Of a stretch of DNA of 64,000 nucleotides, positions 1 to 64,000 are shown piece after piece. Below the pieces are notes generated by a model. The model ran no database searches and was not told where the DNA came from. It saw only the letters and a list, made by a program, of their open reading frames with translations. This DNA comes from Spirochaetia bacterium (GTDB lineage Bacteria; Spirochaetota; Spirochaetia; CADAEX01), in contig OY759746.1 of NCBI GenBank assembly GCA_963662795.1, positions 512,001 to 576,000 on the forward strand, given 5' to 3'. Positions within the stretch are counted from its first letter, which is position 1. The number at the start of each line of letters is the position of its first letter. The position numbers and the translations under genes are program-made.

Positions 1-24
1 AAATGCAAGCTTTTTTATTGATAT

Positions 25-85
25 AAAAAAGGCTGCCCTCTGAGAGCCTGGAATACCGGATCAAAAGGGAGCAGCCCTTTTTTTT
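25..85 (-). terminator. Probable intrinsic terminator after the lipoprotein gene (possibly bidirectional)
   Basis: GGCTGC (31-36) / GCAGCC (71-76) inverted repeat flanked by an A-run and a T-run, just past the stop codon at 95. Confidence 0.55.
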
Positions 86-94
86 CATATTATA

Positions 95-481
95 TTAAAG
101 TGAAACACCAGTACCAGTAATGCTCCAGATATACCAGTCGTCTGTACCGTCTTCCTTCATGGTAAATAGACATGTTCTGGTATCGTCTCCTCCAATAATA
201 ACAGTTCTTGTAGAACTTGACACCTTTGTTATACTTACTGTTATATATAACTCACCATTGGGAAAGGAAATATCGACTGTATCTTCATTTCCATCGTATG
301 CTGCAGAATCAGGGTGAAAATGGTCCTTGAAAATACCATCACGGTTGGAATCATTAAGATCTTTCACAAACTCCTTTATCCTGTCATCTATACTCATTGT
401 ATCTTCCTGGGCACAGCCTGAAAGGGAAATAACCATCAGGATTACGGCAAGAACTGCCAACAGTAAAATTATTTTTTTCAT
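95..481 (-). CDS. Hypothetical lipoprotein
   Basis: MKK + hydrophobic stretch + LSGC lipobox; AGGAGG RBS upstream. Confidence 0.8.
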   Translation of the reverse strand: MKKIILLLAVLAVILMVISLSGCAQEDTMSIDDRIKEFVKDLNDSNRDGIFKDHFHPDSAAYDGNEDTVDISFPNGELYITVSITKVSSSTRTVIIGGDDTRTCLFTMKEDGTDDWYIWSITGTGVSL

Positions 482-495
482 AGTATTATACCTCC

Positions 496-1518
496 TTAAA
501 TATCTGTTTCATTTATCTGCGGAATCGATGTTTCCTCGAATTTTTGAAGTACACGACTGTAAACTTCAAGAAATTCCCTGAATACAGGGTCATCAGGTTT
601 TGCCATGTACCTTGTTTTAATTTCGGCATACATACTGCCGATTATAAACCTTCTCATGGAAAGTGCGGATAGGGCATAGTATCTTTCATTAAGGCTAAGA
701 GCAGTTGCATTACGAACTGAAGGATTTAAAACTTTTTCAGCATATTCATTTCCTGCCGCTTCACCTTTCTCATTTCTTATTTTTGCATATTCAGCCCTGT
801 CTTCCTTTACCTGAGCTGCCCATTCAAGAAAAACCGGATGCAGCTCAAGCACCTTCCCGTTAAAATAATCAAGCCTCTTTTCAACCGCCTTCAGGGCTTC
901 AACCGGATTGTCAAAAAAATCCTTCTTTTTCCCATCATTCCAGGAGCTGAAGTCAAGTTTTTTACCGAGAAGCTGGAATTTGGCCCCCGGCGGGTCGCCC
1001 GGCTTTACCTCGACGGCCTCATCAGGATTAAGCTCAACGCTTTTGCCCGCGGCTTCGACTTCCACCATTCCGCTTGCGACCGCTATCAGCGTGGAACCGT
1101 CCGCACCGGCATAAACGGTAAACTCTGTGCCGCGTATCCCGGCTACAGTGCTGTTTGTCGCTATCATCGGCTCTTCGCTGGCAACCTTTTTAAACTTGAA
1201 AGCCACCTCTCCGAGAGTGCAGGCAAGGACGTTCTGCTTTTTGCCTTTGACATCCATCTCCCTTACCGTGAAAACAGTATCGGGCGATATTTTGTAAGTG
1301 CTGCCCGATTTTTCAAGGAGCTCCGCGAAGCTGTCTTCCCCGGTTATAACAGAATTGCCGGCAGAAATCTCATCGCCTGAAAAAGCTTCCGCCACTTTCC
1401 CGGAACTGTCCTTTATATCAACCCAGCCGTCAATATATGTTACAGTCGCAACCGCCTGTCCCCAGGATGCAGATACACAAACAGCTGCAATAATAAAAAA
1501 GAGTAAATATTTTTTCAT
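496..1518 (-). CDS. FecR-domain exported protein
   Basis: Signal peptide; FecR motifs 'VITGEDSFAEL' and 'TVAGIRGTEFTV'; helical C-terminal part. Confidence 0.85.
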   Translation of the reverse strand: MKKYLLFFIIAAVCVSASWGQAVATVTYIDGWVDIKDSSGKVAEAFSGDEISAGNSVITGEDSFAELLEKSGSTYKISPDTVFTVREMDVKGKKQNVLACTLGEVAFKFKKVASEEPMIATNSTVAGIRGTEFTVYAGADGSTLIAVASGMVEVEAAGKSVELNPDEAVEVKPGDPPGAKFQLLGKKLDFSSWNDGKKKDFFDNPVEALKAVEKRLDYFNGKVLELHPVFLEWAAQVKEDRAEYAKIRNEKGEAAGNEYAEKVLNPSVRNATALSLNERYYALSALSMRRFIIGSMYAEIKTRYMAKPDDPVFREFLEVYSRVLQKFEETSIPQINETDI

Positions 1519-2117
1519 TTTATCTCCCCTCCTTCCGTGACAGGGCCCTTAAATCCGTAAATTGAGGGATAGCTTTTATTCACTGATTCATCCGGGCTGT
1601 CCCCGTTGTACCTCATCATCATACGGGGGCCAATCCCGAAAGAATATCCCATTGAGATCTCAGGTTCTTTCTTTGCAACTTTTATCCATTTTTTCGGGCC
1701 CAGGATAAAATAATAAAGACCGTTCTTAGCCTCGATTTTTACCAGGGATGCCTTTTCCGGAAGATATTTTGAAAACCAGGTTTTAACTTCCATGGAATCA
1801 GCAAAATATCCGTAATCGCCTGCGCCGACCGGCATTGATTCTGTTTCAAAAGCTTTTTCAAAGGTGAACCCGGAATCTCTTATGTTTTTCCATATCATGC
1901 TTATATCTTTCTCAAGAATAATTATCTCTCCGTCAAGGAGAAAAGGGGTAGATGTAAGTCCGCTCAGTGAAGCATCCCCCCCGCTGTTTACAAGATCAAC
2001 AATTTTTGCGGATGAACTGTTCCACCGGCTGTAGGGAACAGATGTACAGGACAGTATTCCGGATATAAATACCAGGACTGTTGCAGACGCAAAAATTAAA
2101 TTTACTGTTTTTTTCAT
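1515..2117 (-). CDS. Hypothetical lipoprotein
   Basis: ILSC lipobox; 4-nt overlap with the FecR gene. Confidence 0.75.
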   Translation of the reverse strand: MKKTVNLIFASATVLVFISGILSCTSVPYSRWNSSSAKIVDLVNSGGDASLSGLTSTPFLLDGEIIILEKDISMIWKNIRDSGFTFEKAFETESMPVGAGDYGYFADSMEVKTWFSKYLPEKASLVKIEAKNGLYYFILGPKKWIKVAKKEPEISMGYSFGIGPRMMMRYNGDSPDESVNKSYPSIYGFKGPVTEGGEIK

Positions 2118-2391
2118 TTAGAATCTCCTGCAGAATTTACATTCCAATTATAGAATATTATACTATATAAAATCATGTTTCTGCTTCCATAGTTACCAAT
2201 ATTATAAAAAATATTAAGTCAAACTAACCCTTACGGCAGAATTGTTATATATCAAAACCGGAAATTTCAACCGGTATCGGCAATAAAACTACGCCCGCCA
2301 ATAGGCAAAAAACGTTATTAATTGTAGTTTATGACTGAATGAGCTTATTTCTAATGATATATGATGCGACTAAATAGTCAGGGATGTTTAA

Positions 2392-2733
2392 ATGACATTA
2401 AAAGAAATTGCGGAAAAACTGGAATGTGAGATAATTCACAAGGGAAAAGGATTTGCCACGCTTGATATTGTTAACGTATCGGCAGGAGACATGATGAGCG
2501 AAGTGCTTGTAAGCGATGAAGAAAACCGGGTGATTGTCACTGCCCTCACAACAGATCAGGTTGTAAGAACAGCAGACATTGTTGAAGCTGCCGGAATCTT
2601 TCTCATCAATGGAAAACAGCCCCAGAATTCAATGCGGAACCTGGCAGTTGAATCTGATATAAACCTCTTCTCGACAAACATGAGCATGTTTACGACATGT
2701 ATACGACTTGGTAAGCTGCTGGAAAAATGCTGA
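2392..2733 (+). CDS. Stand-alone DRTGG-domain protein
   Basis: 'MTLKEIAEKL', 'GDMMSEVL' and 'VVRTADIVEAAGI' are typical of small DRTGG proteins. Confidence 0.85.
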   Translation: MTLKEIAEKLECEIIHKGKGFATLDIVNVSAGDMMSEVLVSDEENRVIVTALTTDQVVRTADIVEAAGIFLINGKQPQNSMRNLAVESDINLFSTNMSMFTTCIRLGKLLEKC

Positions 2734-2737
2734 TAAA

Positions 2738-3670
2738 ATGGAGAACCTTTCTTTAAACTCTGCGGCAAATCCCCATAATGTAATTCTTGATATAATCTAC
2801 AGGATTAAAATCAGGGAAGTAATGTCAAAAAACATATACATTATCTCACCGGATTCTCCAATTTCCGATGCCAAAAAGATGATGAAAGACAACGGCGTGT
2901 CGGGACTTCCTGTTGTAAAAAAGAGGAAGCTCTGCGGCATTATAAGCATATACGATATAGTTGAATGCCTTGAAAAAGGCAGTGTAAATGACCCTGTAAA
3001 AAAACACATGACGAAGAACATAATAATACTTGAAGAGGACATGCCCCTGTCGTTCGCCCTGAATTATTTTGAAAAATACAAATTCAGGCGTTTCCCGGTT
3101 CTCAACAAGACAAAAGAGCTTTCAGGAATAATAACAAGCAGGGACATCAATGTGTCTCTGCTCAATGAAATAAACATGGAGCTTAAACGGCTCGACAAAC
3201 CCAGAAACACGGAAGAGACAGATTCTGTCAAGGGGAAATACTTCAAACAGTTTTCAACAAGGAAATATGATTTTGAAAACGCGGGAAAAACATCCATCAC
3301 AATAAAAAATTTCCTTAAGGAAATAGGAATCCCGCAGGACATAATCAGAAGAATTTCAATTGCGGTATACGAACTCGAAATAAATCAGGTAGTGCATTCA
3401 GACGGCGGTACGATTCAGCTTTTTATCGAAGGAGACGAGATAACAATAAAAGCGTCAGATACAGGCCCCGGCATAACAGAGCTTGACAGGGCGCTTGAGG
3501 AAGGTTATTCGACTGCAAGCGAGTGGATAAGAAGCCAGGGCTTCGGCGCGGGAATGGGACTTCCCAATATCAAAAAAGTCAGTGACGATTTTCAAATTTC
3601 CTCTGACATTGAAAAAGGGACAGAGGTTATTATAAAAATATTTTCGGGGAAGAAAAATGAAACTAATTGA
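2738..3670 (+). CDS. CBS-pair plus RsbT/anti-sigma-like Ser/Thr kinase (HATPase_c) fusion
   Basis: Two CBS repeats (GLPVV...GIIS; RFPVL...GIITSRD), then N-box 'ELEINQVVH', 'DTGPGI' and 'GFGAGMGLPNIKK'; ATG 2738 preferred over the 2708 start. Confidence 0.85.
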   Translation: MENLSLNSAANPHNVILDIIYRIKIREVMSKNIYIISPDSPISDAKKMMKDNGVSGLPVVKKRKLCGIISIYDIVECLEKGSVNDPVKKHMTKNIIILEEDMPLSFALNYFEKYKFRRFPVLNKTKELSGIITSRDINVSLLNEINMELKRLDKPRNTEETDSVKGKYFKQFSTRKYDFENAGKTSITIKNFLKEIGIPQDIIRRISIAVYELEINQVVHSDGGTIQLFIEGDEITIKASDTGPGITELDRALEEGYSTASEWIRSQGFGAGMGLPNIKKVSDDFQISSDIEKGTEVIIKIFSGKKNETN

Positions 3671-3989
3671 TTTAATCCGCAAAACAGGATATCAGAGTGT
3701 CACGCCCGGAGAAGACGAAACAGAGATTACAGGCGGTTACACCGGGGACCTGTTAAGCGATGTAATGGCTAACTCTCCATCGGATTCTGTTCTTGTTACA
3801 ATACAGGCGCACAAGAACACAATTGCAGTGGCAACTCTTGCGGGCATCAAGGCAATTGTTCTTTGCAACGGAAGGACAGCGCCGGAAGATATGAAAGAAT
3901 CCGCCGTGGCTGAAAGTATTGCGATACTTTCAACAAAAAAAGATCAGTTTTCTGTTTCGGCAGAAATAGCCGGTCTTATCAGGGGCTGA
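3657..3989 (+). CDS. Second stand-alone DRTGG-domain protein
   Basis: 'GGYTGDLLSDVMA', 'VTIQAHKNTIAVA'. Confidence 0.85.
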   Translation: MKLIDLIRKTGYQSVTPGEDETEITGGYTGDLLSDVMANSPSDSVLVTIQAHKNTIAVATLAGIKAIVLCNGRTAPEDMKESAVAESIAILSTKKDQFSVSAEIAGLIRG

Positions 3990-4058
3990 AAAGGCTGATG
4001 CTTTTTCCCGGTTTACGGATTCCGGTTTGCGCATTCAGGTTTGCGGACAAAAGCTAAA

Positions 4059-4763
4059 ATGGTTATAAAAGCGGATCTCCATATTCATACATGCCTCAGC
4101 CCGTGCGGGTCACTCGGGATGTCGCCGGCAGCCATAGCAGCAGCAGTAAAAAAAGCGCGCCTTGACCTGGCATCGATTGCAGACCATAACAGCGCTCTTA
4201 ACTGTCCCGCTTTTTCCGACGCCTGCAGGAAGGAAGGGCTATGGGCAATGTTCGGCCTTGAAGTTACAAGCATGGAGGAAGCCCATCTACTCTGTATCTT
4301 TGAAACTGTGGATAAGGCGCTGGAATTCGGTGATTTCATCTATGCCAGGCTGCCGGACATACCTAATAACCCTGAGATTTTCGGCGACCAGGTATATGTC
4401 GATGAAAACGACAATATTCTCGGTGAAGTTGAAAAATATCTTGGAAGCGCTGTTTCCCTGTCAATCGATGAAATAAAGGATGAGGTTTTCTCCCAAAGCG
4501 GCCTTTTTATACCGGCCCATATCGATAAACCGGTTTTTTCAATTACATCCCAGCTTGGATTCCTGCCTGATGATGACTACACGGCAGTTGAAGTATTCAA
4601 TCCTGCCCAGGCCGGCAATTATTCGGAAAAATATTCAGTTATCACATCCTCAGATGCCCACTACCTTGAAGATATCGGGAAAAAATATTTAACGGCGGAT
4701 ATTGCAGAAAAGACTTTCCTGTCTCTTCTCCTTGCAATGAAGGAAAAAAAGAGCCTGATTTAA
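4059..4763 (+). CDS. PHP-domain phosphoesterase
   Basis: 'DLHIHTCLSPC', 'DHN', 'GLEVTS.EEAH', 'PAHID', 'SSDAH'. Confidence 0.9.
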   Translation: MVIKADLHIHTCLSPCGSLGMSPAAIAAAVKKARLDLASIADHNSALNCPAFSDACRKEGLWAMFGLEVTSMEEAHLLCIFETVDKALEFGDFIYARLPDIPNNPEIFGDQVYVDENDNILGEVEKYLGSAVSLSIDEIKDEVFSQSGLFIPAHIDKPVFSITSQLGFLPDDDYTAVEVFNPAQAGNYSEKYSVITSSDAHYLEDIGKKYLTADIAEKTFLSLLLAMKEKKSLI

Positions 4764-4830
4764 CATCCTCCCTTACAGCTTCCGCCTTTCGCGATTGAAA
4801 TAATTTTTCTTAAGTATTATATATAGAAAC

Positions 4831-6024
4831 ATGAAAACCTATGACGAGATAAACAAAAAGATTGAATCCGGAAATGCCGTTGTTCTTACCGCTGATGAAA
4901 TTATCGATTATGTCGATAAAAAAGGACTTGAAAAAGCAGCCGAGGAGGTTGATGTTGTAACAACAGCGACTTTCGGGCCTATGTGTTCATCGGGGTGTTT
5001 TTTGAACTTCGGCCATTCAAAACCGAAGATAAGGATTACCGAGGCATGGATTGACGATGTGCTCTGCTATTCCGGCATAGCAGCTGTCGACCTCTACCTT
5101 GGAGCGACACAGCTGAGGCATAACGATCCGGCAAACATGTATTATCCCGGTGAGTTCAAATTCGGCGGCGGCCATGTAATAGAGAAACTTATCGCCGGTA
5201 AAAAATGCCAGCTTTTTGCCCTTTCCTACGGAACAGATGATTACCCGCTTAAGGAAATAAGGACATGGTTTGACATAAACGATTTAAATCAGGCTATAAT
5301 GGTTAATCCGAGGAACTGCTATCAGAATTACAATGTCGCAATCAACTGTTCCGACAAGCCTGTATACACATACCTTGGAATGCTTAAACCGGAGATGCAG
5401 AACCTGACATACTCATCAGCCGGACAGCTCTCACCCCTTTTGAACGATCCGCTCTATGAAACAATCGGGATCGGAACAAGCATCTGGCTTGCCGGAAGCA
5501 GGGGAATTGTCCATGCGGAAGGTACGCAGCATTCCCCGACATGCGAGCGATCCGATAACGATGTTCCCGTGGAGGGAGCCGGGACCCTGGGCCTTACGGC
5601 TGACATGAAAAAAATGAGAAAAGATTTTATAAAAGGGGTAAGCCTTAAAGGCTACGGCGTATCGCTTGCTGTCGGAGTCGGCATACCGATCCCCATACTA
5701 AACTCTTCAATACTAAAGAGAACAACTGTGAGAAACAGGGACATCCAGGCATCCGTTATTGACTACAGCCATGACTATCAGAACAAGACTGGCAAAGTCC
5801 TGACCCGGGTCAATTATGAACAGCTCATAATGCAGGATGAAATTGAATTGCTTGGTAAAAAAATTGAAGTCAGTTCAATGTCTTCATATAACAAGGCTCT
5901 TGAAATATCGGAAATTTTGAAGGATGAAATAAAACGGGGAGATTTTTTCCTTTCCGCGCCTTCAGCTTCTCTTCAGAAAGAGCAGTCCATGAAAGGACTT
6001 GAGGTAAGGAGGCAGGGAAAATGA
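4831..6024 (+). CDS. Homocysteine biosynthesis protein / L-aspartate semialdehyde sulfurtransferase (DUF39, MA1821/MJ0100-like), without C-terminal CBS domains
   Basis: 'KTYDEINKKI', 'DVVTTATFGPMCSSG', 'NPRNCYQNY', 'GQLSPLLNDP', 'GYGVSLAVGVGIPIP'. Confidence 0.88.
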   Translation: MKTYDEINKKIESGNAVVLTADEIIDYVDKKGLEKAAEEVDVVTTATFGPMCSSGCFLNFGHSKPKIRITEAWIDDVLCYSGIAAVDLYLGATQLRHNDPANMYYPGEFKFGGGHVIEKLIAGKKCQLFALSYGTDDYPLKEIRTWFDINDLNQAIMVNPRNCYQNYNVAINCSDKPVYTYLGMLKPEMQNLTYSSAGQLSPLLNDPLYETIGIGTSIWLAGSRGIVHAEGTQHSPTCERSDNDVPVEGAGTLGLTADMKKMRKDFIKGVSLKGYGVSLAVGVGIPIPILNSSILKRTTVRNRDIQASVIDYSHDYQNKTGKVLTRVNYEQLIMQDEIELLGKKIEVSSMSSYNKALEISEILKDEIKRGDFFLSAPSASLQKEQSMKGLEVRRQGK

Positions 6025-6434
6025 TCACAAAAAAAGTACTTTTTCTTTTCCCTAAAAGTGAAACGGAAAAACCGATAGTTTATCATCTTGTCAAGGACTA
6101 CGATCTGATAGTCAATATTTTCAGGGCAAAGGTCACAGCGGATGAATTCGGCTATCTTGTTCTTGACCTTACAGGCGAAGAAGAAAACATAGCTAAAGGC
6201 CTTGAATTTGTAAGATCGTTTAACGTTGAAATTAACGAAGCAGACAGGGGCATCCGGTGGGACAAAAATGTTTGCACACAATGCGGGAACTGCCTGTCCC
6301 ACTGCCCGACACAGGCCCTTTACATAGCCGATAAAAAAACAAGGAAAATAGAATACGACGAAGACAAGTGCATACAGTGCCTTAGCTGTATCGAAAACTG
6401 CCCGTACGGCGCCTGCAGCTCTATTTTTCTTTAA
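6021..6434 (+). CDS. NIL domain plus 2x[4Fe-4S] ferredoxin (MA1822-like)
   Basis: 'KPIVYHLVKDYDLIVNIFRAKV' and two CxxCxxCxxxCP motifs; 4-nt overlap with the DUF39 gene. Confidence 0.88.
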   Translation: MITKKVLFLFPKSETEKPIVYHLVKDYDLIVNIFRAKVTADEFGYLVLDLTGEEENIAKGLEFVRSFNVEINEADRGIRWDKNVCTQCGNCLSHCPTQALYIADKKTRKIEYDEDKCIQCLSCIENCPYGACSSIFL

Positions 6435-6443
6435 ACCCGAGTG

Positions 6444-7178
6444 ATGGACAAAAAGAGGGACTACCGCGGCTTTTCATGGAAAGGGGCAAATTTCAGAATA
6501 TCTTCCTCTGCCTTTGATGTGATTACTGCGGAAATAATAAAGCAGAGGGAGATATTAAGTTTATATATTTTGGATCATGAAGATTTCCTGACTTCGCTTG
6601 TTCCGCTTGCGGGAATTGATAATGACGCCCCTGATATCGTAAGAAGAATGCACAGGGCCTCTTTACTTACAGGTATCGGCCCGATGGCTTCAGTAGCCGG
6701 TGTTAACGCACAGATCGCAGCCGAGGCGGCAGTTGCATCAGGAGCGGATGAGGCTGTAATTGAAAACGGCGGCGATATATACCTTTTTACACAGAATGAA
6801 ACCTTAATAGCGTTATACGCCGGTACTAATTCTTTTTCCGGCAAACTCGCAATAAAAGTCAAACCTGCAATGACGCCTTTATCCGTTTGCTCATCTTCAG
6901 GCAGGATGGGCCATTCACTAAGCCTTGGAAACTGCGACCTTGCAACTGTTACAGCTGCTGACGGAGCACTTGCCGATTCCGCCGCGACGCTTGCCTGCAA
7001 TCTTGTAAAGGAAGAAGCAGATATCGCACCTGCCCTTGAGAGGATAATATCGATCAGGGGGATTCAGGGAGTACTTATTGTAAAGAATGAGAAAATAGGT
7101 GTGGCGGGAAAATTCCCTGAACTGGTACGCAATTACGATAATACGACAGAAAATAAAATTACAAAGGAAAAACAGTAA
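6444..7178 (+). CDS. UPF0280 / ApbE-like protein (MA1715-like sulfur mobilisation)
   Basis: 'GIGPMASVAG', 'VIENGGDI', 'VCSSSGRMGHSLSLG', 'ALADSAAT'. Confidence 0.85.
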   Translation: MDKKRDYRGFSWKGANFRISSSAFDVITAEIIKQREILSLYILDHEDFLTSLVPLAGIDNDAPDIVRRMHRASLLTGIGPMASVAGVNAQIAAEAAVASGADEAVIENGGDIYLFTQNETLIALYAGTNSFSGKLAIKVKPAMTPLSVCSSSGRMGHSLSLGNCDLATVTAADGALADSAATLACNLVKEEADIAPALERIISIRGIQGVLIVKNEKIGVAGKFPELVRNYDNTTENKITKEKQ

Positions 7179-7218
7179 AAACTGTGAAAACACAGGCTTA
7201 AGACTTTACGGCAAGGTG

Positions 7219-8583
7219 TTATGCAATCCTGAATTTTCTTCCGGCGAGAGCTTCTGACATTTTATCTATTTTAAAGGTTTCTTCAGAAATGAAATGAGAT
7301 ATTCTCTCAAGCTCTGCGCCTGCCAGATGAAGATTAAGGCATCCTGTTGTCCCGTCGCTTTTCCTTTCCGCAATAATTTTTTCAGGGTCCTCACTTTTAA
7401 GCTTTTCAATATTGAGGCCCACCTCTTTATAGGCATCCCTGAAGCTCTTCCCCCCTGCGACAAGGCGCAGAGCCTCATCAGTCGCGTAAATCTCGGGTAT
7501 GAACCCTTTTTTAAGATTACCCCTGTTAACGCCGGTTTGCGAAATTGTAAGCTCCATAATCTTAAGGCAGTCATACGCAAGATCAAGCCCTTTCATGAAG
7601 GGTTCCTTTGTCTCCTGAAAATCCCTGTTATAGCCTGCGGGAAGTGAGCGGATTATATTTTTAACCTGGAAAGCCTGTGAAGACATGGTTGAGGATTTCG
7701 CCCGCAGCAGTTCAAGTCCGTCAGGGTTTTTTTTCTGCGGCATTATGCTTGATCCCGAGCACAGGCTGTCAGGCAGCGAGAAGTAGCCGAATTCAGGCAT
7801 TGAAAAAATTATAAGCTCCTGGGCCATTTTACTTATGGTAAGTGTAAACTGGTCAAGCACATCCAGAATCATGGATTCAATCTTTCCTCTTGAGTTGTTG
7901 CAGTAAAGAACATTATTCTGGACTTTTTCAAACGCAAGCAGCTCTGCCGTCATGCGCCTGTCAAGAGGCAGCGGTACACCGTAGCTCGCGGCTGAACCAA
8001 GGGGCGACTGGTTGTTAATATGGTAAACCGTCTCAAGCAGTTTATGGCAGTCAAGGATTTCTTCCGCGAATGAGCCTGCCCAGAGTCCGACGGATGAGGG
8101 CATTGCGATCTGCATGTGTGTCCTTCCCGGCATCGGAACATCAGCGTATTTTTTTGCCATTGAAACAAGGCCTGCGGCAAGGGAAGAGGCGGCTTCCATT
8201 ATCTTAAGGATTTTTGAACGGCTGAAAACCCTGAGGGCTGTAAGCACCTGGTCATTTCTTGATCTGCCGGTATGGATCCTTTTCCCGGCTTCCCCTGTTT
8301 TTTCCGTAAGAAAGTTTTCTATTGCGGTATGACAGTCTTCATCCGAGATATTGATTATAAACTCATCCCTGCTGTCAAGATCAAGTATTTCGATAAGGCC
8401 GTGCCTTAGCCTGTCAAAATCCTCATAGCTGATAATTTTAACTTCAGAGAGCATCCTGGCGTGAGCTATACCGGCAAGACAGTCGGCTGCGACAAGATTC
8501 CGGTCAAGAATATAATCAATTCCAACTGTAAAACTTTCAAGAAGAGAATCAAGCTGATAGTTCTTCTGCCATAATTTAGCCAT
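7219..8583 (-). CDS. argH: Argininosuccinate lyase
   Basis: 'IHTGRSRNDQV', 'MPGRTHMQ', 'SGSSIMPQKKNPD'. Confidence 0.95.
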   Translation of the reverse strand: MAKLWQKNYQLDSLLESFTVGIDYILDRNLVAADCLAGIAHARMLSEVKIISYEDFDRLRHGLIEILDLDSRDEFIINISDEDCHTAIENFLTEKTGEAGKRIHTGRSRNDQVLTALRVFSRSKILKIMEAASSLAAGLVSMAKKYADVPMPGRTHMQIAMPSSVGLWAGSFAEEILDCHKLLETVYHINNQSPLGSAASYGVPLPLDRRMTAELLAFEKVQNNVLYCNNSRGKIESMILDVLDQFTLTISKMAQELIIFSMPEFGYFSLPDSLCSGSSIMPQKKNPDGLELLRAKSSTMSSQAFQVKNIIRSLPAGYNRDFQETKEPFMKGLDLAYDCLKIMELTISQTGVNRGNLKKGFIPEIYATDEALRLVAGGKSFRDAYKEVGLNIEKLKSEDPEKIIAERKSDGTTGCLNLHLAGAELERISHFISEETFKIDKMSEALAGRKFRIA

Positions 8584-8750
8584 TTTTACGCACCTCGTTC
8601 TTCAATTTCAAGAGAGAGGATTGCACACAATGCACTTTTTTTCAATAGACATCACTTTACAGTGCCTGTCCTGCCGGAAAGATTCCCCCTGAATCCGGGC
8701 AGGTGTTCCCGGACCTGAATTCTGACAAAACATAAAATCAGGCAGACTGA

Positions 8751-11336
8751 TTATTTTTTTACAGAAAAAATTATCTCATCACCTGCATAGTCAACCGTAA
8801 TTACATCACCCTCGGAAAACGTTCCTGAAAGTATATTTTTGGCAAGCGGGTTCTGCACATAATTCTGTATTGTCCTTTTAAGTGGCCGTGCTCCGAATAA
8901 CGGATCATAACCTGTCTTTGAAAGGAATTTCTTTGCTTTATCCGTGAATTCAAGTGTATACTTTCTTTCCTTAAGCCGCTTCGCGAGTTTCTCAAGCTCG
9001 ATATCAACAATCTTTTTGATCTGATCCTCTCCAAGCCTGTTAAACATTATCACTTCGTCAATCCTGTTTAAAAATTCAGGTTTGAATGATGCCTTGAGAA
9101 GCTTGTCCACCTGTACACGCGCTTCATCCAGATTTTCAGTCTGAAGAATATAATCGCTTCCTATATTGCTTGTAAGAATTATTATTGTATTTTTAAAATC
9201 AACAATTCTCCCCTGTCCGTCTGTCAGTCGCCCATCGTCAAATATCTGAAGCATTATGTTAAAAACATCAGGATGGGCTTTTTCAATCTCATCGAAAAGT
9301 ATTACTGAATAAGGCCTTCTTCGTACTGTTTCAGTAAGCTGCCCTCCCTGGTCATAACCGACATATCCCGGAGGCGCTCCTATAAGTCTTGATACGGAGT
9401 GTTTCTCCATATACTCGCTCATATCAATCCTGGTGAGGGCCTTCTCATCGCTGAAAAGAAAATCCGCAAGCGCTTTCGCAAGCTCTGTTTTTCCAACGCC
9501 GGTTGGGCCAATAAATATAAATGTTCCGAGCGGCCTTGATTCCTCAGCCAGTCCTGTCTTGTTTCTTCTTATCGCATCCGCAATTGATCTTAATGCCTTT
9601 TCCTGCCCTACAACACGTTTAGAGATTGTTTCCTCAATTTTCAGGTATTTCTGCATCTCTGATGAGAGCATCTTTGAAACAGGAATTCCTGTCCAGGCTG
9701 ATACTACCCTTGCGATATCCTCTTCCCCTACTTCCTCCTGCAAAAGAACGTTCCCGGACTGTACCTTTTCAAGCTCACCGCTTTTCTTTTCAAGTTCCGC
9801 GCGTGCTTCAGGCAGCCGGCCATGTTTTATTTCCGCCGCTTTTGCGAGGTTCCCTTCCCTTTCGTACTTCGCTTCCTCAATTTTATATTCTTCAATCTGC
9901 TGTTTCAGGGACCGTATCCCCTCTATAACGGTTTTTTCATTTTTCCACTGGAGCTGCATCGCATCCCTTGCAGATTTAAGTTCAGCAAGATCCTTTACAA
10001 TAATATCAAGCCTCTCTCTTGAGGCATCATCCTCTTCCCGGGTCAGAGCCTGTTTTTCTATGTTGAGCTGAAGCATTTTTCTTTCTATCTGGTCAAGCTC
10101 TGTAGGCTGGCTCTCAATTTCCATTTTGAGCCGGCTTGCGGCCTCATCCACAAGGTCTATAGCCTTGTCAGGGAGGAACCGGGAAGTAATATAGCGGTTT
10201 GAAAGGGAGGCCGCCGCGATTATGGCCTCATCCTTGATTCTTACTCCATGATGTATCTCATAACGTTCTTTAAGGCCTCTGAGTATAGCCACTGTATCTT
10301 CGACACTCGGCTCTTTTGTAAAGACTGTCTGGAACCTTCTTTCAAAAGCGGCATCCTTTTCGATATGCTTTCTGTATTCTGAAAGGGTTGTCGCCCCTAT
10401 GCATTTAAGTTCGCCCCTTGCAAGCGCGGGTTTCAGCAGATTGGAAGCATCCATAGCGCCTTCCGCGGCCCCTGCTCCAACCAGAGTATGGAGTTCGTCA
10501 ATAAACAGGATTATTTCCCCGTCGCTTTGTGATATCTCGTGTATTACAGCCTTGAGGCGCTCTTCAAACTCTCCCCGGAACTTGGCGCCGGCGACAAGGG
10601 CGCCCATATCAAGGGCAAGCAGCTTTTTATTCTTAAGAGAATCAGGTACGTCACCAGACACAATACGTCTTGCGAGTCCTTCGGCGATCGCTGTTTTACC
10701 GACCCCCGGTTCGCCTATAAGGACCGGATTATTCTTTGTCCTTCTGGAGAGAACCTGCATGACACGCCGTATTTCATCATCCCTTCCGATAACCGGATCA
10801 AGTTTCTCCCGTGCAGCAAGGGCTGTAAGGTCCCTGCAGTATTTTTCCAGAGTCTGATACCGGTTTTCAGGGTTCTGGTCCGTAACTCTCTGGTTTCCCC
10901 TTATTGAAACAAGCGTTTTAAGTATCGAGTTTTTATCAACACCGGCCTTTTTCAGTATCCGCCCGGCTTCGGACTCTGAGGATGAATCTGTAAGCGCTAT
11001 GAATATGTGCTCGGTGCTTATATATTCATCCTTAAGCTTACCGGCTTCAAGCTCGGCGTTATTCAGTATTTTAGCGGCAGGAGCTGACAGGTGGACCTGT
11101 GCCCCGTCACCGTATATTCTGGGTTTTGAGCTTAAGGCTTTTTCAGTTTCCGAAAGAAGTTCTTCCCTGTTGATGCCAAGTTTATCAAGAAGAGGAGGTA
11201 TAATTCCATCCTGCTGGGTTATAAGAGAGTAAAGCAGATGTTCAGGCTCAATCTGGGAATTGCTGAATTTATGGGCCGCCGTTTCTGATGCCTGAATTAT
11301 TTCCTGCGCTTTTACAGTCAGCCTGTCGTATCTCAT
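8751..11336 (-). CDS. clpB: ATP-dependent chaperone ClpB
   Basis: Clp N-domain; two AAA+ modules ([16 protein letters not shown]); coiled-coil middle domain; 861 aa. Confidence 0.97.
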
Positions 11337-11487
11337 GGTTCCTCCGAAAAAATTCTTGTATATGTCTGGTATTGTATCTTTAAAATAATATTATGCGGGG
11401 GATCGGGTCAAATTTATTTTCTTGACTGCGAATAAATACTAATTCATAATAAATTCCAAAGGGAAACTTTCCCCCGGGGACATAAAA

Positions 11488-13002
11488 ATGTTTAAAAAAG
11501 CCATAAAGCTGATGCTGATATTGTTTTTTATTGCTTCCTCCTCTATTTTCCCGCAGAGCGAGCTTAAGCCCAGGATTACCATATTTCCGCTTGAAAATCC
11601 CGCAAAGGATGTTCAGGTCGAAATAATTTCCCGGAATGTACAGAAAACAATGGAATTAAATTTAAAGGTTATTGACAGATATATAATTGCTGAAAATGAT
11701 ATTAAGGATTACTCACCCGATACCGCCTGGCTTCTGGAATACTGTGAAAAGAACAGCCTTGACAATATTATTTCAGGACGGGCTCTTATCGGGGATGCAG
11801 GTACAGTTACCCTTGAGATGTCTGTTTTCGACAGGCAGACTTCCTCTGTAACATTGACCGAAACAGAAACTGCAGAAACTTTATTCGACATTTTCGAAGC
11901 ATCCGACCTTCTTGCCATAAAAATGATGGAAGGTTTCAGCGGTATGCATCTCGGCTTCGGCGGCATCAGATTTAAAAACAGCGGTGTTGAAGGTGCATAC
12001 TCTGTATTTATAGATGATGTCCTTGCAGGGGAAAATACAACAGCCCTTACAACTATTCTAAACGGGGAAAGAAAAGTAAAAATCGTACAGCAGAGGATGT
12101 TTGATGAACTTGTGGTATTCGAAGGCCCTGTACTTGTCCTTGAAAAGAAAGCAACAGAGGTATTATTTTCAATTCCGGGTTTCATTGAGGAAGAAAGCGA
12201 GACTATTGCAAAACATGAAAATGCCATTGCCAAAGACTGGGACAACAAATATGCAAGCAGATCGGTTGACAGAAGGTTTGACAAACTTTTTGAACTGCTT
12301 GAAGTAACTGACTACAGCGCATCAGCAGCTGAGAAGAAAAAAGAACTTGAAGAAAAGCTTGCCGTCTGGAACTCCAAAAAAGAGAACTGGGGCATAGCAG
12401 ACGGAATATCAATGCTGGACAAAAGGGGAGGAGCATCAGTCTTTGCAGGAGCTGCTTTAATGTTCCCTTCCTACTCAAGAGACGGGACAACAGACTGGAG
12501 CAGCAGCATAACCTTTAATCCAAAAATCGGAGCTTCATTATCCTGGAATATCATGCAGAGACTGGCTCTTCAGACAGAATGGATATTCATGCCTGTAAGG
12601 GCAGAAGTTAAAAACAGCGACATACTTACTACAACCGGGGCAGAGTTCAATATGATGGAATTCCCTGTCCTGCTGCTTTACAGGACTCAGACAAAGAAGA
12701 CAAGCTTTTACGCGGGATCAATAATGCAGCTGCGTATTAATGACGGCATTGTATTCCTTGAACAGTCCGGCAATGAGACTGAGATTGATAATAAAGATGA
12801 TGAATATATTGAAAGGGCAGGATTTGCCCTCACCGGCGGGGTCCTGTTCGAAATACCGCTTAAAAAGAATTTCATGAAGTTCGACTTCCGATATGTCAGG
12901 GGAATGACAAACTGGACAAAAGGGGCGGACGATGAGGAATTTTCACAGTTTTATCCGGATTATTTTCATGTAACAATAGGATACGGGATAAAATTTTTCT
13001 GA
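11488..13002 (+). CDS. Exported multidomain protein with a probable C-terminal outer-membrane beta-barrel
   Basis: Signal peptide; C-terminal alternating beta-strands ending 'VTIGYGIKFF'. Confidence 0.6.
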   Translation: MFKKAIKLMLILFFIASSSIFPQSELKPRITIFPLENPAKDVQVEIISRNVQKTMELNLKVIDRYIIAENDIKDYSPDTAWLLEYCEKNSLDNIISGRALIGDAGTVTLEMSVFDRQTSSVTLTETETAETLFDIFEASDLLAIKMMEGFSGMHLGFGGIRFKNSGVEGAYSVFIDDVLAGENTTALTTILNGERKVKIVQQRMFDELVVFEGPVLVLEKKATEVLFSIPGFIEEESETIAKHENAIAKDWDNKYASRSVDRRFDKLFELLEVTDYSASAAEKKKELEEKLAVWNSKKENWGIADGISMLDKRGGASVFAGAALMFPSYSRDGTTDWSSSITFNPKIGASLSWNIMQRLALQTEWIFMPVRAEVKNSDILTTTGAEFNMMEFPVLLLYRTQTKKTSFYAGSIMQLRINDGIVFLEQSGNETEIDNKDDEYIERAGFALTGGVLFEIPLKKNFMKFDFRYVRGMTNWTKGADDEEFSQFYPDYFHVTIGYGIKFF

Positions 13003-13047
13003 AAATTATTGATTGTTTTTTTTAAACAGCTGTAATAATCTCTTTTC

Positions 13048-13701
13048 ATGAACATGTTATTGCTTAACGCAGTTTTATCAGCTGTTCCTGCAGCTTTTAT
13101 TGCCGCAGTCATAATATTTAAAAACAGAAAAACTGATTTCAGCGCTGCTTCAATCATCACATTTATTCTTGCAGGTGCTTTTATAGTATTTCCTGCCGGT
13201 ATGACTGAACTGGCATTATCTTTTTATATACCAAAAACTGCTGGTATCTGGAAAATCCTGATCGACGCTGTATTGATTTCAGCCTTAATAGAGGAAACAG
13301 CAAAGCTTTTTCTGTTAAGACTTATATTCTACACCAAAAACATTAAAAACCTGAAAGCGGCAGTAACAATAGCTGTTGCCGCAGGCACCGGTTTCGCTTT
13401 TCTTGAAAACATCATGTACAGCTTTGACCACTCATTTATTATTATTGTCCGCAGCCTGACAGCTGTTCCTCTTCATATAATTACTGCCGGTATTACAGGA
13501 CTGTATCTGGTAAAAAGGGACAGTGAAAACAGATACATCCGTTACAGGGGTTTTGCCCACGCAATAGTAATACACGGACTGTATGACATCCTCATATCAA
13601 CGCAGTCTGTATATTCATTCCTGATAATACCGCTTATTCTTCAGGCCGGATACAGCCTCTACATGGATTATAAAAGAGAGCGCGGAACAAATCCTGATTA
13701 A
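13048..13701 (+). CDS. PrsW-family intramembrane glutamic protease
   Basis: 'IEETAK', 'GFAFLENIMY', 'RSLTAVPLH', 'IHGLYD'. Confidence 0.88.
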   Translation: MNMLLLNAVLSAVPAAFIAAVIIFKNRKTDFSAASIITFILAGAFIVFPAGMTELALSFYIPKTAGIWKILIDAVLISALIEETAKLFLLRLIFYTKNIKNLKAAVTIAVAAGTGFAFLENIMYSFDHSFIIIVRSLTAVPLHIITAGITGLYLVKRDSENRYIRYRGFAHAIVIHGLYDILISTQSVYSFLIIPLILQAGYSLYMDYKRERGTNPD

Positions 13702-13709
13702 CATTTCAT

Positions 13710-14951
13710 TTATCCGTTAATATGGGTATTTTTCCCTCTTTTAATTTTTCTGAAAAAAGCGGAGACAAGCAGAAAAAAGAAAAAGAGCGCGGCCGCATAC
13801 AATAATAAATCAGCAGACAGGGAATTATCCGGTGTATCAGTTTTTATATTTAATATAATTTCAGTCATCCGGGGGTATGATGCAATCAGGTCTATAACAG
13901 CGCCTGAGGCAAGGCTTCCCGAAATAATCGAAACAAGATAGATAAGGGTCTGTTTTTTCCCAAGCACTTTTAAAATTACGGATAACGACGCGGCATTTGT
14001 CGCAGGTCCCGCTATAAGAAAAACATAGGCCGCACCCGGGGATATCCCTTTGGCAAGCAGAGCGAGCGCTATGGGAATACTTGTCGTTGAGCATACATAA
14101 ATCGGGATGCCTATTATTATCATTAAAATCATCCCGGAAATACCGCCTGAAAATACTGTATCCTGAAAGAAGTTGTCGGGAATGATGAATGAAATAATTC
14201 CTGCTATAAAAATTCCTGTTACAAACTGCAGTGCGATATCATCCATAAACTCGATAAACACAAAATCATATAAACCTTTAAGTTTATCCCTTATTCCGGT
14301 ATAACCGGCCGGCACAGAGCAGCATGAAGATTCCCCGGGGTTCCCGCTTCCGCAGCATGGGACAGCGTTTGAATCAGAATCAGGGGACAAAGCTGAATCA
14401 GTTTTTACTTTTTCGCTTCCGCAGCATCCTGAAGAGCATGAAGCGCTTTCATCTTCCCGGCTTACTGCGCTGTCTGAATAAACAGAAGCCGGGGCAGTCC
14501 GGACACGGCCCTTGCCGGTTTCCGGCGTCCCCCCGTCCCTGTCAAAAAAAAGACTCAGGAGTCCGCCCCAGACTCCTGTTACAAGTGCGGAAACCGGTCT
14601 GAAAACAGCAAAGAAAGGGCCCATCAGCCCGTAAGTCGCAATAACACTGTCTATCCCTGTCTGGGGTGTTGATATCAGAAAAGCCATCGCGGCAGAATGC
14701 GATGCCCCGGCCCTTTTAAGGTAAACTGTCGCCGGGATTACCCCGCAGGAGCAAAGGGGAAGCGGCACTCCAAACAGCGAAGCTTTAAGTATTGAAGAAA
14801 AAGTGTGTGATCCGATATGCCGGCTTACCGTCTCCCTGCTTATAAGCACGGAAAGTATCCCGGCAAGAAGCATCCCCAGGACAATGTAGGGGCTCATATC
14901 TATAAAAAGCAGAAAAGTTTCCTTTAAAATACCGTAAATTATATCAAACAT
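13710..14951 (-). CDS. SO_0444/DUF318-family metal efflux permease with a Cys-rich loop
   Basis: 'GVPLPLCSCGVIP', 'FLISTPQTGIDS', 'IPIYVCST', 'AGPATN'. Confidence 0.85.
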   Translation of the reverse strand: MFDIIYGILKETFLLFIDMSPYIVLGMLLAGILSVLISRETVSRHIGSHTFSSILKASLFGVPLPLCSCGVIPATVYLKRAGASHSAAMAFLISTPQTGIDSVIATYGLMGPFFAVFRPVSALVTGVWGGLLSLFFDRDGGTPETGKGRVRTAPASVYSDSAVSREDESASCSSGCCGSEKVKTDSALSPDSDSNAVPCCGSGNPGESSCCSVPAGYTGIRDKLKGLYDFVFIEFMDDIALQFVTGIFIAGIISFIIPDNFFQDTVFSGGISGMILMIIIGIPIYVCSTTSIPIALALLAKGISPGAAYVFLIAGPATNAASLSVILKVLGKKQTLIYLVSIISGSLASGAVIDLIASYPRMTEIILNIKTDTPDNSLSADLLLYAAALFFFFLLVSAFFRKIKRGKNTHING

Positions 14952-14975
14952 TGATTTATCCTCTCCCGTTGAGCT

Positions 14976-15365
14976 CTACTGCTCCCTGATATGTTCAAGA
15001 CCTGTGTTTATGATTTCATTAATATGGCTGTCCTTAAGCGAATAAAAAACATGCTTGCCCTCTTTTCTGTACCTGACTAACCGGTTATGGCGCAGTATTT
15101 TGAGCTGATGTGAAATCGCGGTCTGCTGCATATCAAGTGTCTCTGAAATTGTGTGTACGCAAAGCGGTTTTTCAGACAGTATTGAAAGTATTCTCAGGCG
15201 CGTCGGGTCACCGAAAACCTTAAAAAACTCAGACAAATCCTGCACTTCCTCATCAACCGGAATACTTTCAAGGAGATTTGAGGGGACGGGAGTGCATTCT
15301 TCTTTTGCCTTCCCATCATTGCCGTTAAAATTGTTTTCACTGTTTTTGCCAGTTATCTCTGTCAT
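14976..15365 (-). CDS. ArsR/SmtB metal-sensing repressor
   Basis: 'FFKVFGDPTRLRIL', 'ISHQLKILR', alpha5 metal site 'DSHI...EHIRE'; start moved to ATG 15365, which follows GGAGGT. Confidence 0.92.
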   Translation of the reverse strand: MTEITGKNSENNFNGNDGKAKEECTPVPSNLLESIPVDEEVQDLSEFFKVFGDPTRLRILSILSEKPLCVHTISETLDMQQTAISHQLKILRHNRLVRYRKEGKHVFYSLKDSHINEIINTGLEHIREQ

Positions 15366-15409
15366 GATAAATACCTCCCTGATTAACCGCTTAGCTCTTA
15401 ACATATCTT

Positions 15410-15431
15410 TATATGAACACTTATTCATATA
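15410..15431. promoter_or_regulatory. SmtB/CzrA-type operator
   Basis: Perfect inverted repeat TATATGAA-cactta-TTCATATA, about 45 nt upstream of the repressor start. Confidence 0.8.
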
Positions 15432-15514
15432 TATAATATATCTTTTCACTTTAATCAAGTTTTCTGCAGATTTTTTTCCGTTTTTAATTCTTCAGGTAAA
15501 ATAAGCCTGTTTTA

Positions 15515-15543
15515 TTGACATTAATACTTAAAATCTGTATATT
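15515..15543 (+). promoter_or_regulatory. Sigma70 promoter of the tRNA gene
   Basis: TTGACA-17 nt-TATATT. Confidence 0.8.
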
Positions 15544-15554
15544 ACTTTTGTCGA

Positions 15555-15627
15555 CGCAGGGTAGAGCAGTTGGCAGCTCGTCGGGCTCATAACCCGGAGG
15601 TCGCAGGTTCGAGTCCTGTCCCTGCTA
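15555..15627 (+). tRNA. tRNA-Met(CAT), initiator type; CCA not encoded
   Basis: Cloverleaf with CTCATAA anticodon loop, three G-C pairs in the anticodon stem, unpaired C1/U72 and a GTTCGAGTC T-arm. Confidence 0.96.
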
Positions 15628-15635
15628 TACTTAAC

Positions 15636-15670
15636 CCGTAGTATCTTTATGGTGCTGCGGTTTTTTTTTT
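15636..15670 (+). terminator. Intrinsic terminator after the tRNA
   Basis: CCGTAGTATC/GGTGCTGCGG stem (with G-U pairs) followed by T10. Confidence 0.85.
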
Positions 15671-15870
15671 GCATCAGAAGGACATGACGAGATCCAAGTG
15701 AGCGCGCGGAAGCGGAACATTGGTGGTCCTCGCCGGCGAGCGATGGGGGAGGTAAAGACCTTCTCCTGTTTATGTTTTGTAATTTTAAACCGGAACAGGA
15801 TCTTTTCCGGTTTTTGTAAAACAGTTATTATTTAATTCCAGTTAAAAATAGAATATTTCATAAATCAATA

Positions 15871-17361
15871 TCAGATATTTCTCTGATAAATATCCTCAAC
15901 TCTCTTATACCACAATCTGTAAAAGTCAGCTGTCTCAGGATCCGGCTTTATAACAACTTTTGTTTCATTTACCGGAAGCGCATTATCAAGCGTAGAGAGA
16001 ATACCGGCTGCTGTCATGGCTGTTTTTGCTGCGCCGAGTGCGGAGGCTTCTTTAATACTTGTAACATTGACTTCTGTATTAAAAACATCTGCCTGCATTT
16101 GCAGCCAGAATCCGGATGTGCAGTAACCGCCGGAAGCAAGCAGCGGCATGTGAAAATTATGCAGTTCCTCAAGCGAGTGATATACAGAACACATACGGAA
16201 CATGACACCTTCCAGAGCAGCCCGTATTAAATGTTCCCTTCCATGTGAATAATCCAGCCCGAACATCATCCCCCTGACTGATGCATTCCAATCCGGACTT
16301 CTCTCACCTGTCAGCAGAGGGATAAAAACCAGCCCATTACTGCCGGGTGCAATTGATTCCGCCTGTCTGTCAAAGGTTTCATAAACATCTTCAGAATAAA
16401 GTGAAGCGTCATATTCAGCCTGTCTGGGAAAAAGCCTGTATAACCAGCTGGCTGCCAATCCGGCATTGTTAATGGCTCCTCCATTGATCCAGTGATTTTC
16501 ATCAAAAGGATAAGTCCAGGTTCTTCTTTGAGGATCAAGCAACGGGTTCCTTTCCGTCAGCCGCAATGCTCCGCTTGTCCCGATGGTTGAAACGATCATT
16601 TTTGAACCGGCTGAGGTGAGAGCAATATTGGCAAGAATTCCATCACCCGAACCGATGTGAACAGGGAAACCTGAGGGCAGGCCTGTTTCATTCGCAATAA
16701 AAACCGAGGTTAGTTTTTTTACAGTCAGCGCCGGGACAATTTGACTTAACCGGGATGGACTGAGTTTTAGAATATCAAGAATTTTATCATCCCAGTTAAA
16801 AGTCCCGATATTAAGCATACCCTGGGCACCGGCCATTCCGGGGTCAATTATCCATTCTCCGCAAAGATGGTATAACAGATAATCCTTTAACCCTGCGAAA
16901 CGTGATGCCGGACTGCAGAGTTCTTTTTCCGTTAAGGCAAAATGAAGAATTTTACTTACAGGATACATGGGATGATCAAGCCGGCAACCTGTTCTTGCAT
17001 AAAGGTCCTCAATGTCCCTGGTACCGATATAAGAAGCCTGTTCCCTTGCCCTGGTGTCAGTCCACAGATAAACAGGAGTCAGCGGCTGTCCCTCTCTGTC
17101 GAGAGCCATGATGCTGTGCATATGGCAGCTGATCCCCAGAATGTCGGGCTTTTTGTTTTTCTGTTTGGCGAGACCTGCAAGTTCTGAAAGAGCCTGAATT
17201 GCAAACTTAAGTATTAATTCAGGATCAACTGTCGCATGCCCGTCTTCAGTAGTTGTTATGGGTGATTTTTTTTTTACAGAAATAATTTCCCTGCCGTCTG
17301 CATCAAAAAGGATTGCCTTTATATTGGAGGTTCCAAGGTCCAGACCGATGGCATAGTTCAT
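15871..17361 (-). CDS. gntK: FGGY-family carbohydrate kinase, gluconokinase-like
   Basis: 'IGLDLGTSNIKA', 'HPMYPVSKI', 'IGTSGALR', 'GGAINNAG', 'GERSPDWN'. Confidence 0.75.
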   Translation of the reverse strand: MNYAIGLDLGTSNIKAILFDADGREIISVKKKSPITTTEDGHATVDPELILKFAIQALSELAGLAKQKNKKPDILGISCHMHSIMALDREGQPLTPVYLWTDTRAREQASYIGTRDIEDLYARTGCRLDHPMYPVSKILHFALTEKELCSPASRFAGLKDYLLYHLCGEWIIDPGMAGAQGMLNIGTFNWDDKILDILKLSPSRLSQIVPALTVKKLTSVFIANETGLPSGFPVHIGSGDGILANIALTSAGSKMIVSTIGTSGALRLTERNPLLDPQRRTWTYPFDENHWINGGAINNAGLAASWLYRLFPRQAEYDASLYSEDVYETFDRQAESIAPGSNGLVFIPLLTGERSPDWNASVRGMMFGLDYSHGREHLIRAALEGVMFRMCSVYHSLEELHNFHMPLLASGGYCTSGFWLQMQADVFNTEVNVTSIKEASALGAAKTAMTAAGILSTLDNALPVNETKVVIKPDPETADFYRLWYKRVEDIYQRNI

Positions 17362-17386
17362 ACAATTACCTTAAAATCGTGATATC

Positions 17387-18124
17387 TCAAATTGCATCTT
17401 TTCCCAATTCGCTTTTTTGAGATTCATGAATTTTCCTGATCCGGTCTATGGTATTCTGAATATGATCATCCAGTATTGCCGCTGTCTGCTCTTTATCATC
17501 CGCAAGAATTGCATTAACTATTTTCCTGTGATACCACCTGCCAACCTGATTTCCCAAAGCGATAACAATTTCTTCCATTGCTTTTCTGAACAATTCATTG
17601 AGTATTTGATTGACCTTGATAATTAGAGTATTGCCCGATATCAGGCATAGTTTTCTGTGAAATTCCAGATCAAGTTCTGTAATTCTGTCAATTTCAGTTT
17701 CAGGCGTACTTTCCAGCAAATCAACATTATTAGCCAGAAACTGTTTGTCTTCACTTGTAATGTTTCTGAATACAAGGGGAACTATACCTACCTCAAGAAT
17801 TTTCCGGTAGTCAAGTACCTCAAGTATATTCCGGTCATCGAGACCTATTATTGGAATAAGAACATTCATATTCAAATCGACAGAAACATCGACGACAAAC
17901 GTTCCTTCTCCCTGTCTGGAAAGAAGAAAGCCCTGTGCAATAAGAGATTTAATTGCAGTTCTTACTGATATCCGGCTGACTCCCATCAACCGGCACAGTT
18001 CATTTTCCGAAGGAATCTTTTCTCCGGCTTTCCAGTGCCCGTCAAGAAGCAGCCTCCTCAGCTGATCATAAACCTGTGTATGTATTTTTTCTGTTTTTAT
18101 GGCCTTTATAGGGTTTTGATCCAA
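17387..18124 (-). CDS. GntR/FadR-family transcriptional regulator
   Basis: 'GEKIPSENEL..MGVSRISVR' HTH plus FCD domain; TTG start. Confidence 0.92.
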   Translation of the reverse strand: MDQNPIKAIKTEKIHTQVYDQLRRLLLDGHWKAGEKIPSENELCRLMGVSRISVRTAIKSLIAQGFLLSRQGEGTFVVDVSVDLNMNVLIPIIGLDDRNILEVLDYRKILEVGIVPLVFRNITSEDKQFLANNVDLLESTPETEIDRITELDLEFHRKLCLISGNTLIIKVNQILNELFRKAMEEIVIALGNQVGRWYHRKIVNAILADDKEQTAAILDDHIQNTIDRIRKIHESQKSELGKDAI

Positions 18125-18208
18125 CTTGAATACTCCGCTAAAATAATTTTACTGCATTTTAATAGCATATCCATGTTTAGACAATAGAGTTAAAAACTGT
18201 CAATGGAT

Positions 18209-18961
18209 TTAATAAGCTGTAACCCCTCCATCAACCGGCAGTGAAATGCCGTTGATAAAGGAAGCCTGATCAGATGCCAGATATAAGGCAGCTTCCGCAA
18301 TATCATATATCCCGGCCAGTCTGCCCAGCGGAACTTCTCCCAGTCGTTCCTTCATCCGTTCCGGATCCTTCAGCATCTGCTGTACAAGCAGCGTATCGGC
18401 CGTACTTGGATGAATCGAATTACACCTGATATTATCTTTTCCGTACCTCGAGGCTATTGATTTTGTTAAAAGGGTTAAGGCCCCTTTGGTTGTTGTATAA
18501 GCTTCAGGTGTATATTTATGCCCGACAAGTCCGCATACAGATGACATATTTATTATACTCCCGCCGCCCCCTGCCTTAAGAAAAGGCAATACATATTTAA
18601 TACCAAGAAAAGGTCCTCTGATATTTACCCTATACATCCTGTCCAGTTCTTCACCGCTCATTTCCTCGATATTCTTCCGGATATTTATTCCGGCATTATT
18701 AACCAGGACATCGATTCCGTCGGATTCCTTTTGAATCATTTCCACAGCTGATTTCCAGCTTGATTCATCGCTTACATCAAGATTTATAAAAAATGCCCTG
18801 CCGTTGTTGTTTTTCAATTCCCCAACAGATTTCGCCCCCTGTTCCCCGTTCATATCCCCTATAAAAACAACAGCACCTTCCCTGCAGAAAGTTTCCGCAA
18901 TCGCGAATCCGATACCCTGCGCTCCCCCTGTTACAAGGGCGGTTTTATTATCAAGTTTCAT
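18209..18961 (-). CDS. Short-chain dehydrogenase/reductase (probably NAD-dependent)
   Basis: TGGAQGIG, NNAG, YTTTK; Asp after beta-2 (IGDM). Confidence 0.92.
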   Translation of the reverse strand: MKLDNKTALVTGGAQGIGFAIAETFCREGAVVFIGDMNGEQGAKSVGELKNNNGRAFFINLDVSDESSWKSAVEMIQKESDGIDVLVNNAGINIRKNIEEMSGEELDRMYRVNIRGPFLGIKYVLPFLKAGGGGSIINMSSVCGLVGHKYTPEAYTTTKGALTLLTKSIASRYGKDNIRCNSIHPSTADTLLVQQMLKDPERMKERLGEVPLGRLAGIYDIAEAALYLASDQASFINGISLPVDGGVTAY

Positions 18962-19012
18962 AATGATGCTCCAAAAAAATGCTGCCCGGTTAAAAACCGG
19001 GCAGAAAAATAA

Positions 19013-20032
19013 TTATTTAACCTTGGAGGTTATGTCCTTAACCTGTTGAATAAGACCGGGTCCAATCTTGTACTGGAACTGTGTATATACCGGCTGTACA
19101 GCATCCTGAAAAGCTTTTTGCTGTTCAGGTGTAAGCTCTGTAACTACCATACCGTTCTTCCTAAGCTCCCCGACATAATCCGTATTCATTTTCCTGTTCG
19201 TGGCTCTCTGAAACAAAGCTGATTCATGAGCCGCTTCAAGAAGTATTTTCTGTTCTTTCGCGCTGAAAGAATCAAACAATTTCTTGTTCATCAGTAAAAT
19301 ATGCGGTCCGTAGACATGACCGGTCAGTGTTGTGTAACCCTGCACTTCATAAAACTTTGACAGGTATATTGTCGGGATGGGATTTTCCTGGCCATCGATG
19401 GTCTTCTGCTGCATAGCGGTGAATACCTCGCTGAAAGGCATTGGAGTTGGATTGGCGCCAAGTGCTTTCCACGCTGCAAGATGGATCGGGTTCTCCATAG
19501 TTCTGACCTTTAAGCCTTTAAGGTCTGCCGGGCTTTTAACTTCCCTTGCGCTGTTGGTAAGCTGTCTGAATCCGTTCTCATAATAGGCAAGCAGTTTCAA
19601 TCCCTTGTCCTCAAGTTTTGCAGCAAGTGCCGCCCCTACTTCACCGTCAAGAACAGCGTCGGCAGCTTTTTCACTCGGGAATATAAACGGCAGGTCCAGC
19701 ACCATGAAATCAGATACCAGCCCTACAAGAGGAGATGCGGATGTACAAACCATCTCAAGTGTTCCCATCTGGGTCGATTCTGTAGCCCTCACATCATCTC
19801 CCAGCTGTGCATTGGCGTATACCTGGACTTCAAATTTTCCCGGCAGTTTTTCATTGAGAATTTCACCGAATTTCACACATGCAAGATATGATGGATGTTT
19901 TTCATTAATACCATTGGATATCTTAAGGACTACAGGGCCGGAGCCTTTTGCCTCGCCGGATCCCCCGGCAAGTACAGGAAATGCAGAAAAAACCAGAAGG
20001 ACACACATAATCAGAAATACTGTCTTTTTCAT
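19013..20032 (-). CDS. dctP: TRAP transporter solute-binding protein
   Basis: 'ENGFRQ', 'DLKGLKVR', 'IDGQENP'; start moved to MKKTVF after AGGAG. Confidence 0.93.
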   Translation of the reverse strand: MKKTVFLIMCVLLVFSAFPVLAGGSGEAKGSGPVVLKISNGINEKHPSYLACVKFGEILNEKLPGKFEVQVYANAQLGDDVRATESTQMGTLEMVCTSASPLVGLVSDFMVLDLPFIFPSEKAADAVLDGEVGAALAAKLEDKGLKLLAYYENGFRQLTNSAREVKSPADLKGLKVRTMENPIHLAAWKALGANPTPMPFSEVFTAMQQKTIDGQENPIPTIYLSKFYEVQGYTTLTGHVYGPHILLMNKKLFDSFSAKEQKILLEAAHESALFQRATNRKMNTDYVGELRKNGMVVTELTPEQQKAFQDAVQPVYTQFQYKIGPGLIQQVKDITSKVK

Positions 20033-20142
20033 TATAACTCTCCTTATTTTTTTATCCGATCTCAATACTGAGATCTAAAGTTCTCCGGGAACTCCTCCCC
20101 GGCATCCCCGGAAGAACCAAGTGACATGTTTTTCCTGTGTTC

Positions 20143-21420
20143 CTATTTGACAAGATTCGGGATGAAAGTTATCAGCCCGGGAACATAGGTTATTATAATA
20201 AGGGTAACTACCATTATCATAATGTTAGGCATTATTGCCTTGCTTAACTGGGCTACAGACAGTTTGGATATGCCGCAGCCGACATATAGAATATTTCCTA
20301 CAGGCGGAGTAATAAGTCCTATGCAGAGGTTTACAATCATAACAACGCCAAAGTAAACCGGATCGATCCCCATATTAACAGCCAGAGGAAGAAGCATCGG
20401 CCCAAGGATAAGCAGGGCGGGAGTCAGATCCATGACACAGCCGACCAGAAGAAGCAGGATGTTTATAAAGAACATTAAAAAGTATTTATTGTCTCCCGCA
20501 AGACTCAGCAGGGTTTTTGACAGAAGCTGGGGGATCTGTGCAGTTGTTATAAGGTAGGCCGCAGCCATCGCCGCTCCGCAGACAAGCATTACAACGGATG
20601 TCATTCTCGCAGTATTGATTAATAGTCCGGGAAGTTTTTTCAGATCCAGCTCCCTGTAAATAAAAAGACTGACAAAAAAAGCATAAACAACAGCAATTAC
20701 CGCAGCTTCGGTCGGGGTATAAACCCCGGATATGATTCCGCCTAGAATGATTAGAGGCAGCAGCAGTGCCCAGAAGGCATCAGCACCCGCCAAAAACGCT
20801 TTTTTAAGACTGAAACGCCCTTCTGCCTTGTACCCTGCCTTCCTGCTATGCACATACCAGCCAATCATCAGCCCGAAACCGATAAGAACGCCCGGAATTA
20901 TTCCTCCGAGGAAAAGTTTGACTATGGAAACATTAGCGATAACCCCAAATATAATCATGGGAATACTGGGGGGTATTATGGGACCGATCGTTCCTGCCGC
21001 GCTGAACAATGCCGCGCTTTTTGCCTCATTATACTTCTCGCTTTTCATGACAGGATATAAAAGAGATCCCATGGCTGAGGTATCGGCAACAGCTGATCCG
21101 GAGACCCCTGCGAAAAGCATACTGGCAAGGACTGTAACATAACCCAGTCCGCCCCTGACATGCCCAAGTATCGCTCCGGCAAACTTGACTATCCTGCGGG
21201 ATATTCCTCCGCTATTCATAATTTCTCCTGCAAGGAGAAAAAAAGGAATCGCCATAAGCGGGAAATTATCTATTCCCCGTACAATATTCTGAACCATCAG
21301 AGCGGCTGAAACATTTCCGATTACCATCATGAGAACCATTGCGGTAAGAATAAGGGCAAAAGCTATTGGAACATTCAGAAGTATGAAACCGAACAGGGAA
21401 ATTAAAAACAGTGCAAGCAT
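20143..21420 (-). CDS. dctM: TRAP transporter large permease
   Basis: 'LMAIPFFLLAG', 'SGSAVAD', 'IIPPSIP', 'TPTEAA', 'ITPPVG'. Confidence 0.95.
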   Translation of the reverse strand: MLALFLISLFGFILLNVPIAFALILTAMVLMMVIGNVSAALMVQNIVRGIDNFPLMAIPFFLLAGEIMNSGGISRRIVKFAGAILGHVRGGLGYVTVLASMLFAGVSGSAVADTSAMGSLLYPVMKSEKYNEAKSAALFSAAGTIGPIIPPSIPMIIFGVIANVSIVKLFLGGIIPGVLIGFGLMIGWYVHSRKAGYKAEGRFSLKKAFLAGADAFWALLLPLIILGGIISGVYTPTEAAVIAVVYAFFVSLFIYRELDLKKLPGLLINTARMTSVVMLVCGAAMAAAYLITTAQIPQLLSKTLLSLAGDNKYFLMFFINILLLLVGCVMDLTPALLILGPMLLPLAVNMGIDPVYFGVVMIVNLCIGLITPPVGNILYVGCGISKLSVAQLSKAIMPNIMIMVVTLIIITYVPGLITFIPNLVK

Positions 21421-21941
21421 TACTTCTTTCCTCCAAAAACTTTTACAAGCATTGATATGTTATTTCCAAGCTTGATGAAAGCCTGAATCAGCAGAAGCAG
21501 TGCACTGACTGGAACGACCATGTATACAACACCGTATGGTATCGCCAGCGCCGGGGAAGTCCAGCCGCTGTTGAAAGTGTGGGAAGTAATTGACCATCCT
21601 CCATAGAGCAGTATTCCTATCGCAGCTATAGCCAGCAGGTTTGCCGCAACCAGAACTATCCTTGATGCGCGCAGAGGCAATACTGTAATCAGTATATCCA
21701 GCCCAAGGTGTTCATTATTGACATAAGCCAGCACAGAACCCAGGAAAGCCAGCCAGATCAGCATGAACCTGGATATTTCTTCCGACCAGGCCAGTGCAGA
21801 ATTAAGAAAATAACGGGCTATTACATTTGAAAATACAAAAACGACCATTAAGGCCAGTAATAAACCAATTACCCAGCTGATAAGCCTTATCAGCTGTAAC
21901 TCGATCCTCTCTATAAGATTCTTTTTTTCAACTAAAGCCAT
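21420..21941 (-). CDS. dctQ: TRAP transporter small permease
   Basis: Four TM segments; 'WSEEISRF.LIWLAFLG', 'HLGLD'. Confidence 0.93.
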   Translation of the reverse strand: MALVEKKNLIERIELQLIRLISWVIGLLLALMVVFVFSNVIARYFLNSALAWSEEISRFMLIWLAFLGSVLAYVNNEHLGLDILITVLPLRASRIVLVAANLLAIAAIGILLYGGWSITSHTFNSGWTSPALAIPYGVVYMVVPVSALLLLIQAFIKLGNNISMLVKVFGGKK

Positions 21942-22036
21942 TCATATCTCCTTAAGAAAGATTCACTATGACCAGTAAAAACTGAATCAGTTCAGTTTTA
22001 AAAAATATCAGTTTTTACATAATATCCGAAACGGCT

Positions 22037-22921
22037 TCATTTTCTTACTTTAATATCAGCCAGACTTTCATAAAACTGAATCAGACCGCCGTGATCATCT
22101 TTTTCCCTGCCTTTAACCTTAAGCGCCTGCATTATTTCCATAACAGTGCTGGTCAGCGGAACAGGAACTCCAACCGCATGGGCCGTATCCAGCGCATTCA
22201 TCAGGTCCTTGATATGAAGTTCTATCCGGAAACCGGGCTTGAAATTACCCTCAAGGATAAGAGGCATTTTGGCATTAAGCACTGTACTTCCGGCAAGTCC
22301 GCCCTTGATGGCATTAAAGACCGCTTCAGGATCAACACCGGCTTTGGTTGCAAGCACCATTGCTTCAGATACGGCAGCAATATTCAAAGCTACAATTATC
22401 TGATTTGCAAGTTTTGTTACATTTCCGCTGCCTGTTTCCCCTACCAGTATTACAGAGCTTCCCATTACTTTAAGCATTTCTTCAACTTTTCTGAAAACAT
22501 CTTCAGGTCCTCCGGCCATAATGGCAAGAGTTCCGTCAATCGCCTTTGGCTCTCCTCCGCTTACAGGCGCATCAATAAAAAATGCACCTTTCTCCGCGAG
22601 CAAAGAAGCCATTTCCTGACTTACAAGCGGAGCAATCGAACTCATGTCTACAACTATTTTACCTTGTGATATCCCCTCAAGGATGCCGTTTTTCCCCGTA
22701 ATAACTTCCCTGACATGTGGTGAATTGGGAAGCATTGTTATAATTATATCTGTTTTCTGAGTAACCTCTTTAGCAGACCCGGCAGCCTCAGCCCCCGCGT
22801 CTGTTAATGACTTTACTGACGATTTATTGATATCAAAAACCAAAAGATCATATCCTGCTTTTTTAAGATTCAGCGCCATTGGCCGGCCCATAATCCCAAG
22901 TCCTATAAAACCGATTTTCAT
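22037..22921 (-). CDS. garR: 2-hydroxy-3-oxopropionate (tartronate semialdehyde) reductase
   Basis: 'GFIGLGIMGRPM', 'MLPNSPHV', 'DAPVSGGEPKAIDGTL', 'KLANQIIVA', 'FKPGFRIELHIKDL'. Confidence 0.9.
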   Translation of the reverse strand: MKIGFIGLGIMGRPMALNLKKAGYDLLVFDINKSSVKSLTDAGAEAAGSAKEVTQKTDIIITMLPNSPHVREVITGKNGILEGISQGKIVVDMSSIAPLVSQEMASLLAEKGAFFIDAPVSGGEPKAIDGTLAIMAGGPEDVFRKVEEMLKVMGSSVILVGETGSGNVTKLANQIIVALNIAAVSEAMVLATKAGVDPEAVFNAIKGGLAGSTVLNAKMPLILEGNFKPGFRIELHIKDLMNALDTAHAVGVPVPLTSTVMEIMQALKVKGREKDDHGGLIQFYESLADIKVRK

Positions 22922-22931
22922 TACTATCTCC

Positions 22932-23864
22932 TTAGCTTTTAAGTATTTTTTTTATGCCGGATACAATATCAAGCTCTGTCAGATGATATGCCGTAAGCAG
23001 ATCCTCATAGCAGGAGGCTGATGTACCGAACTGATCCTGGATACCGATTCTAAGCAGAGGCAGCGGAAATTCGCTTAAAGCTTCAAGAACCGCGCTTCCA
23101 AGTCCGCCGAAAACAGAATGTTCTTCAGCTGTAAGCACTCCCCTCTTTCCATCAGCAAATTTCCTCAGAGCCTCAATATCGAGAGGCTTAATAGTACTGA
23201 CGTTTACTACTTCAACAGAAATCCCTTCTTTCTCTGCAATCCCGGCCGCCTTTAATGCCTGGTGAACCATAATACCGCTGGCAAATACAGCAATATCCTT
23301 TCCCCTGCGCAGGCTTTTCATCTGCCCTATTTTATAAGGCTCATCTTCTTCCGTAAGCACAGGAAGCGCTTCCCTGTTTATCCTTATATAGGCAGGTCCG
23401 CTGATTTCCGCCATGGCTTTAACCATTTTTCCGGTTTCAACAGCATCAACGGGAGAAAGAACCGTCATATTAGGCAGAACTCTCATTAGGGCGATATCAT
23501 CTATTGACTGGTGTGTTTTTCCATCGCCGAAATCCGAAAGTCCGGCGCTTGACCCGCAGATATTTACATTTAACCCGGGGATCGCTATGGAACTCCTTAT
23601 CTGATCATATGCACGGCCTGTAGCAAATACGGCAAAAGAACTGTAAAAAGGGATTTTTCCGGACAACGCAAGCCCCGCCGCTGTTGATGCCATATTCTGC
23701 TCCGCAATTCCCATCTGGAAATATCTTTCAGGAAAACTTGCCTGAAAAAGATAACTCATTGTGGATTTGCCGAGATCAGCTTCCAGTACTACAACTTCAC
23801 TATTCTCCTTACCGAGTTTAACCAGTGCTTCTCCGTAACTCTTTCGAAGGCTTTCAGTAATCAT
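22932..23864 (-). CDS. Split transketolase, C-terminal subunit
   Basis: 'GIAEQNM', 'RAYDQIR', 'DGKTHQSIDD', 'EEHSVFGGLGS'. Confidence 0.92.
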   Translation of the reverse strand: MITESLRKSYGEALVKLGKENSEVVVLEADLGKSTMSYLFQASFPERYFQMGIAEQNMASTAAGLALSGKIPFYSSFAVFATGRAYDQIRSSIAIPGLNVNICGSSAGLSDFGDGKTHQSIDDIALMRVLPNMTVLSPVDAVETGKMVKAMAEISGPAYIRINREALPVLTEEDEPYKIGQMKSLRRGKDIAVFASGIMVHQALKAAGIAEKEGISVEVVNVSTIKPLDIEALRKFADGKRGVLTAEEHSVFGGLGSAVLEALSEFPLPLLRIGIQDQFGTSASCYEDLLTAYHLTELDIVSGIKKILKS

Positions 23865-24730
23865 AACTTTTCAACCTCCTTTCTGGTGTTTTCAAGATCT
23901 TTAAGTGCTGTACCGTATTGCTCCTCTGTAAGGCTTCCGTTATGAAATGCAGCCTTATTCTCCGCAAAGGAAAAACCTTTCCCCTTGACAGTCCGGGCAA
24001 CAAGAACAGACGGTTTTCCTTTAATACCGGCAGCTTCATCAAGCGAATTATGAATAGCTGTTACATCATGACCGTCAAGATTAATAACATGCCACCCGAA
24101 AGCTTTCCATTTTTCAGAGATATCATGTATAGGAAATATTTCTTCCGTAGTCCCTGTCGCCTGGATTCCGTTTAAATCAATGATTGCCGTAAGGTTATCC
24201 GCCCGGAACGCACTTGATGCCATTGCCGCTTCCCATATCTGCCCTTCAGACAGTTCCCCGTCTCCGCAGATAACAAAAACCCTCCCTGTGGAGTTATTCA
24301 GCTTCATCCCGAGAGAAAGGCCAAGACCGACTGACAGCCCCTGGCCCAATGAACCTGTCACAGCTTCAATACCCGGGGTCCTTTCCATATCAGGATGCCC
24401 CTGAAGTACGCTTCCATAGCTTTTAAGGGTTTTAAGTTCACTGCGTTTTATCATTCCAAGCTCAACCAGAGCCGCATACTGTGCCAGAACAGCATGTCCC
24501 TTGCTCAAAAGAAGCCTGTCCCGGTTCTTTTCATCCGGATGTTCCGGATTTACATTCATGTGGTAAAAGTAAAGACATGCAATAATATCCGCTATTGATG
24601 AGCTTCCCCCCAGATGTCCGACTTTTCCAGGCGGCAGCATTGCAAGGATATTGGAGCGGATGTCGCAGGCTCTCAGCATGATTTCTTTTTTATTAAACAC
24701 TTTATTCTCCATATTTTTTCCTGACAACAT
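23861..24730 (-). CDS. Split transketolase, N-terminal (TPP-binding) subunit
   Basis: 'GHLGGS', 'LSKGHA', 'LQGHP', 'GSLGQG', 'GDGELSEG...N'; alternative start at 24712. Confidence 0.92.
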   Translation of the reverse strand: MLSGKNMENKVFNKKEIMLRACDIRSNILAMLPPGKVGHLGGSSSIADIIACLYFYHMNVNPEHPDEKNRDRLLLSKGHAVLAQYAALVELGMIKRSELKTLKSYGSVLQGHPDMERTPGIEAVTGSLGQGLSVGLGLSLGMKLNNSTGRVFVICGDGELSEGQIWEAAMASSAFRADNLTAIIDLNGIQATGTTEEIFPIHDISEKWKAFGWHVINLDGHDVTAIHNSLDEAAGIKGKPSVLVARTVKGKGFSFAENKAAFHNGSLTEEQYGTALKDLENTRKEVEKL

Positions 24731-24754
24731 ATTATCCCGGTTGTGACAGGTATG

Positions 24755-24802
24755 TTGTAATACAAGTTACCTATTATAAAAACGGAATTTCTCTCCCGTC
24801 AA
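24755..24802 (-). promoter_or_regulatory. Sigma70 promoter with a GntR/FadR-type operator for the transketolase operon
   Basis: Minus strand TTGACG (24802-24797)-18 nt-TATAAT (24778-24773); palindrome TTGTA-A-TACAA at 24755-24765. Confidence 0.7.
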
Positions 24803-24883
24803 GGATTTTTTTTCATTTTTTTCATCGTAAGGACAAACAGGGAATTTACATTGTTCTGTTTTTATTTTTTCCGGCTTTTGAAT

Positions 24884-24911
24884 TTTTACAATCTTTTTAC
24901 AACCTTTTACA
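24884..24911 (+). promoter_or_regulatory. Tandem TTTTACA boxes, candidate OmpR-family binding site
   Basis: TTTTACA at 24884, 24895 and 24905 (11- and 10-nt period), upstream of the VWA gene. Confidence 0.55.
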
Positions 24912-24981
24912 TTTCCCTGACATCTCAAAATAAAACCTCACATACAATTGATTACAGATCAAAGAAACAAGAGGTGATTTT

Positions 24982-26100
24982 ATGAAACGAATAATTATTT
25001 TTATTTCAATGCTGATTTTGGCAGGACAGCTGCCGCTGTTCTCACAGAGCCGGATGGATGAAAGAAGGCCGGTTATACAGCTCGCGCTGCTGCTTGATAC
25101 ATCAAACAGCATGGACGGCCTTATAAACCAGGCGAAAAGCCAGCTCTGGAAGATTGTGTCGGAAACAGGCAGGGCGAAGAGAGGAGGACGGAAACCTGTC
25201 CTGCAGGTTGCGCTCTATGAATACGGCAATGACAATCTGCCTGTACTTGAAGGCTATATCCGCCAGGTTGTCCCTTTCACTACAGATCTCGACTATATTT
25301 CACACAACCTGTTCGGGCTTTCAACCTGCGGCGGAAGTGAGTACTGCGGGCAGGTAATATCGGAAGCAAGCCGGCATCTTGACTGGGACAGAAATCCGGA
25401 TACCCTGAAAATCATTTTCATCGCCGGGAACGAACCCTTTACCCAGGGGCCGTCAGATTATGTCCGGGCATGCACAGCCGCGCTGAATAAGGATATTATC
25501 GTAAATACCATCTTCTGCGGAGATTACCGGGAGGGTGTCGCGACAAACTGGCAGCATGGCGCCAGGGTCGGCGGCGGCAGATACATGAACATAAACAGCG
25601 ACTACGAGATCAGCTATATCAGGGCCCCGCAGGATGAGAGGATTGAAGAGCTCAACAGAAGGCTTAACAGTACCTATCTGGGTTATGGAGCGGCCGGCAG
25701 TGCAAAAAAGGAAATGCAGGCAGAACAGGACAGCAATGCCTCCGGATTGAGCCGCGGAAGCTTTCTTGAAAGGGCAAAGGTGAAATCTTCATCAAGCTAT
25801 TCTAACTCATCCTGGGACCTTGTCGATGCCTATGCAGAAGGGGAAATTTCACTGCCTGCTGTCAAAGCCGATGATCTGCCCGAGGAAATGAGGAAAATGA
25901 CAGATAAGGAAAAAGAGTCCTATATTAAAAAGATGCAGGATGAGAGAAAGACCATTCAGGCAGAAATATCGCTTTTAAGCGCTGAACGCGATGAATATAT
26001 CAAATCGCAGGGGCAGAAGCAGGAAGAGGCAACCCTTGACAGCGCAATGATTGACGCTATCCGGGATGCCGCAAAATCAAAAGGTTTTGATCTTGAATAA
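24982..26100 (+). CDS. Secreted VWA-domain protein
   Basis: Signal peptide; MIDAS motif 'LDTSNSM'; 'IFIAGNEPF'; helical C-terminus. Confidence 0.88.
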   Translation: MKRIIIFISMLILAGQLPLFSQSRMDERRPVIQLALLLDTSNSMDGLINQAKSQLWKIVSETGRAKRGGRKPVLQVALYEYGNDNLPVLEGYIRQVVPFTTDLDYISHNLFGLSTCGGSEYCGQVISEASRHLDWDRNPDTLKIIFIAGNEPFTQGPSDYVRACTAALNKDIIVNTIFCGDYREGVATNWQHGARVGGGRYMNINSDYEISYIRAPQDERIEELNRRLNSTYLGYGAAGSAKKEMQAEQDSNASGLSRGSFLERAKVKSSSSYSNSSWDLVDAYAEGEISLPAVKADDLPEEMRKMTDKEKESYIKKMQDERKTIQAEISLLSAERDEYIKSQGQKQEEATLDSAMIDAIRDAAKSKGFDLE

Positions 26101-26124
26101 AAACTTGCAAAGGATATAAATTGA

Positions 26125-28230
26125 ATGATGGCCGGATTTAAACAGAACTTATTATCAGCAGTTTTCCTTCTGATTGTTATTGTTCCGGCTGTCATTCTCT
26201 CTTTTTTCGCGATAAGGGCAGTTAACCAGGAAGAAATGGTTCAGAAAAGGCGTCTTGAAGATGCCCTGCTGCTCGAGCTTGAACAGACAAATACTATCCT
26301 CAACCTTAATTTAGAGCAGATAATCCAGGAGCTTCACGACACCATTCCCGACGGCGCGGATGCAGATGCGGTTTCCGGGTTTATCAAATGGGAAACCGCA
26401 AATCCGTTAGCCGGAACATCCTATATCCTGAATAAGGACGGATCAATCCACTATCCTGATATTTCAGACAAAAAGATGCAGAAGGAAGTCAGCGATAAAG
26501 TAAATCTTTTTTACTGGAGATATTTAAATCTTTTTTCAAACAAGGAATCAATTCCGATCTACCGGAATATTGCATCTGAATATGAAAAGGAAATTCTCGA
26601 CGAGAAAACGCGGGATACCCCGGCTGAAGGTGGGGAGTCTTCAGAAATTCCGGAAAATGCAGCTTCGGACTTTATCAGGGACAGTATTGCTGATACCGGA
26701 AAGAAAGATTCAGTAAAAGCAGAGACTGCTGAACAGGCAGCCGGGAAAGCAGCCGACCTTTACGGGTCAGACGATAAAACCGGTTCTCCGTCCACGTTCG
26801 CGTCCCCATCCACATCAGCACCTCTCCTCCCCGGCCCTTCATCACCAAGATCAAAATCAGCATTGGGTATATTTGAATCAGATACAGCTGTTCAGGAGAG
26901 GGTATATAAAAAAGCCGAAGAAGAAGGCCAGCAGTACCTGACGCGGAATGTCCTGCCTCAGATAGCGCTTACACCCCGCAAGGAAAATACGCAGACAGTA
27001 GTCAGGTCAGTCTATATAGAATCCACGAAATATTTTGAGGACATTATAAGGGATAATGAATACGGTGTAATTCCCCGCCTTTTCGACAGCGAATTTATAC
27101 TCCTCTACTGGGAAAAACAGGGAGACATAGTCGCAGGCTGCGAAATCCATATGCCGGCTTTAAATGAAAAACTGGCCGGAGCGATCCAGACTCCCGTAAA
27201 TTCATTCCGCTTCATCAATATTCTTGATCAGGGCGGTTCCCCTGTGATTCCAGTCTCAGGCAATAATGCGAATGAGTCAATCAGTGCGGAAAAATGGAGG
27301 CAGCCCTTTGTCGCGAAAGAAATCAGCGGAATCCTTCCATACTGGGAGACAGCCATACTCTTAAGGTCACCTGAAGAGTTCCGGAAGCAGATTGAAAACT
27401 CCCGGTATTTTCTTTCATCTGTTATTGCGCTTCTGTGTATACTTATTTTTTCGGGGATCACCGCAATCTACTATTTCTCATCTGCCCGTCTGAGAGAGGT
27501 ACAGCAGAAGGCCGGCTTCGTGACAAATGTTTCGCATGAACTCAAGACCCCGCTTACATCAATCAGGATGTATTCGGAGATGCTTTCGGAAGGATATCAG
27601 AAAGACCCTGAAAAAATTCAGAAATATTCTTCATATATCGCGTCCGAGAGTCAGAGGCTTACAAGGCTTATAAACAATGTTCTTGATTTCGCTAAACTTG
27701 AAAAAGGATCAAAAGTATTTAACTTTGAATTAATTGATATTAATTCGCTCATCAGCGATCTCCTTCCATCCCATAAAGAGGAGTTAGAAAAAAGCGGGTT
27801 TATCCTTGCTTTTCATCCGGCAGCCCTGCCTCTTTACGCATACTGTGACAGGGAAGCTGTTACGCAGGTGCTGATAAACCTTATTTCAAACGCGGTAAAA
27901 TATTCCGGAGAAAACAAGGATATTGAAATCAGGACGGAAAAGGATGATAACCGGGTTTCCGTAAAAATAATTGACAGAGGGATCGGGATACATAAAAAAT
28001 ACCGTAAAAAAATATTCAGGGAATTTTTCAGGATTGACACGACACTTACTTCAGACTCAAAAGGGACCGGACTGGGCCTTTCAATCGCAAGAAAAATAAT
28101 GAGACAGCACGGCGGAGACCTGGTTTTTTCCCCTGTCAATGCTGATGATTACAGGGCAGGAAGCATCTTCACTCTGCTTTTTCCGGAAGCTGAAATAAAA
28201 GAGGCAGGATCTACGGGAGATAAAACATGA
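26125..28230 (+). CDS. Membrane sensor histidine kinase
   Basis: Two TM segments, large extracytoplasmic region, 'VSHELKTPLT', 'NLISNAVKY', 'DRGIGI', 'GTGLGL'. Confidence 0.95.
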   Translation: MMAGFKQNLLSAVFLLIVIVPAVILSFFAIRAVNQEEMVQKRRLEDALLLELEQTNTILNLNLEQIIQELHDTIPDGADADAVSGFIKWETANPLAGTSYILNKDGSIHYPDISDKKMQKEVSDKVNLFYWRYLNLFSNKESIPIYRNIASEYEKEILDEKTRDTPAEGGESSEIPENAASDFIRDSIADTGKKDSVKAETAEQAAGKAADLYGSDDKTGSPSTFASPSTSAPLLPGPSSPRSKSALGIFESDTAVQERVYKKAEEEGQQYLTRNVLPQIALTPRKENTQTVVRSVYIESTKYFEDIIRDNEYGVIPRLFDSEFILLYWEKQGDIVAGCEIHMPALNEKLAGAIQTPVNSFRFINILDQGGSPVIPVSGNNANESISAEKWRQPFVAKEISGILPYWETAILLRSPEEFRKQIENSRYFLSSVIALLCILIFSGITAIYYFSSARLREVQQKAGFVTNVSHELKTPLTSIRMYSEMLSEGYQKDPEKIQKYSSYIASESQRLTRLINNVLDFAKLEKGSKVFNFELIDINSLISDLLPSHKEELEKSGFILAFHPAALPLYAYCDREAVTQVLINLISNAVKYSGENKDIEIRTEKDDNRVSVKIIDRGIGIHKKYRKKIFREFFRIDTTLTSDSKGTGLGLSIARKIMRQHGGDLVFSPVNADDYRAGSIFTLLFPEAEIKEAGSTGDKT

Positions 28231-28931
28231 TAAAAATACTGATTGCCGAAGATGATAAACCGATCAGGGAGGGGCTTTGCGATCTTCTTTCCTCGGAAGG
28301 TTATGAAGTGCTGAGCGCAGATAACGGTGCAAAGGCCCTGGAACTTTATAACTCACGTGTTTTGGACCTAGCCATTCTTGATATCATGATGCCGAAAATG
28401 AGCGGATACGATGTCTGCAGGGAAATCCGGAAAAAAGACTCCAGCCTGCCGGTCATATTTCTTACAGCAAAGGAAGAGGAAATCGACAAGGTTGTCGGGC
28501 TTGAAATCGGGGCTGATGATTATATTGTAAAACCATTCGGAGTAAGGGAACTGCTTGCGAGAATAAGGACTGTTCTGCGGAGAACACAGTATTCCGATAA
28601 CGGTGAGGGGCACCTTAAGGCGGGTGAAGAGCCGTTTGAATTCGGAGAGTGCCGCGTCGACCCTGCCCGCTTTAAGCTGCACAGGAAAGATGAAACGTTC
28701 GACCTTACTGAACGGGAGGTTGAACTGCTCACCTATTTTTACTGCCGTCCGGGAGAAGTCCTTACCCGCAACCACCTGCTTGATAAATTCTGGGGAATCG
28801 AATACAGCGGCACGACACGCACACTGGACCAGCACATAGCGAAACTCAGGCAGAAGGTTGAGGATGATCCTGCCCGGCCGCGCCACATAATCACAGTTCA
28901 CGGGACAGGATACCGCTTCAGCAGGGGATAA
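28227..28931 (+). CDS. OmpR/PhoB-family response regulator
   Basis: Receiver domain (EDD, LDIMMP, KPF) plus winged helix ('TRTLDQHIAKLRQK', 'TVHGTGY'). Confidence 0.96.
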   Translation: MIKILIAEDDKPIREGLCDLLSSEGYEVLSADNGAKALELYNSRVLDLAILDIMMPKMSGYDVCREIRKKDSSLPVIFLTAKEEEIDKVVGLEIGADDYIVKPFGVRELLARIRTVLRRTQYSDNGEGHLKAGEEPFEFGECRVDPARFKLHRKDETFDLTEREVELLTYFYCRPGEVLTRNHLLDKFWGIEYSGTTRTLDQHIAKLRQKVEDDPARPRHIITVHGTGYRFSRG

Positions 28932-29015
28932 ACCGGCAGGCAATAATTCACGGGAAATAAAGTTTGAATGCGCTGAAAAAACTGTTAAAATATTTTATAT
29001 CGGGAGAGAAGAAGT

Positions 29016-29579
29016 ATGAAAATAATAAAGGAAGAGACTTTAAGGACAGAAGCTGTTATTGAAGCGGCGAAAAGAATGATGACAGCGGCAAGAACCGCGC
29101 CGAAGGGAAAAGGGAAAGACAATCTGACTATCGCGCTGCTTGATAAAGATGAAATAAAGGCAGTTTCTGATAAATTAAAGGAAATGCACCGCGAAATGAA
29201 TCTGGCTGATTTTTTTCTGCGCGATGCTGTGAATATACTCTCGGCAGATGCCATGATTATCATCGGGACTAAAATACAGTCCATGGGGCTTACTCCCTGC
29301 GGCATGTGCGGGTTTGCCGACTGTGCAGAAAAGAACAGCCACCCGGCTCACCCCTGTGTTTTCAACACTGGTGATCTTGGAATCGCAATTGGTTCTGCCG
29401 TAAGCGCAGCCATGGACAGCAGGATCGACAACAGGGTTATTTACACAGCCGGACAGGCAATACTCAGGATGGGTATACTTGAAGATGACGTAAAAATTGT
29501 ATATGCGATTCCGTTAAGCGTCAGCGGAAAAAACCCTTTTTTCGACAGAAAACAGGAAGAGCTGATAAAAAATGCTTAA
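29016..29579 (+). CDS. DUF2148-family (ferredoxin-like Cys motif) protein
   Basis: 'AARTAPKGKGKD', 'CGMCGFADC', 'C.FN..DLGIAIGSA', 'GKNPFFDR'. Confidence 0.82.
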   Translation: MKIIKEETLRTEAVIEAAKRMMTAARTAPKGKGKDNLTIALLDKDEIKAVSDKLKEMHREMNLADFFLRDAVNILSADAMIIIGTKIQSMGLTPCGMCGFADCAEKNSHPAHPCVFNTGDLGIAIGSAVSAAMDSRIDNRVIYTAGQAILRMGILEDDVKIVYAIPLSVSGKNPFFDRKQEELIKNA

Positions 29580-29660
29580 ACGCATACCTTTAATAAAAGT
29601 ATTGCAGTTAACACAATAAAATCAGGCCGGCTGACCGGCATACAGGGATGGGAACAATAG

Positions 29661-30317
29661 ATGAATAATCCGTGGCTCAATATTCCGGCATCAGATTACG
29701 AAGGGCATATGGGACTTCCTGAAGTAGGTCAGTTGGCATTTCTGGGGAATGTGTTCAAAGAAGCGCTAAACAAATATGATTCCCGCTCTTTGGCGTATCT
29801 GGGGTGCGCCACAGGAAACGGGCTTGAATATATTGACAATAAAAAAACAGAGCAATTAACCGTAATAGATATTAATCCTGAATATCTTGAAATACTTAAA
29901 ACCCGATATAATAAACAAATACCAAACATGGAAATAATAGAAGCAGATCTGTGCAGTTATAATGGGAGCGGGAAAAGGTATTCGCTGATATTCGCAGGGC
30001 TGCTTTTCGAATATGTATCTCCGGAAACTCTTCTCCTGAAAATATCGAACTGGATTGAGAATAAAGGGGTACTGGTTGCAGTGCTGCAGCTCGGGGACAG
30101 AAACATGAAAAAGGTTTCAGGGACACCGTACATAAGCTTAAAAATGCTTGAACCGGTAATGAACCTTGTATCGGAAAAAGATTTCAGATTAATTGCACAG
30201 GAATGCGGAATGAGTGAAACCGAAGGTAAAAGAGTCACACTTAAAAGCGGTAAATCATTTTATATTGGCGCATATCAGAAGACTGAATACATGTTTTCAA
30301 CTGGACTTCAGGCATAA
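29661..30317 (+). CDS. Class I SAM-dependent methyltransferase
   Basis: Motif I 'YLGCATGNG'; 'IDINPEYL'. Confidence 0.85.
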   Translation: MNNPWLNIPASDYEGHMGLPEVGQLAFLGNVFKEALNKYDSRSLAYLGCATGNGLEYIDNKKTEQLTVIDINPEYLEILKTRYNKQIPNMEIIEADLCSYNGSGKRYSLIFAGLLFEYVSPETLLLKISNWIENKGVLVAVLQLGDRNMKKVSGTPYISLKMLEPVMNLVSEKDFRLIAQECGMSETEGKRVTLKSGKSFYIGAYQKTEYMFSTGLQA

Positions 30318-30378
30318 ACTGTTGGTATCTTTAATTCATACTAAAAATATATGATATATCATACAGCTTAGGAGGTTT

Positions 30379-30489
30379 ATGACAACAGATACCGGAGCTC
30401 CTTTAAATGCTCAGAAAGATATTTATATTTCAGCGCCTATGGAAAATGTATGATCACTGCTTACGGGGATTGCACGGTATAAAACATAA
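30379..30489 (+). pseudogene. Truncated SRPBCC-family relic with an in-frame TGA
   Basis: AGGAGG RBS, then MTTDTGAPLNAQKDIYISAPMENV*SLLTGIARYKT*; resembles the SRPBCC N-terminal 'I.AP.E.VW..LT' with TGG changed to TGA. Confidence 0.55.
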
Positions 30490-30502
30490 GGAGTATGAAA
30501 AA

Positions 30503-31333
30503 ATGACAAACAGTATAAATGACCGTACTTTGCTTAATAACGGAATTGAAATGCCGTGGCTGGGTTTTGGAGTATATAAGATAAAAGATGAACAGGAAGT
30601 AGTAAATTCGGTAAAATATGCTCTTGAAGCCGGCTACAGAAGTATTGATACTGCATCTGTTTATGGAAATGAACAGGGTGTCGGCCGGGCTATCAGAGAG
30701 AGCGGGATACCGCGCGGGGATATTTTTTTGACAACCAAGGTCTGGAATGATGATCAGCGCAGGAAAAGCACATTAGAGGCATTTGAAGAAAGCCTTAAAC
30801 GGCTTAAAACCGAATACGTGGATTTGTACCTGATCCATTGGCCTGTAAAGGATTGTTATAAAGAAACGTGGCATGTGATGGAAAAAATATATCAAAGCGG
30901 CTGCGCCAAAGCCATAGGAGTCAGTAATTTCATGATACACCATCTTGAAGATCTTCTGGATAACAGCCGGACTGTTCCCGGTGTGAATCAGGTGGAGTTC
31001 CATCCGCTGCTTGTTCAGCCTGATTTATTAAAATACTGTCAAAGTCATAAGATTCAACTGGAAGCATGGAGTCCTTTGATGCAGGGGCAGATAATAACTG
31101 AACAGGTTGTTCAAACACTTGCTGAAAAATACCACCGCAGCCCGGCCCAGATTGTACTGCGCTGGGATATTCAGCATAAAGTGGTTACAATTCCCAAATC
31201 AACTCACTCAAACCGTATCGACGAAAACGCTCAGATTTTCGACTTTGAATTATCACAGGAAGACATGAATGCACTGGATGCCCTGAATGAGGGGAAACGG
31301 AGCGGTCCTGATCCTGATAACTTTAATTTTTAA
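30503..31333 (+). CDS. Aldo/keto reductase (AKR5 / glyoxal reductase-like)
   Basis: 'MPWLGFGVY', 'IDTASVY', 'TTKVW', 'LYLIHWP', 'IPKS', 'GPDPDNF'; start moved to ATG 30503. Confidence 0.92.
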   Translation: MTNSINDRTLLNNGIEMPWLGFGVYKIKDEQEVVNSVKYALEAGYRSIDTASVYGNEQGVGRAIRESGIPRGDIFLTTKVWNDDQRRKSTLEAFEESLKRLKTEYVDLYLIHWPVKDCYKETWHVMEKIYQSGCAKAIGVSNFMIHHLEDLLDNSRTVPGVNQVEFHPLLVQPDLLKYCQSHKIQLEAWSPLMQGQIITEQVVQTLAEKYHRSPAQIVLRWDIQHKVVTIPKSTHSNRIDENAQIFDFELSQEDMNALDALNEGKRSGPDPDNFNF

Positions 31334-31397
31334 TTATACACCGGCCCAATTCAATCAGCAGGCGTTCATTTCGGAAATATCCTTAAATCATATAAAG

Positions 31398-32507
31398 ATG
31401 GTAATTATTATGAATAAAATCGGAATACCTTTAATGACCTTATTTCTCCTGTTTTCTTCAGCAACACTTGTGCTGCTTATTTTTTTACTGACAAACAGCA
31501 CCGGAAAACCTGAATTATTTCTTGACGATAAGAAAAATATTTTAATAAACAGTATTTCGGAAAAAGGTTTTATTGAAATCAACGGAGGGAAAACCGGGTT
31601 TTTTATCAAAGGAAGAAATATAAATAATCCGGTGCTGCTTTATTTACACGGCGGAATGCCGGATTATTTTCTTACTCAGGATTTCCCTACCGGACTTGAT
31701 AAAATATTTACTGTTGTCTGGTGGGATCAGCGGGGTGCCGGGTTATCCTTCAACGCACAACTGGATAGAAATTCCGTTAACATCGACAGCCTGATAGAAG
31801 ATACAAAGGAAATTACAAATTACCTTGGTAAAAGATTTTCGCAGGACAAAATATATTTAATGGCACATTCGGGCGGAACATTTCCTGGCGTTAAAGTAAT
31901 CGAAAAATATCCTGAACTGTACCATGCTTACATTGGTGTTGCCCAGATATCATATCAGAAGCTGTCAGAGAAAAAAGCTTATGATTATATCACAGGGCGC
32001 TACAGGAATGATGAAAAGAAAAAAAAGATTTATAATGATTTAATAAACAATCCTGTAATAATGACAGAACCAATACCGGAAAAATATTCACGAATCAGGG
32101 ATTATGCGATGCATGACCTGGGAATCGGCACAATGCATAATATGAGAAATGTCATAACAGGTATTTTTATCCCGTCCCTGCTTTTCAGGGAATATAGTAT
32201 TACCGAAAAAATCAATCTCTGGAAAGGCAAAGCAGGTTCGGGAATCAGCATAATATGGGACGAAATAATATCACACGATTTAAGCAAAGAAAATACAGCG
32301 TTTAAAATCCCCGTCTATTTCCTTCATGGAATATATGACTATACCTGCTCATATGAACTTGCCAAAGAATATTTTGATAAAATAAGCGCTCCGGAAAAAG
32401 GTTTTTATTCATTTAATAATTCGGCGCATAGTCCGATTTTTGAGGAACCTGAAGAATGCGTCAGAATAATTAAAGAAAATATATTAGGCAGGCAAGGGAC
32501 TTTCTGA
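31398..32507 (+). CDS. Membrane-anchored alpha/beta hydrolase (prolyl aminopeptidase-like)
   Basis: 'LHGG', 'WDQRGAG', nucleophile 'AHSGG', 'SAHSP'; N-terminal TM; start at 31398 or 31410. Confidence 0.85.
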   Translation: MVIIMNKIGIPLMTLFLLFSSATLVLLIFLLTNSTGKPELFLDDKKNILINSISEKGFIEINGGKTGFFIKGRNINNPVLLYLHGGMPDYFLTQDFPTGLDKIFTVVWWDQRGAGLSFNAQLDRNSVNIDSLIEDTKEITNYLGKRFSQDKIYLMAHSGGTFPGVKVIEKYPELYHAYIGVAQISYQKLSEKKAYDYITGRYRNDEKKKKIYNDLINNPVIMTEPIPEKYSRIRDYAMHDLGIGTMHNMRNVITGIFIPSLLFREYSITEKINLWKGKAGSGISIIWDEIISHDLSKENTAFKIPVYFLHGIYDYTCSYELAKEYFDKISAPEKGFYSFNNSAHSPIFEEPEECVRIIKENILGRQGTF

Positions 32508-32553
32508 GAATACCTTAAACCTGCCTTTGGGCCGCAGGACAGGAGCTAAGTGA

Positions 32554-33309
32554 TCAGAAACCAGGCTCTTCCCCAAGCTCCGGGTAATGGGCGGGATGCT
32601 GGGAAAGGAGCGTATTGTTCCCCTCCTTTTTATAGATAACCTTTGATACGGGGAATGCCTCAAGCTGCTCAAACTCATCAGGCTTTTTCAAAAATCCGTC
32701 AATCTCACCCGCCGGGAGGCCGGGATCAAGCCACTTTTCAATACTGCTAATATCATCAGGAAGAATAACCGGCATTCTTTTTTTCCGGTTGTGTATTTTA
32801 GCCAGAAGCACATTTGCTTCTGTTGTTATTATTGTAAAAGTGCTGATTTCCCTGGAGTTTTCAGGCCCTCTCCACAGGGCATAAAGCCCCGCAAGGCTTA
32901 TTATCCCCCTGTCCTTTTTTCTGATAAAAAAGGGGTAAGACTGTTTACCGATGTGATGCGGTTCAAAAAAACCGTCTGTTATCACAACACACCTTCTTGT
33001 TTTCCAGGAACCCCTGAAAGATGGCAGGCGGGAGAGTGTTTCTGCCCTTGCATTAAGTGTTTTATTTATTATCCCGTCCGCGTCCCGTTCTGTTTTTATC
33101 CAGGAAGGGATAAGACCCCACTTCATAAGATCAATGTGCATATCTGAAGAGTGCGGTTCAGACCGGCTTCTGTAGAGAACCGGTATATCTGGAAAAGAAA
33201 AGCCTGAAACAGAATAGTATTCGGGAAGCGGCGGTATTTCTGCCCTGTCTATACCATAAAATGAGGCTATCTGCTGTGCTGTTTTCGCGATGGCGATATT
33301 AAAACACAT
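32554..33309 (-). CDS. SOS response-associated peptidase (SRAP/YedK/HMCES family)
   Basis: N-terminal Met-Cys, 'WGLIP', 'NARAET', 'GFFE', 'IH...RMP'. Confidence 0.92.
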   Translation of the reverse strand: MCFNIAIAKTAQQIASFYGIDRAEIPPLPEYYSVSGFSFPDIPVLYRSRSEPHSSDMHIDLMKWGLIPSWIKTERDADGIINKTLNARAETLSRLPSFRGSWKTRRCVVITDGFFEPHHIGKQSYPFFIRKKDRGIISLAGLYALWRGPENSREISTFTIITTEANVLLAKIHNRKKRMPVILPDDISSIEKWLDPGLPAGEIDGFLKKPDEFEQLEAFPVSKVIYKKEGNNTLLSQHPAHYPELGEEPGF

Positions 33310-33327
33310 TTTCCCCTTCTATCGGCA

Positions 33328-34389
33328 TCAAAGCTTCACAATCTTTTTCCCGGACAGAATCAGTATTTCCGGTCTGTACTCAAAGTGCATATTATCATAA
33401 AAAAGCCATTTACCGCCCCAGATAAAGCCGTATTTTTCAAATATCCCTACAATCTCATCCGGAACCATCCATCTTTTTGAATAGGGAACAGAATACCACT
33501 GGGGGTTAAAAACCCGGGTCCAGTTCCAGTAAATCTCTTTACCTTTTATGTTTGCAGGAACCATATCGACAGCTATTCCGAAGCTGTGGTAACTCCTGCT
33601 TACGCTGTCTTCAATCCTTCTCCAGTTAAAAGCGCTGACAGACCCCAGACTGTCCAGATATTTTTTCACATCGCTGTTTACCTGCGCCTTAATCATGATT
33701 TCACGCTCTATGGCTTTATAAGCCGGGACAAGACTTTCGTGAACCTCGATTTTGTAACCCAGAAAATAAATATATCTGATGGATTTTAATATTTCATCAA
33801 GTGTTTTCCCTTTATAAAGTGTTTCAAGAAATGTATTATCGCGCGGGTGTGATTTTATTGCCTCTGAATATCTCTTTATTCTCTCAAGCTGCTGTGGGGT
33901 GGGGACTTTGTCCAGAGGGGGGAGTTTTTCAGGGTATTTATAAAAACCGTAAGCCCTGTATTTACTGCTTTGCCCCGCTTTTTCCTCAGGAAGAAGCCTG
34001 CCGCCGCTCCAGTAAAACCGCCTGCCGTCAAGGCTGATCATCCATTCATTTTCAGTGTAGGAAACATTATCGATCCTGTTTCCATAGGCTTTTAAGATGG
34101 CAGCAACCTCATCCTCTCCTTCAGTTTTTTCCGGAGAAAAAAATGCAGGAACAAGGCTGATATCACCCAGGCTGCGGCCTTTACTGTCAATGCCGTATTC
34201 ACTGCCTGTTACATTACAGTTTTCAGAAATCAACCCTGCAGAAGTCAGTTTCGCGTTTGCATATTCAACTGCTGATTCAGATTCTGAGCTGACAGGAGCC
34301 TTGCCTTTCAAGGCGGATTCGTGCATGCAGGAGACCAGGATAATTATAAATATTGCCGAAGCATAAAAGTGTAAGGATTTGCGTTTCAT
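33328..34389 (-). CDS. M15-family metallopeptidase lipoprotein
   Basis: LVSC lipobox, 'SYHSFGIAVD', 'WGGKW...DNMHFEYRPE'. Confidence 0.88.
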   Translation of the reverse strand: MKRKSLHFYASAIFIIILVSCMHESALKGKAPVSSESESAVEYANAKLTSAGLISENCNVTGSEYGIDSKGRSLGDISLVPAFFSPEKTEGEDEVAAILKAYGNRIDNVSYTENEWMISLDGRRFYWSGGRLLPEEKAGQSSKYRAYGFYKYPEKLPPLDKVPTPQQLERIKRYSEAIKSHPRDNTFLETLYKGKTLDEILKSIRYIYFLGYKIEVHESLVPAYKAIEREIMIKAQVNSDVKKYLDSLGSVSAFNWRRIEDSVSRSYHSFGIAVDMVPANIKGKEIYWNWTRVFNPQWYSVPYSKRWMVPDEIVGIFEKYGFIWGGKWLFYDNMHFEYRPEILILSGKKIVKL

Positions 34390-34467
34390 TACAGCTTAAA
34401 TATATTTGCTAATATGGGGATTTACAACTTAATTTTTATCTTTTTTACATGCTGATTCCAAAGCCGT

Positions 34468-35187
34468 CTAAATAACATTTTTCCCGGCCCTTATTACCGC
34501 GGACCTGGCAAGAATATCTGTAGGATCCGCTGTTTTTTCCTTTATACCGAGTGTTTCAAAATATAGGGGAAGTTCTGTACAGCCGAGTATGAAAAGTTCT
34601 GCACCCTTTTTCTTAAGCTCTTTTACTGCCTTTTCAAGGCTTTCCGCGTAATCGGAATAGATCCCCTTTTTGACATTATAGATCACACCGGTTACTATAT
34701 CCTGCATCTCTTTATCCGGTTTAAGCAACTCCATCCCTTTTTTTGCGAATACCTTATCATAGATGCCTGCCGTGCATGTCCCTTCGGTCGCAAGAAGAGC
34801 TGCCTTAACTCCACTGCCTGATTTCATTATCTCCGAGACTGTTTCTTCAATCATGCTGATAAAATCAGCTTTTATATGGTTTTTGATTTCACCGTAAAAA
34901 TAATGGGCAGTATTGCAGGGCATAACAATAATATCAGCTCCCATCTTCTCAAGGTTTACAGCTGTTTTTATCATTTCAGGCAAAGGCGAGGGTCCTCTTC
35001 CCAGTATGAATTCAGTCCTGTCCGGGATGGATGTGTTGCTGTCGATAACTATATGGATATGTTCCCTGTCTGATGCTGCATTGGTATGGAGTATAATCTT
35101 TTTAAAAAGGTCGGCAGTTGCAAGAGGTCCCATTCCGCCGAGTATTCCTATTTTTTTGAAAGTCTTATCTGTATCCGGATCACCCAT
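34468..35187 (-). CDS. Aspartate/amino-acid racemase
   Basis: 'GILGGMGPLAT'; both catalytic Cys present ('PCNTAH', 'GCTEL'). Confidence 0.93.
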   Translation of the reverse strand: MGDPDTDKTFKKIGILGGMGPLATADLFKKIILHTNAASDREHIHIVIDSNTSIPDRTEFILGRGPSPLPEMIKTAVNLEKMGADIIVMPCNTAHYFYGEIKNHIKADFISMIEETVSEIMKSGSGVKAALLATEGTCTAGIYDKVFAKKGMELLKPDKEMQDIVTGVIYNVKKGIYSDYAESLEKAVKELKKKGAELFILGCTELPLYFETLGIKEKTADPTDILARSAVIRAGKNVI

Positions 35188-35211
35188 TTTTTCATCTCCA
35201 GTTATCAGATA

Positions 35212-36333
35212 CTAAATCCATGTAATTATTTTTTCAACTGCCTTGAGGCCGTGTCCGGTAAACGCAGAAACAATTATCTCACTGTCTTTTTTTCCCCTTG
35301 CGGCAAGATACCGGCGCACCCCTGCAACAACCGCCGCGGATGTCGGTTCAATAAAGTATCCCCGGGAGGCCATCAGGGTGAAGGATGTTTTTATTTCATC
35401 TTCATCAACAGCAATAAACTCCCCGCCGCTTTTGCGGACAGCTTCAAGAATCTGGACACCTCTTAAGGGTTCCGCTATTGCGATCCCTTCGGCATAAGTT
35501 TTTTCAGGGACTATTTTCAAAGGAGCATGACTCCCTTCGGAAAAAGCCTTATAGAGAGGAGCGCAATTCCCGGCCTGTATTCCGATTAATTTCGGAATAC
35601 TGCCAATTACACCCGTTTTTGCGAGTTCTGAAAATCCGATATAGGCGCCGAGAAGCAGAGTCCCGTTTCCCGCTGGAAGAATAACCGTATCAGGGGATCT
35701 CCATCCAAGCTGCTCCGCGACTTCGTATGCAAAAGTTTTTGTGCCCTGAAAAAAATAAGGGTTCCAGGAATGGCTTGCGTAGTAAATGTGCTGCGCGGAT
35801 AATAATACGGCCCTCGCTGTCGCCTCCCTGTTTCCGGGAGTTTTTACAAGGGAAGCCCCGTACATCTGGATCTGGGCCAGTTTTCCCCTTGAGGTATCGG
35901 CAGGCACATAGATATCACAGTCAATCCCGGCCCTTGCGCAGTAGGCGGCTACCGCTGCTCCTGCGTTGCCGGAGGAATCCTCAACTACCCTTCTTATTCC
36001 AAGTTCCTTCAGTTTGCTGACTAGAAGAGAGGCGCCCCTGTCCTTGTAGGAACCGCTCGGGAACAGGTGTTCCTGCTTTACGAGGATGTCACAGCCGTCA
36101 ATGTCTGTTTCGAGAAGAGGCGTAAATCCCTCCCCGAATGAAACAATATTATCGTCATCTGAAACTGGAAGTGCTTCCCTGTAGCGCCACATGGTGCAGC
36201 CGCGGCTTTTGATTTTTTCCCTGTCAAAATCAAATGTAAAATGAAGATCAAAAAACCCTCCGCAGGAGCATTTCCATTCCATCTCCCGCGGCAGATACTC
36301 TTTACCGCATGAAGTGCAAATCAGTTTTTCCAT
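35212..36333 (-). CDS. Threonine synthase-like fold-type II PLP enzyme
   Basis: N-terminal CxxC/CxC, 'GEGFTPL', 'SGSYKDRG', 'DSSGNAG', 'EPTSA', 'TGHGLK'. Confidence 0.85.
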   Translation of the reverse strand: MEKLICTSCGKEYLPREMEWKCSCGGFFDLHFTFDFDREKIKSRGCTMWRYREALPVSDDDNIVSFGEGFTPLLETDIDGCDILVKQEHLFPSGSYKDRGASLLVSKLKELGIRRVVEDSSGNAGAAVAAYCARAGIDCDIYVPADTSRGKLAQIQMYGASLVKTPGNREATARAVLLSAQHIYYASHSWNPYFFQGTKTFAYEVAEQLGWRSPDTVILPAGNGTLLLGAYIGFSELAKTGVIGSIPKLIGIQAGNCAPLYKAFSEGSHAPLKIVPEKTYAEGIAIAEPLRGVQILEAVRKSGGEFIAVDEDEIKTSFTLMASRGYFIEPTSAAVVAGVRRYLAARGKKDSEIIVSAFTGHGLKAVEKIITWI

Positions 36334-36351
36334 ACTTTCAGTACCGCCGGA

Positions 36352-37371
36352 TTATATTTTAATTTCATCACAGAAATTATGTGTTAAAAGATCAGCTGCC
36401 TCATCGGCAGAAACTCTGGGGAGAAGCCACATGAGTTTTGCAACAATTGCCTCAAAGCCCATATCCTGCGCGCTTATTGCACCCGTCTTTAAAGTTTTCT
36501 GCCCTACATCGTACGTTAACAGATCGACACCGCCCTCGGGGCATTGTGTAGTAATAACTGTGAGAATACCGTTATTCACCGCTCTTTTTAAACCCGGAAG
36601 AAGATTTTCCCCGAGATAAGGCAGCCCTCCGAGGCCGAAACACTCGACAACCATTGCGTCAGGTTTTATATCAATCAGTTTATCAAAATAATGTGCGCTG
36701 AACCCCGGAAAAAGTTTTACCGGCAGCACTTTTGCTGAAAACCTTATATCGCGCTTCTCCTTAATGGGCCTTAAAAGAGTTGTTTTGTCGATATAGGGTT
36801 TTTTAAATATCACAGCTTTTTCATCTTCAATTCTGCCGATATCGCTGTAATAAACAGAATTAAACGCATCATGCCGTTTACCGGAGTATTTCTTCACCCT
36901 TGGTCCGTGCATCAGCTTTCCGGCAAAACATATAGACACGCTGTTTTGATTTTTACCGCACAGTGTCTTCATGAATACAAAAGAATCAAGCAAATTCTTT
37001 TTTGCGTCTGTTTCAGGATCAGACATTGGAAGCATTGAACCTGTCAGGACTACCGGCTTTCCAAGATCCCTGAGAACAAAGGAGAGAACCGAAGATGTAT
37101 ATGCCATTGTATCAGTCCCGTGGGTTATTACGAATCCGTCATACTTATCCTTATTTTCATAGAGTTTCTTAATGATTACAAGCCAGTCATCAGGGTTCAT
37201 ATTTGAACTGTCAATCGAAAGTACATTCAATACATCAAAATCCGCAAGAGCCGGAAGCTCAGGCACATGAGATGCAAGAGCTTCACCCTGGTCGACAGGG
37301 ACAAGCCCTTCACCGCTTTCCTGCGATGCTATTGTTCCGCCTGTAGTCATTAATAGAATTTTCAATTTCAT
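36352..37371 (-). CDS. ansA: Type I (cytoplasmic) L-asparaginase
   Basis: 'TTGGTIAS', 'IDSSN', 'THGTDTMAY', 'LTGS'; start moved to ATG 37371. Confidence 0.88.
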   Translation of the reverse strand: MKLKILLMTTGGTIASQESGEGLVPVDQGEALASHVPELPALADFDVLNVLSIDSSNMNPDDWLVIIKKLYENKDKYDGFVITHGTDTMAYTSSVLSFVLRDLGKPVVLTGSMLPMSDPETDAKKNLLDSFVFMKTLCGKNQNSVSICFAGKLMHGPRVKKYSGKRHDAFNSVYYSDIGRIEDEKAVIFKKPYIDKTTLLRPIKEKRDIRFSAKVLPVKLFPGFSAHYFDKLIDIKPDAMVVECFGLGGLPYLGENLLPGLKRAVNNGILTVITTQCPEGGVDLLTYDVGQKTLKTGAISAQDMGFEAIVAKLMWLLPRVSADEAADLLTHNFCDEIKI

Positions 37372-37375
37372 CTCC

Positions 37376-38530
37376 TCAACTGTTTGCGACCAGTTTTTCA
37401 ATTGCATTAAGAATGATTTTTACGTAACTATCCCTTTCAGCTTCAGATATAAGAGGAATAACGTTATCTATAATATATTGCTTGCATACAACCATTGAAA
37501 GCACTGCGGCTGTTCCAGGCTGAAGGCCCGGGCTTGAAGCAGCTGTAAAAATATTCCTGCTCATATATGTAAAACTTGCGGCATCCTCTGATACCATCCT
37601 GGCAAGCTCAGCAATTATTCTTACCTTGACAGAGGCTTTTTCCGTATTTCTCAGGGCAAATGCATTGTTTTCAAGTTTCTCGGCAAATTTTACGGCAAGA
37701 GACTGAAACCCGTATCCGTCATAGCTTAAAAGATCATCCCTGAGCATATACGGAAGTTCAAGTTCCCTGCAGGATGCCTCAAGCGCAAGAGCTACAGCCT
37801 CATTCCCTTTTTCCTTCGAATAGCGGATTAAAAAACTGTCTTTTTCGATTCTGTCAGAAAGGAAACTATAGACCTTGCTTTCTGCTACAATTGTCGGCAG
37901 GGGGAATCCGATCTCCCTCATCATTTCCCCTTTCATGCCATGCATATAGTTGCCCTCATAATCCTCATCCGGCCCAATCCCCCCGGCTGTGTAGTTAACA
38001 GGGATCACAACTGCCACAGGGATATCACCGTAATCAATTACTGTTCCCATTACAATCCCGGCGTTATCGCTGCTTTCAGGCACAATAAAAACCTTATCAG
38101 GAGATGCTTTTTTAAACGCGTCAATTACGGCAAGGGTAAGGGCAGCCTGAAAACACGCGGCCGGTTCACCTGCCCCCTGTCCGTAAACCCGTCCGAATAC
38201 AGAAGCTGCGTTCCCCTGTGAAAAAAGGGCATCACAACCCTCAGCCATTTTCATCATCCCCGCTTCCTGGGGAGTTACCCGCCGCCTGGGACAGGTAGTC
38301 GCGCTGCCTCCTCCGGAAAGAGTTACCGTTATGCTTTCCGTAGTACAGGAAATATCCCTGACATGTGTGTCGACTCCAAGCGCCAGGGCGACAAGTGTGC
38401 CGGCGGCGCAGAAGCCTGCAGAGTCATCCTGCTGATAACCGTTCGCTCCGTGTGCATGAGCAATTCCGGCATGCCCTGCAAGTCCTATGGTTCCTTCCTT
38501 ACTTGAAGATAAACTGATTTTTTTAAGCAT
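37376..38530 (-). CDS. Hypothetical protein with putative metal-binding motifs
   Basis: 384-aa ORF inside the operon; 'GHAGIAHAHG..QQDDSAG', 'GPDEDYEGN'; no family recognised. Confidence 0.8.
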   Translation of the reverse strand: MLKKISLSSSKEGTIGLAGHAGIAHAHGANGYQQDDSAGFCAAGTLVALALGVDTHVRDISCTTESITVTLSGGGSATTCPRRRVTPQEAGMMKMAEGCDALFSQGNAASVFGRVYGQGAGEPAACFQAALTLAVIDAFKKASPDKVFIVPESSDNAGIVMGTVIDYGDIPVAVVIPVNYTAGGIGPDEDYEGNYMHGMKGEMMREIGFPLPTIVAESKVYSFLSDRIEKDSFLIRYSKEKGNEAVALALEASCRELELPYMLRDDLLSYDGYGFQSLAVKFAEKLENNAFALRNTEKASVKVRIIAELARMVSEDAASFTYMSRNIFTAASSPGLQPGTAAVLSMVVCKQYIIDNVIPLISEAERDSYVKIILNAIEKLVANS

Positions 38531-38683
38531 TTTTATTTTTCCCGCACAATCACTGTTTTTTTACATTGGAATGGATATATGCCCGGTATTATGTTTTCAA
38601 TACCGGGCCAGGAAAACCGCATCAGATGCAGGACCGGCACCATTTAAGCCTGTCCTGCAGATGCGCTGCCGGTAATAAACCGA

Positions 38684-39928
38684 TCAGGCCATTTTTACTT
38701 TTTTGTCATTATAGACTTTAAGATCAAGCTCTTTCATAAGGGCGGCAACTGTTACCATTCCGACAGTATCTCCCGTAACATTGAGCATTGTGTTAGGCAT
38801 ATCAATCAGGTAATAGATACCCGCGATCCAGGGAACGATATCAAGCGGAAGCCCCATAACCTGAAGCAGTACTGCGGACATTATTATACCGCCGCCCGGA
38901 ACACCTGCAACACCTGCTGCCATTATTATACCGAGCGCGATTATTACGAGCAGGCTTGTAAATGGAAGATCGATACCGTAAATCTGGGCAGCGAAAACCG
39001 CGTAGATAGGCATTTCAGCAGCGCACGCATGCATGTTTATCGTAGCGGCCGGAGGCGCGATAAGGTTAACCATATCCTTGGGAACTCCGCCCCTCTCTTT
39101 TGTAACCTTCATTGTAAGGGGAAGGGTTGCGCTTGATGAGCATGTTGAGAACGCCAGAAGCATGGCCGGATATATATTCCTGAAATGCTGGAAGACAGGA
39201 ACTTTTGCTACAAATTTAAGTATCAACGGATATGCAATCAGAATTACAGTCGCATAAGCCGCGTACTGGGTCACAAGCATCTTCCCGAGTCCGTAAAGAA
39301 CTGTTGAGCCGAGAGTACCTGTAATGTTGGCAACGAGGGCAAATACACCGTAAGGCGCGAGGCTTATTACCCACCCTACAATTCTTGTAAAGAAGTCATT
39401 AAGAGCGTCAAAGATATTGAAAATCAGCGTACCTTTTTCGGTTTCCTTGAATGCGGCAAGGATAAGACCGGCAATAATAGCGAAAACTATAATCTGAAGG
39501 ATATTCCCTTCTGCAAAAGCCGCAAAAGGATTATTCGGGACCCATTTGACAAGTGAATCGAGCAGGTTTACATCAACAACAGGGATCTCTTTTGCTCCCA
39601 GATTGATGCCGACTCCCGGTTTGATTATATATGCCCAAACAAGACCCATGGAAGCTGCAAGAGTGGAAGCAACTGCCCAGTACACAAGGAAGTATCCTCC
39701 TACCTTTTTAAGGCGCGACATATCCGCCACCTGTGAAATACCCGAAATAATACTTACAAAAATGAGCGGATATATACACATTTTCAAAAGACGGATAAAT
39801 ACATCACCGACAAACTGGATGTACGAAGCTTTTTCCCCGATAATAAAACCGAGTATAGCACCGAGAATCATCGCGATCAGAATTTTGAGAGGAAGCCCTA
39901 ATTTTTTTCTTCCTGTTTTTTCTGACAT
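38684..39928 (-). CDS. Dicarboxylate/amino acid:cation symporter (DAACS/GltP family)
   Basis: 'FIRLLKM', 'AFSTCSSSATLP', 'ATINM', 'AGVPGGG', 'NVTGD'. Confidence 0.93.
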   Translation of the reverse strand: MSEKTGRKKLGLPLKILIAMILGAILGFIIGEKASYIQFVGDVFIRLLKMCIYPLIFVSIISGISQVADMSRLKKVGGYFLVYWAVASTLAASMGLVWAYIIKPGVGINLGAKEIPVVDVNLLDSLVKWVPNNPFAAFAEGNILQIIVFAIIAGLILAAFKETEKGTLIFNIFDALNDFFTRIVGWVISLAPYGVFALVANITGTLGSTVLYGLGKMLVTQYAAYATVILIAYPLILKFVAKVPVFQHFRNIYPAMLLAFSTCSSSATLPLTMKVTKERGGVPKDMVNLIAPPAATINMHACAAEMPIYAVFAAQIYGIDLPFTSLLVIIALGIIMAAGVAGVPGGGIIMSAVLLQVMGLPLDIVPWIAGIYYLIDMPNTMLNVTGDTVGMVTVAALMKELDLKVYNDKKVKMA

Positions 39929-39938
39929 TCTTTTCCTC

Positions 39939-39993
39939 CTGTTAAGTATTTATTTAACAGATTAATTGTAAACCCCATATACTCAGTCGTCAA
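39939..39993 (-). promoter_or_regulatory. Sigma70 promoter and downstream palindrome of the DAACS operon
   Basis: Minus strand TTGACG (39993-39988)-17 nt-TACAAT (39970-39965); CTGTTAA-8 nt-TTAACAG at 39939-39960. Confidence 0.65.
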
Positions 39994-40079
39994 TAAATGT
40001 TTATACAAAAGAGGAGGAGGGGGTAATCAGACATGAATTGAGAATATAATTCTTTTTACGGTACACCTGGAAACAGGCT

Positions 40080-40646
40080 TCAGGATTTAATTTTTTCAGC
40101 TCCGGCTTTCTTCATTTCGCTTAGTGCGGCAGCCCCGTCGCCGGGTTTTACCTCAACGGCGCTCACTCCGTCAATGAGCAGCTTTACAGTGTATCCGTTT
40201 TTAAGGGCATCGAGAACTGTACTTTTAACACAGTAATCAGTTGCAAGCCCGCAGACTGTAAGTTCCTTTACACCCTTTTTTTTAAGTACCTCATCAAGCA
40301 TTTCGCCGTCAGGGGAGGACCCCTCAAACCCGGAATAGGCATCCTTTCCGGCAGAAGCTGCTTTGGAAATTATGAGGGCATCTTCCGGTATATCAAGTTC
40401 CGGATGAAAATCCGCGCCCTCAGTTCCCGCGACACAGTGAGCAGGCCATATACCTCCCTGCTGTTTAAAGGAGCAGTGGTCAGGAGTATGCCAGTCTCTT
40501 GTAAAAACAATCAGGTGCCTGCCCGCGGAGAAATATTTTATATAATTATTTATAACAGGAACAATTTCATTGCCTCCCTTTACAGCGAGTGATCCGCCGG
40601 GACAGAAATCATTCTGCATATCAACTATTACGAGAGCTTTCTTCAT
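40080..40646 (-). CDS. pncA: Nicotinamidase
   Basis: 'VDMQNDF', 'DWH...H', 'WPAHC', 'GLATDYCV'; start moved to MKKALV after GGAGG. Confidence 0.92.
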   Translation of the reverse strand: MKKALVIVDMQNDFCPGGSLAVKGGNEIVPVINNYIKYFSAGRHLIVFTRDWHTPDHCSFKQQGGIWPAHCVAGTEGADFHPELDIPEDALIISKAASAGKDAYSGFEGSSPDGEMLDEVLKKKGVKELTVCGLATDYCVKSTVLDALKNGYTVKLLIDGVSAVEVKPGDGAAALSEMKKAGAEKIKS

Positions 40647-40692
40647 ATCAGCCTCCAGTTTTGCCCTTAACAGGGATTCCATTATATATCTG

Positions 40693-41946
40693 TTAATAAT
40701 TCACCTTCCTCAGCCTGCTGTTGGGATTGTATGACCGCCCTTTTTTGGCGCATGGTTTTCCGTTAACCATTACAACATCAGCAGTAAAATCATTTTTACC
40801 CTGTAAAAGATAACTCCCGATTCCGTAAGCATCAACAGGAACTTTTTTATCCGCGAATTCCTTTATCTTTTCCGGGGTGAATCCGCCTGATACAATAATC
40901 TTTATATTGTTAAAACCTTCGCTGTCAAGTTTTTCCCTTGTTCTGAGGACAAGCTCAGGGATCACTCCGGTGGGTTTAAAATTACCCATCAGCTCAAATA
41001 CAGATTTATCAACCATCCTCTCAGAAGTATCCAGCCTCACTCCCCACAGTTTTTCACCGAGTGCCCTTGCGCAGTCAAGCGAAGTGTTTACGCAGTCGTT
41101 TTCAAAATCAACAAGAGCAACGAGATTGGTCTCGGGATAGGATTCGCCGAAGACTTCAGCCGCTTTTACCGTGTCTCCTCCGAGAGCCGCGATCATCGCG
41201 TGCGGGACAGTTCCCGACGCTTTGGCGCCCCACCATTCACCCTGGGCAAGGGTTGAAACACCTGAAGCTCCGCCGATATAGGCGGCATATCCGTCGCCCC
41301 CCTGTACTTCCCAGTGGTCAAAACGGGCGGGGAAATAAAGGACAGGAACACCGGCGGCGGCCTGGACAACCCTTCTTACATTTGTGGCTACCTTTGTCCT
41401 TCTGGCAAGGATCCCGAGATATATTGTCTCAAGATGGGCAAAGGAGGCTATCTTCCCTTTTATATGCATTACACTTTCCCATGGCAAGATGTTTTCCCCG
41501 TCTTTCAGGGTAAGAATCTCAAGCAGGGGAAACTCGTCAATCCACAGGGAATCAAGCTCTTCCCCTATTTCCATCCGTTCAGATAAAACTGATAGATATT
41601 CTTTTCTGTCTTCCTGAAAATATTTCCGCGAGTCCTTTTTAAGATCAATATACCTGTCAAAAAGTTTGTATGCCTTTTTATAGTCTGAATATCTGCCGCT
41701 GGCAAGTTTAAGAACAGCCAGGCACTCATCAATTCCGCAGATTACGCCGCTGTTCTTCTGAAACACCTGCATTATGATTTCAGGATCTATGCCGTGCTCT
41801 TCAAGAGCCCTCTTCTCCCGCCAGAAATAAATATCGCTTCTGTAGCCCCGTCTTAATTCCTGCACAGGAAGATCAAATACATGGCTCTGAAGCCTTTCAT
41901 GGTTTGAAACATCAGAATTATCTGAAAAATATGCAGCATTCATCAT
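40693..41946 (-). CDS. pncB: Nicotinate phosphoribosyltransferase-like (type II PRTase)
   Basis: 'GYRSDIYF', 'ETIYLGIL', 'GTVPHA', 'GVRLDTS', 'SGGF'; adjacent to pncA. Confidence 0.78.
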   Translation of the reverse strand: MMNAAYFSDNSDVSNHERLQSHVFDLPVQELRRGYRSDIYFWREKRALEEHGIDPEIIMQVFQKNSGVICGIDECLAVLKLASGRYSDYKKAYKLFDRYIDLKKDSRKYFQEDRKEYLSVLSERMEIGEELDSLWIDEFPLLEILTLKDGENILPWESVMHIKGKIASFAHLETIYLGILARRTKVATNVRRVVQAAAGVPVLYFPARFDHWEVQGGDGYAAYIGGASGVSTLAQGEWWGAKASGTVPHAMIAALGGDTVKAAEVFGESYPETNLVALVDFENDCVNTSLDCARALGEKLWGVRLDTSERMVDKSVFELMGNFKPTGVIPELVLRTREKLDSEGFNNIKIIVSGGFTPEKIKEFADKKVPVDAYGIGSYLLQGKNDFTADVVMVNGKPCAKKGRSYNPNSRLRKVNY

Positions 41947-42110
41947 TTTTTTCCTTATATCCGCATTTATATGTAATTATAATACATTAAATTTCAGCAG
42001 TTTCAAAGCCGGTGATTATAAAAAAACCGGAAACACCATGGCGGTATTTCCGGCTCCTTTATTACAGCTGCCCGATCCGGGGCAGGGCTGTTAAATTGGC
42101 AGGTCCTTTA

Positions 42111-43742
42111 TTATTTTCCCGCTATGATAAGAGCGACATCCCTGTCGGCAGTATCAGTTGCTTTTATATCAAAATTGTCAATAAGCACTTTAAGCACATT
42201 CGGGGATGCGAATGCGGGAAGCGTCGGCCCCAGCCTTATCCCCTTGACTCCAAGGGCAAGAAGTGCAAGAAGAACCGCAACAGCTTTCTGCTCATACCAT
42301 GCTATATCAAAGGAGATGGGGAGCTTGTTTATATCATCAAGTCCGAATACCTCTTTAAGCTTTAAAGCAATTACCGCGAGAGAATAAGAATCGTTGCACT
42401 GGCCTGCATCAAGCACTCTTGGTATTCCGCCGATATCGCCGAGGTCAAGCTTGTTGTACCTGTATTTTGCGCATCCTGCTGTAAGAATTACAGTATCTTT
42501 CGGAAGCTCTTCAGCGACTTCCGTAAAATAGTTTCTGGTTTTATGTCTTCCGTCGCAGCCGCCCATTACGACAAATCTTTTTATCGCGCCGGATTTTACA
42601 GCGTCAACAACCTTGTCAGCAAGAGCCATAACCTGAGCGTGGGCAAATCCGCCGATAATGCTGCCTGTCTCAATTTCATCCGGCGGAGCGCACTTTTTCG
42701 CAAGGGCAATAATTTTCGAGAAATCCTTCTTTCCTCCCTCAGGCCTGTCCGCAATATGAGGTGCTCCCGGATATCCTGCCTGACCCGTAGTGAAGAACCT
42801 GTCCTTATAGGCATCCTTTACCGGGGTTATGCAGTTGGTTGTCATAAGGATAGGGCCGTTAAAGGAAGCAAATTCCTTATCCTGTTTCCACCACGAATTT
42901 CCGTAGTTACCTGCGAGATGACTGTATTTCTTGAAAGCCGGATAATAGTTTGCGGGAAGCATCTCGCTGTGTGTATAGACATCAACGCCTGTCCCTTCTG
43001 TCTGTTTAAGAAGTTCCTCCATATCCTTAAGATCATGTCCTGATATCAGTATACCGGGATTTTTGCCTGTTCCGATGCTGACTTTTGTCATCTCGGGGCT
43101 TCCGTAGGTTTCTGTATTTGCTTTATCGAGAAGCGCCATTGTAGTTACAATAACGTTTCCCTCTTCCATTACCAATGCGACCATTTCATCGACAGAAAGA
43201 TCCTTCTGGGTTGAGGCAAGCCCCTTTATAAACATTTTATAAATTGCAATGTCTTCATATCCGAGAACAAAAGCATGCTCTACATAGGCAGCCATCCCTT
43301 TCATTCCGTATATTAAAAGCTCTCTCAGCGATCTTACATCCTCATTCTCTGTCGATAGAACTCCGACTTCGCTCCCTTTCTTTATCATCGCATCAATCCC
43401 TGAAACCGCGAATGCAACAGAATCAGGTGAAGCGCCTTTATAATCAAACCTCTTTTTAAAGGCTTCCCTCATTTTGAGAGATTCCTCAATCATCGCAACA
43501 AACTTTTTTTCATCAAAGTTCGCGTTTGTTATTGTCATGAAAAGGCCTTTCGCAATCAGCCTGCCTGCCTCGAGAACAGTTTTCTCTTCCATGCGGCTTT
43601 CAACAATCAGCGATATCCCCTTAAAGGTATGGACCAAAAGATCCTGAAGAGTCGCGGTCCTGTCATCCTTACCGCATACCCCCTTTACTTTACAGCCTGC
43701 GTTTCCGGCTGTTTCCTGACACTGGTAACAAAACATACTCAT
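42111..43742 (-). CDS. hcp: Hybrid cluster protein (hydroxylamine reductase)
   Basis: 'MFCYQCQET...GC..KGVCGK', 'SGHDL', 'THSEM', 'GGCDG', 'GQCNDSY', 'WYEQK'. Confidence 0.97.
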
Positions 43743-43814
43743 AATAATATTTCTCCTTAAACTGGATTATTTATCTGATCCAATTGCAGATTAACTAAGT
43801 ATAGTTTATCCAGC

Positions 43815-43830
43815 TGTAACAATTGTTACA
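43815..43830. promoter_or_regulatory. HcpR (Crp/Fnr family) type operator upstream of hcp
   Basis: Perfect 16-bp palindrome TGTAACAATTGTTACA, about 73 nt upstream of the hcp start. Confidence 0.72.
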
Positions 43831-43925
43831 AAATTGCATATTTTCTTTATATTGCGCATAAGCTTTAATTGAATTATCCTTAAATATTGAAAAAATCACG
43901 AATTTATAATGAAGGATGAATAGAA

Positions 43926-44615
43926 ATGGAAGAAAAAAACAAAAAAAACCCGGAAATCGGATCATATATTGATCACACTCTCCTCAAACCGGATGCTACT
44001 AAAGAACAGGTAAACAAACTATGCATGGAAGCGCTTGAATATAGTTTCTGCTCCGTATGCGTCAACTCTTCCCGTGTACCGCTTGCCGCGGGACTGCTGA
44101 AGGGGAGCCCTGTAAAGGTGTGCGCCGTAGTGGGATTTCCGCTCGGAGCAATGGAAAGCTCAGCGAAAGGATTTGAAGCGGCGGCGGCAATCGCAGCCGG
44201 GGCTTCCGAGATAGACATGGTGATAAATATCGGCGCACTTAAGGAAGGAGACCATGATTTTGTTGAAAATGATATTAAAACTGTCAGAAAGTCCTGCGGG
44301 AAAGGGATAATCCTTAAAACCATAATTGAGACGTGCCTCCTTACTGACGAAGAAAAGAAGGCTGCATGCAGGATTGCGTTAAAGGCAGGGGCAGATTTTG
44401 TGAAAACATCCACCGGTTTTTCAACAGGAGGGGCCACAGAAGATGACGTAAGGCTGATGAAAAACGAGGTCGGGGATAAGGCAAAGGTAAAGGCATCGGG
44501 CGGTGTGCGAAGCTATGAGGATGCGGTAAAAATGATTAAGGCAGGCGCATCAAGGCTCGGCACCAGCTCAGGTATTGCCATTATTACAGGGGCAAAAGGA
44601 AAGGACAGCTATTGA
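43926..44615 (+). CDS. deoC: Deoxyribose-phosphate aldolase
   Basis: 'IDHTLLKP', 'GFPLG', 'EIDMVIN', 'FVKTSTGF', 'VKASGGVR', 'RLGTSS'. Confidence 0.97.
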   Translation: MEEKNKKNPEIGSYIDHTLLKPDATKEQVNKLCMEALEYSFCSVCVNSSRVPLAAGLLKGSPVKVCAVVGFPLGAMESSAKGFEAAAAIAAGASEIDMVINIGALKEGDHDFVENDIKTVRKSCGKGIILKTIIETCLLTDEEKKAACRIALKAGADFVKTSTGFSTGGATEDDVRLMKNEVGDKAKVKASGGVRSYEDAVKMIKAGASRLGTSSGIAIITGAKGKDSY

Positions 44616-44645
44616 CTGCTGCCTGGATAAGCGTATAATCCTGCG

Positions 44646-45038
44646 CTATTCAGTTGGTATGCTGAAATTATCAGGCGAGAATTTATCCCCTCCAAGCCAG
44701 AGGTCAATTTTTATTCCGCTTTCCGGTCTTTTACTGTCAACCCTGTTTACATCCGCATGCTTGACCTGCCAGCTTATCAGGTCAAGCCGGGCATGGCCTA
44801 TCAGTTCCTGCCCTGCCATTGTACCGTAATAGCCGGCAAGCTCAGGCCTTTTCGCGCTGTTAAGGGAATCGCGGATCTTCTCAATCTCCTCGTCATTCCG
44901 GGCTGTGTCATCCATTATGCACAGATGGATCCCGTCCTCTTCCTGGTGAAGTGATATAACCATCCTTCCGGGATTTGTATCAAGAATAAAATGAGATATC
45001 TCACCTATCAGGTGAAGCAGAAATTCCTTTTTTTTCAC
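44646..45038 (-). CDS. Hypothetical protein coupled to the DUF1576 gene
   Basis: GTG start with GGAGG RBS; 130 aa; 'RPELAGYYGTMAG'. Confidence 0.7.
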   Translation of the reverse strand: MKKKEFLLHLIGEISHFILDTNPGRMVISLHQEEDGIHLCIMDDTARNDEEIEKIRDSLNSAKRPELAGYYGTMAGQELIGHARLDLISWQVKHADVNRVDSKRPESGIKIDLWLGGDKFSPDNFSIPTE

Positions 45039-45066
45039 AGGTAATCCTCCGGTTTACAAGCAGCAG

Positions 45067-46323
45067 TCATCTGCGGATTTTTTCAATATTTGATCTATAC
45101 CATTCAATAACGGCAATTATAAGTGTCGCGGTAAGCCCTCCTGCAAATCCATTGTTATAAAGGTCCATTCCGCTGTGCCAGGCCCCTGTGCGTTCAACCA
45201 TTACAAGATGTAAAAAACCGGCGGTGATTCCGGCAGCCCAGCCGAATTCCCCTGCGATCGGGGCCAGGGTTGTACAAAACAGGGCTGCAAGTACAGGTCC
45301 GGGGTCTGCCGGGTTCTTTCCGAAAACAAGACAGGCGATAAATACGCCGGCAATCACGGGAAGGGAATTTTTAAGGTGTTTGCCGAAAGCCCCGAACCCG
45401 ATTACCGTCATAAGGCCTCCGATTACAGGACCGCTAAAATCCGCCCCTGTAAGAAAAACATAAAGACACCCTGCCGCACCCAGAAAACCCATATTAACAA
45501 GAGCGCCGGGTTGTGATCCCATTACCATATAATCCGATGGAAGACGCCCTGAAAATGACTGCAGTTTGATAAAAACAGAAAGAGCTTTTTTTCCGTCTTT
45601 TGCAAGTCCCCAGATAATAAGAAGAAGAGACAATAAAGGGATAATAAGTATAAGAACCGCGGAAGGCTGGCTGTTCCAGACCCGGCCGGGTTCAAGTGTA
45701 TACCCTGAAGCTGCAAAAAAAGAAGCTGCAAAAAGAGCAATGAAACCGGAAGTAAGACCTATATTATAAAGATTGTACCCCTGGTGAAGCTGAAGCATTC
45801 TTATGGCAATAGACGGAAGTATTATCCCTGCAGCTATTCCAGCAGCAATACCGGAAACAACCGCGGGAATTCCGGTAAGACCTGTCTCATATATTACAAG
45901 TGTTACCACGGGACCAAGCGCTGTGCCGAATAAAGCTATAATGATGTACTCTTTAAACGATTTTGAAACAATTTTTGCGGATATGCAGACGCCTGCAATA
46001 ATCGGCAGGATATTGACCGGGGTCTTGCCGAAAAATCCGAATCCCATGATGGTAAACACGGCGGCAACCGTCGGCCCGGAAAGTCTTACCATATTGAATC
46101 TTACCAGGAGAAGTCCTATTGTCCCGACTGCCGCTGAATTGAGAAGCGCGGCCCCTGTTCCTCCTGCCAGGGTAAAATCGTTTAAAAGCCGTGCAGGGTG
46201 GCTCTGAAGAAAAAGGAGGCCTTTTACTGCTGATATCAGTCCCTGGTCCAGTACCCCTGCGCATGCAAATCCGGAAATGATTATAATCATCAGTAAATAA
46301 ACAGGTTTTTCGCTTTCGGGCAA
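45067..46323 (-). CDS. DUF1576-family polytopic membrane protein
   Basis: Duplicated 'GP......T..GF..FGK' motif; 'LHQGYNLYNIG' / 'HSGMDLYNNGF'. Confidence 0.85.
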   Translation of the reverse strand: MPESEKPVYLLMIIIISGFACAGVLDQGLISAVKGLLFLQSHPARLLNDFTLAGGTGAALLNSAAVGTIGLLLVRFNMVRLSGPTVAAVFTIMGFGFFGKTPVNILPIIAGVCISAKIVSKSFKEYIIIALFGTALGPVVTLVIYETGLTGIPAVVSGIAAGIAAGIILPSIAIRMLQLHQGYNLYNIGLTSGFIALFAASFFAASGYTLEPGRVWNSQPSAVLILIIPLLSLLLIIWGLAKDGKKALSVFIKLQSFSGRLPSDYMVMGSQPGALVNMGFLGAAGCLYVFLTGADFSGPVIGGLMTVIGFGAFGKHLKNSLPVIAGVFIACLVFGKNPADPGPVLAALFCTTLAPIAGEFGWAAGITAGFLHLVMVERTGAWHSGMDLYNNGFAGGLTATLIIAVIEWYRSNIEKIRR

Positions 46324-46461
46324 ATTAATCCTCCTTAAAGATTGAGAAATAATTTTATAGCCTGATTAATGATTTAACAATGAGAATATTGTTAAAACAG
46401 GGTTAAAAAAATTGTTTACATCCGGAGAGGAGCGGACTATGATTAATACACGGAGGGATTT

Positions 46462-46791
46462 ATGGGAGAAGAAAGAAGAAAATATCCCCGTTTAAATCTG
46501 GATCAGTGTATCCAGCTGTCATTCGGAAAAGAGAAGTTTATTGACGCTGTCGCGGTAAATATCAGCCAGAACGGGATTCTGTGCAGTTCGTCTGTGCCGA
46601 TAGACAATCTTGACATGATGTTTCTGATGATTGACCTTAACATCAATGATGAAATTAAAACAATCAAGTGTGAAGGCATTCCAATGTATCATAAATCCAT
46701 TAACGGAAAAAACATGTTCGGAATACAGTTTATTGAAATGGATGAAACTGATGCCGGCACTCTTAAGCAATACCTGGATTTAAATAAGTAA
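46462..46791 (+). CDS. Stand-alone PilZ-domain protein
   Basis: RxxxR ('ERRKYPR') and 'NISQNG' motifs; 'GIQF'. Confidence 0.88.
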   Translation: MGEERRKYPRLNLDQCIQLSFGKEKFIDAVAVNISQNGILCSSSVPIDNLDMMFLMIDLNINDEIKTIKCEGIPMYHKSINGKNMFGIQFIEMDETDAGTLKQYLDLNK

Positions 46792-46863
46792 TTGCTTATT
46801 ATAATTAAATGAGAACATACAGGTAAATCGGTTATTTTTACTGTCCGCTGAATTTAAAAATAT

Positions 46864-46975
46864 TTGACAACTTAAGAATGCAGGAATAAGATAAAAATAT
46901 AATAATAAGGCTGAGACATCTGAGAGCCGGGAAAAATGGGATTTACGCAGCACCTCTTTTTCCGGCTTTTTTATT
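46864..46975 (+). promoter_or_regulatory. Promoter plus leader terminator (attenuator) of the ABC operon
   Basis: TTGACA-17 nt-TAAGAT, then an AGCCGGGAAAA/TTTTTCCGGCT stem with T-run about 140 nt before the start codon. Confidence 0.65.
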
Positions 46976-47114
46976 TGTTTTTTTAAGGGTTAAGTTATGG
47001 CTGCCCTGACTTAACGGGCAGCCGGCTTATAAAGCCATGATCCGGCGTCAGGCAGTAATTTTCAGGCATCGGATTATGAAATCAGTTTTTTTACATATAT
47101 CAAAGGAGGATATT

Positions 47115-48296
47115 ATGAAAAAGTTGCTGATGATTATTCTTTGTCTTGCAGTTGTATCATCAATGTTGGTTTTTGCGGGCGGAGGAAAAGAAAAAAGCGG
47201 AGCAGAAGACACCGCATGGCTCAAGGAAGCCAGGATAGGCAAATATGCCGAAAGCACCTTTGATGAAAAGGCCCTTTATGAGGCCGCCAAGCTCGAAGGA
47301 TCCATAAATATCTATTCCTATTCATCAAGGGTACATAAATTCGGTGAAACATTTGAAAAAAAATACCCGGGAATAAAAGTAAACGGGTTCGACATGGACT
47401 CAGGGGAGATTGTCACAAAGATAAGCGCAGAACAGACTGCCCAGAACTATGTAGCAGATGTTATTTTTTTAAAAGATGTCGCCGTAGCATACAACGTTCT
47501 TGTAGCCAAAGGTCTTGCGCATAACTACGTACCGGCAGACCTAAAAAAGGTTATTCCCAAAGATTATCAGGAGCCGATGCTGGTTCACCATACAAGCATA
47601 CAGGGATTTGTATATAACACAGCAAAAAATTCAAATGAACCGTTTAATTCGCTTTGGGACCTTACAAAACCTGAATGGAAAGGCAAGGTTATCATGCCTG
47701 ACCCGCAGAAGCTTTCGGAATTTGTTGAAATATATACAGGTATAGTTGAAAACGCTGACGCGCTGGCAAAGGAATATGAAAAAGTTTTTAAGGAAAAGAT
47801 AAAATTAAGCCCCGGCATCAGCAACGCCGGATATGAGTGGCTTTACAGAATTCTTAAAAACGACGCAATTATTGTAGGGTCAACCAACGATGTTGTTAAG
47901 GCCGTAGGGCTCTCCCAGCAGGACAAACCACCTGTAGGGCTTACAGCATATTCAAGGGTACGCGACGCGGAAAAAGATCCCAACCTTAAATTCGCTTTTA
48001 CAGAAAAGACAACCCCGGTATCAGGGTTTTCCCTTAATGTTGTTGAGCTTGTTATTAATAAGGCACCCCATCCTAACGCTGCAAAACTCATGCTCCGCTA
48101 CATGCTTGGGGATGAGAAAGGGGGAGAAGGTTATACGCCCTATTATGTAGCGGGTAATTTTTCCGTCAGAACAGATGTTCCCCCGATTGAGGGGCTGAAA
48201 CCAATTACTGAGATGAAAGTATGGTCAGCATCACCTGAATTTGTATGGAACGAAGGTCAGCAGGTACTTGATTTCTGGACAGCCAATCTCAAATAA
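47115..48296 (+). CDS. ABC transporter substrate-binding protein (AfuA/FbpA-like cluster)
   Basis: Signal 'VFAGGGKE', 'WDLTKPEWKGK', 'APHPNAAKL'; start moved to ATG 47115 after AGGAGG. Confidence 0.85.
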   Translation: MKKLLMIILCLAVVSSMLVFAGGGKEKSGAEDTAWLKEARIGKYAESTFDEKALYEAAKLEGSINIYSYSSRVHKFGETFEKKYPGIKVNGFDMDSGEIVTKISAEQTAQNYVADVIFLKDVAVAYNVLVAKGLAHNYVPADLKKVIPKDYQEPMLVHHTSIQGFVYNTAKNSNEPFNSLWDLTKPEWKGKVIMPDPQKLSEFVEIYTGIVENADALAKEYEKVFKEKIKLSPGISNAGYEWLYRILKNDAIIVGSTNDVVKAVGLSQQDKPPVGLTAYSRVRDAEKDPNLKFAFTEKTTPVSGFSLNVVELVINKAPHPNAAKLMLRYMLGDEKGGEGYTPYYVAGNFSVRTDVPPIEGLKPITEMKVWSASPEFVWNEGQQVLDFWTANLK

Positions 48297-48375
48297 GTAT
48301 TTCAGTTTTTAATCTTATAAACATGCCGCCGGATGGAAATCCGTCGGCAGTATAAATACAAGGAGCAGGTCCGGA

Positions 48376-50199
48376 ATGATCAAGGAAAAATCGGCAGATG
48401 CTGAAAAATCATTTAACCTTAGGGCAAAAACAGGCAGAGCCAGAAACTATCTGAGAAAACCTCATGTCATAATGTCAATTCTGCTGCTGCTTATACTGAC
48501 CCTGCTGGTAATAATTCCTGTCGTGAAAATGTTTTATACGACCTTTATCTGGCAGCTGGAGGATACAAGACTTTCCCGCGCTGCAGAGCCGGGCAGTTTT
48601 ACGCTGTTCCACTGGAAAAGGGTTTTCGCATCTGTGCTTACAAATACAATGCTCTGGACTCCTCTGAAAAATACAATAATAACAGGACTCGGAGTTTCTT
48701 TTTTCGCTCTTTTAATCGGCATTTTTCTTGCATGGCTTGTAGCAAGGTCTGATATTCCATACAGAAAATTCATAGCCGCAGCTGCGGTTATTCCATACAT
48801 GGTTCCCTCCTACATCCACGCGCTAAGCTGGCTTACCCTGTTCAAGAATGAAAGGGTCGGGGGTGTATCCGGCATATTTCAGTACCTGACAGGTATAATT
48901 CCCCCCGACTGGATTTCTTATGGGATTTTTCCCATAATAATAACACTTTCGCTCCATTATTTCCCGTATTCCTTTCTTCTTGTTTCAGCTGCCCTTACAA
49001 GCATAGATTCAAGGCTTGAGGAGTCAGGGGAAATACTTGGAGCCTCAAGAGGCTATATTCTGCGCCGCATAACACTTCCGCTTGTCATGCCGGCGATTTT
49101 ATCAAGCTTTATACTGACTTTTTCAAGAACAATCGGCATTTTCGGGACACCCTATTTCCTTGGTTCACCTGTAAGGTTCTTTACCCTGCCTACCCAGATT
49201 TACTCAAGTATCAATAACCGGAACTCTGCATCCGGTTTTATCCTTGCGTTTGTCCTTATTGCAATTTCTTCAATAATAATCTTTATCAATCAGAAGATAG
49301 TCGGTGAACGGAAAAGTTTTGTCACAATCGGCGGAAAAGGATTTATCGTAACGAGGACAAAACTGGGAAGAAATAAATATTATATTCTTCCGCTTGTATT
49401 TTTTATTATACTGGTTTCTGTAGTTCTTCCGCTGCTGCTTCTGACAGTAGAGACCTTTTCACTTTATCCGGGCAATTATTCATTCAAAAATCTCACCTTT
49501 CTTTTCTGGTTCGGAAAAGGGGGAACGGCCTTTGCGGAGGGAGAAGCCGGAATACTCAGAAACCCGGCAATTCTTCAGACAGCATGGAACAGCATTAAGC
49601 TTGCGGTTATTTCTTCGTTATGTGCCGGCTTTTTGGGAATCTTTATCGGATATGCGGTTGTGAAGGGACGGAAAGAAAAGATGCCGAAACTGCTTGAGCA
49701 GGTCTCTTTTCTCCCGTATCTTGTTCCAAGTATCGCTTTCGGAGCGCTTTACCTGGCTTTGTTTACTCAAAGAATAGGCCCTTTACCCGCGCTATACGGC
49801 ACATTTACCCTTCTTGTAATGATCAATGTCGCAAAACAGCTGCCTTTCTCATCAAGGGCCGGAGTAACAGCGATGCTCCAGATCGGCGAAGAACTTGAAG
49901 AAGCTTCGGAAATAGCGGGAGCCAGATGGGGGAAAAGATTCACTAAAATAATTCTGCCCTTAAGCATCAGAAGCGCTGTATCAGGATTCATCCTTGTTTT
50001 CATCACGGTAATGAGGGAACTTGCCCTGGTAATTCTTCTTGTTACACCGAAAACGAGGACACTTACAACCATGACGTTCAGATATCAGGAGCAGGGTTAT
50101 TCACAGTTTTCTACTGCAATAAGCCTTCTTGTAGTGATAATAATTTTTACGGGTTCATATATTGCAAAAAGAATTACCAAAACCAATGAAAATAATTGA
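48376..50199 (+). CDS. ABC transporter permease (fused double TMD, FbpB/AfuB-like)
   Basis: Two EAA loops ('LEESGEILGA', 'LEEASEIAGA'). Confidence 0.92.
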   Translation: MIKEKSADAEKSFNLRAKTGRARNYLRKPHVIMSILLLLILTLLVIIPVVKMFYTTFIWQLEDTRLSRAAEPGSFTLFHWKRVFASVLTNTMLWTPLKNTIITGLGVSFFALLIGIFLAWLVARSDIPYRKFIAAAAVIPYMVPSYIHALSWLTLFKNERVGGVSGIFQYLTGIIPPDWISYGIFPIIITLSLHYFPYSFLLVSAALTSIDSRLEESGEILGASRGYILRRITLPLVMPAILSSFILTFSRTIGIFGTPYFLGSPVRFFTLPTQIYSSINNRNSASGFILAFVLIAISSIIIFINQKIVGERKSFVTIGGKGFIVTRTKLGRNKYYILPLVFFIILVSVVLPLLLLTVETFSLYPGNYSFKNLTFLFWFGKGGTAFAEGEAGILRNPAILQTAWNSIKLAVISSLCAGFLGIFIGYAVVKGRKEKMPKLLEQVSFLPYLVPSIAFGALYLALFTQRIGPLPALYGTFTLLVMINVAKQLPFSSRAGVTAMLQIGEELEEASEIAGARWGKRFTKIILPLSIRSAVSGFILVFITVMRELALVILLVTPKTRTLTTMTFRYQEQGYSQFSTAISLLVVIIIFTGSYIAKRITKTNENN

Positions 50200-50211
50200 C
50201 GGGGGAGAGGA

Positions 50212-51312
50212 ATGAGTTTTGTTGAAATAAGAAACCTTACCAAGGTTTTCGGCGATGTTACAGCAGTTGATAATGTTTCATTTTCTGTTGATGAAAAATC
50301 TTTTCTGATGCTGCTCGGCCCGTCAGGATGCGGGAAGACCACAATCCTAAGGATGATTGCGGGACTTGAGACGCCGACAGCCGGGGAAATAAGGATCCGC
50401 GGCAAAATCATGTTTTCAAGCGAAAAAGGGATATCAGTCCCCGCAAGGGAAAGAGAACTGGGGCTGGTGTTTCAAAGTTATGCGCTATGGCCCCATATGA
50501 CGGTATTTGAGAATATAGCTTTCGGCCTGCGGGTAAAAAAAATGAAAGAAAACGATATCAGGAACAAGGTCATGGAATCACTTGCCTACATGCATCTTAA
50601 TGAGATGGCAGAGCGTTATCCGCAGGAAATGAGCGGAGGACAGCAGCAGAGGGTTGCCCTCGCGAGGATGCTTGCGAGTGAACCGGCACTTTTTCTGATG
50701 GATGAGCCGCTTTCCAACCTCGACGCTAAACTGAGGGTGGAGATGAGGGCGGAAATAAAGAACATCCACGCCCATCTTTCAGCAACAACGATTTACGTAA
50801 CACATGACCAGGTTGAGGGACTTACAATGGCAAGCAGCATCGCGGTTCTGAATAACGGGAGAATCGAACAGCTTGACCATCCCAAAAAGGTTTATCACTA
50901 TCCCGAAACACTGTTTGTAGCGGATTTTATCGGAAGCCCGCAAATTAATATATTAAACTGCACTGCTGAGACTGCTTCAGGCATGACGTCGATTAAGACT
51001 GAAACCGGGGATATATTTAAAACAGCATACAACGCAATCAGTTCTGACCGGAAAAACCTGAATGCGGCTATAAGGCCTGAGAAAATATCAATTGTTGCAG
51101 CCGCAGGGATTAACACGGCCAAAGTAAAAATTAAAACCGTACTTCCGGCAGGCTCCGAGACAGTAATTCACGTGGAATACGGCAAAGATATTCTCAGGAT
51201 TCTGATGCAGAAAGAGCAGGACCTTAACGCCGGAGAAGAAGTTTTTATCCATTTTCCTGAAAAAGATATCCTCCTCTTTGACCCTGGGACAAAAAAGCTT
51301 CTGCACAATTAA
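50212..51312 (+). CDS. ABC transporter ATP-binding protein
   Basis: GPSGCGKT, 'MSGGQQQRVALAR', 'DEPLSNLD'; TOBE-like C-terminus. Confidence 0.95.
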   Translation: MSFVEIRNLTKVFGDVTAVDNVSFSVDEKSFLMLLGPSGCGKTTILRMIAGLETPTAGEIRIRGKIMFSSEKGISVPARERELGLVFQSYALWPHMTVFENIAFGLRVKKMKENDIRNKVMESLAYMHLNEMAERYPQEMSGGQQQRVALARMLASEPALFLMDEPLSNLDAKLRVEMRAEIKNIHAHLSATTIYVTHDQVEGLTMASSIAVLNNGRIEQLDHPKKVYHYPETLFVADFIGSPQINILNCTAETASGMTSIKTETGDIFKTAYNAISSDRKNLNAAIRPEKISIVAAAGINTAKVKIKTVLPAGSETVIHVEYGKDILRILMQKEQDLNAGEEVFIHFPEKDILLFDPGTKKLLHN

Positions 51313-51412
51313 AGTAAATGAGTCTGAAAGTAGTTAGTTTTCCCGTACACTTAAAATTCAGCCGGTATTTTAAGCTTGACAGGTCATGCAGGCATTTGTA
51401 CTCTTTTAAAAT

Positions 51413-52081
51413 ATGAACCTGAACATAGTCAGACTGGGCAGGATGGATTATCTTGAAGCGTTAAGGATTCAGGAGTTACTTCTTGAAAAGAGGCAGAAGA
51501 ACACCATAGAAAATACGCTTCTGGTAGTAGAGCATTTTCCTGTACTTACAATAGGGATCAGCGGTAAAACCTCCAATATAATTGCCTCAAAGGATTTCCT
51601 TGAAAAAGAGGGGATAAAAGTATACGAGACAACCCGGGGAGGGGATGTAACCTACCACGGTCCGGGTCAGATTGTGGGGTATCCTGTCATAGATCTGAAA
51701 AATATACAGAAAGGTGTAAAGGATTTCATTATCCTGCTGCAGGAAGTATTCATAAGACTGTTAAAAAATGAGTATGATATAGACGCGGAAAGGGAAGAAG
51801 GAAAATACACCGGAGTCTGGACAGGGGAAAACAAAATTACTGCTATCGGAATTGCAGTTAAAAAATGGGTAACAATGCACGGCTTTGCGTTTAACATAAA
51901 TACGAACCTCGACCACTTCAGATGGATCAATCCATGCGGGATAACAGACAAAGGGGTAACTTCACTTGAAAAACTCACAGGGGAAAAACAGGACTTTGAT
52001 ATGCTTAATGATTTAACTGTAAGGTATTTCTGTGATGTTTTCGGATTTAACGGGATTCCCGCTAATCTGGAGGAACTATAA
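51413..52081 (+). CDS. lipB: Octanoyltransferase
   Basis: 'EH.PVLTIG', '[12 protein letters not shown]', 'KITAIG', 'HGFAFN', 'PCG'. Confidence 0.95.
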
Positions 52082-52977
52082 TGCACACCCGGAAACCTGA
52101 ATGGCTGAGGATAAAGGTAAGGAACAATGCTAACCTGACTGATGTTACAAACACGCTTAAAAGGCTTTCGCTTCACACAGTTTGCGATGAAGCCAACTGC
52201 CCGAATAAGATGGAGTGCTTCAGCAAGAAAACCGCGACATTCATGATTCTCGGAAGCAGATGCACCAGGAACTGCACCTTCTGCAATGTCGAACACAACA
52301 CCCCCTCTCCGGTTGAACCGCTTGAACCCCATCATGTAGCGGAAGCTGTCAGTGAAATGGGCCTCAGGCATGTCGTAATAACATCGGTCACAAGGGATGA
52401 CCTTGATGACGGAGGAGCGCACCATTTTGCCGAAACTATTAAGGCAATAAGGGCGCTTAATAACATAACAACGATTGAAGTGCTTATCCCGGATTTCAAG
52501 GGAGTGCAGGACCTGCTCGAGGTAGTTATCAGGGCAAATCCCGATATCATCAATCATAATGTAGAAACCGTCCCCAGGCTCTACGCTGAAGTAAGGCCTC
52601 AGGCAATCTACAACCGCTCACTTGAGCTTTTAAAAAGAATAAAATCTTCCGTACCGGGGAGTAAGGGCAACCGGATCTTTTCAAAATCCGGTCTCATGCT
52701 GGGCCTCGGTGAAACAGAATCTGAGGTACTGAAGCTGCTTGAAGACCTTAAGGATGCTGAATGTGACATAATCACAATCGGGCAGTACCTTGCCCCCTCT
52801 GTAAGGCATCACCCTGTAATTGAGTACATCCATCCGGAAAAATTCGATTTTTACCGCATAAAAGCGCTTGAAATGGGATTTCTCAATGTCGCGTCCGCGC
52901 CGCTTGTGAGAAGCTCATATCTGGCTGAAAGTGTCTATACTGAATGCCTGAAAAAAAATCAGGGCGCATTGACATGA
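52081..52977 (+). CDS. lipA: Lipoyl synthase
   Basis: '[14 protein letters not shown]', radical SAM 'CTRNCTFC', 'RSSY'. Confidence 0.97.
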
Positions 52978-53096
52978 TCTCATCATAAGTTATATGGCGG
53001 TTATTGATTTTAATTTCTTGACTATAACAGTGAAAAAATAATATCTTCTTCTCATCAAAAAAAAAGTTTTTTTGCTAAATTCCAGGTTACGGAGAA

Positions 53097-53789
53097 ATGA
53101 TGAATAATTACAAAATTGACACACATGTACACACAGCAGAGGTAAGCTCATGCGGAAAAGTTCCCGCTGCTGAGGTTGCAAGATTATATAAAGAACAGAA
53201 TTATGATGCCATAATCATAACCGACCATTACTACAGCGGGTTTTTCGACTCTCTTTTTTCAGTCAGGTGGGATGACAAGGTTGATGCCTACCTTCAGGGA
53301 TACAGGATCGCAAAGGCTGAGGGGCAAAAAATCGGCTTAAAAGTCCTTCTCGGGATTGAAATGAGATTTGACATACATCCGAACGATTACCTGATATACG
53401 GGTTAGATGAGGAATTTTTATACAGGAATCCTGAAATGTTCAGAATGACACTGCCTGAATTTACAGCTTTCAAGGCAGGCAAAGGGCTTGCGGTTTTTCA
53501 GGCCCACCCTTTCAGGGCAAGGATGGAAATTGAAAAAAACGAGTATCTTGACGGTATAGAGGTGATGAACGGGAACCCGAGGCATGATTCAAACAACTGC
53601 AGGGCATATAAGCACGCGCTTTCGAACAACCTCAGAATGCTCTCAGGTTCTGATTTCCACCAGGTGCCGGATTTAGCCCGTGGCGGCCTTTTTATGGAAG
53701 AGATGCCTGCTGATTCAAAAGATTTTGCGGATTATCTGATAGAAAACAGGAAAGTCAGTTTAATAGGAGATTTTGTTCTCTGCGCATGA
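53097..53789 (+). CDS. PHP-domain phosphoesterase
   Basis: 'DTHVHT', 'ITDH', 'GIE', 'QAHPFR', 'GSDFH'. Confidence 0.9.
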   Translation: MMNNYKIDTHVHTAEVSSCGKVPAAEVARLYKEQNYDAIIITDHYYSGFFDSLFSVRWDDKVDAYLQGYRIAKAEGQKIGLKVLLGIEMRFDIHPNDYLIYGLDEEFLYRNPEMFRMTLPEFTAFKAGKGLAVFQAHPFRARMEIEKNEYLDGIEVMNGNPRHDSNNCRAYKHALSNNLRMLSGSDFHQVPDLARGGLFMEEMPADSKDFADYLIENRKVSLIGDFVLCA

Positions 53790-53971
53790 TTATTGCAAAA
53801 TTACACCGCCATCAAAAGACAATGAATTAAGCAAACTTCATTTGTTTGCTAACAGTATTATTAACTGAAACAGGTGAACTTTGAAGATAATAGAAAATTT
53901 CCGGAAAGATTCTGAATAAATACACCTAATTCCTTTGACAAGGGTCAGTGCTAAACATTAAATTTAAAACT

Positions 53972-55519
53972 GTGATAAAAAATAATTCAAAACTGAATAT
54001 CGAAGAATTTACTGATTTTATTAATATTTTTTCCTGCCCCTTAATTTCCTATGCCAATTATGCCCTGTCCAAAAAAGATAAGGAAAGTATTTTAAATACG
54101 CACTTTTTAGGGAAATCCCATTCTGTTGCATCAAGACTTGAAGAGGTACTGGATCATTATAATGCAATAAACAATATGAAATGGAAATCTTTCAGGGAAA
54201 ATGTTGCTGCCGTTAAGCTTTTTACAAATGCGACTTACATAACTTTGCACATAAAGTCCACCTCCCCCCAATATAAATTATTAAGCGGCATTGAAAAATT
54301 TCTGGAAGATACTAAAAATGTTCTGGATATTTTCTATTCCGCTCTTCAGAGCAGTTTTAATGAATTAGTAAGAAACGGCAAAAAAAATGCATTGGAAAAC
54401 TGCGCGGAATTTGAAAGTAATTTCTCTTTTTCAGTAAATTTTCCCGGGGGATTACTGGAAACAGATATTAACAAAAGACATATTGATACACCGGAAAAAG
54501 TAATAGTAAATCTGGCTACATCGTATTTAAATCTGGCCAGTGAAAGCATATTACTGAAGAAAACAGAAAAGAGAGATAACACAGAATATGAAAAACTGAT
54601 ACCTGAAGTTATCAGTGAAAATATAATAAGGACACTGGAGAGTAAATATCATAATCTTCAAAGTCTATATGATACATATATTGCAAATACAGATATCGAA
54701 GATATGGATAAAGATCTGAAGCTGATTCGGGGACATGCTTCAATTGTGTATCATCTGCTTGAAGCATCAACCGATCTCATTCATTATTTCGAAAGACACA
54801 TGATGGATCCGGCAGGACTCAATAATAACTATTATCAATCCCCTATCAGCAGGAAAGAAGTCCTCGGAATTCTTGCTGATTATTTTCTTAATTACGCCAA
54901 TCAGTTTTTAACCGCCGGCGTTACTCTTTGCCGCGAAGTGATAAAAAAATATGCGGTACAGGGATCGATATCTGTAAACGTTCCTGCATACAGGGGTTTT
55001 CATGTCAGGCCTTCCACTCTGATTTCAAAAATTGTACAGCATTACGGGAGTGAAGTTTTCCTGGTTATGGAAAATGAAAGATACAATGCGGCCCATCCGA
55101 TGGAATTATTCTGTGTAAATGAAAAAATTAATGCAGAGAAAAGAAGGGACCTGTCCAGGGTTATCTGTGAACTTAATTCCATAAAAATTCCTGAAAGCAT
55201 CAGGGATTTCAAAAAGGGGATGAAAAATATTTTTCTTGAGCTTCTGGAAGGCAATAAAATAATAAACTATTACTCTGAATTCTCCCTGCCTGATTTCAAC
55301 CCTGTAGAGGAAGAGACTCTTGGGGAATTTGCCAATAGAGTTATTGCCTTTCTTCTGGCACAGGGGAAAATAGATCTGAAAACAAATTTGACAGTTTCCT
55401 TTGAGGGAGACAAAAGAGTGCTTGCAGACCTGGAGATACTTGCCAATTGCGGGTATGGGGAGGATAATTACGGCAATAATATCGTACTTCCAAATGAGCT
55501 TTCATATATCAGAAGATGA
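53972..55519 (+). CDS. Large helical protein with an interrupted HPr-like domain
   Basis: 'RGFHVRPSTLISKIVQHYGSEV' resembles the HPr His15 signature; GTG 53972 preferred from promoter geometry (ORF track start 53948). Confidence 0.75.
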   Translation: MIKNNSKLNIEEFTDFINIFSCPLISYANYALSKKDKESILNTHFLGKSHSVASRLEEVLDHYNAINNMKWKSFRENVAAVKLFTNATYITLHIKSTSPQYKLLSGIEKFLEDTKNVLDIFYSALQSSFNELVRNGKKNALENCAEFESNFSFSVNFPGGLLETDINKRHIDTPEKVIVNLATSYLNLASESILLKKTEKRDNTEYEKLIPEVISENIIRTLESKYHNLQSLYDTYIANTDIEDMDKDLKLIRGHASIVYHLLEASTDLIHYFERHMMDPAGLNNNYYQSPISRKEVLGILADYFLNYANQFLTAGVTLCREVIKKYAVQGSISVNVPAYRGFHVRPSTLISKIVQHYGSEVFLVMENERYNAAHPMELFCVNEKINAEKRRDLSRVICELNSIKIPESIRDFKKGMKNIFLELLEGNKIINYYSEFSLPDFNPVEEETLGEFANRVIAFLLAQGKIDLKTNLTVSFEGDKRVLADLEILANCGYGEDNYGNNIVLPNELSYIRR

Positions 55520-55550
55520 TCTAAAAGCTCTCCGGCAATATTCAAGGCAG

Positions 55551-55823
55551 CTAATCAATTGAATTGCCGGTATCCTGACCTGAGTCGTTTTCAGGTACTG
55601 ATTCACCATCCATGTATGCGCTGCCGTAAAGGTGATATGCGCAATCAGGGCCCACAAGCCGTCTTGTCGTTCCGCTGTTTTTTACCTTTGCCCTGCCCTT
55701 TACAATAAGCGTTCTGTAGAAATATTTCTTCTTTATATATTCTGAATCAGCAAAGGCAGGATCTGTTTTATCAGAAGGTATCCTGCCCTGATCACCATAA
55801 TCATCAATTTCTTTTTTTGCCAT
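55551..55823 (-). CDS. Small hypothetical protein
   Basis: 90-aa ORF with AAGGG RBS filling the gap downstream of cobO. Confidence 0.55.
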   Translation of the reverse strand: MAKKEIDDYGDQGRIPSDKTDPAFADSEYIKKKYFYRTLIVKGRAKVKNSGTTRRLVGPDCAYHLYGSAYMDGESVPENDSGQDTGNSID

Positions 55824-55883
55824 TTTTTCCCTTTTAATTTAAAATACCAACAGGGAAACAGACCGGCAAGGAGTTCCTGTTTT

Positions 55884-56447
55884 TCAGAAATCAATCCCTT
55901 CTCTGGCCCCGATTCCTTTATTGTAGCAGTGCTTTACCATTTTCATCTCTGTGACTACATCAGAGGCTTCAATAATCTTCTCTGCAGCCCCTCTGCCTGT
56001 AAAAACAATCTCTGAAGAACCTTTTCCGAACCTTTCAATTATATCCAGAAGAATCTCTTCCTTAATTAAATCGAGGCGGAGCAGGTTTAAAATCTCATCG
56101 AAAACCACTATGTCATACAGGGCCCCGGACAGGGCTTTTATCCCTTTATCAAGTCCCTGCCGTGCATCCCTGATAAAAAGAGTGGGATCTGAGCTGTACT
56201 TGATATCTCCCCCGGCCTTTAAGCGCAGGTCTTCCCTCAGAGGCTCCGGTATGTAAAATTCTTCCCTTCCAAACTGCATGAAATCGATCAGTCCATGGAA
56301 ACGCGGAGAGGACAGGATTTCTCCCGATTGTTTTAATTTCATAAACTGAAGAAAGAGAGTTTTCTTCCCGTATCCTGCGGCCCTGAAAGCAAGGCCAAGC
56401 GCTGCGGTAGTCTTTCCCTTTCCATCTCCGGTGTAAACATGCACCAT
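55884..56447 (-). CDS. cobO: Cob(I)yrinic acid a,c-diamide adenosyltransferase
   Basis: 'VYTGDGKGKTTAALG', 'QFMK', 'FDEI', 'TGR', 'KH.Y.KG..AREGIDF'. Confidence 0.92.
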   Translation of the reverse strand: MVHVYTGDGKGKTTAALGLAFRAAGYGKKTLFLQFMKLKQSGEILSSPRFHGLIDFMQFGREEFYIPEPLREDLRLKAGGDIKYSSDPTLFIRDARQGLDKGIKALSGALYDIVVFDEILNLLRLDLIKEEILLDIIERFGKGSSEIVFTGRGAAEKIIEASDVVTEMKMVKHCYNKGIGAREGIDF

Positions 56448-56450
56448 ACT

Positions 56451-57407
56451 TTATAAAGCCCTGATTGCCATAACAGGGCAGCTTTCAACGCAATAGCCGC
56501 ACATCACACACTTTTCCGCCATGATAAATGCTTTTTCTTCCCTGAATTCAACCGCATCCGATGCACAGGTTTCAATGCACTTTCCGCATCCGATGCACAC
56601 CTTCTTTACAACATGAAACCTTTTATCAAAATCCCTGAATGTCGGATCGGGAATTGCTTCAGGCTTGTCTGAACTAAAATAGGCAAGGTTATAATCAACC
56701 TCTTTCTCACTTATCATTCCAAGCGCAATCGGGTAATTGCCGAGAGACCGGGCATACTGCATAGCTGTCCCGTATTTTTCTGCATGATTGCCGCCCGCGA
56801 GCACTTTCATAAGATATATCCCCTTCCCGGCCGCGCTGCATTTCGCAATTGCCTGAGTCATTTCATCAAGAGTGCCTATAATTCCTCTTCCTGTATAATT
56901 AATAAGAGGAAAAACTATATCTATCTCTTTTACATCAGCAGAAACAGAAATAAGTTCGGGTGAATGGCCGCTTACCCCTTTAGCCCTGATTTTTCCTTTT
57001 TCCTGCAGATCGCAGAGCGCTTTCAGAGCGCCTGAGCGTTTTTGATATAACGTCCTGTCTCCCCGGGCAGCATGAAGATGAAATATATCGATATAATCCC
57101 TTCCAAGCGCCTCAAGCGCCTCATACACCGCATCCTCCATCCTGCCGTATTCCTCTGCATTGCATTTAGATGCAATAACGGGGGCAGGCAGGTCACTCCC
57201 GATCCTGTCGAGCGCTATTTTTATCGGCCTGTATGTTGAGTAAACCTGTGCCGTATCAATAAAATTAACTCCTCCCCTGAACGCCCTTTCCACAACTGAT
57301 GCGGCATCTTCATCTTCCATATTTTTCTGAAGCGGCCCCATTGGAAGGGCCCCGAAACATAGTTCTGTTACCTCAATTCCGCTTTTTCCCAGCATAATTT
57401 TTTTCAT
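56451..57407 (-). CDS. Aldo/keto reductase with a C-terminal 2x[4Fe-4S] ferredoxin domain
   Basis: 'FIDTAQVY', 'IASK', 'IDIFHLH', then 'CIGCGKCIETC' and 'CVMCGYCVESCP'. Confidence 0.9.
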   Translation of the reverse strand: MKKIMLGKSGIEVTELCFGALPMGPLQKNMEDEDAASVVERAFRGGVNFIDTAQVYSTYRPIKIALDRIGSDLPAPVIASKCNAEEYGRMEDAVYEALEALGRDYIDIFHLHAARGDRTLYQKRSGALKALCDLQEKGKIRAKGVSGHSPELISVSADVKEIDIVFPLINYTGRGIIGTLDEMTQAIAKCSAAGKGIYLMKVLAGGNHAEKYGTAMQYARSLGNYPIALGMISEKEVDYNLAYFSSDKPEAIPDPTFRDFDKRFHVVKKVCIGCGKCIETCASDAVEFREEKAFIMAEKCVMCGYCVESCPVMAIRAL

Positions 57408-57524
57408 GATGGTGTAAAATCCCCCTGTAATTTAAGAAGTGCTATTATAACATAAAAAAAGAGTTCAAGACCTTTTTTTTATACCGATAATTAATATACA
57501 GACTATTCAGGAAGGAGTTTCACA

Positions 57525-57653
57525 ATGGAAAGAGATGTAATTGAACTGTTCCAGAAAGGGATGGAAATGATGCAGGTTGGCGAATATCAGATTGCAGAAC
57601 AGCTTTTCAGGAAAGCGCGCGATCTTACTATGGATACACAGCGCAGGATTTAA
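57525..57653 (+). CDS. Small protein (42 aa), single TPR-like helix pair; not in the ORF track
   Basis: AAGGAG RBS 7 nt before ATG; MERDVIELFQKGMEMMQVGEYQIAEQLFRKARDLTMDTQRRI*. Confidence 0.65.
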   Translation: MERDVIELFQKGMEMMQVGEYQIAEQLFRKARDLTMDTQRRI

Positions 57654-57817
57654 GACCGGGGCATAAAATGGATAACAGCACCCAGGTGCTTTACAAATAG
57701 ATATCAGGGGCATCCGGATCCCGGATGATCCCCTTTAGTAATCCATACCCGGCGGCCCGGCTTTAAAAAACAGTACCGGAAGTTAACCGTTAAATCAGGA
57801 AAAGGAGAAAAATATAA

Positions 57818-58018
57818 ATGTCGGAAGCAGTAAATCTGTTCAGAATAAATCAGAATAAAAAACTCTCATCATTGGATGCCGAGCTTTCCGTATGGCAGGA
57901 CATTGAATTTACACCTTCGTTTCTGCCGGAACACAAATCCCTGCAGGAAAGTCTTTTAAACCGCGAACCATTCCCATCAATGCCGCAAACTCTCAAGCAT
58001 CTCAGTATTGTCTATTAG
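57818..58018 (+). CDS. Small hypothetical protein (66 aa)
   Basis: AAGGAG RBS; fills the gap before ychF. Confidence 0.55.
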   Translation: MSEAVNLFRINQNKKLSSLDAELSVWQDIEFTPSFLPEHKSLQESLLNREPFPSMPQTLKHLSIVY

Positions 58019-58109
58019 AAGACTCATACTGATATACCTGTACTGAATCACAATTACCGGAATAATCTTTATTGTCTCTATTAAAAGTTTCAGCTATACT
58101 CAGTTTAAT

Positions 58110-59192
58110 ATGAATATAGGAATAATCGGACTGCCTAAATCAGGCAAGACAACAATTTTCAACGCCCTCACCGGGCAGAATGCGGAAGTTACTGAATACT
58201 CTTCAGGGAAAGTAGAACCGAATGTAGCTATTGTAGATGTAGGCGATGAACGTGTTGACCGCCTTACTGAAATGTATAAACCAAAAAAAACTATCTATGC
58301 AACAACAGAATTCATTGATTTTGTAAGCGCCGCTTCAGGGGCCGGCAAACAGGGAGGCATCTTTTCAAGCGAAGGGATGACCCTTGTAAAAACTGCTGAT
58401 GCGCTCCTGATTGTTCTGCGGAATTTCAGCAAGGAAAGCCTTGATGAGAGCTTCGGAAAAGCAGACCCTGAAAGAGACCTCGGGACTATCCAGTCCGAAC
58501 TGATGCTTGCTGACCAGATAATCACTGAAAGACGGATATCACGCATTGAAGCTGACCACGGCAGGGGGAAAAAAACACCTCAGTCCCAGCTTGAAGAAAA
58601 AGTTATGCGCCGCATATTAAGCGCTCTTGAAGAGGGGAACTGGATAAGGACGATAGAATTTACGCCTGAAGAGCTTGGAGTAATAAGCGGTTTCAGGTTC
58701 CTGACAGCCAAACAGGCGCTTATTGTACTTAACTCAGGCGAGGATAATTACGGAAAAAACAGCACATTGCTTGAAAAACTCGGAGAAAAATATCCTGCCC
58801 TGGAGTTCGCGGGCAATTTTGAAATGGAACTTTCGCAGATGAGCAAAGAAGATGCAGAAGTTTTTATGGCTGATATGGGCATAACCACTTCAGCGCGCAA
58901 CCGCCTTACAGGTTTCGCATACAGCCTCCTCGGATATATAAGTTTTTTCACAGTCGGTGAGGATGAGGTACGCGCGTGGACAATCAGGAAGGATGATTCG
59001 GCCATCACTGCCGCAGGGGCAATTCACTCGGACCTTGCCAAAGGTTTTATCCGGGCTGAATGCTTCAGCTATGATGATTTAGTTACTTACGGCTCTGAAA
59101 AGGGCTTACGGGAAAAAGGGCACTTCAGGCTTGAGGGAAAGGAATACAAGGTTAAGGACGGAGATATCCTTAACATCAGGTTTAATATCTGA
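58110..59192 (+). CDS. ychF: YchF-family Obg-like ATPase (divergent G3 motif)
   Basis: 'GLPKSGKTT'; TGS/DUF933 C-terminus 'FFTVGEDEVRAW', 'AGAIHSDLAKGFIRAE', 'RLEGKEY.VKDGD'. Confidence 0.85.
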   Translation: MNIGIIGLPKSGKTTIFNALTGQNAEVTEYSSGKVEPNVAIVDVGDERVDRLTEMYKPKKTIYATTEFIDFVSAASGAGKQGGIFSSEGMTLVKTADALLIVLRNFSKESLDESFGKADPERDLGTIQSELMLADQIITERRISRIEADHGRGKKTPQSQLEEKVMRRILSALEEGNWIRTIEFTPEELGVISGFRFLTAKQALIVLNSGEDNYGKNSTLLEKLGEKYPALEFAGNFEMELSQMSKEDAEVFMADMGITTSARNRLTGFAYSLLGYISFFTVGEDEVRAWTIRKDDSAITAAGAIHSDLAKGFIRAECFSYDDLVTYGSEKGLREKGHFRLEGKEYKVKDGDILNIRFNI

Positions 59193-59214
59193 TCAACTTC
59201 CAGGATTGATCCTG

Positions 59215-60295
59215 CTAAGGGGCGATTCTGTAAAGTGCACCCCTTTTTTCATCTGTCAGAAGCCAGATAGACCCGTCAGGGGCCTCCCTGACATCCCTGA
59301 TCCGGCCGATTCTCTCTTTAAGCAGCATTTCCCTCTTCAATAACCTCATTACCTTTAAGTGCGACTCTCCGCAGGTGCTGCCCGGCAAGTGCCCCTGCAA
59401 AAAGATTTCCCTTCCACCCGGGGAAAAGTTTTCCGCTGTAGAACATCATCCCGGACGGGGCAATTGAAGGACTCCAGTGCAGTACCGGTTCCTCAATGCC
59501 GGGAGCCTGTGTCCTGCTGCTTATAATACTGCCGCTGTACTCCTTTCCAAATGTAACAAGAGGCCAGCCGTAGTTTGCGCCCGGCTTGATTATATTTACT
59601 TCATCGCCCCCTTTCGGGCCGTGTTCATGCTGCCAGATTTCACCGGTTTCAGGATGAACTGCCATCCCCTGCGCATTTCTGTGACCATAAGAATATATTT
59701 CAGGAAGCGCATCGCCTCTCCCTGTAAAAGGATTATTCCCGGGGATTGAACCGTCATCATTAAATCTTAAAGTAGAGCCGGCCGCATCATCAAGTTGCTG
59801 GGCCCGCCTTCTGTCGCCCCTCTCTCCTATGGTCATATAGATAGTCCCGTCAGGCGCAAAAACTATCCTTGAGCCGTAGTGAACACCGCTGCCGCTTAAC
59901 TGCGGAAGCTTATAAAGCACTTCTCCTCCGGTCAGGGTACTGCCGTCAAGCCTTCCCCTGTAAAGGGCTGTTCCGCTTCCCCCATTTCCTGAATAGGAGT
60001 ATGTAAAATAAATGATCCTGTTTGTTTTAAAATCAGGATGAAGTGCAATATCAAGAAGCCCCCCCTGCCCGCCGGTATGGATATCAGGAAGGCCTGAAAC
60101 ACGGGTAACTGTGCTGTTGCTATAAATCAGAAGACGTCCCGGCCTTTCTGTTATAAGGGTGGAGCTGTCCGGCAGAAAAGCCAGTGCCCATGGATTTTCA
60201 AGATTATCCAGAACTTTTACAAGATTAAATTCTGAAGGATATGCTGAAAAAAGGATAAAAAGGAAAATAACCGGTATCAGTATAATACGCTTCAT
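59215..60295 (-). pseudogene. PQQ-dependent glucose/sorbosone dehydrogenase, frameshifted near the C-terminus
   Basis: 'YGHRNAQG', 'EHGPKGGDE', 'GANYGWP', 'SIAPSG'; the final blade 'GRIRDVREAPDGSIWLLTD' is in another frame after an apparent extra base at 59331-59333. Confidence 0.8.
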
Positions 60296-60403
60296 ACACA
60301 GCTCCTTCAGATAAACTAATAATTCACCATATCTGAAGTCAAGGGAAACACATTCCATGGAATTAAATATTGAGAAGAAGAATATCCTGAAGAGCCGTCC
60401 GGT

Positions 60404-60751
60404 TCAATCGGATCCGGAAGAATCCGGGCGGTTCAGCTGTTTATCTATCCGGGAAAGTTTCTCATCAATTTCATCAACAGAAATATACCTGGCCTCCCGG
60501 ATAGTCTCTTTTCCATACACAAAAACAAGAATGGCCGGAATAGTATAAATTGAAAACTGCCCGGCAGCAGTTTCATCGTTATCAAGATTAAAATAGACTG
60601 ACTTTAATCTGTTGTATTTCCCGGCAATCGCCTCAATTTTAGGTTTAAGCGCTTTACATACACCGCAGGATGGGCGTGACAGATAAAAAAGGACAAATGA
60701 TTCACTTTTTATAATTTTTTCCATTTCTTCCCTGTTTGTTATTTCTTCCAT
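60404..60751 (-). CDS. Thioredoxin-family protein
   Basis: 'SCGVCKALKP', 'YTIPAILVF..GKE'. Confidence 0.88.
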   Translation of the reverse strand: MEEITNREEMEKIIKSESFVLFYLSRPSCGVCKALKPKIEAIAGKYNRLKSVYFNLDNDETAAGQFSIYTIPAILVFVYGKETIREARYISVDEIDEKLSRIDKQLNRPDSSGSD

Positions 60752-60876
60752 AATCAGCAATATGCCTCTTTTTTTTCAATAAATGACAGTTTAATTCTGC
60801 AAGCCCTATCCGCTCTACTTGTCTGAAGTCCCCATCAGCTATACCGGCCTTAAGCAGTCCCCGTGATAATTATTGC

Positions 60877-61494
60877 TCAGGATTGTTCCAGAATACTTAA
60901 TATCTGCTCAGCCGCGGCGCTTTGCGTCTGAGCTTCAACAGCAAGTTTTAATGCCAGGTTTTTTAATATTTTTTTTTCTTCCTGTTCATCAGCACTTTTC
61001 AGGGATTCCGGTTCTTTCAGTGATTCTGAAATTATCTGCGATGTTCTTTCTATTGCCTGCTTCTGATAATCACAGAACAATTCATAATATTTTTCAACCT
61101 CATTGTCCTGATTAACATTAAAATCCTTTAGAAGATTTGATAAATCAGGAATAGAAAGAACTTTCTTAAGTGAACAGACAACCGTAATCAGGGCAATATG
61201 CTCTTTTGAATATTTTTTCGCCTCCGCACGCGGAATTACACGGTCCTTGGTATAATTATTTATCATTGAACGGGTAACAACCTTCTCGTCCTCATTTCTC
61301 CTGTACATCGTCATCTGCCTGTCTAGAAAAGTAACAACCTGGTCCATATAAAGCTCAATTTCCGGGAGTCTCTTCCAGTTTACTGCCGAACAGCCGGCAA
61401 AATACCTGTTCCACTCAATAACTTCTTTTATCGGCGAACGGCCTTTCCCCGGCTCTGTATTTTTAATTTTTTCCAGTTTTTTCGATTTCCCCAT
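60877..61494 (-). CDS. DUF1836-family putative DNA-binding protein
   Basis: 'LPEIELYMDQV', 'TRSMINNYTK', 'KKYSKEHI', 'LKKVLSI'; start uncertain (61494 or 61551). Confidence 0.85.
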   Translation of the reverse strand: MGKSKKLEKIKNTEPGKGRSPIKEVIEWNRYFAGCSAVNWKRLPEIELYMDQVVTFLDRQMTMYRRNEDEKVVTRSMINNYTKDRVIPRAEAKKYSKEHIALITVVCSLKKVLSIPDLSNLLKDFNVNQDNEVEKYYELFCDYQKQAIERTSQIISESLKEPESLKSADEQEEKKILKNLALKLAVEAQTQSAAAEQILSILEQS

Positions 61495-61726
61495 ATTACG
61501 CCCCTGGCCCCTCCTGCCTGCTTTATGCCATATTCTGCGCCGTTTTTCCACATGCCCTGCTTTTTATACATCAGCATATGTTAAAACAGCAAAAGAATTA
61601 TTACAATATTTTTACATAGTTTACAATACCATGTGTTGAGCTTTTAAATACAATGTTTTATTTTAAAGTCACTGGAAAATATATTTTATAATTATTTTTC
61701 ATAAAAAAAACAGCAAGGTCGTATCT

Positions 61727-62440
61727 ATGGAATTTTTTGAAAAAAATGTTTATTTATTCGGTGATTCAATAGCAAAGGGGATTGTCTTTGACGACAGCCT
61801 GGGAAAATACACTCATCTGAAAAACAATTTCGCCTCTTCTGCCGCGAATTCCAACGGAGTAATTCTTAACAACAAGTCAATGTTCGGCTGCACAGTAAAC
61901 AAAGGTAAGGAAATCATAACCAGAGTACTTAACAGCCTTAATACGACAAAAAAAATTGATTATGCTTTTCTTGAATTCGGAGGGAATGACTGTGATCACA
62001 ACTGGGATGAAATATCGCTTCAGCCTTTGGTTAAACACAATCCGAATACACCTATCGATGAATTTATATCGGTTTACATAACTATTGTTGATACATTAAA
62101 AAAAAGCGGGATAACAACAGTTATAATGACCCTGCCCCCTATAGCATCTGATTTATATTTCAACTGGATAAGCAAGAACAATCCCCGGAAGAGCAATATT
62201 CTCAGCTGGCTTGGAGGCAATATCGAAAACATCTACTATTGGCATGAAAGGTATAACAGCGCGGTCTGGGAAGTAATAGAAAGAACAAAAAGCCTGATGA
62301 TCGATATAAGAAAATCTTTTCTTGAAGATAAAAATTACAAACGTTTTCTTTGTATAGATGGAATTCACCTGAATCAGGATGGGCACAATCTTGTAAAAGA
62401 AACTATTATAAATAACGTTATGATTTATAAACCGGTATAA
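61727..62440 (+). CDS. SGNH/GDSL hydrolase
   Basis: 'FGDSIAKG', 'EFGGND', 'DGIHLN'. Confidence 0.92.
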   Translation: MEFFEKNVYLFGDSIAKGIVFDDSLGKYTHLKNNFASSAANSNGVILNNKSMFGCTVNKGKEIITRVLNSLNTTKKIDYAFLEFGGNDCDHNWDEISLQPLVKHNPNTPIDEFISVYITIVDTLKKSGITTVIMTLPPIASDLYFNWISKNNPRKSNILSWLGGNIENIYYWHERYNSAVWEVIERTKSLMIDIRKSFLEDKNYKRFLCIDGIHLNQDGHNLVKETIINNVMIYKPV

Positions 62441-62441
62441 A

Positions 62442-63305
62442 TCATAAAGAGGTGAGCATTTTATATATCCCTTTAAAAAGCGGGCTGCCGGGGTCGGATG
62501 CCGCATCCACAATATTGAAATGGTTGTATTCGGGCATTAGGATATCGCCTTTGAGAACCTCTTTCCATTTTTCCCGAAGCATTCCGGTCTGTCTCAGGAA
62601 CTCATCTGATTCACTCCCCCCCACACTGGTGTAAAGTGAGACGCCACCCGCAGGTTTCATATTAACAGGACTTGCTTCCGCCGCAGTTTTTTCATCAAGC
62701 TTAAGATCTTCTTTTAAAAAGCCCGCATAAACAAGGGGCGCAAGGTCATAAATTCCGCTGATTGCAACGCATCCCTTAACTATCTGATTTAACGGAATGC
62801 CGCGGCGGCCCTTTCTCCCTTCTGTCATCATCATTGCAGCAAGGTGCGCTCCTGCAGAGTGGCCTGCGATAAAAATGCGGTCAGGGTTGCCGCCGTATTT
62901 TCCTGCGTTAAGGTATGTCCACTCAAGCGCTTCTGCCACCTGATCTGTTATCCGCGCAATAGAAACTGAAGGAGCAAGCGCATAGTTGGGCATAAATACG
63001 GCAGCTCCCGTTTCTGTAAACGGCGGGGCAAGAAATGAGAAGTCCCCCTTATCAAGACCTCTCCAGTATCCGCCGTGTATGAAAAAAAGGACAGGCGACT
63101 CCTCACGGACACGAGGGTAAAATATATCAATTGTCCCGCTTTTATCCTCCCCGTACCGGATATCAAGTTCACAGTCTGAATGCTTTCTTGCCTGTGATGA
63201 TTTTTTCTTCCAGCCGTGCATTATGGAAAGATGATCCGGAACCCTGAGGCGCGGATTATATTCATTATTCAAAAATTCTTCTGTATGATGAGTGTCCTGC
63301 GGCAT
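62442..63305 (-). CDS. Alpha/beta hydrolase, arylformamidase-like
   Basis: 'FIHGGYW', 'GHSAG', 'SGIYDL', 'NHF'. Confidence 0.88.
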   Translation of the reverse strand: MPQDTHHTEEFLNNEYNPRLRVPDHLSIMHGWKKKSSQARKHSDCELDIRYGEDKSGTIDIFYPRVREESPVLFFIHGGYWRGLDKGDFSFLAPPFTETGAAVFMPNYALAPSVSIARITDQVAEALEWTYLNAGKYGGNPDRIFIAGHSAGAHLAAMMMTEGRKGRRGIPLNQIVKGCVAISGIYDLAPLVYAGFLKEDLKLDEKTAAEASPVNMKPAGGVSLYTSVGGSESDEFLRQTGMLREKWKEVLKGDILMPEYNHFNIVDAASDPGSPLFKGIYKMLTSL

Positions 63306-63368
63306 TACATATTGTAAACCTCCTCAATATATTTGACAACAGCTGATTCAATGCCTAAGATAAAGGCA

Positions 63369-64000
63369 ATGAAAAATTTCAACAATCTTAAAGAAATCCT
63401 CCTCTCCTATGTTTTAGCTGAAACTTTAAAATCAGAGGATCCATACAGAAAGATTCTGCCTGAGTTTATAAATATTATCTGCGGCAATAAAGATGAACCC
63501 CCTGCTTTTAACAGCACAATTCCGGGCTTTGATCAGTTCCTTGAAATAGCAGCTGAAAAGGCACGCGGTGAACTTGAAAAAGCAGATATTGAGGATGCTT
63601 TAAGTGACAAGGCGGGAAATGACACCCTCTGGAGAATTTTTCACCCTGAAGCGCTTAATATAACAGGAAGGGAAAAAGAGGCTGAAAAAAATCTGCGTAA
63701 AAAAAGAACAGTAAAAATTACCAGGGGCCCTTTAAGTCCTGTGACAGACCCCGGGAGGGAACTGCTCTTTACCTCAAATATCCTGCTTACACTGCCGACT
63801 GAAAAAATGCTTAAGGAAGAACTTGAATTGTCTCCTCAGCTGCTCAGCCGGCTTAAGGGAATGCTGTCCCTGCCGCAGAAATACTGGTATGACCATCCGA
63901 TTCCCATAGGTATAAAGAAGGAGAATAACGAAGTTATTTACGGTCTTAAAAATCTCAACAGAGCTGTGGCATTTGAAAAAATACGCGGAACATGCGCTAA
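63369..64000 (+). CDS. Hypothetical protein, truncated by the window end
   Basis: Open frame from ATG 63369 to the window edge (MKNFNNLKEIL...LLFTSNILLT...WYDHPIPIG...); TTGACA-17 nt-TAAGAT promoter directly upstream. Confidence 0.8.
   Translation, partial: MKNFNNLKEILLSYVLAETLKSEDPYRKILPEFINIICGNKDEPPAFNSTIPGFDQFLEIAAEKARGELEKADIEDALSDKAGNDTLWRIFHPEALNITGREKEAEKNLRKKRTVKITRGPLSPVTDPGRELLFTSNILLTLPTEKMLKEELELSPQLLSRLKGMLSLPQKYWYDHPIPIGIKKENNEVIYGLKNLNRAVAFEKIRGTCA

Follow-up and report, generated by a model that had tools for sequence, protein, structure and literature searches.

Organization of the locus

The window, i.e., the entire 64,000-nucleotide stretch of Spirochaetia DNA analyzed here, carries nine co-directional genes between positions 15871 and 24730, all on the minus strand and spaced from a 4-nt overlap to a 95-nt gap. 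A preliminary description of this DNA had read them as a single locus with a split transketolase (TK), GarR, a TRAP transporter, an SDR, a regulator and a kinase. Gene coordinates and profile searches of Pfam and NCBIfam confirmed this account and backed every gene name, and what had been called a FadR regulator proved to combine a GntR HTH with an FCD domain. The features are as follows:

23861..24730, minus strand: TktN, transketolase N-terminal (ThDP-binding) subunit, 289 aa (PF00456, 4.7e-47; NF004559 over 14-284)
22932..23864, minus strand: TktC, transketolase Pyr and C-terminal subunit, 310 aa (PF02779, PF02780)
22037..22921, minus strand: GarR, reductase of the tartronate semialdehyde (2-hydroxy-3-oxopropionate) type, 294 aa (NF008592, TIGR01505)
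21420..21941, minus strand: DctQ, TRAP small permease (PF04290, 1.6e-31)
20143..21420, minus strand: DctM, TRAP large permease (PF06808, 3.7e-129; TIGR00786)
19013..20065, minus strand: DctP, TRAP solute-binding protein (SBP) (PF03480)
18982..19004, minus strand: G+C-rich hairpin of 10 pairs with a T-run, directly 3' of dctP
18209..18961, minus strand: classical SDR oxidoreductase, 250 aa (PF13561, PF00106)
17387..18124, minus strand: GntR/FCD regulator, FadR subfamily (PF00392, PF07729)
15871..17361, minus strand: FGGY kinase, gluconokinase-like, 496 aa (PF00370, PF02782)
24773..24802, minus strand: promoter-like site (-35 TTGACG, 24802-24797; 18-nt spacer; -10 TATAAT, 24778-24773)
24755..24765, minus strand: operator-like inverted repeat TTGTA-T-TACAA, between the -10 box and the TktN start

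Dehydratase and aldolase families had been said to be lacking, and this was upheld, as neither was matched within the locus in Pfam or NCBIfam; nor was Gcl. The annotated start of dctP is a TTG codon, and the true start may lie further downstream.

The promoter-like hexamers agree with the consensus at 11 of 12 positions, a match that is not by itself proof of function, and both hexamer regions are conserved upstream of the ortholog in L001, a Spirochaetia MAG in which the whole cluster is syntenic (69-88% identity). The -35 box also accounts for the end coordinate, 24802, of the preliminary description. The inverted repeat sits in a 23-nt block that is identical in L001 (invariant columns 216-238). 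Since its five exact copies in the genome are close to the ~6 expected, its significance rests on position and conservation rather than rarity. We consider it a candidate operator, with the GntR/FCD protein as the probable repressor of the promoter; GntR/FCD genes also flank the TK module in three other Spirochaetota genomes (L077, L078, L087) and in many metagenome loci. The hairpin after dctP might attenuate or partly terminate transcription before it reaches the SDR gene.

Properties of the encoded proteins

TktC was most similar in the PDB to 6yaj, the split TK of Carboxydothermus hydrogenoformans (5.7e-90), and orthologs of TktN (54-82% identical) adjoin TktC in related loci. Because the host genome also encodes a canonical, full-length TK, the split enzyme is not the housekeeping TK. 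In TktC, Ser105-Ser106 occupy the position of the canonical Thr-His pair. Alignment showed that the replaced, phosphate-binding His corresponds to H416 of human TK, that 82 of the 85 members of the TK clade have Ser in its place, and that the full-length TK of the same genome has Thr-His there. No change affects the catalytic Asp and His or either Arg (R7, S34, D114, H118 and R164 are all retained). Since R7, S34 and R164, which we take to be three of the four phosphate-contacting residues of TK, are present, a phosphorylated substrate stays compatible with the sequence. In E. coli, TktA with the substitutions H461S, R358I and R520Q is reported to have raised activity on 5-keto-D-gluconate (5-KGA; PMC12016104), and the natural Ser of this clade is the same change as H461S. 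Cleavage of 5-KGA by TK to a C4 semialdehyde has also been observed in vitro (PMC13527115).

GarR scored above the cut-offs of two models for tartronate semialdehyde reductase, NF008592, the 2-hydroxy-3-oxopropionate reductase equivalog (474 bits; cut-off 397), and TIGR01505 (399 bits; cut-off 341), and matched PDB entry 1vpd (2.1e-114). Its scores were below the cut-offs for L-threonate dehydrogenase (203 bits; cut-off 350) and sulfolactaldehyde reductase (220 bits; cut-off 348). Homologs 58-60% identical to GarR occur without TK beside GntP and the glycerate kinase GK-I, and those 47-49% identical beside PdxA and DUF1537. In a quick tree, TK-linked and GK-linked GarRs interleave on short branches. 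Both patterns speak for glycerate as the product.

The closest PDB entries to DctP were 7bbr (the sugar-acid SBP CxaP), 4p9k, 4pdh and 4p47, its nearest relatives being CxaP and SBPs with bound erythronate or pantoate; the match to IseP was moderate (180 bits). DctP conserves the carboxylate-binding residues R167, R188 and N228, the aromatic F211 and the hydroxyl-binding D91 (roles from PMC11668362). SBPs at the orthologous Spirochaetota loci are ~30% identical to it.

The SDR passed only a generic subfamily model in NCBIfam, and gluconate 5-dehydrogenase (170 bits; cut-off 369) was one among many matches. It is proposed, from its setting, to be an aldonate (omega-1) dehydrogenase; lacking a match to a specific family, its substrate and regiochemistry are guesses. 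The FGGY kinase came closest to gntK_FGGY (TIGR01314) at 352 bits, below the 648 cut-off, and in the PDB to the 'gluconate kinase' 3gbt (2.7e-72; next match, 1.4e-34).

Recurrence of the TK-GarR module

A genome-neighborhood comparison, proposed as a check in the preliminary description, showed that the TK-GarR linkage recurs. Of 20 GarR regions retrieved from other Spirochaetota genomes, four contained the TktN-TktC-GarR triad, each time with TRAP and GntR/FCD genes (L077, L078, L087 and L088; four genomes from three families). In the metagenomes, 54 loci extended 1 kb or more beyond the downstream end of TktC. A GarR ortholog (at least 45% identity) was present in 35 of them and directly followed TktC in 31, and either GarR or the SDR was directly downstream in 40. 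In 27 of these loci the TK pair was accompanied by an SDR ortholog (50-66% identical). The pairing of TK with GarR is thus not chance, and TK, GarR and SDR form a conserved module, mostly without any kinase.

The FGGY kinase was found in none of the 54 metagenome loci and in none of the four Spirochaetota TK-GarR loci; among all TK loci examined, it was confined to the window and L001. Since the metagenome loci do not carry it, it falls outside the module core and is a late, lineage-specific addition, so that the locus is not one uniform pathway. Our leading guess is that its substrate is a hexonate, such as gluconate, imported by the same transporter, which would make it an aldonate kinase. 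Other sugar kinases were rare near TK (Dak and DUF1537 in 1 of 85 loci each), and the lack of a conserved, locus-encoded sugar kinase argues for a non-phosphorylated TK donor.

GK-I glycerate kinase occurred in only 5 of the 85 related loci (L077, L108, L131, L151 and L166), and the host genome has two MOFRL glycerate kinases. Gcl and GarL are known makers of tartronate semialdehyde; in one locus (L153), a Gcl-like gene and a GarL-like aldolase gene adjoin TK-GarR. Elsewhere the module lies beside an IlvD/EDD-type dehydratase (L114, L115, L119). In L114, the only one of these three annotated with Pfam, there are also an FAH-family gene and an aldehyde dehydrogenase, resembling a Weimberg-type pentonate set. 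Some relatives have a Zn-ADH whose best or near-best match, below cut-off, was L-idonate 5-dehydrogenase; two loci (L173, L176) include a GntP permease, and one (L127) joins TK and SDR with a DUF1537 (tetronate) kinase and PdxA, without GarR. In a subclass of loci the SDR is missing, and an Asp/Glu-racemase-like and an AP_endonuc_2 gene take its place. AP_endonuc_2 genes accompany TK-GarR in 10 of the 54 metagenome loci, and those of L077 and L151 matched only a keto-gluconate epimerase model, weakly. The host genome itself encodes DUF1537 kinases, a PdxA and a full 6PGD.

A proposed pathway and its relation to known systems

With moderate confidence, we propose that this is an inducible locus that imports an aldonic acid, preferably a pentonate, and degrades it in a non-phosphorylative, redox-neutral manner by way of the split TK. 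The gene identities, conserved linkage, active-site substitution and SBP residues are observed; from them we infer the chemistry of each step, which acceptor is used, how long the carbon chain is and where the regulator binds. A hydroxy-carboxylate would be imported by DctPQM and oxidized by the SDR at its penultimate carbon, giving an (omega-1)-keto-aldonate with a free HOCH2-CO- ketol end. The split TK would move this C2 ketol onto an aldehyde, in the simplest case glyceraldehyde-3-P to give xylulose-5-P, and leave a carboxylated aldehyde that GarR would reduce with NAD(P)H, re-oxidizing the cofactor reduced in the SDR step. The preferred donor would be D-threo 4-keto-pentonate, from D-arabinonate or L-xylonate, which would yield (R)-tartronate semialdehyde and then D-glycerate. 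The glycerate kinase that phosphorylates the latter would have its gene elsewhere in the genome or, in relatives, within the operon. Oxidation, cleavage and reduction in this order had been suggested in the preliminary description and have gained comparative support from the linkage, the lost His and the SBP residues, while we still only infer the SDR regiochemistry and the TK substrate. Its 4-keto-pentonate version fits the glycerate kinase seen in five related loci, and a C5 substrate leading through tartronate semialdehyde to glycerate is favored; however, the Idn-like accessory genes and L127 suggest that some variants, at least, take C6 substrates and make C4 products.

The same three steps might thus act on a hexonate, converting D-gluconate through 5-KGA and tartaric semialdehyde (L-threo-tetruronate) to L-threonate, which would enter a tetronate pathway elsewhere; relatives with the Zn-ADH would start from L-idonate, and the FGGY kinase would be a parallel gluconokinase leading to 6-phosphogluconate. 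We think this rather unlikely. In the sources consulted, 5-KGA cleavage is the only reaction of its type with experimental support, and PMC12076931 reports gluconate binding by SBPs of the CxaP type. The gluconate kinase-like FGGY protein and the 6PGD, DUF1537 kinases and PdxA of the host genome agree with a hexonate, as do the idn-like genes of relatives (Zn-ADH, SDR, GntP) and the gene set of L127. However, GarR scores as a tartronate semialdehyde reductase and not as an L-threonate dehydrogenase; where GarR is present, glycerate kinase recurs in five loci and tetronate genes in none, L127 being without GarR; and a gluconokinase and a TK route for one substrate in one operon would be redundant. 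A conventional route, in which the SDR makes a ketose from an imported acid or polyol, the FGGY kinase phosphorylates it and an ordinary TK follows, with GarR in a side or unrelated step, is improbable. Kinase, dehydrogenase and TK in one operon are the usual polyol logic and the other phosphate-site residues are retained, but the kinase is missing from the metagenome and Spirochaetota loci, the conserved feature is TK-GarR adjacency, the phosphate-binding His is lost across the clade, and SBPs of the DctP type bind carboxylates. Moreover, the sole free primary alcohol of an oxidized aldonate would be the ketol end that TK needs.

It is highly improbable that the SDR simply reduces imported 5-ketogluconate, or a related keto acid, and the FGGY kinase converts the resulting gluconate to 6-phosphogluconate, the TK merely boosting the pentose phosphate pathway and GarR being a passenger. 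The FGGY kinase, the SDR's sub-threshold gluconate 5-dehydrogenase match and the genomic 6PGD are as this would predict, yet the kinase-free TK-GarR-SDR linkage and a specialized TK active site, in a genome that already has a canonical TK, would be left unexplained. Hydroxypyruvate is a classical TK donor. We give equally little credence to its serving here as a C2 donor that loses CO2, with tartronate semialdehyde or glycerate as its precursor; the module would then interconvert C3 acids and pentose phosphates instead of cleaving a longer keto acid. The AP_endonuc_2 family, which includes hydroxypyruvate isomerase, does accompany TK-GarR, but the window locus has no such gene and those of L077 and L151 match only the epimerase model, weakly; carbon would be wasted relative to glycerate kinase, and the SDR and aldonate-type SBP would have no role. 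Least credible is a sulfonate pathway akin to sulfo-TK or sulfo-TAL sulfoglycolysis, with TK cleaving a sulfonated ketose and the GarR-like enzyme reducing sulfolactaldehyde. Both split TKs and reductases of the GarR family are known from sulfoquinovose clusters (PMC11659671), and TRAP systems also carry sulfonates, IseP being among the SBP matches. Against this, Pfam and NCBIfam found no sulfoquinovose isomerase, sulfoquinovosidase, transaldolase or second isomerase at the locus, GarR favors the tartronate semialdehyde models, and the SBP is closer to aldonate binders.

To return to the proposed aldonate pathway, we found no description of a TK-GarR sugar-acid route in the literature searched; its recurring core in many uncultured bacteria points to an undescribed breakdown of sugar acids without prior phosphorylation. 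Several known systems share parts of it. The D-apiose route (AptA/AptB), reportedly described by Carter et al. in 2018 and mentioned in PMC13753588, likewise has a dedicated split TK in a catabolic cluster with an SBP-dependent transporter. Its substrate, however, is said to be phosphorylated apulose-4-P and its kinase obligatory, whereas the conserved module here is kinase-free and tied to GarR. The E. coli GntII/Idn system for L-idonate (IdnD, IdnO, IdnK, IdnT) resembles the locus in its paired dehydrogenases around a 5-keto-aldonate, sugar-acid transporter and gluconate kinase. It lacks TK and GarR, IdnK is a P-loop rather than an FGGY kinase, and the window SDR is below the gluconate 5-dehydrogenase cut-off. 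The glucarate/galactarate (GarD-GarL-GarR-GarK) and glyoxylate (Gcl-GlxR-GlxK) routes, which lead to glycerate, share the lower pathway, i.e., tartronate semialdehyde reductase then glycerate kinase, but obtain the semialdehyde from an aldolase or carboligase instead of TK.

In sulfo-TK sulfoglycolysis, as set out in PMC11659671, a split TK (SqwGH) likewise transfers a C2 ketol from a non-phosphorylated, anionic ketose to glyceraldehyde-3-P, and an NAD(P)H enzyme (SqwF) reduces the leftover anionic aldehyde. There, however, the anion is a sulfonate rather than a carboxylate, isomerases (SqvD, SqwI) rather than a dehydrogenase make the ketoses, and the end product is excreted rather than, as proposed here, assimilated; SqwGH is set beside this TK by description only, and the isomerase and glycosidase families are absent from the window locus. 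TK cleavage of 5-KGA to tartaric semialdehyde, reported as proposed in grapevine and engineered in E. coli, Gluconobacter and yeast, also removes the C2 ketol of an (omega-1)-keto-aldonate. Those settings are biosynthetic or engineered, use housekeeping or mutant full-length TKs and proceed by oxidation to tartrate, whereas the split TK of the window locus occurs naturally, as a dedicated enzyme of a catabolic operon, and is paired with a predicted reduction. This TK carries naturally the Ser that was engineered as H461S, but keeps both Arg that the engineered enzyme lost.

Gene content and control elements of the locus

The nine co-directional open reading frames of the locus span window positions 15871-24730 on the minus strand, where adjacent genes overlap by as much as 4 nt (TktN/TktC) or stand at most 95 nt apart. 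Pfam and NCBIfam searches bore out the gene list of the preliminary description, including its "gluconokinase-like" label (TIGR01314 was the best kinase model) and its lack of a dehydratase or aldolase, families for which the same searches returned zero matches in the locus.

Genes of the locus (window coordinates)
23861-24730, minus strand: TktN, first chain of the split transketolase (Pfam PF00456)
22932-23864, minus strand: TktC, second chain of the split transketolase (Pfam PF02779 and PF02780)
22037-22921, minus strand: GarR (NCBIfam NF008592, TIGR01505)
21420-21941, minus strand: DctQ (PF04290)
20143-21420, minus strand: DctM (PF06808)
19013-20065, minus strand: DctP, solute-binding protein (PF03480)
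18209-18961, minus strand: SDR (Pfam/NCBIfam)
17387-18124, minus strand: GntR regulator (HTH, PF00392, 2.7e-20) with FCD domain (PF07729, 2.8e-17)
15871-17361, minus strand: FGGY kinase (Pfam/NCBIfam; TIGR01314 best model)

Neither flank is related to the locus: one holds an ArsR-type regulator and a Cu/Zn efflux protein, the other a divergently transcribed protein with a weak VWA match and a two-component pair. The efflux protein is of the SO_0444 family (357 bits, cut-off 300) and, with its ArsR/SmtB metalloregulator, occupies window 13710-15458, immediately beside the locus.

A promoter-like site at 24802-24773 matched 11 of 12 consensus positions, and its -35 and -10 regions were kept in the aligned upstream region of L001, a Spirochaetia MAG and the one fully syntenic relative. 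Just downstream of the -10 region, a 23-nt block that is also conserved in L001 holds the inverted repeat TTGTA-T-TACAA (24755-24765), which thus lies ahead of the start codon. The regulator belongs to the FadR (FCD) subfamily of the GntR family, with an N-terminal HTH and a C-terminal FCD domain. Operators of this subfamily follow a half-site pattern, and by position and shape the palindrome would fit as a candidate operator for the locus's own repressor. Since the palindrome is not rare (5 exact copies in the genome vs ~6 expected), only conservation and position speak for such a role, and a regulon search of the genome with this palindrome returned nothing usable. Directly after dctP, inside the gene row, a strong, G+C-rich, 10-bp hairpin with a T-run (18982-19004) may reduce read-through into the SDR, regulator, and kinase genes.

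Sequence features of the transketolase, reductase, and transporter

The transketolase is of the split form (EC 2.2.1.1-like), with the ThDP domain on TktN and the Pyr and C-terminal domains on the adjacent TktC, whose best solved match was the split transketolase 6yaj (5.7e-90). Alignment to human transketolase paired Ser106, R7, S34, D114, and R164 of TktC with H416, R318, S345, D424, and R474; we take the E. coli equivalents to be H461, R358, S385, D469, and R520, respectively, of which R358, S385, H461, and R520 presumably form the phosphate-binding set of the canonical enzyme. TktC carries Ser105-Ser106 at the canonical loop and departs from canonical sugar-phosphate transketolases in that R7, S34, and R164 are kept and the phosphate-contacting His is replaced by Ser106. 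The Ser-Ser pair was present at this loop in 82 of the 85 relatives examined, with Thr-Ser in one and Thr-His in two. The catalytic core was intact: D114 and H118, the presumed counterparts of E. coli D469 and H473 (the catalytic Asp and His in the Pyr-domain loop), were invariant, and the GDG...N stretch, which we take to be the ThDP motif, was present in the TktN translation. TktC thus keeps both arginines along with the catalytic Asp and His. PMC12016104 names three of the E. coli residues R358, S385, H461, and R520, and reports a TktA variant (R358I/H461S/R520Q) with raised activity on 5-keto-D-gluconate that makes tartaric semialdehyde, and PMC13527115 describes conversion of 5-ketogluconate to tartrate in vitro by transketolase plus a semialdehyde dehydrogenase. 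Since H461S is part of the engineered variant, the natural change in this clade is one that engineers picked for a carboxylated, non-phosphorylated donor.

The window's genome (3.93 Mb, one contig) encodes one full-length transketolase with a Thr-His ... Gly-Glu-Asp-Gly-Pro-Thr-His-Gln loop and three split pairs beside that of the locus; the locus transketolase is, by its sequence, other than the housekeeping enzyme. In this genome the canonical loop is absent from all four split transketolases and kept in the full-length one. Two of the pairs stand in tandem at L182 (G000:C1:1636504-1643444), behind an AraC regulator and an ABC transporter, with a Zn-ADH between them and an aldehyde-dehydrogenase-like gene after them; one of these pairs also has Ser-Ser at the His position. 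Database names of the best 120 transketolase homologs were the generic "transketolase", and close homologs were named from Oceanispirochaeta, Sphaerochaeta, and one Firmicutes MAG.

GarR is predicted to be a tartronate semialdehyde reductase (GarR/GlxR; 2-hydroxy-3-oxopropionate), scoring 474 bits with NF008592 (cut-off 397) and 399 with TIGR01505 (cut-off 341), and it matched the solved Salmonella enzyme 1vpd at 2.1e-114. Scores fell below the cut-offs for the L-threonate dehydrogenase LtnD (NF043037, 203 vs 350) and for sulfolactaldehyde reductase (NF012005, 220 vs 348). A short 6-phosphogluconate dehydrogenase was also considered and was ruled out by the equivalog scores and by the conserved linkage to transketolase without any kinase.

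The transporter is a DctP-type carboxylate TRAP system, with P, Q, and M components and the Arg/Arg/Asn set in the solute-binding protein. In the PDB, DctP was closest to 7bbr, 4p9k, 4pdh, 4p47, 4nq8, and 4pdd. PMC12076931 and PMC11668362 identify 7bbr as CxaP, a sugar-acid binding protein, and PMC11668362 gives the rest of the group as crystallised with erythronate or pantoate, or open; in 4p47, according to the same paper, Arg/Arg/Asn bind the carboxylate, an aromatic residue forms a lid, and an acid binds a hydroxyl. A gap-free alignment placed R167, R188, and N228 of DctP on R152, R173, and N213 of 4P47, and F211 and D91 also fell on named residues. Since all five match the 4p47 set, a hydroxy-carboxylate is a well-supported prediction for the ligand. 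The solute-binding proteins of orthologous loci had no close ligand-defined relative in the PDB, and a substrate was not readable from them; matches of the SDR to the PDB and NCBIfam were unspecific.

Conservation of the transketolase-GarR module

A GarR search of 401 Spirochaetota genomes gave matches in 21, including the window's own, and 20 of the 23 foreign GarR places were compared (of the three omitted, one lay on a short contig and the other two were the weakest matches). GarR directly followed TktN-TktC (55-62% identical to those of the window) in 4 of the 20, namely L077, L078, L087, and L088, from four genomes and three families. All four had a TRAP system and a GntR/FCD gene, and none had an FGGY kinase within 10 kb. 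L077 additionally held an SDR, an AP_endonuc_2 protein, and a glycerate kinase of the GK-I family; L078 held an AP_endonuc_2 and a URO-D-like protein and lacked the SDR; L087 and L088, which both end after dctM, held a Zn-ADH together with an SDR sharing 57% identity with that of the window.

When metagenomes were scanned with five aligned TktC orthologs, 80 loci at 50-68% identity were recovered, 54 of which had at least 1 kb downstream of TktC. Among these 54, GarR (at least 45% identity) occurred in 35, directly downstream of TktC in 31; an SDR ortholog occurred in 27, and either GarR or SDR was directly downstream of TktC in 40. AP_endonuc_2 was present in 10, DctM in six, Zn-ADH (at least 40%) in four, GK-I in four, and FGGY in none. 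Across the 85 related loci we found GK-I in five (L077, L108, L131, L151, and L166), an Asp/Glu-racemase-like gene in seven, an IlvD/EDD-type dehydratase in three, a GntP permease in two, Dak1/Dak2 in one, and a DUF1537 kinase with PdxA in one. The linkage noted in the preliminary description proved to be real and conserved well beyond the window's genome (4/20 Spirochaetota regions and 35/54 metagenome loci with GarR). The constant core comprises a specialised split transketolase and GarR, usually with an SDR or other dehydrogenase, a transporter for acids (TRAP, GntP, or MFS), and a regulator of the GntR/FCD type; no kinase, dehydratase, or aldolase is conserved across these loci.

An SDR-less subclass (L120:5517-10769, L151:8449-13926, and five more) carries an Asp/Glu-racemase-superfamily gene and AP_endonuc_2, often with GK-I; in L151 a GH39 glycosidase lies upstream together with a peptide-type ABC transporter, and L120 has a 325-aa ORF without a family match. 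The accessory AP_endonuc_2 genes gave weak scores (87 and 78 bits against a cut-off of 300) with the 5-keto-L-gluconate epimerase model and matched no other. Some 72 kb past the window, the window's own genome holds a further acid-sugar-like cluster, L186 (G000:C1:647895-651299), in which a PrpR-like sigma-54 activator is accompanied by a DUF1537 kinase, an Fe-ADH, PdxA, a DHDPS-family protein, and an amino-acid-type ABC transporter.

A proposed route, its substrates, and known systems

The simplest chemistry that would use exactly the parts of the core has three steps. The dehydrogenase would oxidise the penultimate carbon of an aldonate, creating a free ketol end; transketolase would move the C2 unit to an aldehyde acceptor, glyceraldehyde-3-P yielding xylulose-5-P with no kinase needed; and GarR would reduce the leftover carboxylated aldehyde. 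One NAD(P)H would be made and one used, a balance that would suit fermenting spirochaetes. This three-step logic, put forward in the preliminary description, stands as the best available explanation, with independent support from the His-to-Ser change and the kinase-free core, and the chemistry itself is predicted from sequence. We give this general scheme, in which catabolism of a non-phosphorylated ketose depends on transketolase, a slightly better than even chance. That TktNC-GarR-SDR constitutes a widespread, undescribed "aldonate transketolase shunt", and the first natural transketolase clade specialised by a phosphate-site His-to-Ser change for carboxylated, non-phosphorylated ketoses, we regard as evenly balanced.

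Transketolase donors obey a 3S,4R stereochemical rule, by which the competent C5 donor would be the 4-keto acid common to D-arabinonate and L-xylonate. Cleaving this acid would yield (R)-tartronate semialdehyde, which would go on to D-glycerate, and for other stereoisomers the AP_endonuc_2 and racemase-like genes could correct the configuration at C3 and C2. We rate C5 above C6 for the window locus, though the module may take both. The GarR equivalog scores argue for C5, as do GK-I in five related loci and tetronate genes in none where GarR is present. GarR homologs without transketolase point the same way: those at 58-60% identity lie beside GntP and GK-I (those at 47-49% beside PdxA and DUF1537), and in a quick tree (SH-aLRT support; given little weight) transketolase-linked GarRs interleaved with GK-linked ones on short branches. 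In L114, L115, and L119 the module adjoins the IlvD/EDD-type dehydratase, which also favours C5; L114, which alone of these three carries Pfam annotation, adds a FAH-family gene together with an aldehyde dehydrogenase and so resembles a Weimberg set for pentonates. The metagenome locus L153 (5436-16132) comprises a near-Gcl (669 bits, cut-off 791), GntR/FCD, the transketolase pair, GarR, Zn-ADH, a D-2-hydroxyacid dehydrogenase, a GarL-like aldolase, and a URO-D-like protein; three sources of tartronate semialdehyde possibly surround one reductase there, and the near-Gcl and GarL-like aldolase, both known makers of this compound, again argue for C5. A C6 substrate, with a 5-keto-hexonate giving a C4 semialdehyde, draws support from 5-ketogluconate cleavage, which alone among such reactions has been shown by experiment, from the Zn-ADH, SDR, and GntP extras, which resemble the L-idonate system, from the gluconokinase-like kinase of the window, and from L127 (1599-9042), which lacks GarR and has Zn-ADH, GntR, TktN, TktC, and SDR followed by a DUF1537 acid-sugar kinase and PdxA. 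The arrangement of L127 suggests a four-carbon transketolase product that is phosphorylated and oxidatively decarboxylated.

The FGGY kinase scored 352 bits with the gluconokinase GntK model against a cut-off of 648, yet this was its closest family, and its closest structure was the Lactobacillus "gluconate kinase" 3gbt (2.7e-72; next FGGY kinase, 1.4e-34). A kinase search across one genome per species gave 52 loci, and all nine genes occurred only in L001; within the module the kinase was confined to the window and L001, where it was the least conserved gene (69% vs 80-88%). We therefore dropped it as a pathway marker, the cluster being common to 1 of 52 kinase loci and the Clostridia relatives lying in another context. 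Two such Clostridia loci (L002:9150-14596 and L004:9905-15558) have FGGY relatives of 41-43% identity followed by SDR, full-length 6-phosphogluconate dehydrogenase, and UxaC, a context that suggests a hexonate kinase and that could represent a hexuronate route via phospho-aldonate and oxidative decarboxylation instead of the usual dehydratase/aldolase route. The window's genome encodes a 6PGD; it lacks a P-loop gluconokinase, and none of its FGGY proteins exceeds the GntK cut-off. Our leading guess is that a broad, CxaP-like binding protein imports C5 and C6 aldonates, the kinase sending gluconate to 6-phosphogluconate and the transketolase route taking the pentonate. It is possible that the enzyme is a glycerate kinase, considering that GK-I takes the operon end in L077, but two MOFRL glycerate kinases elsewhere in the genome weaken this role; a ketose kinase is likewise possible, with Dak1/Dak2 present in L166.

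Sugar acids are known to be broken down in three ways, by dehydratase/aldolase, by kinase/decarboxylase (C4-C6 acids), and by the oxidative Weimberg type. If true, the three-step route would be a fourth. The natural chemistry of transketolases would then reach beyond phosphate and sulfonate esters to carboxylates, and anaerobes would have a redox-neutral, ATP-sparing means of feeding C5 (perhaps C6) acids into lower glycolysis and the pentose phosphate pathway. Thousands of genes with no annotation beyond "transketolase family protein" would receive a function, the occurrence of GarR without aldolase or carboligase would be explained, and natural enzymes would become available for the conversion of 5-ketogluconate to tartaric semialdehyde, now forced in biotechnology with mutant housekeeping transketolases (PMC12016104, PMC13527115).

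The nearest natural system is the sulfo-transketolase pathway, in which, according to PMC11659671, a split transketolase cleaves non-phosphorylated sulfonated ketoses, the C2 unit passes to glyceraldehyde-3-P, and the aldehyde is reduced; known SqwGH clusters there co-locate sulfoquinovose isomerase, sulfoerythrose isomerase, and sulfoquinovosidase. Pfam and NCBIfam gave zero matches to these families in the nine genes or flanks, and sulfoglycolysis was ruled out by the absent isomerases and glycosidase and by the GarR scores. Recent surveys of C4-C6 sugar acids, in their accessible portions, describe dehydrogenase-isomerase-kinase-decarboxylase and non-phosphorylative routes, with transketolase only for apiose (PMC13753588, PMC12994016). 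A full-text search, with most subscription journals and supplements outside its scope, found no literature joining transketolase and tartronate-semialdehyde reductase in sugar-acid catabolism. The apiose transketolase route (AptAB) uses a phosphorylated donor. The Gar/Glx routes share the lower half of the route proposed here; Pfam and NCBIfam placed no GarD dehydratase, GarL aldolase, or Gcl next to the window's GarR, and Gcl-like and GarL-like genes occurred only in L153. The 5-ketogluconate cleavage of tartrate biosynthesis, proposed and engineered, is of the same reaction type as the step proposed here, which, if true, would be the natural counterpart of that long-sought transketolase step.
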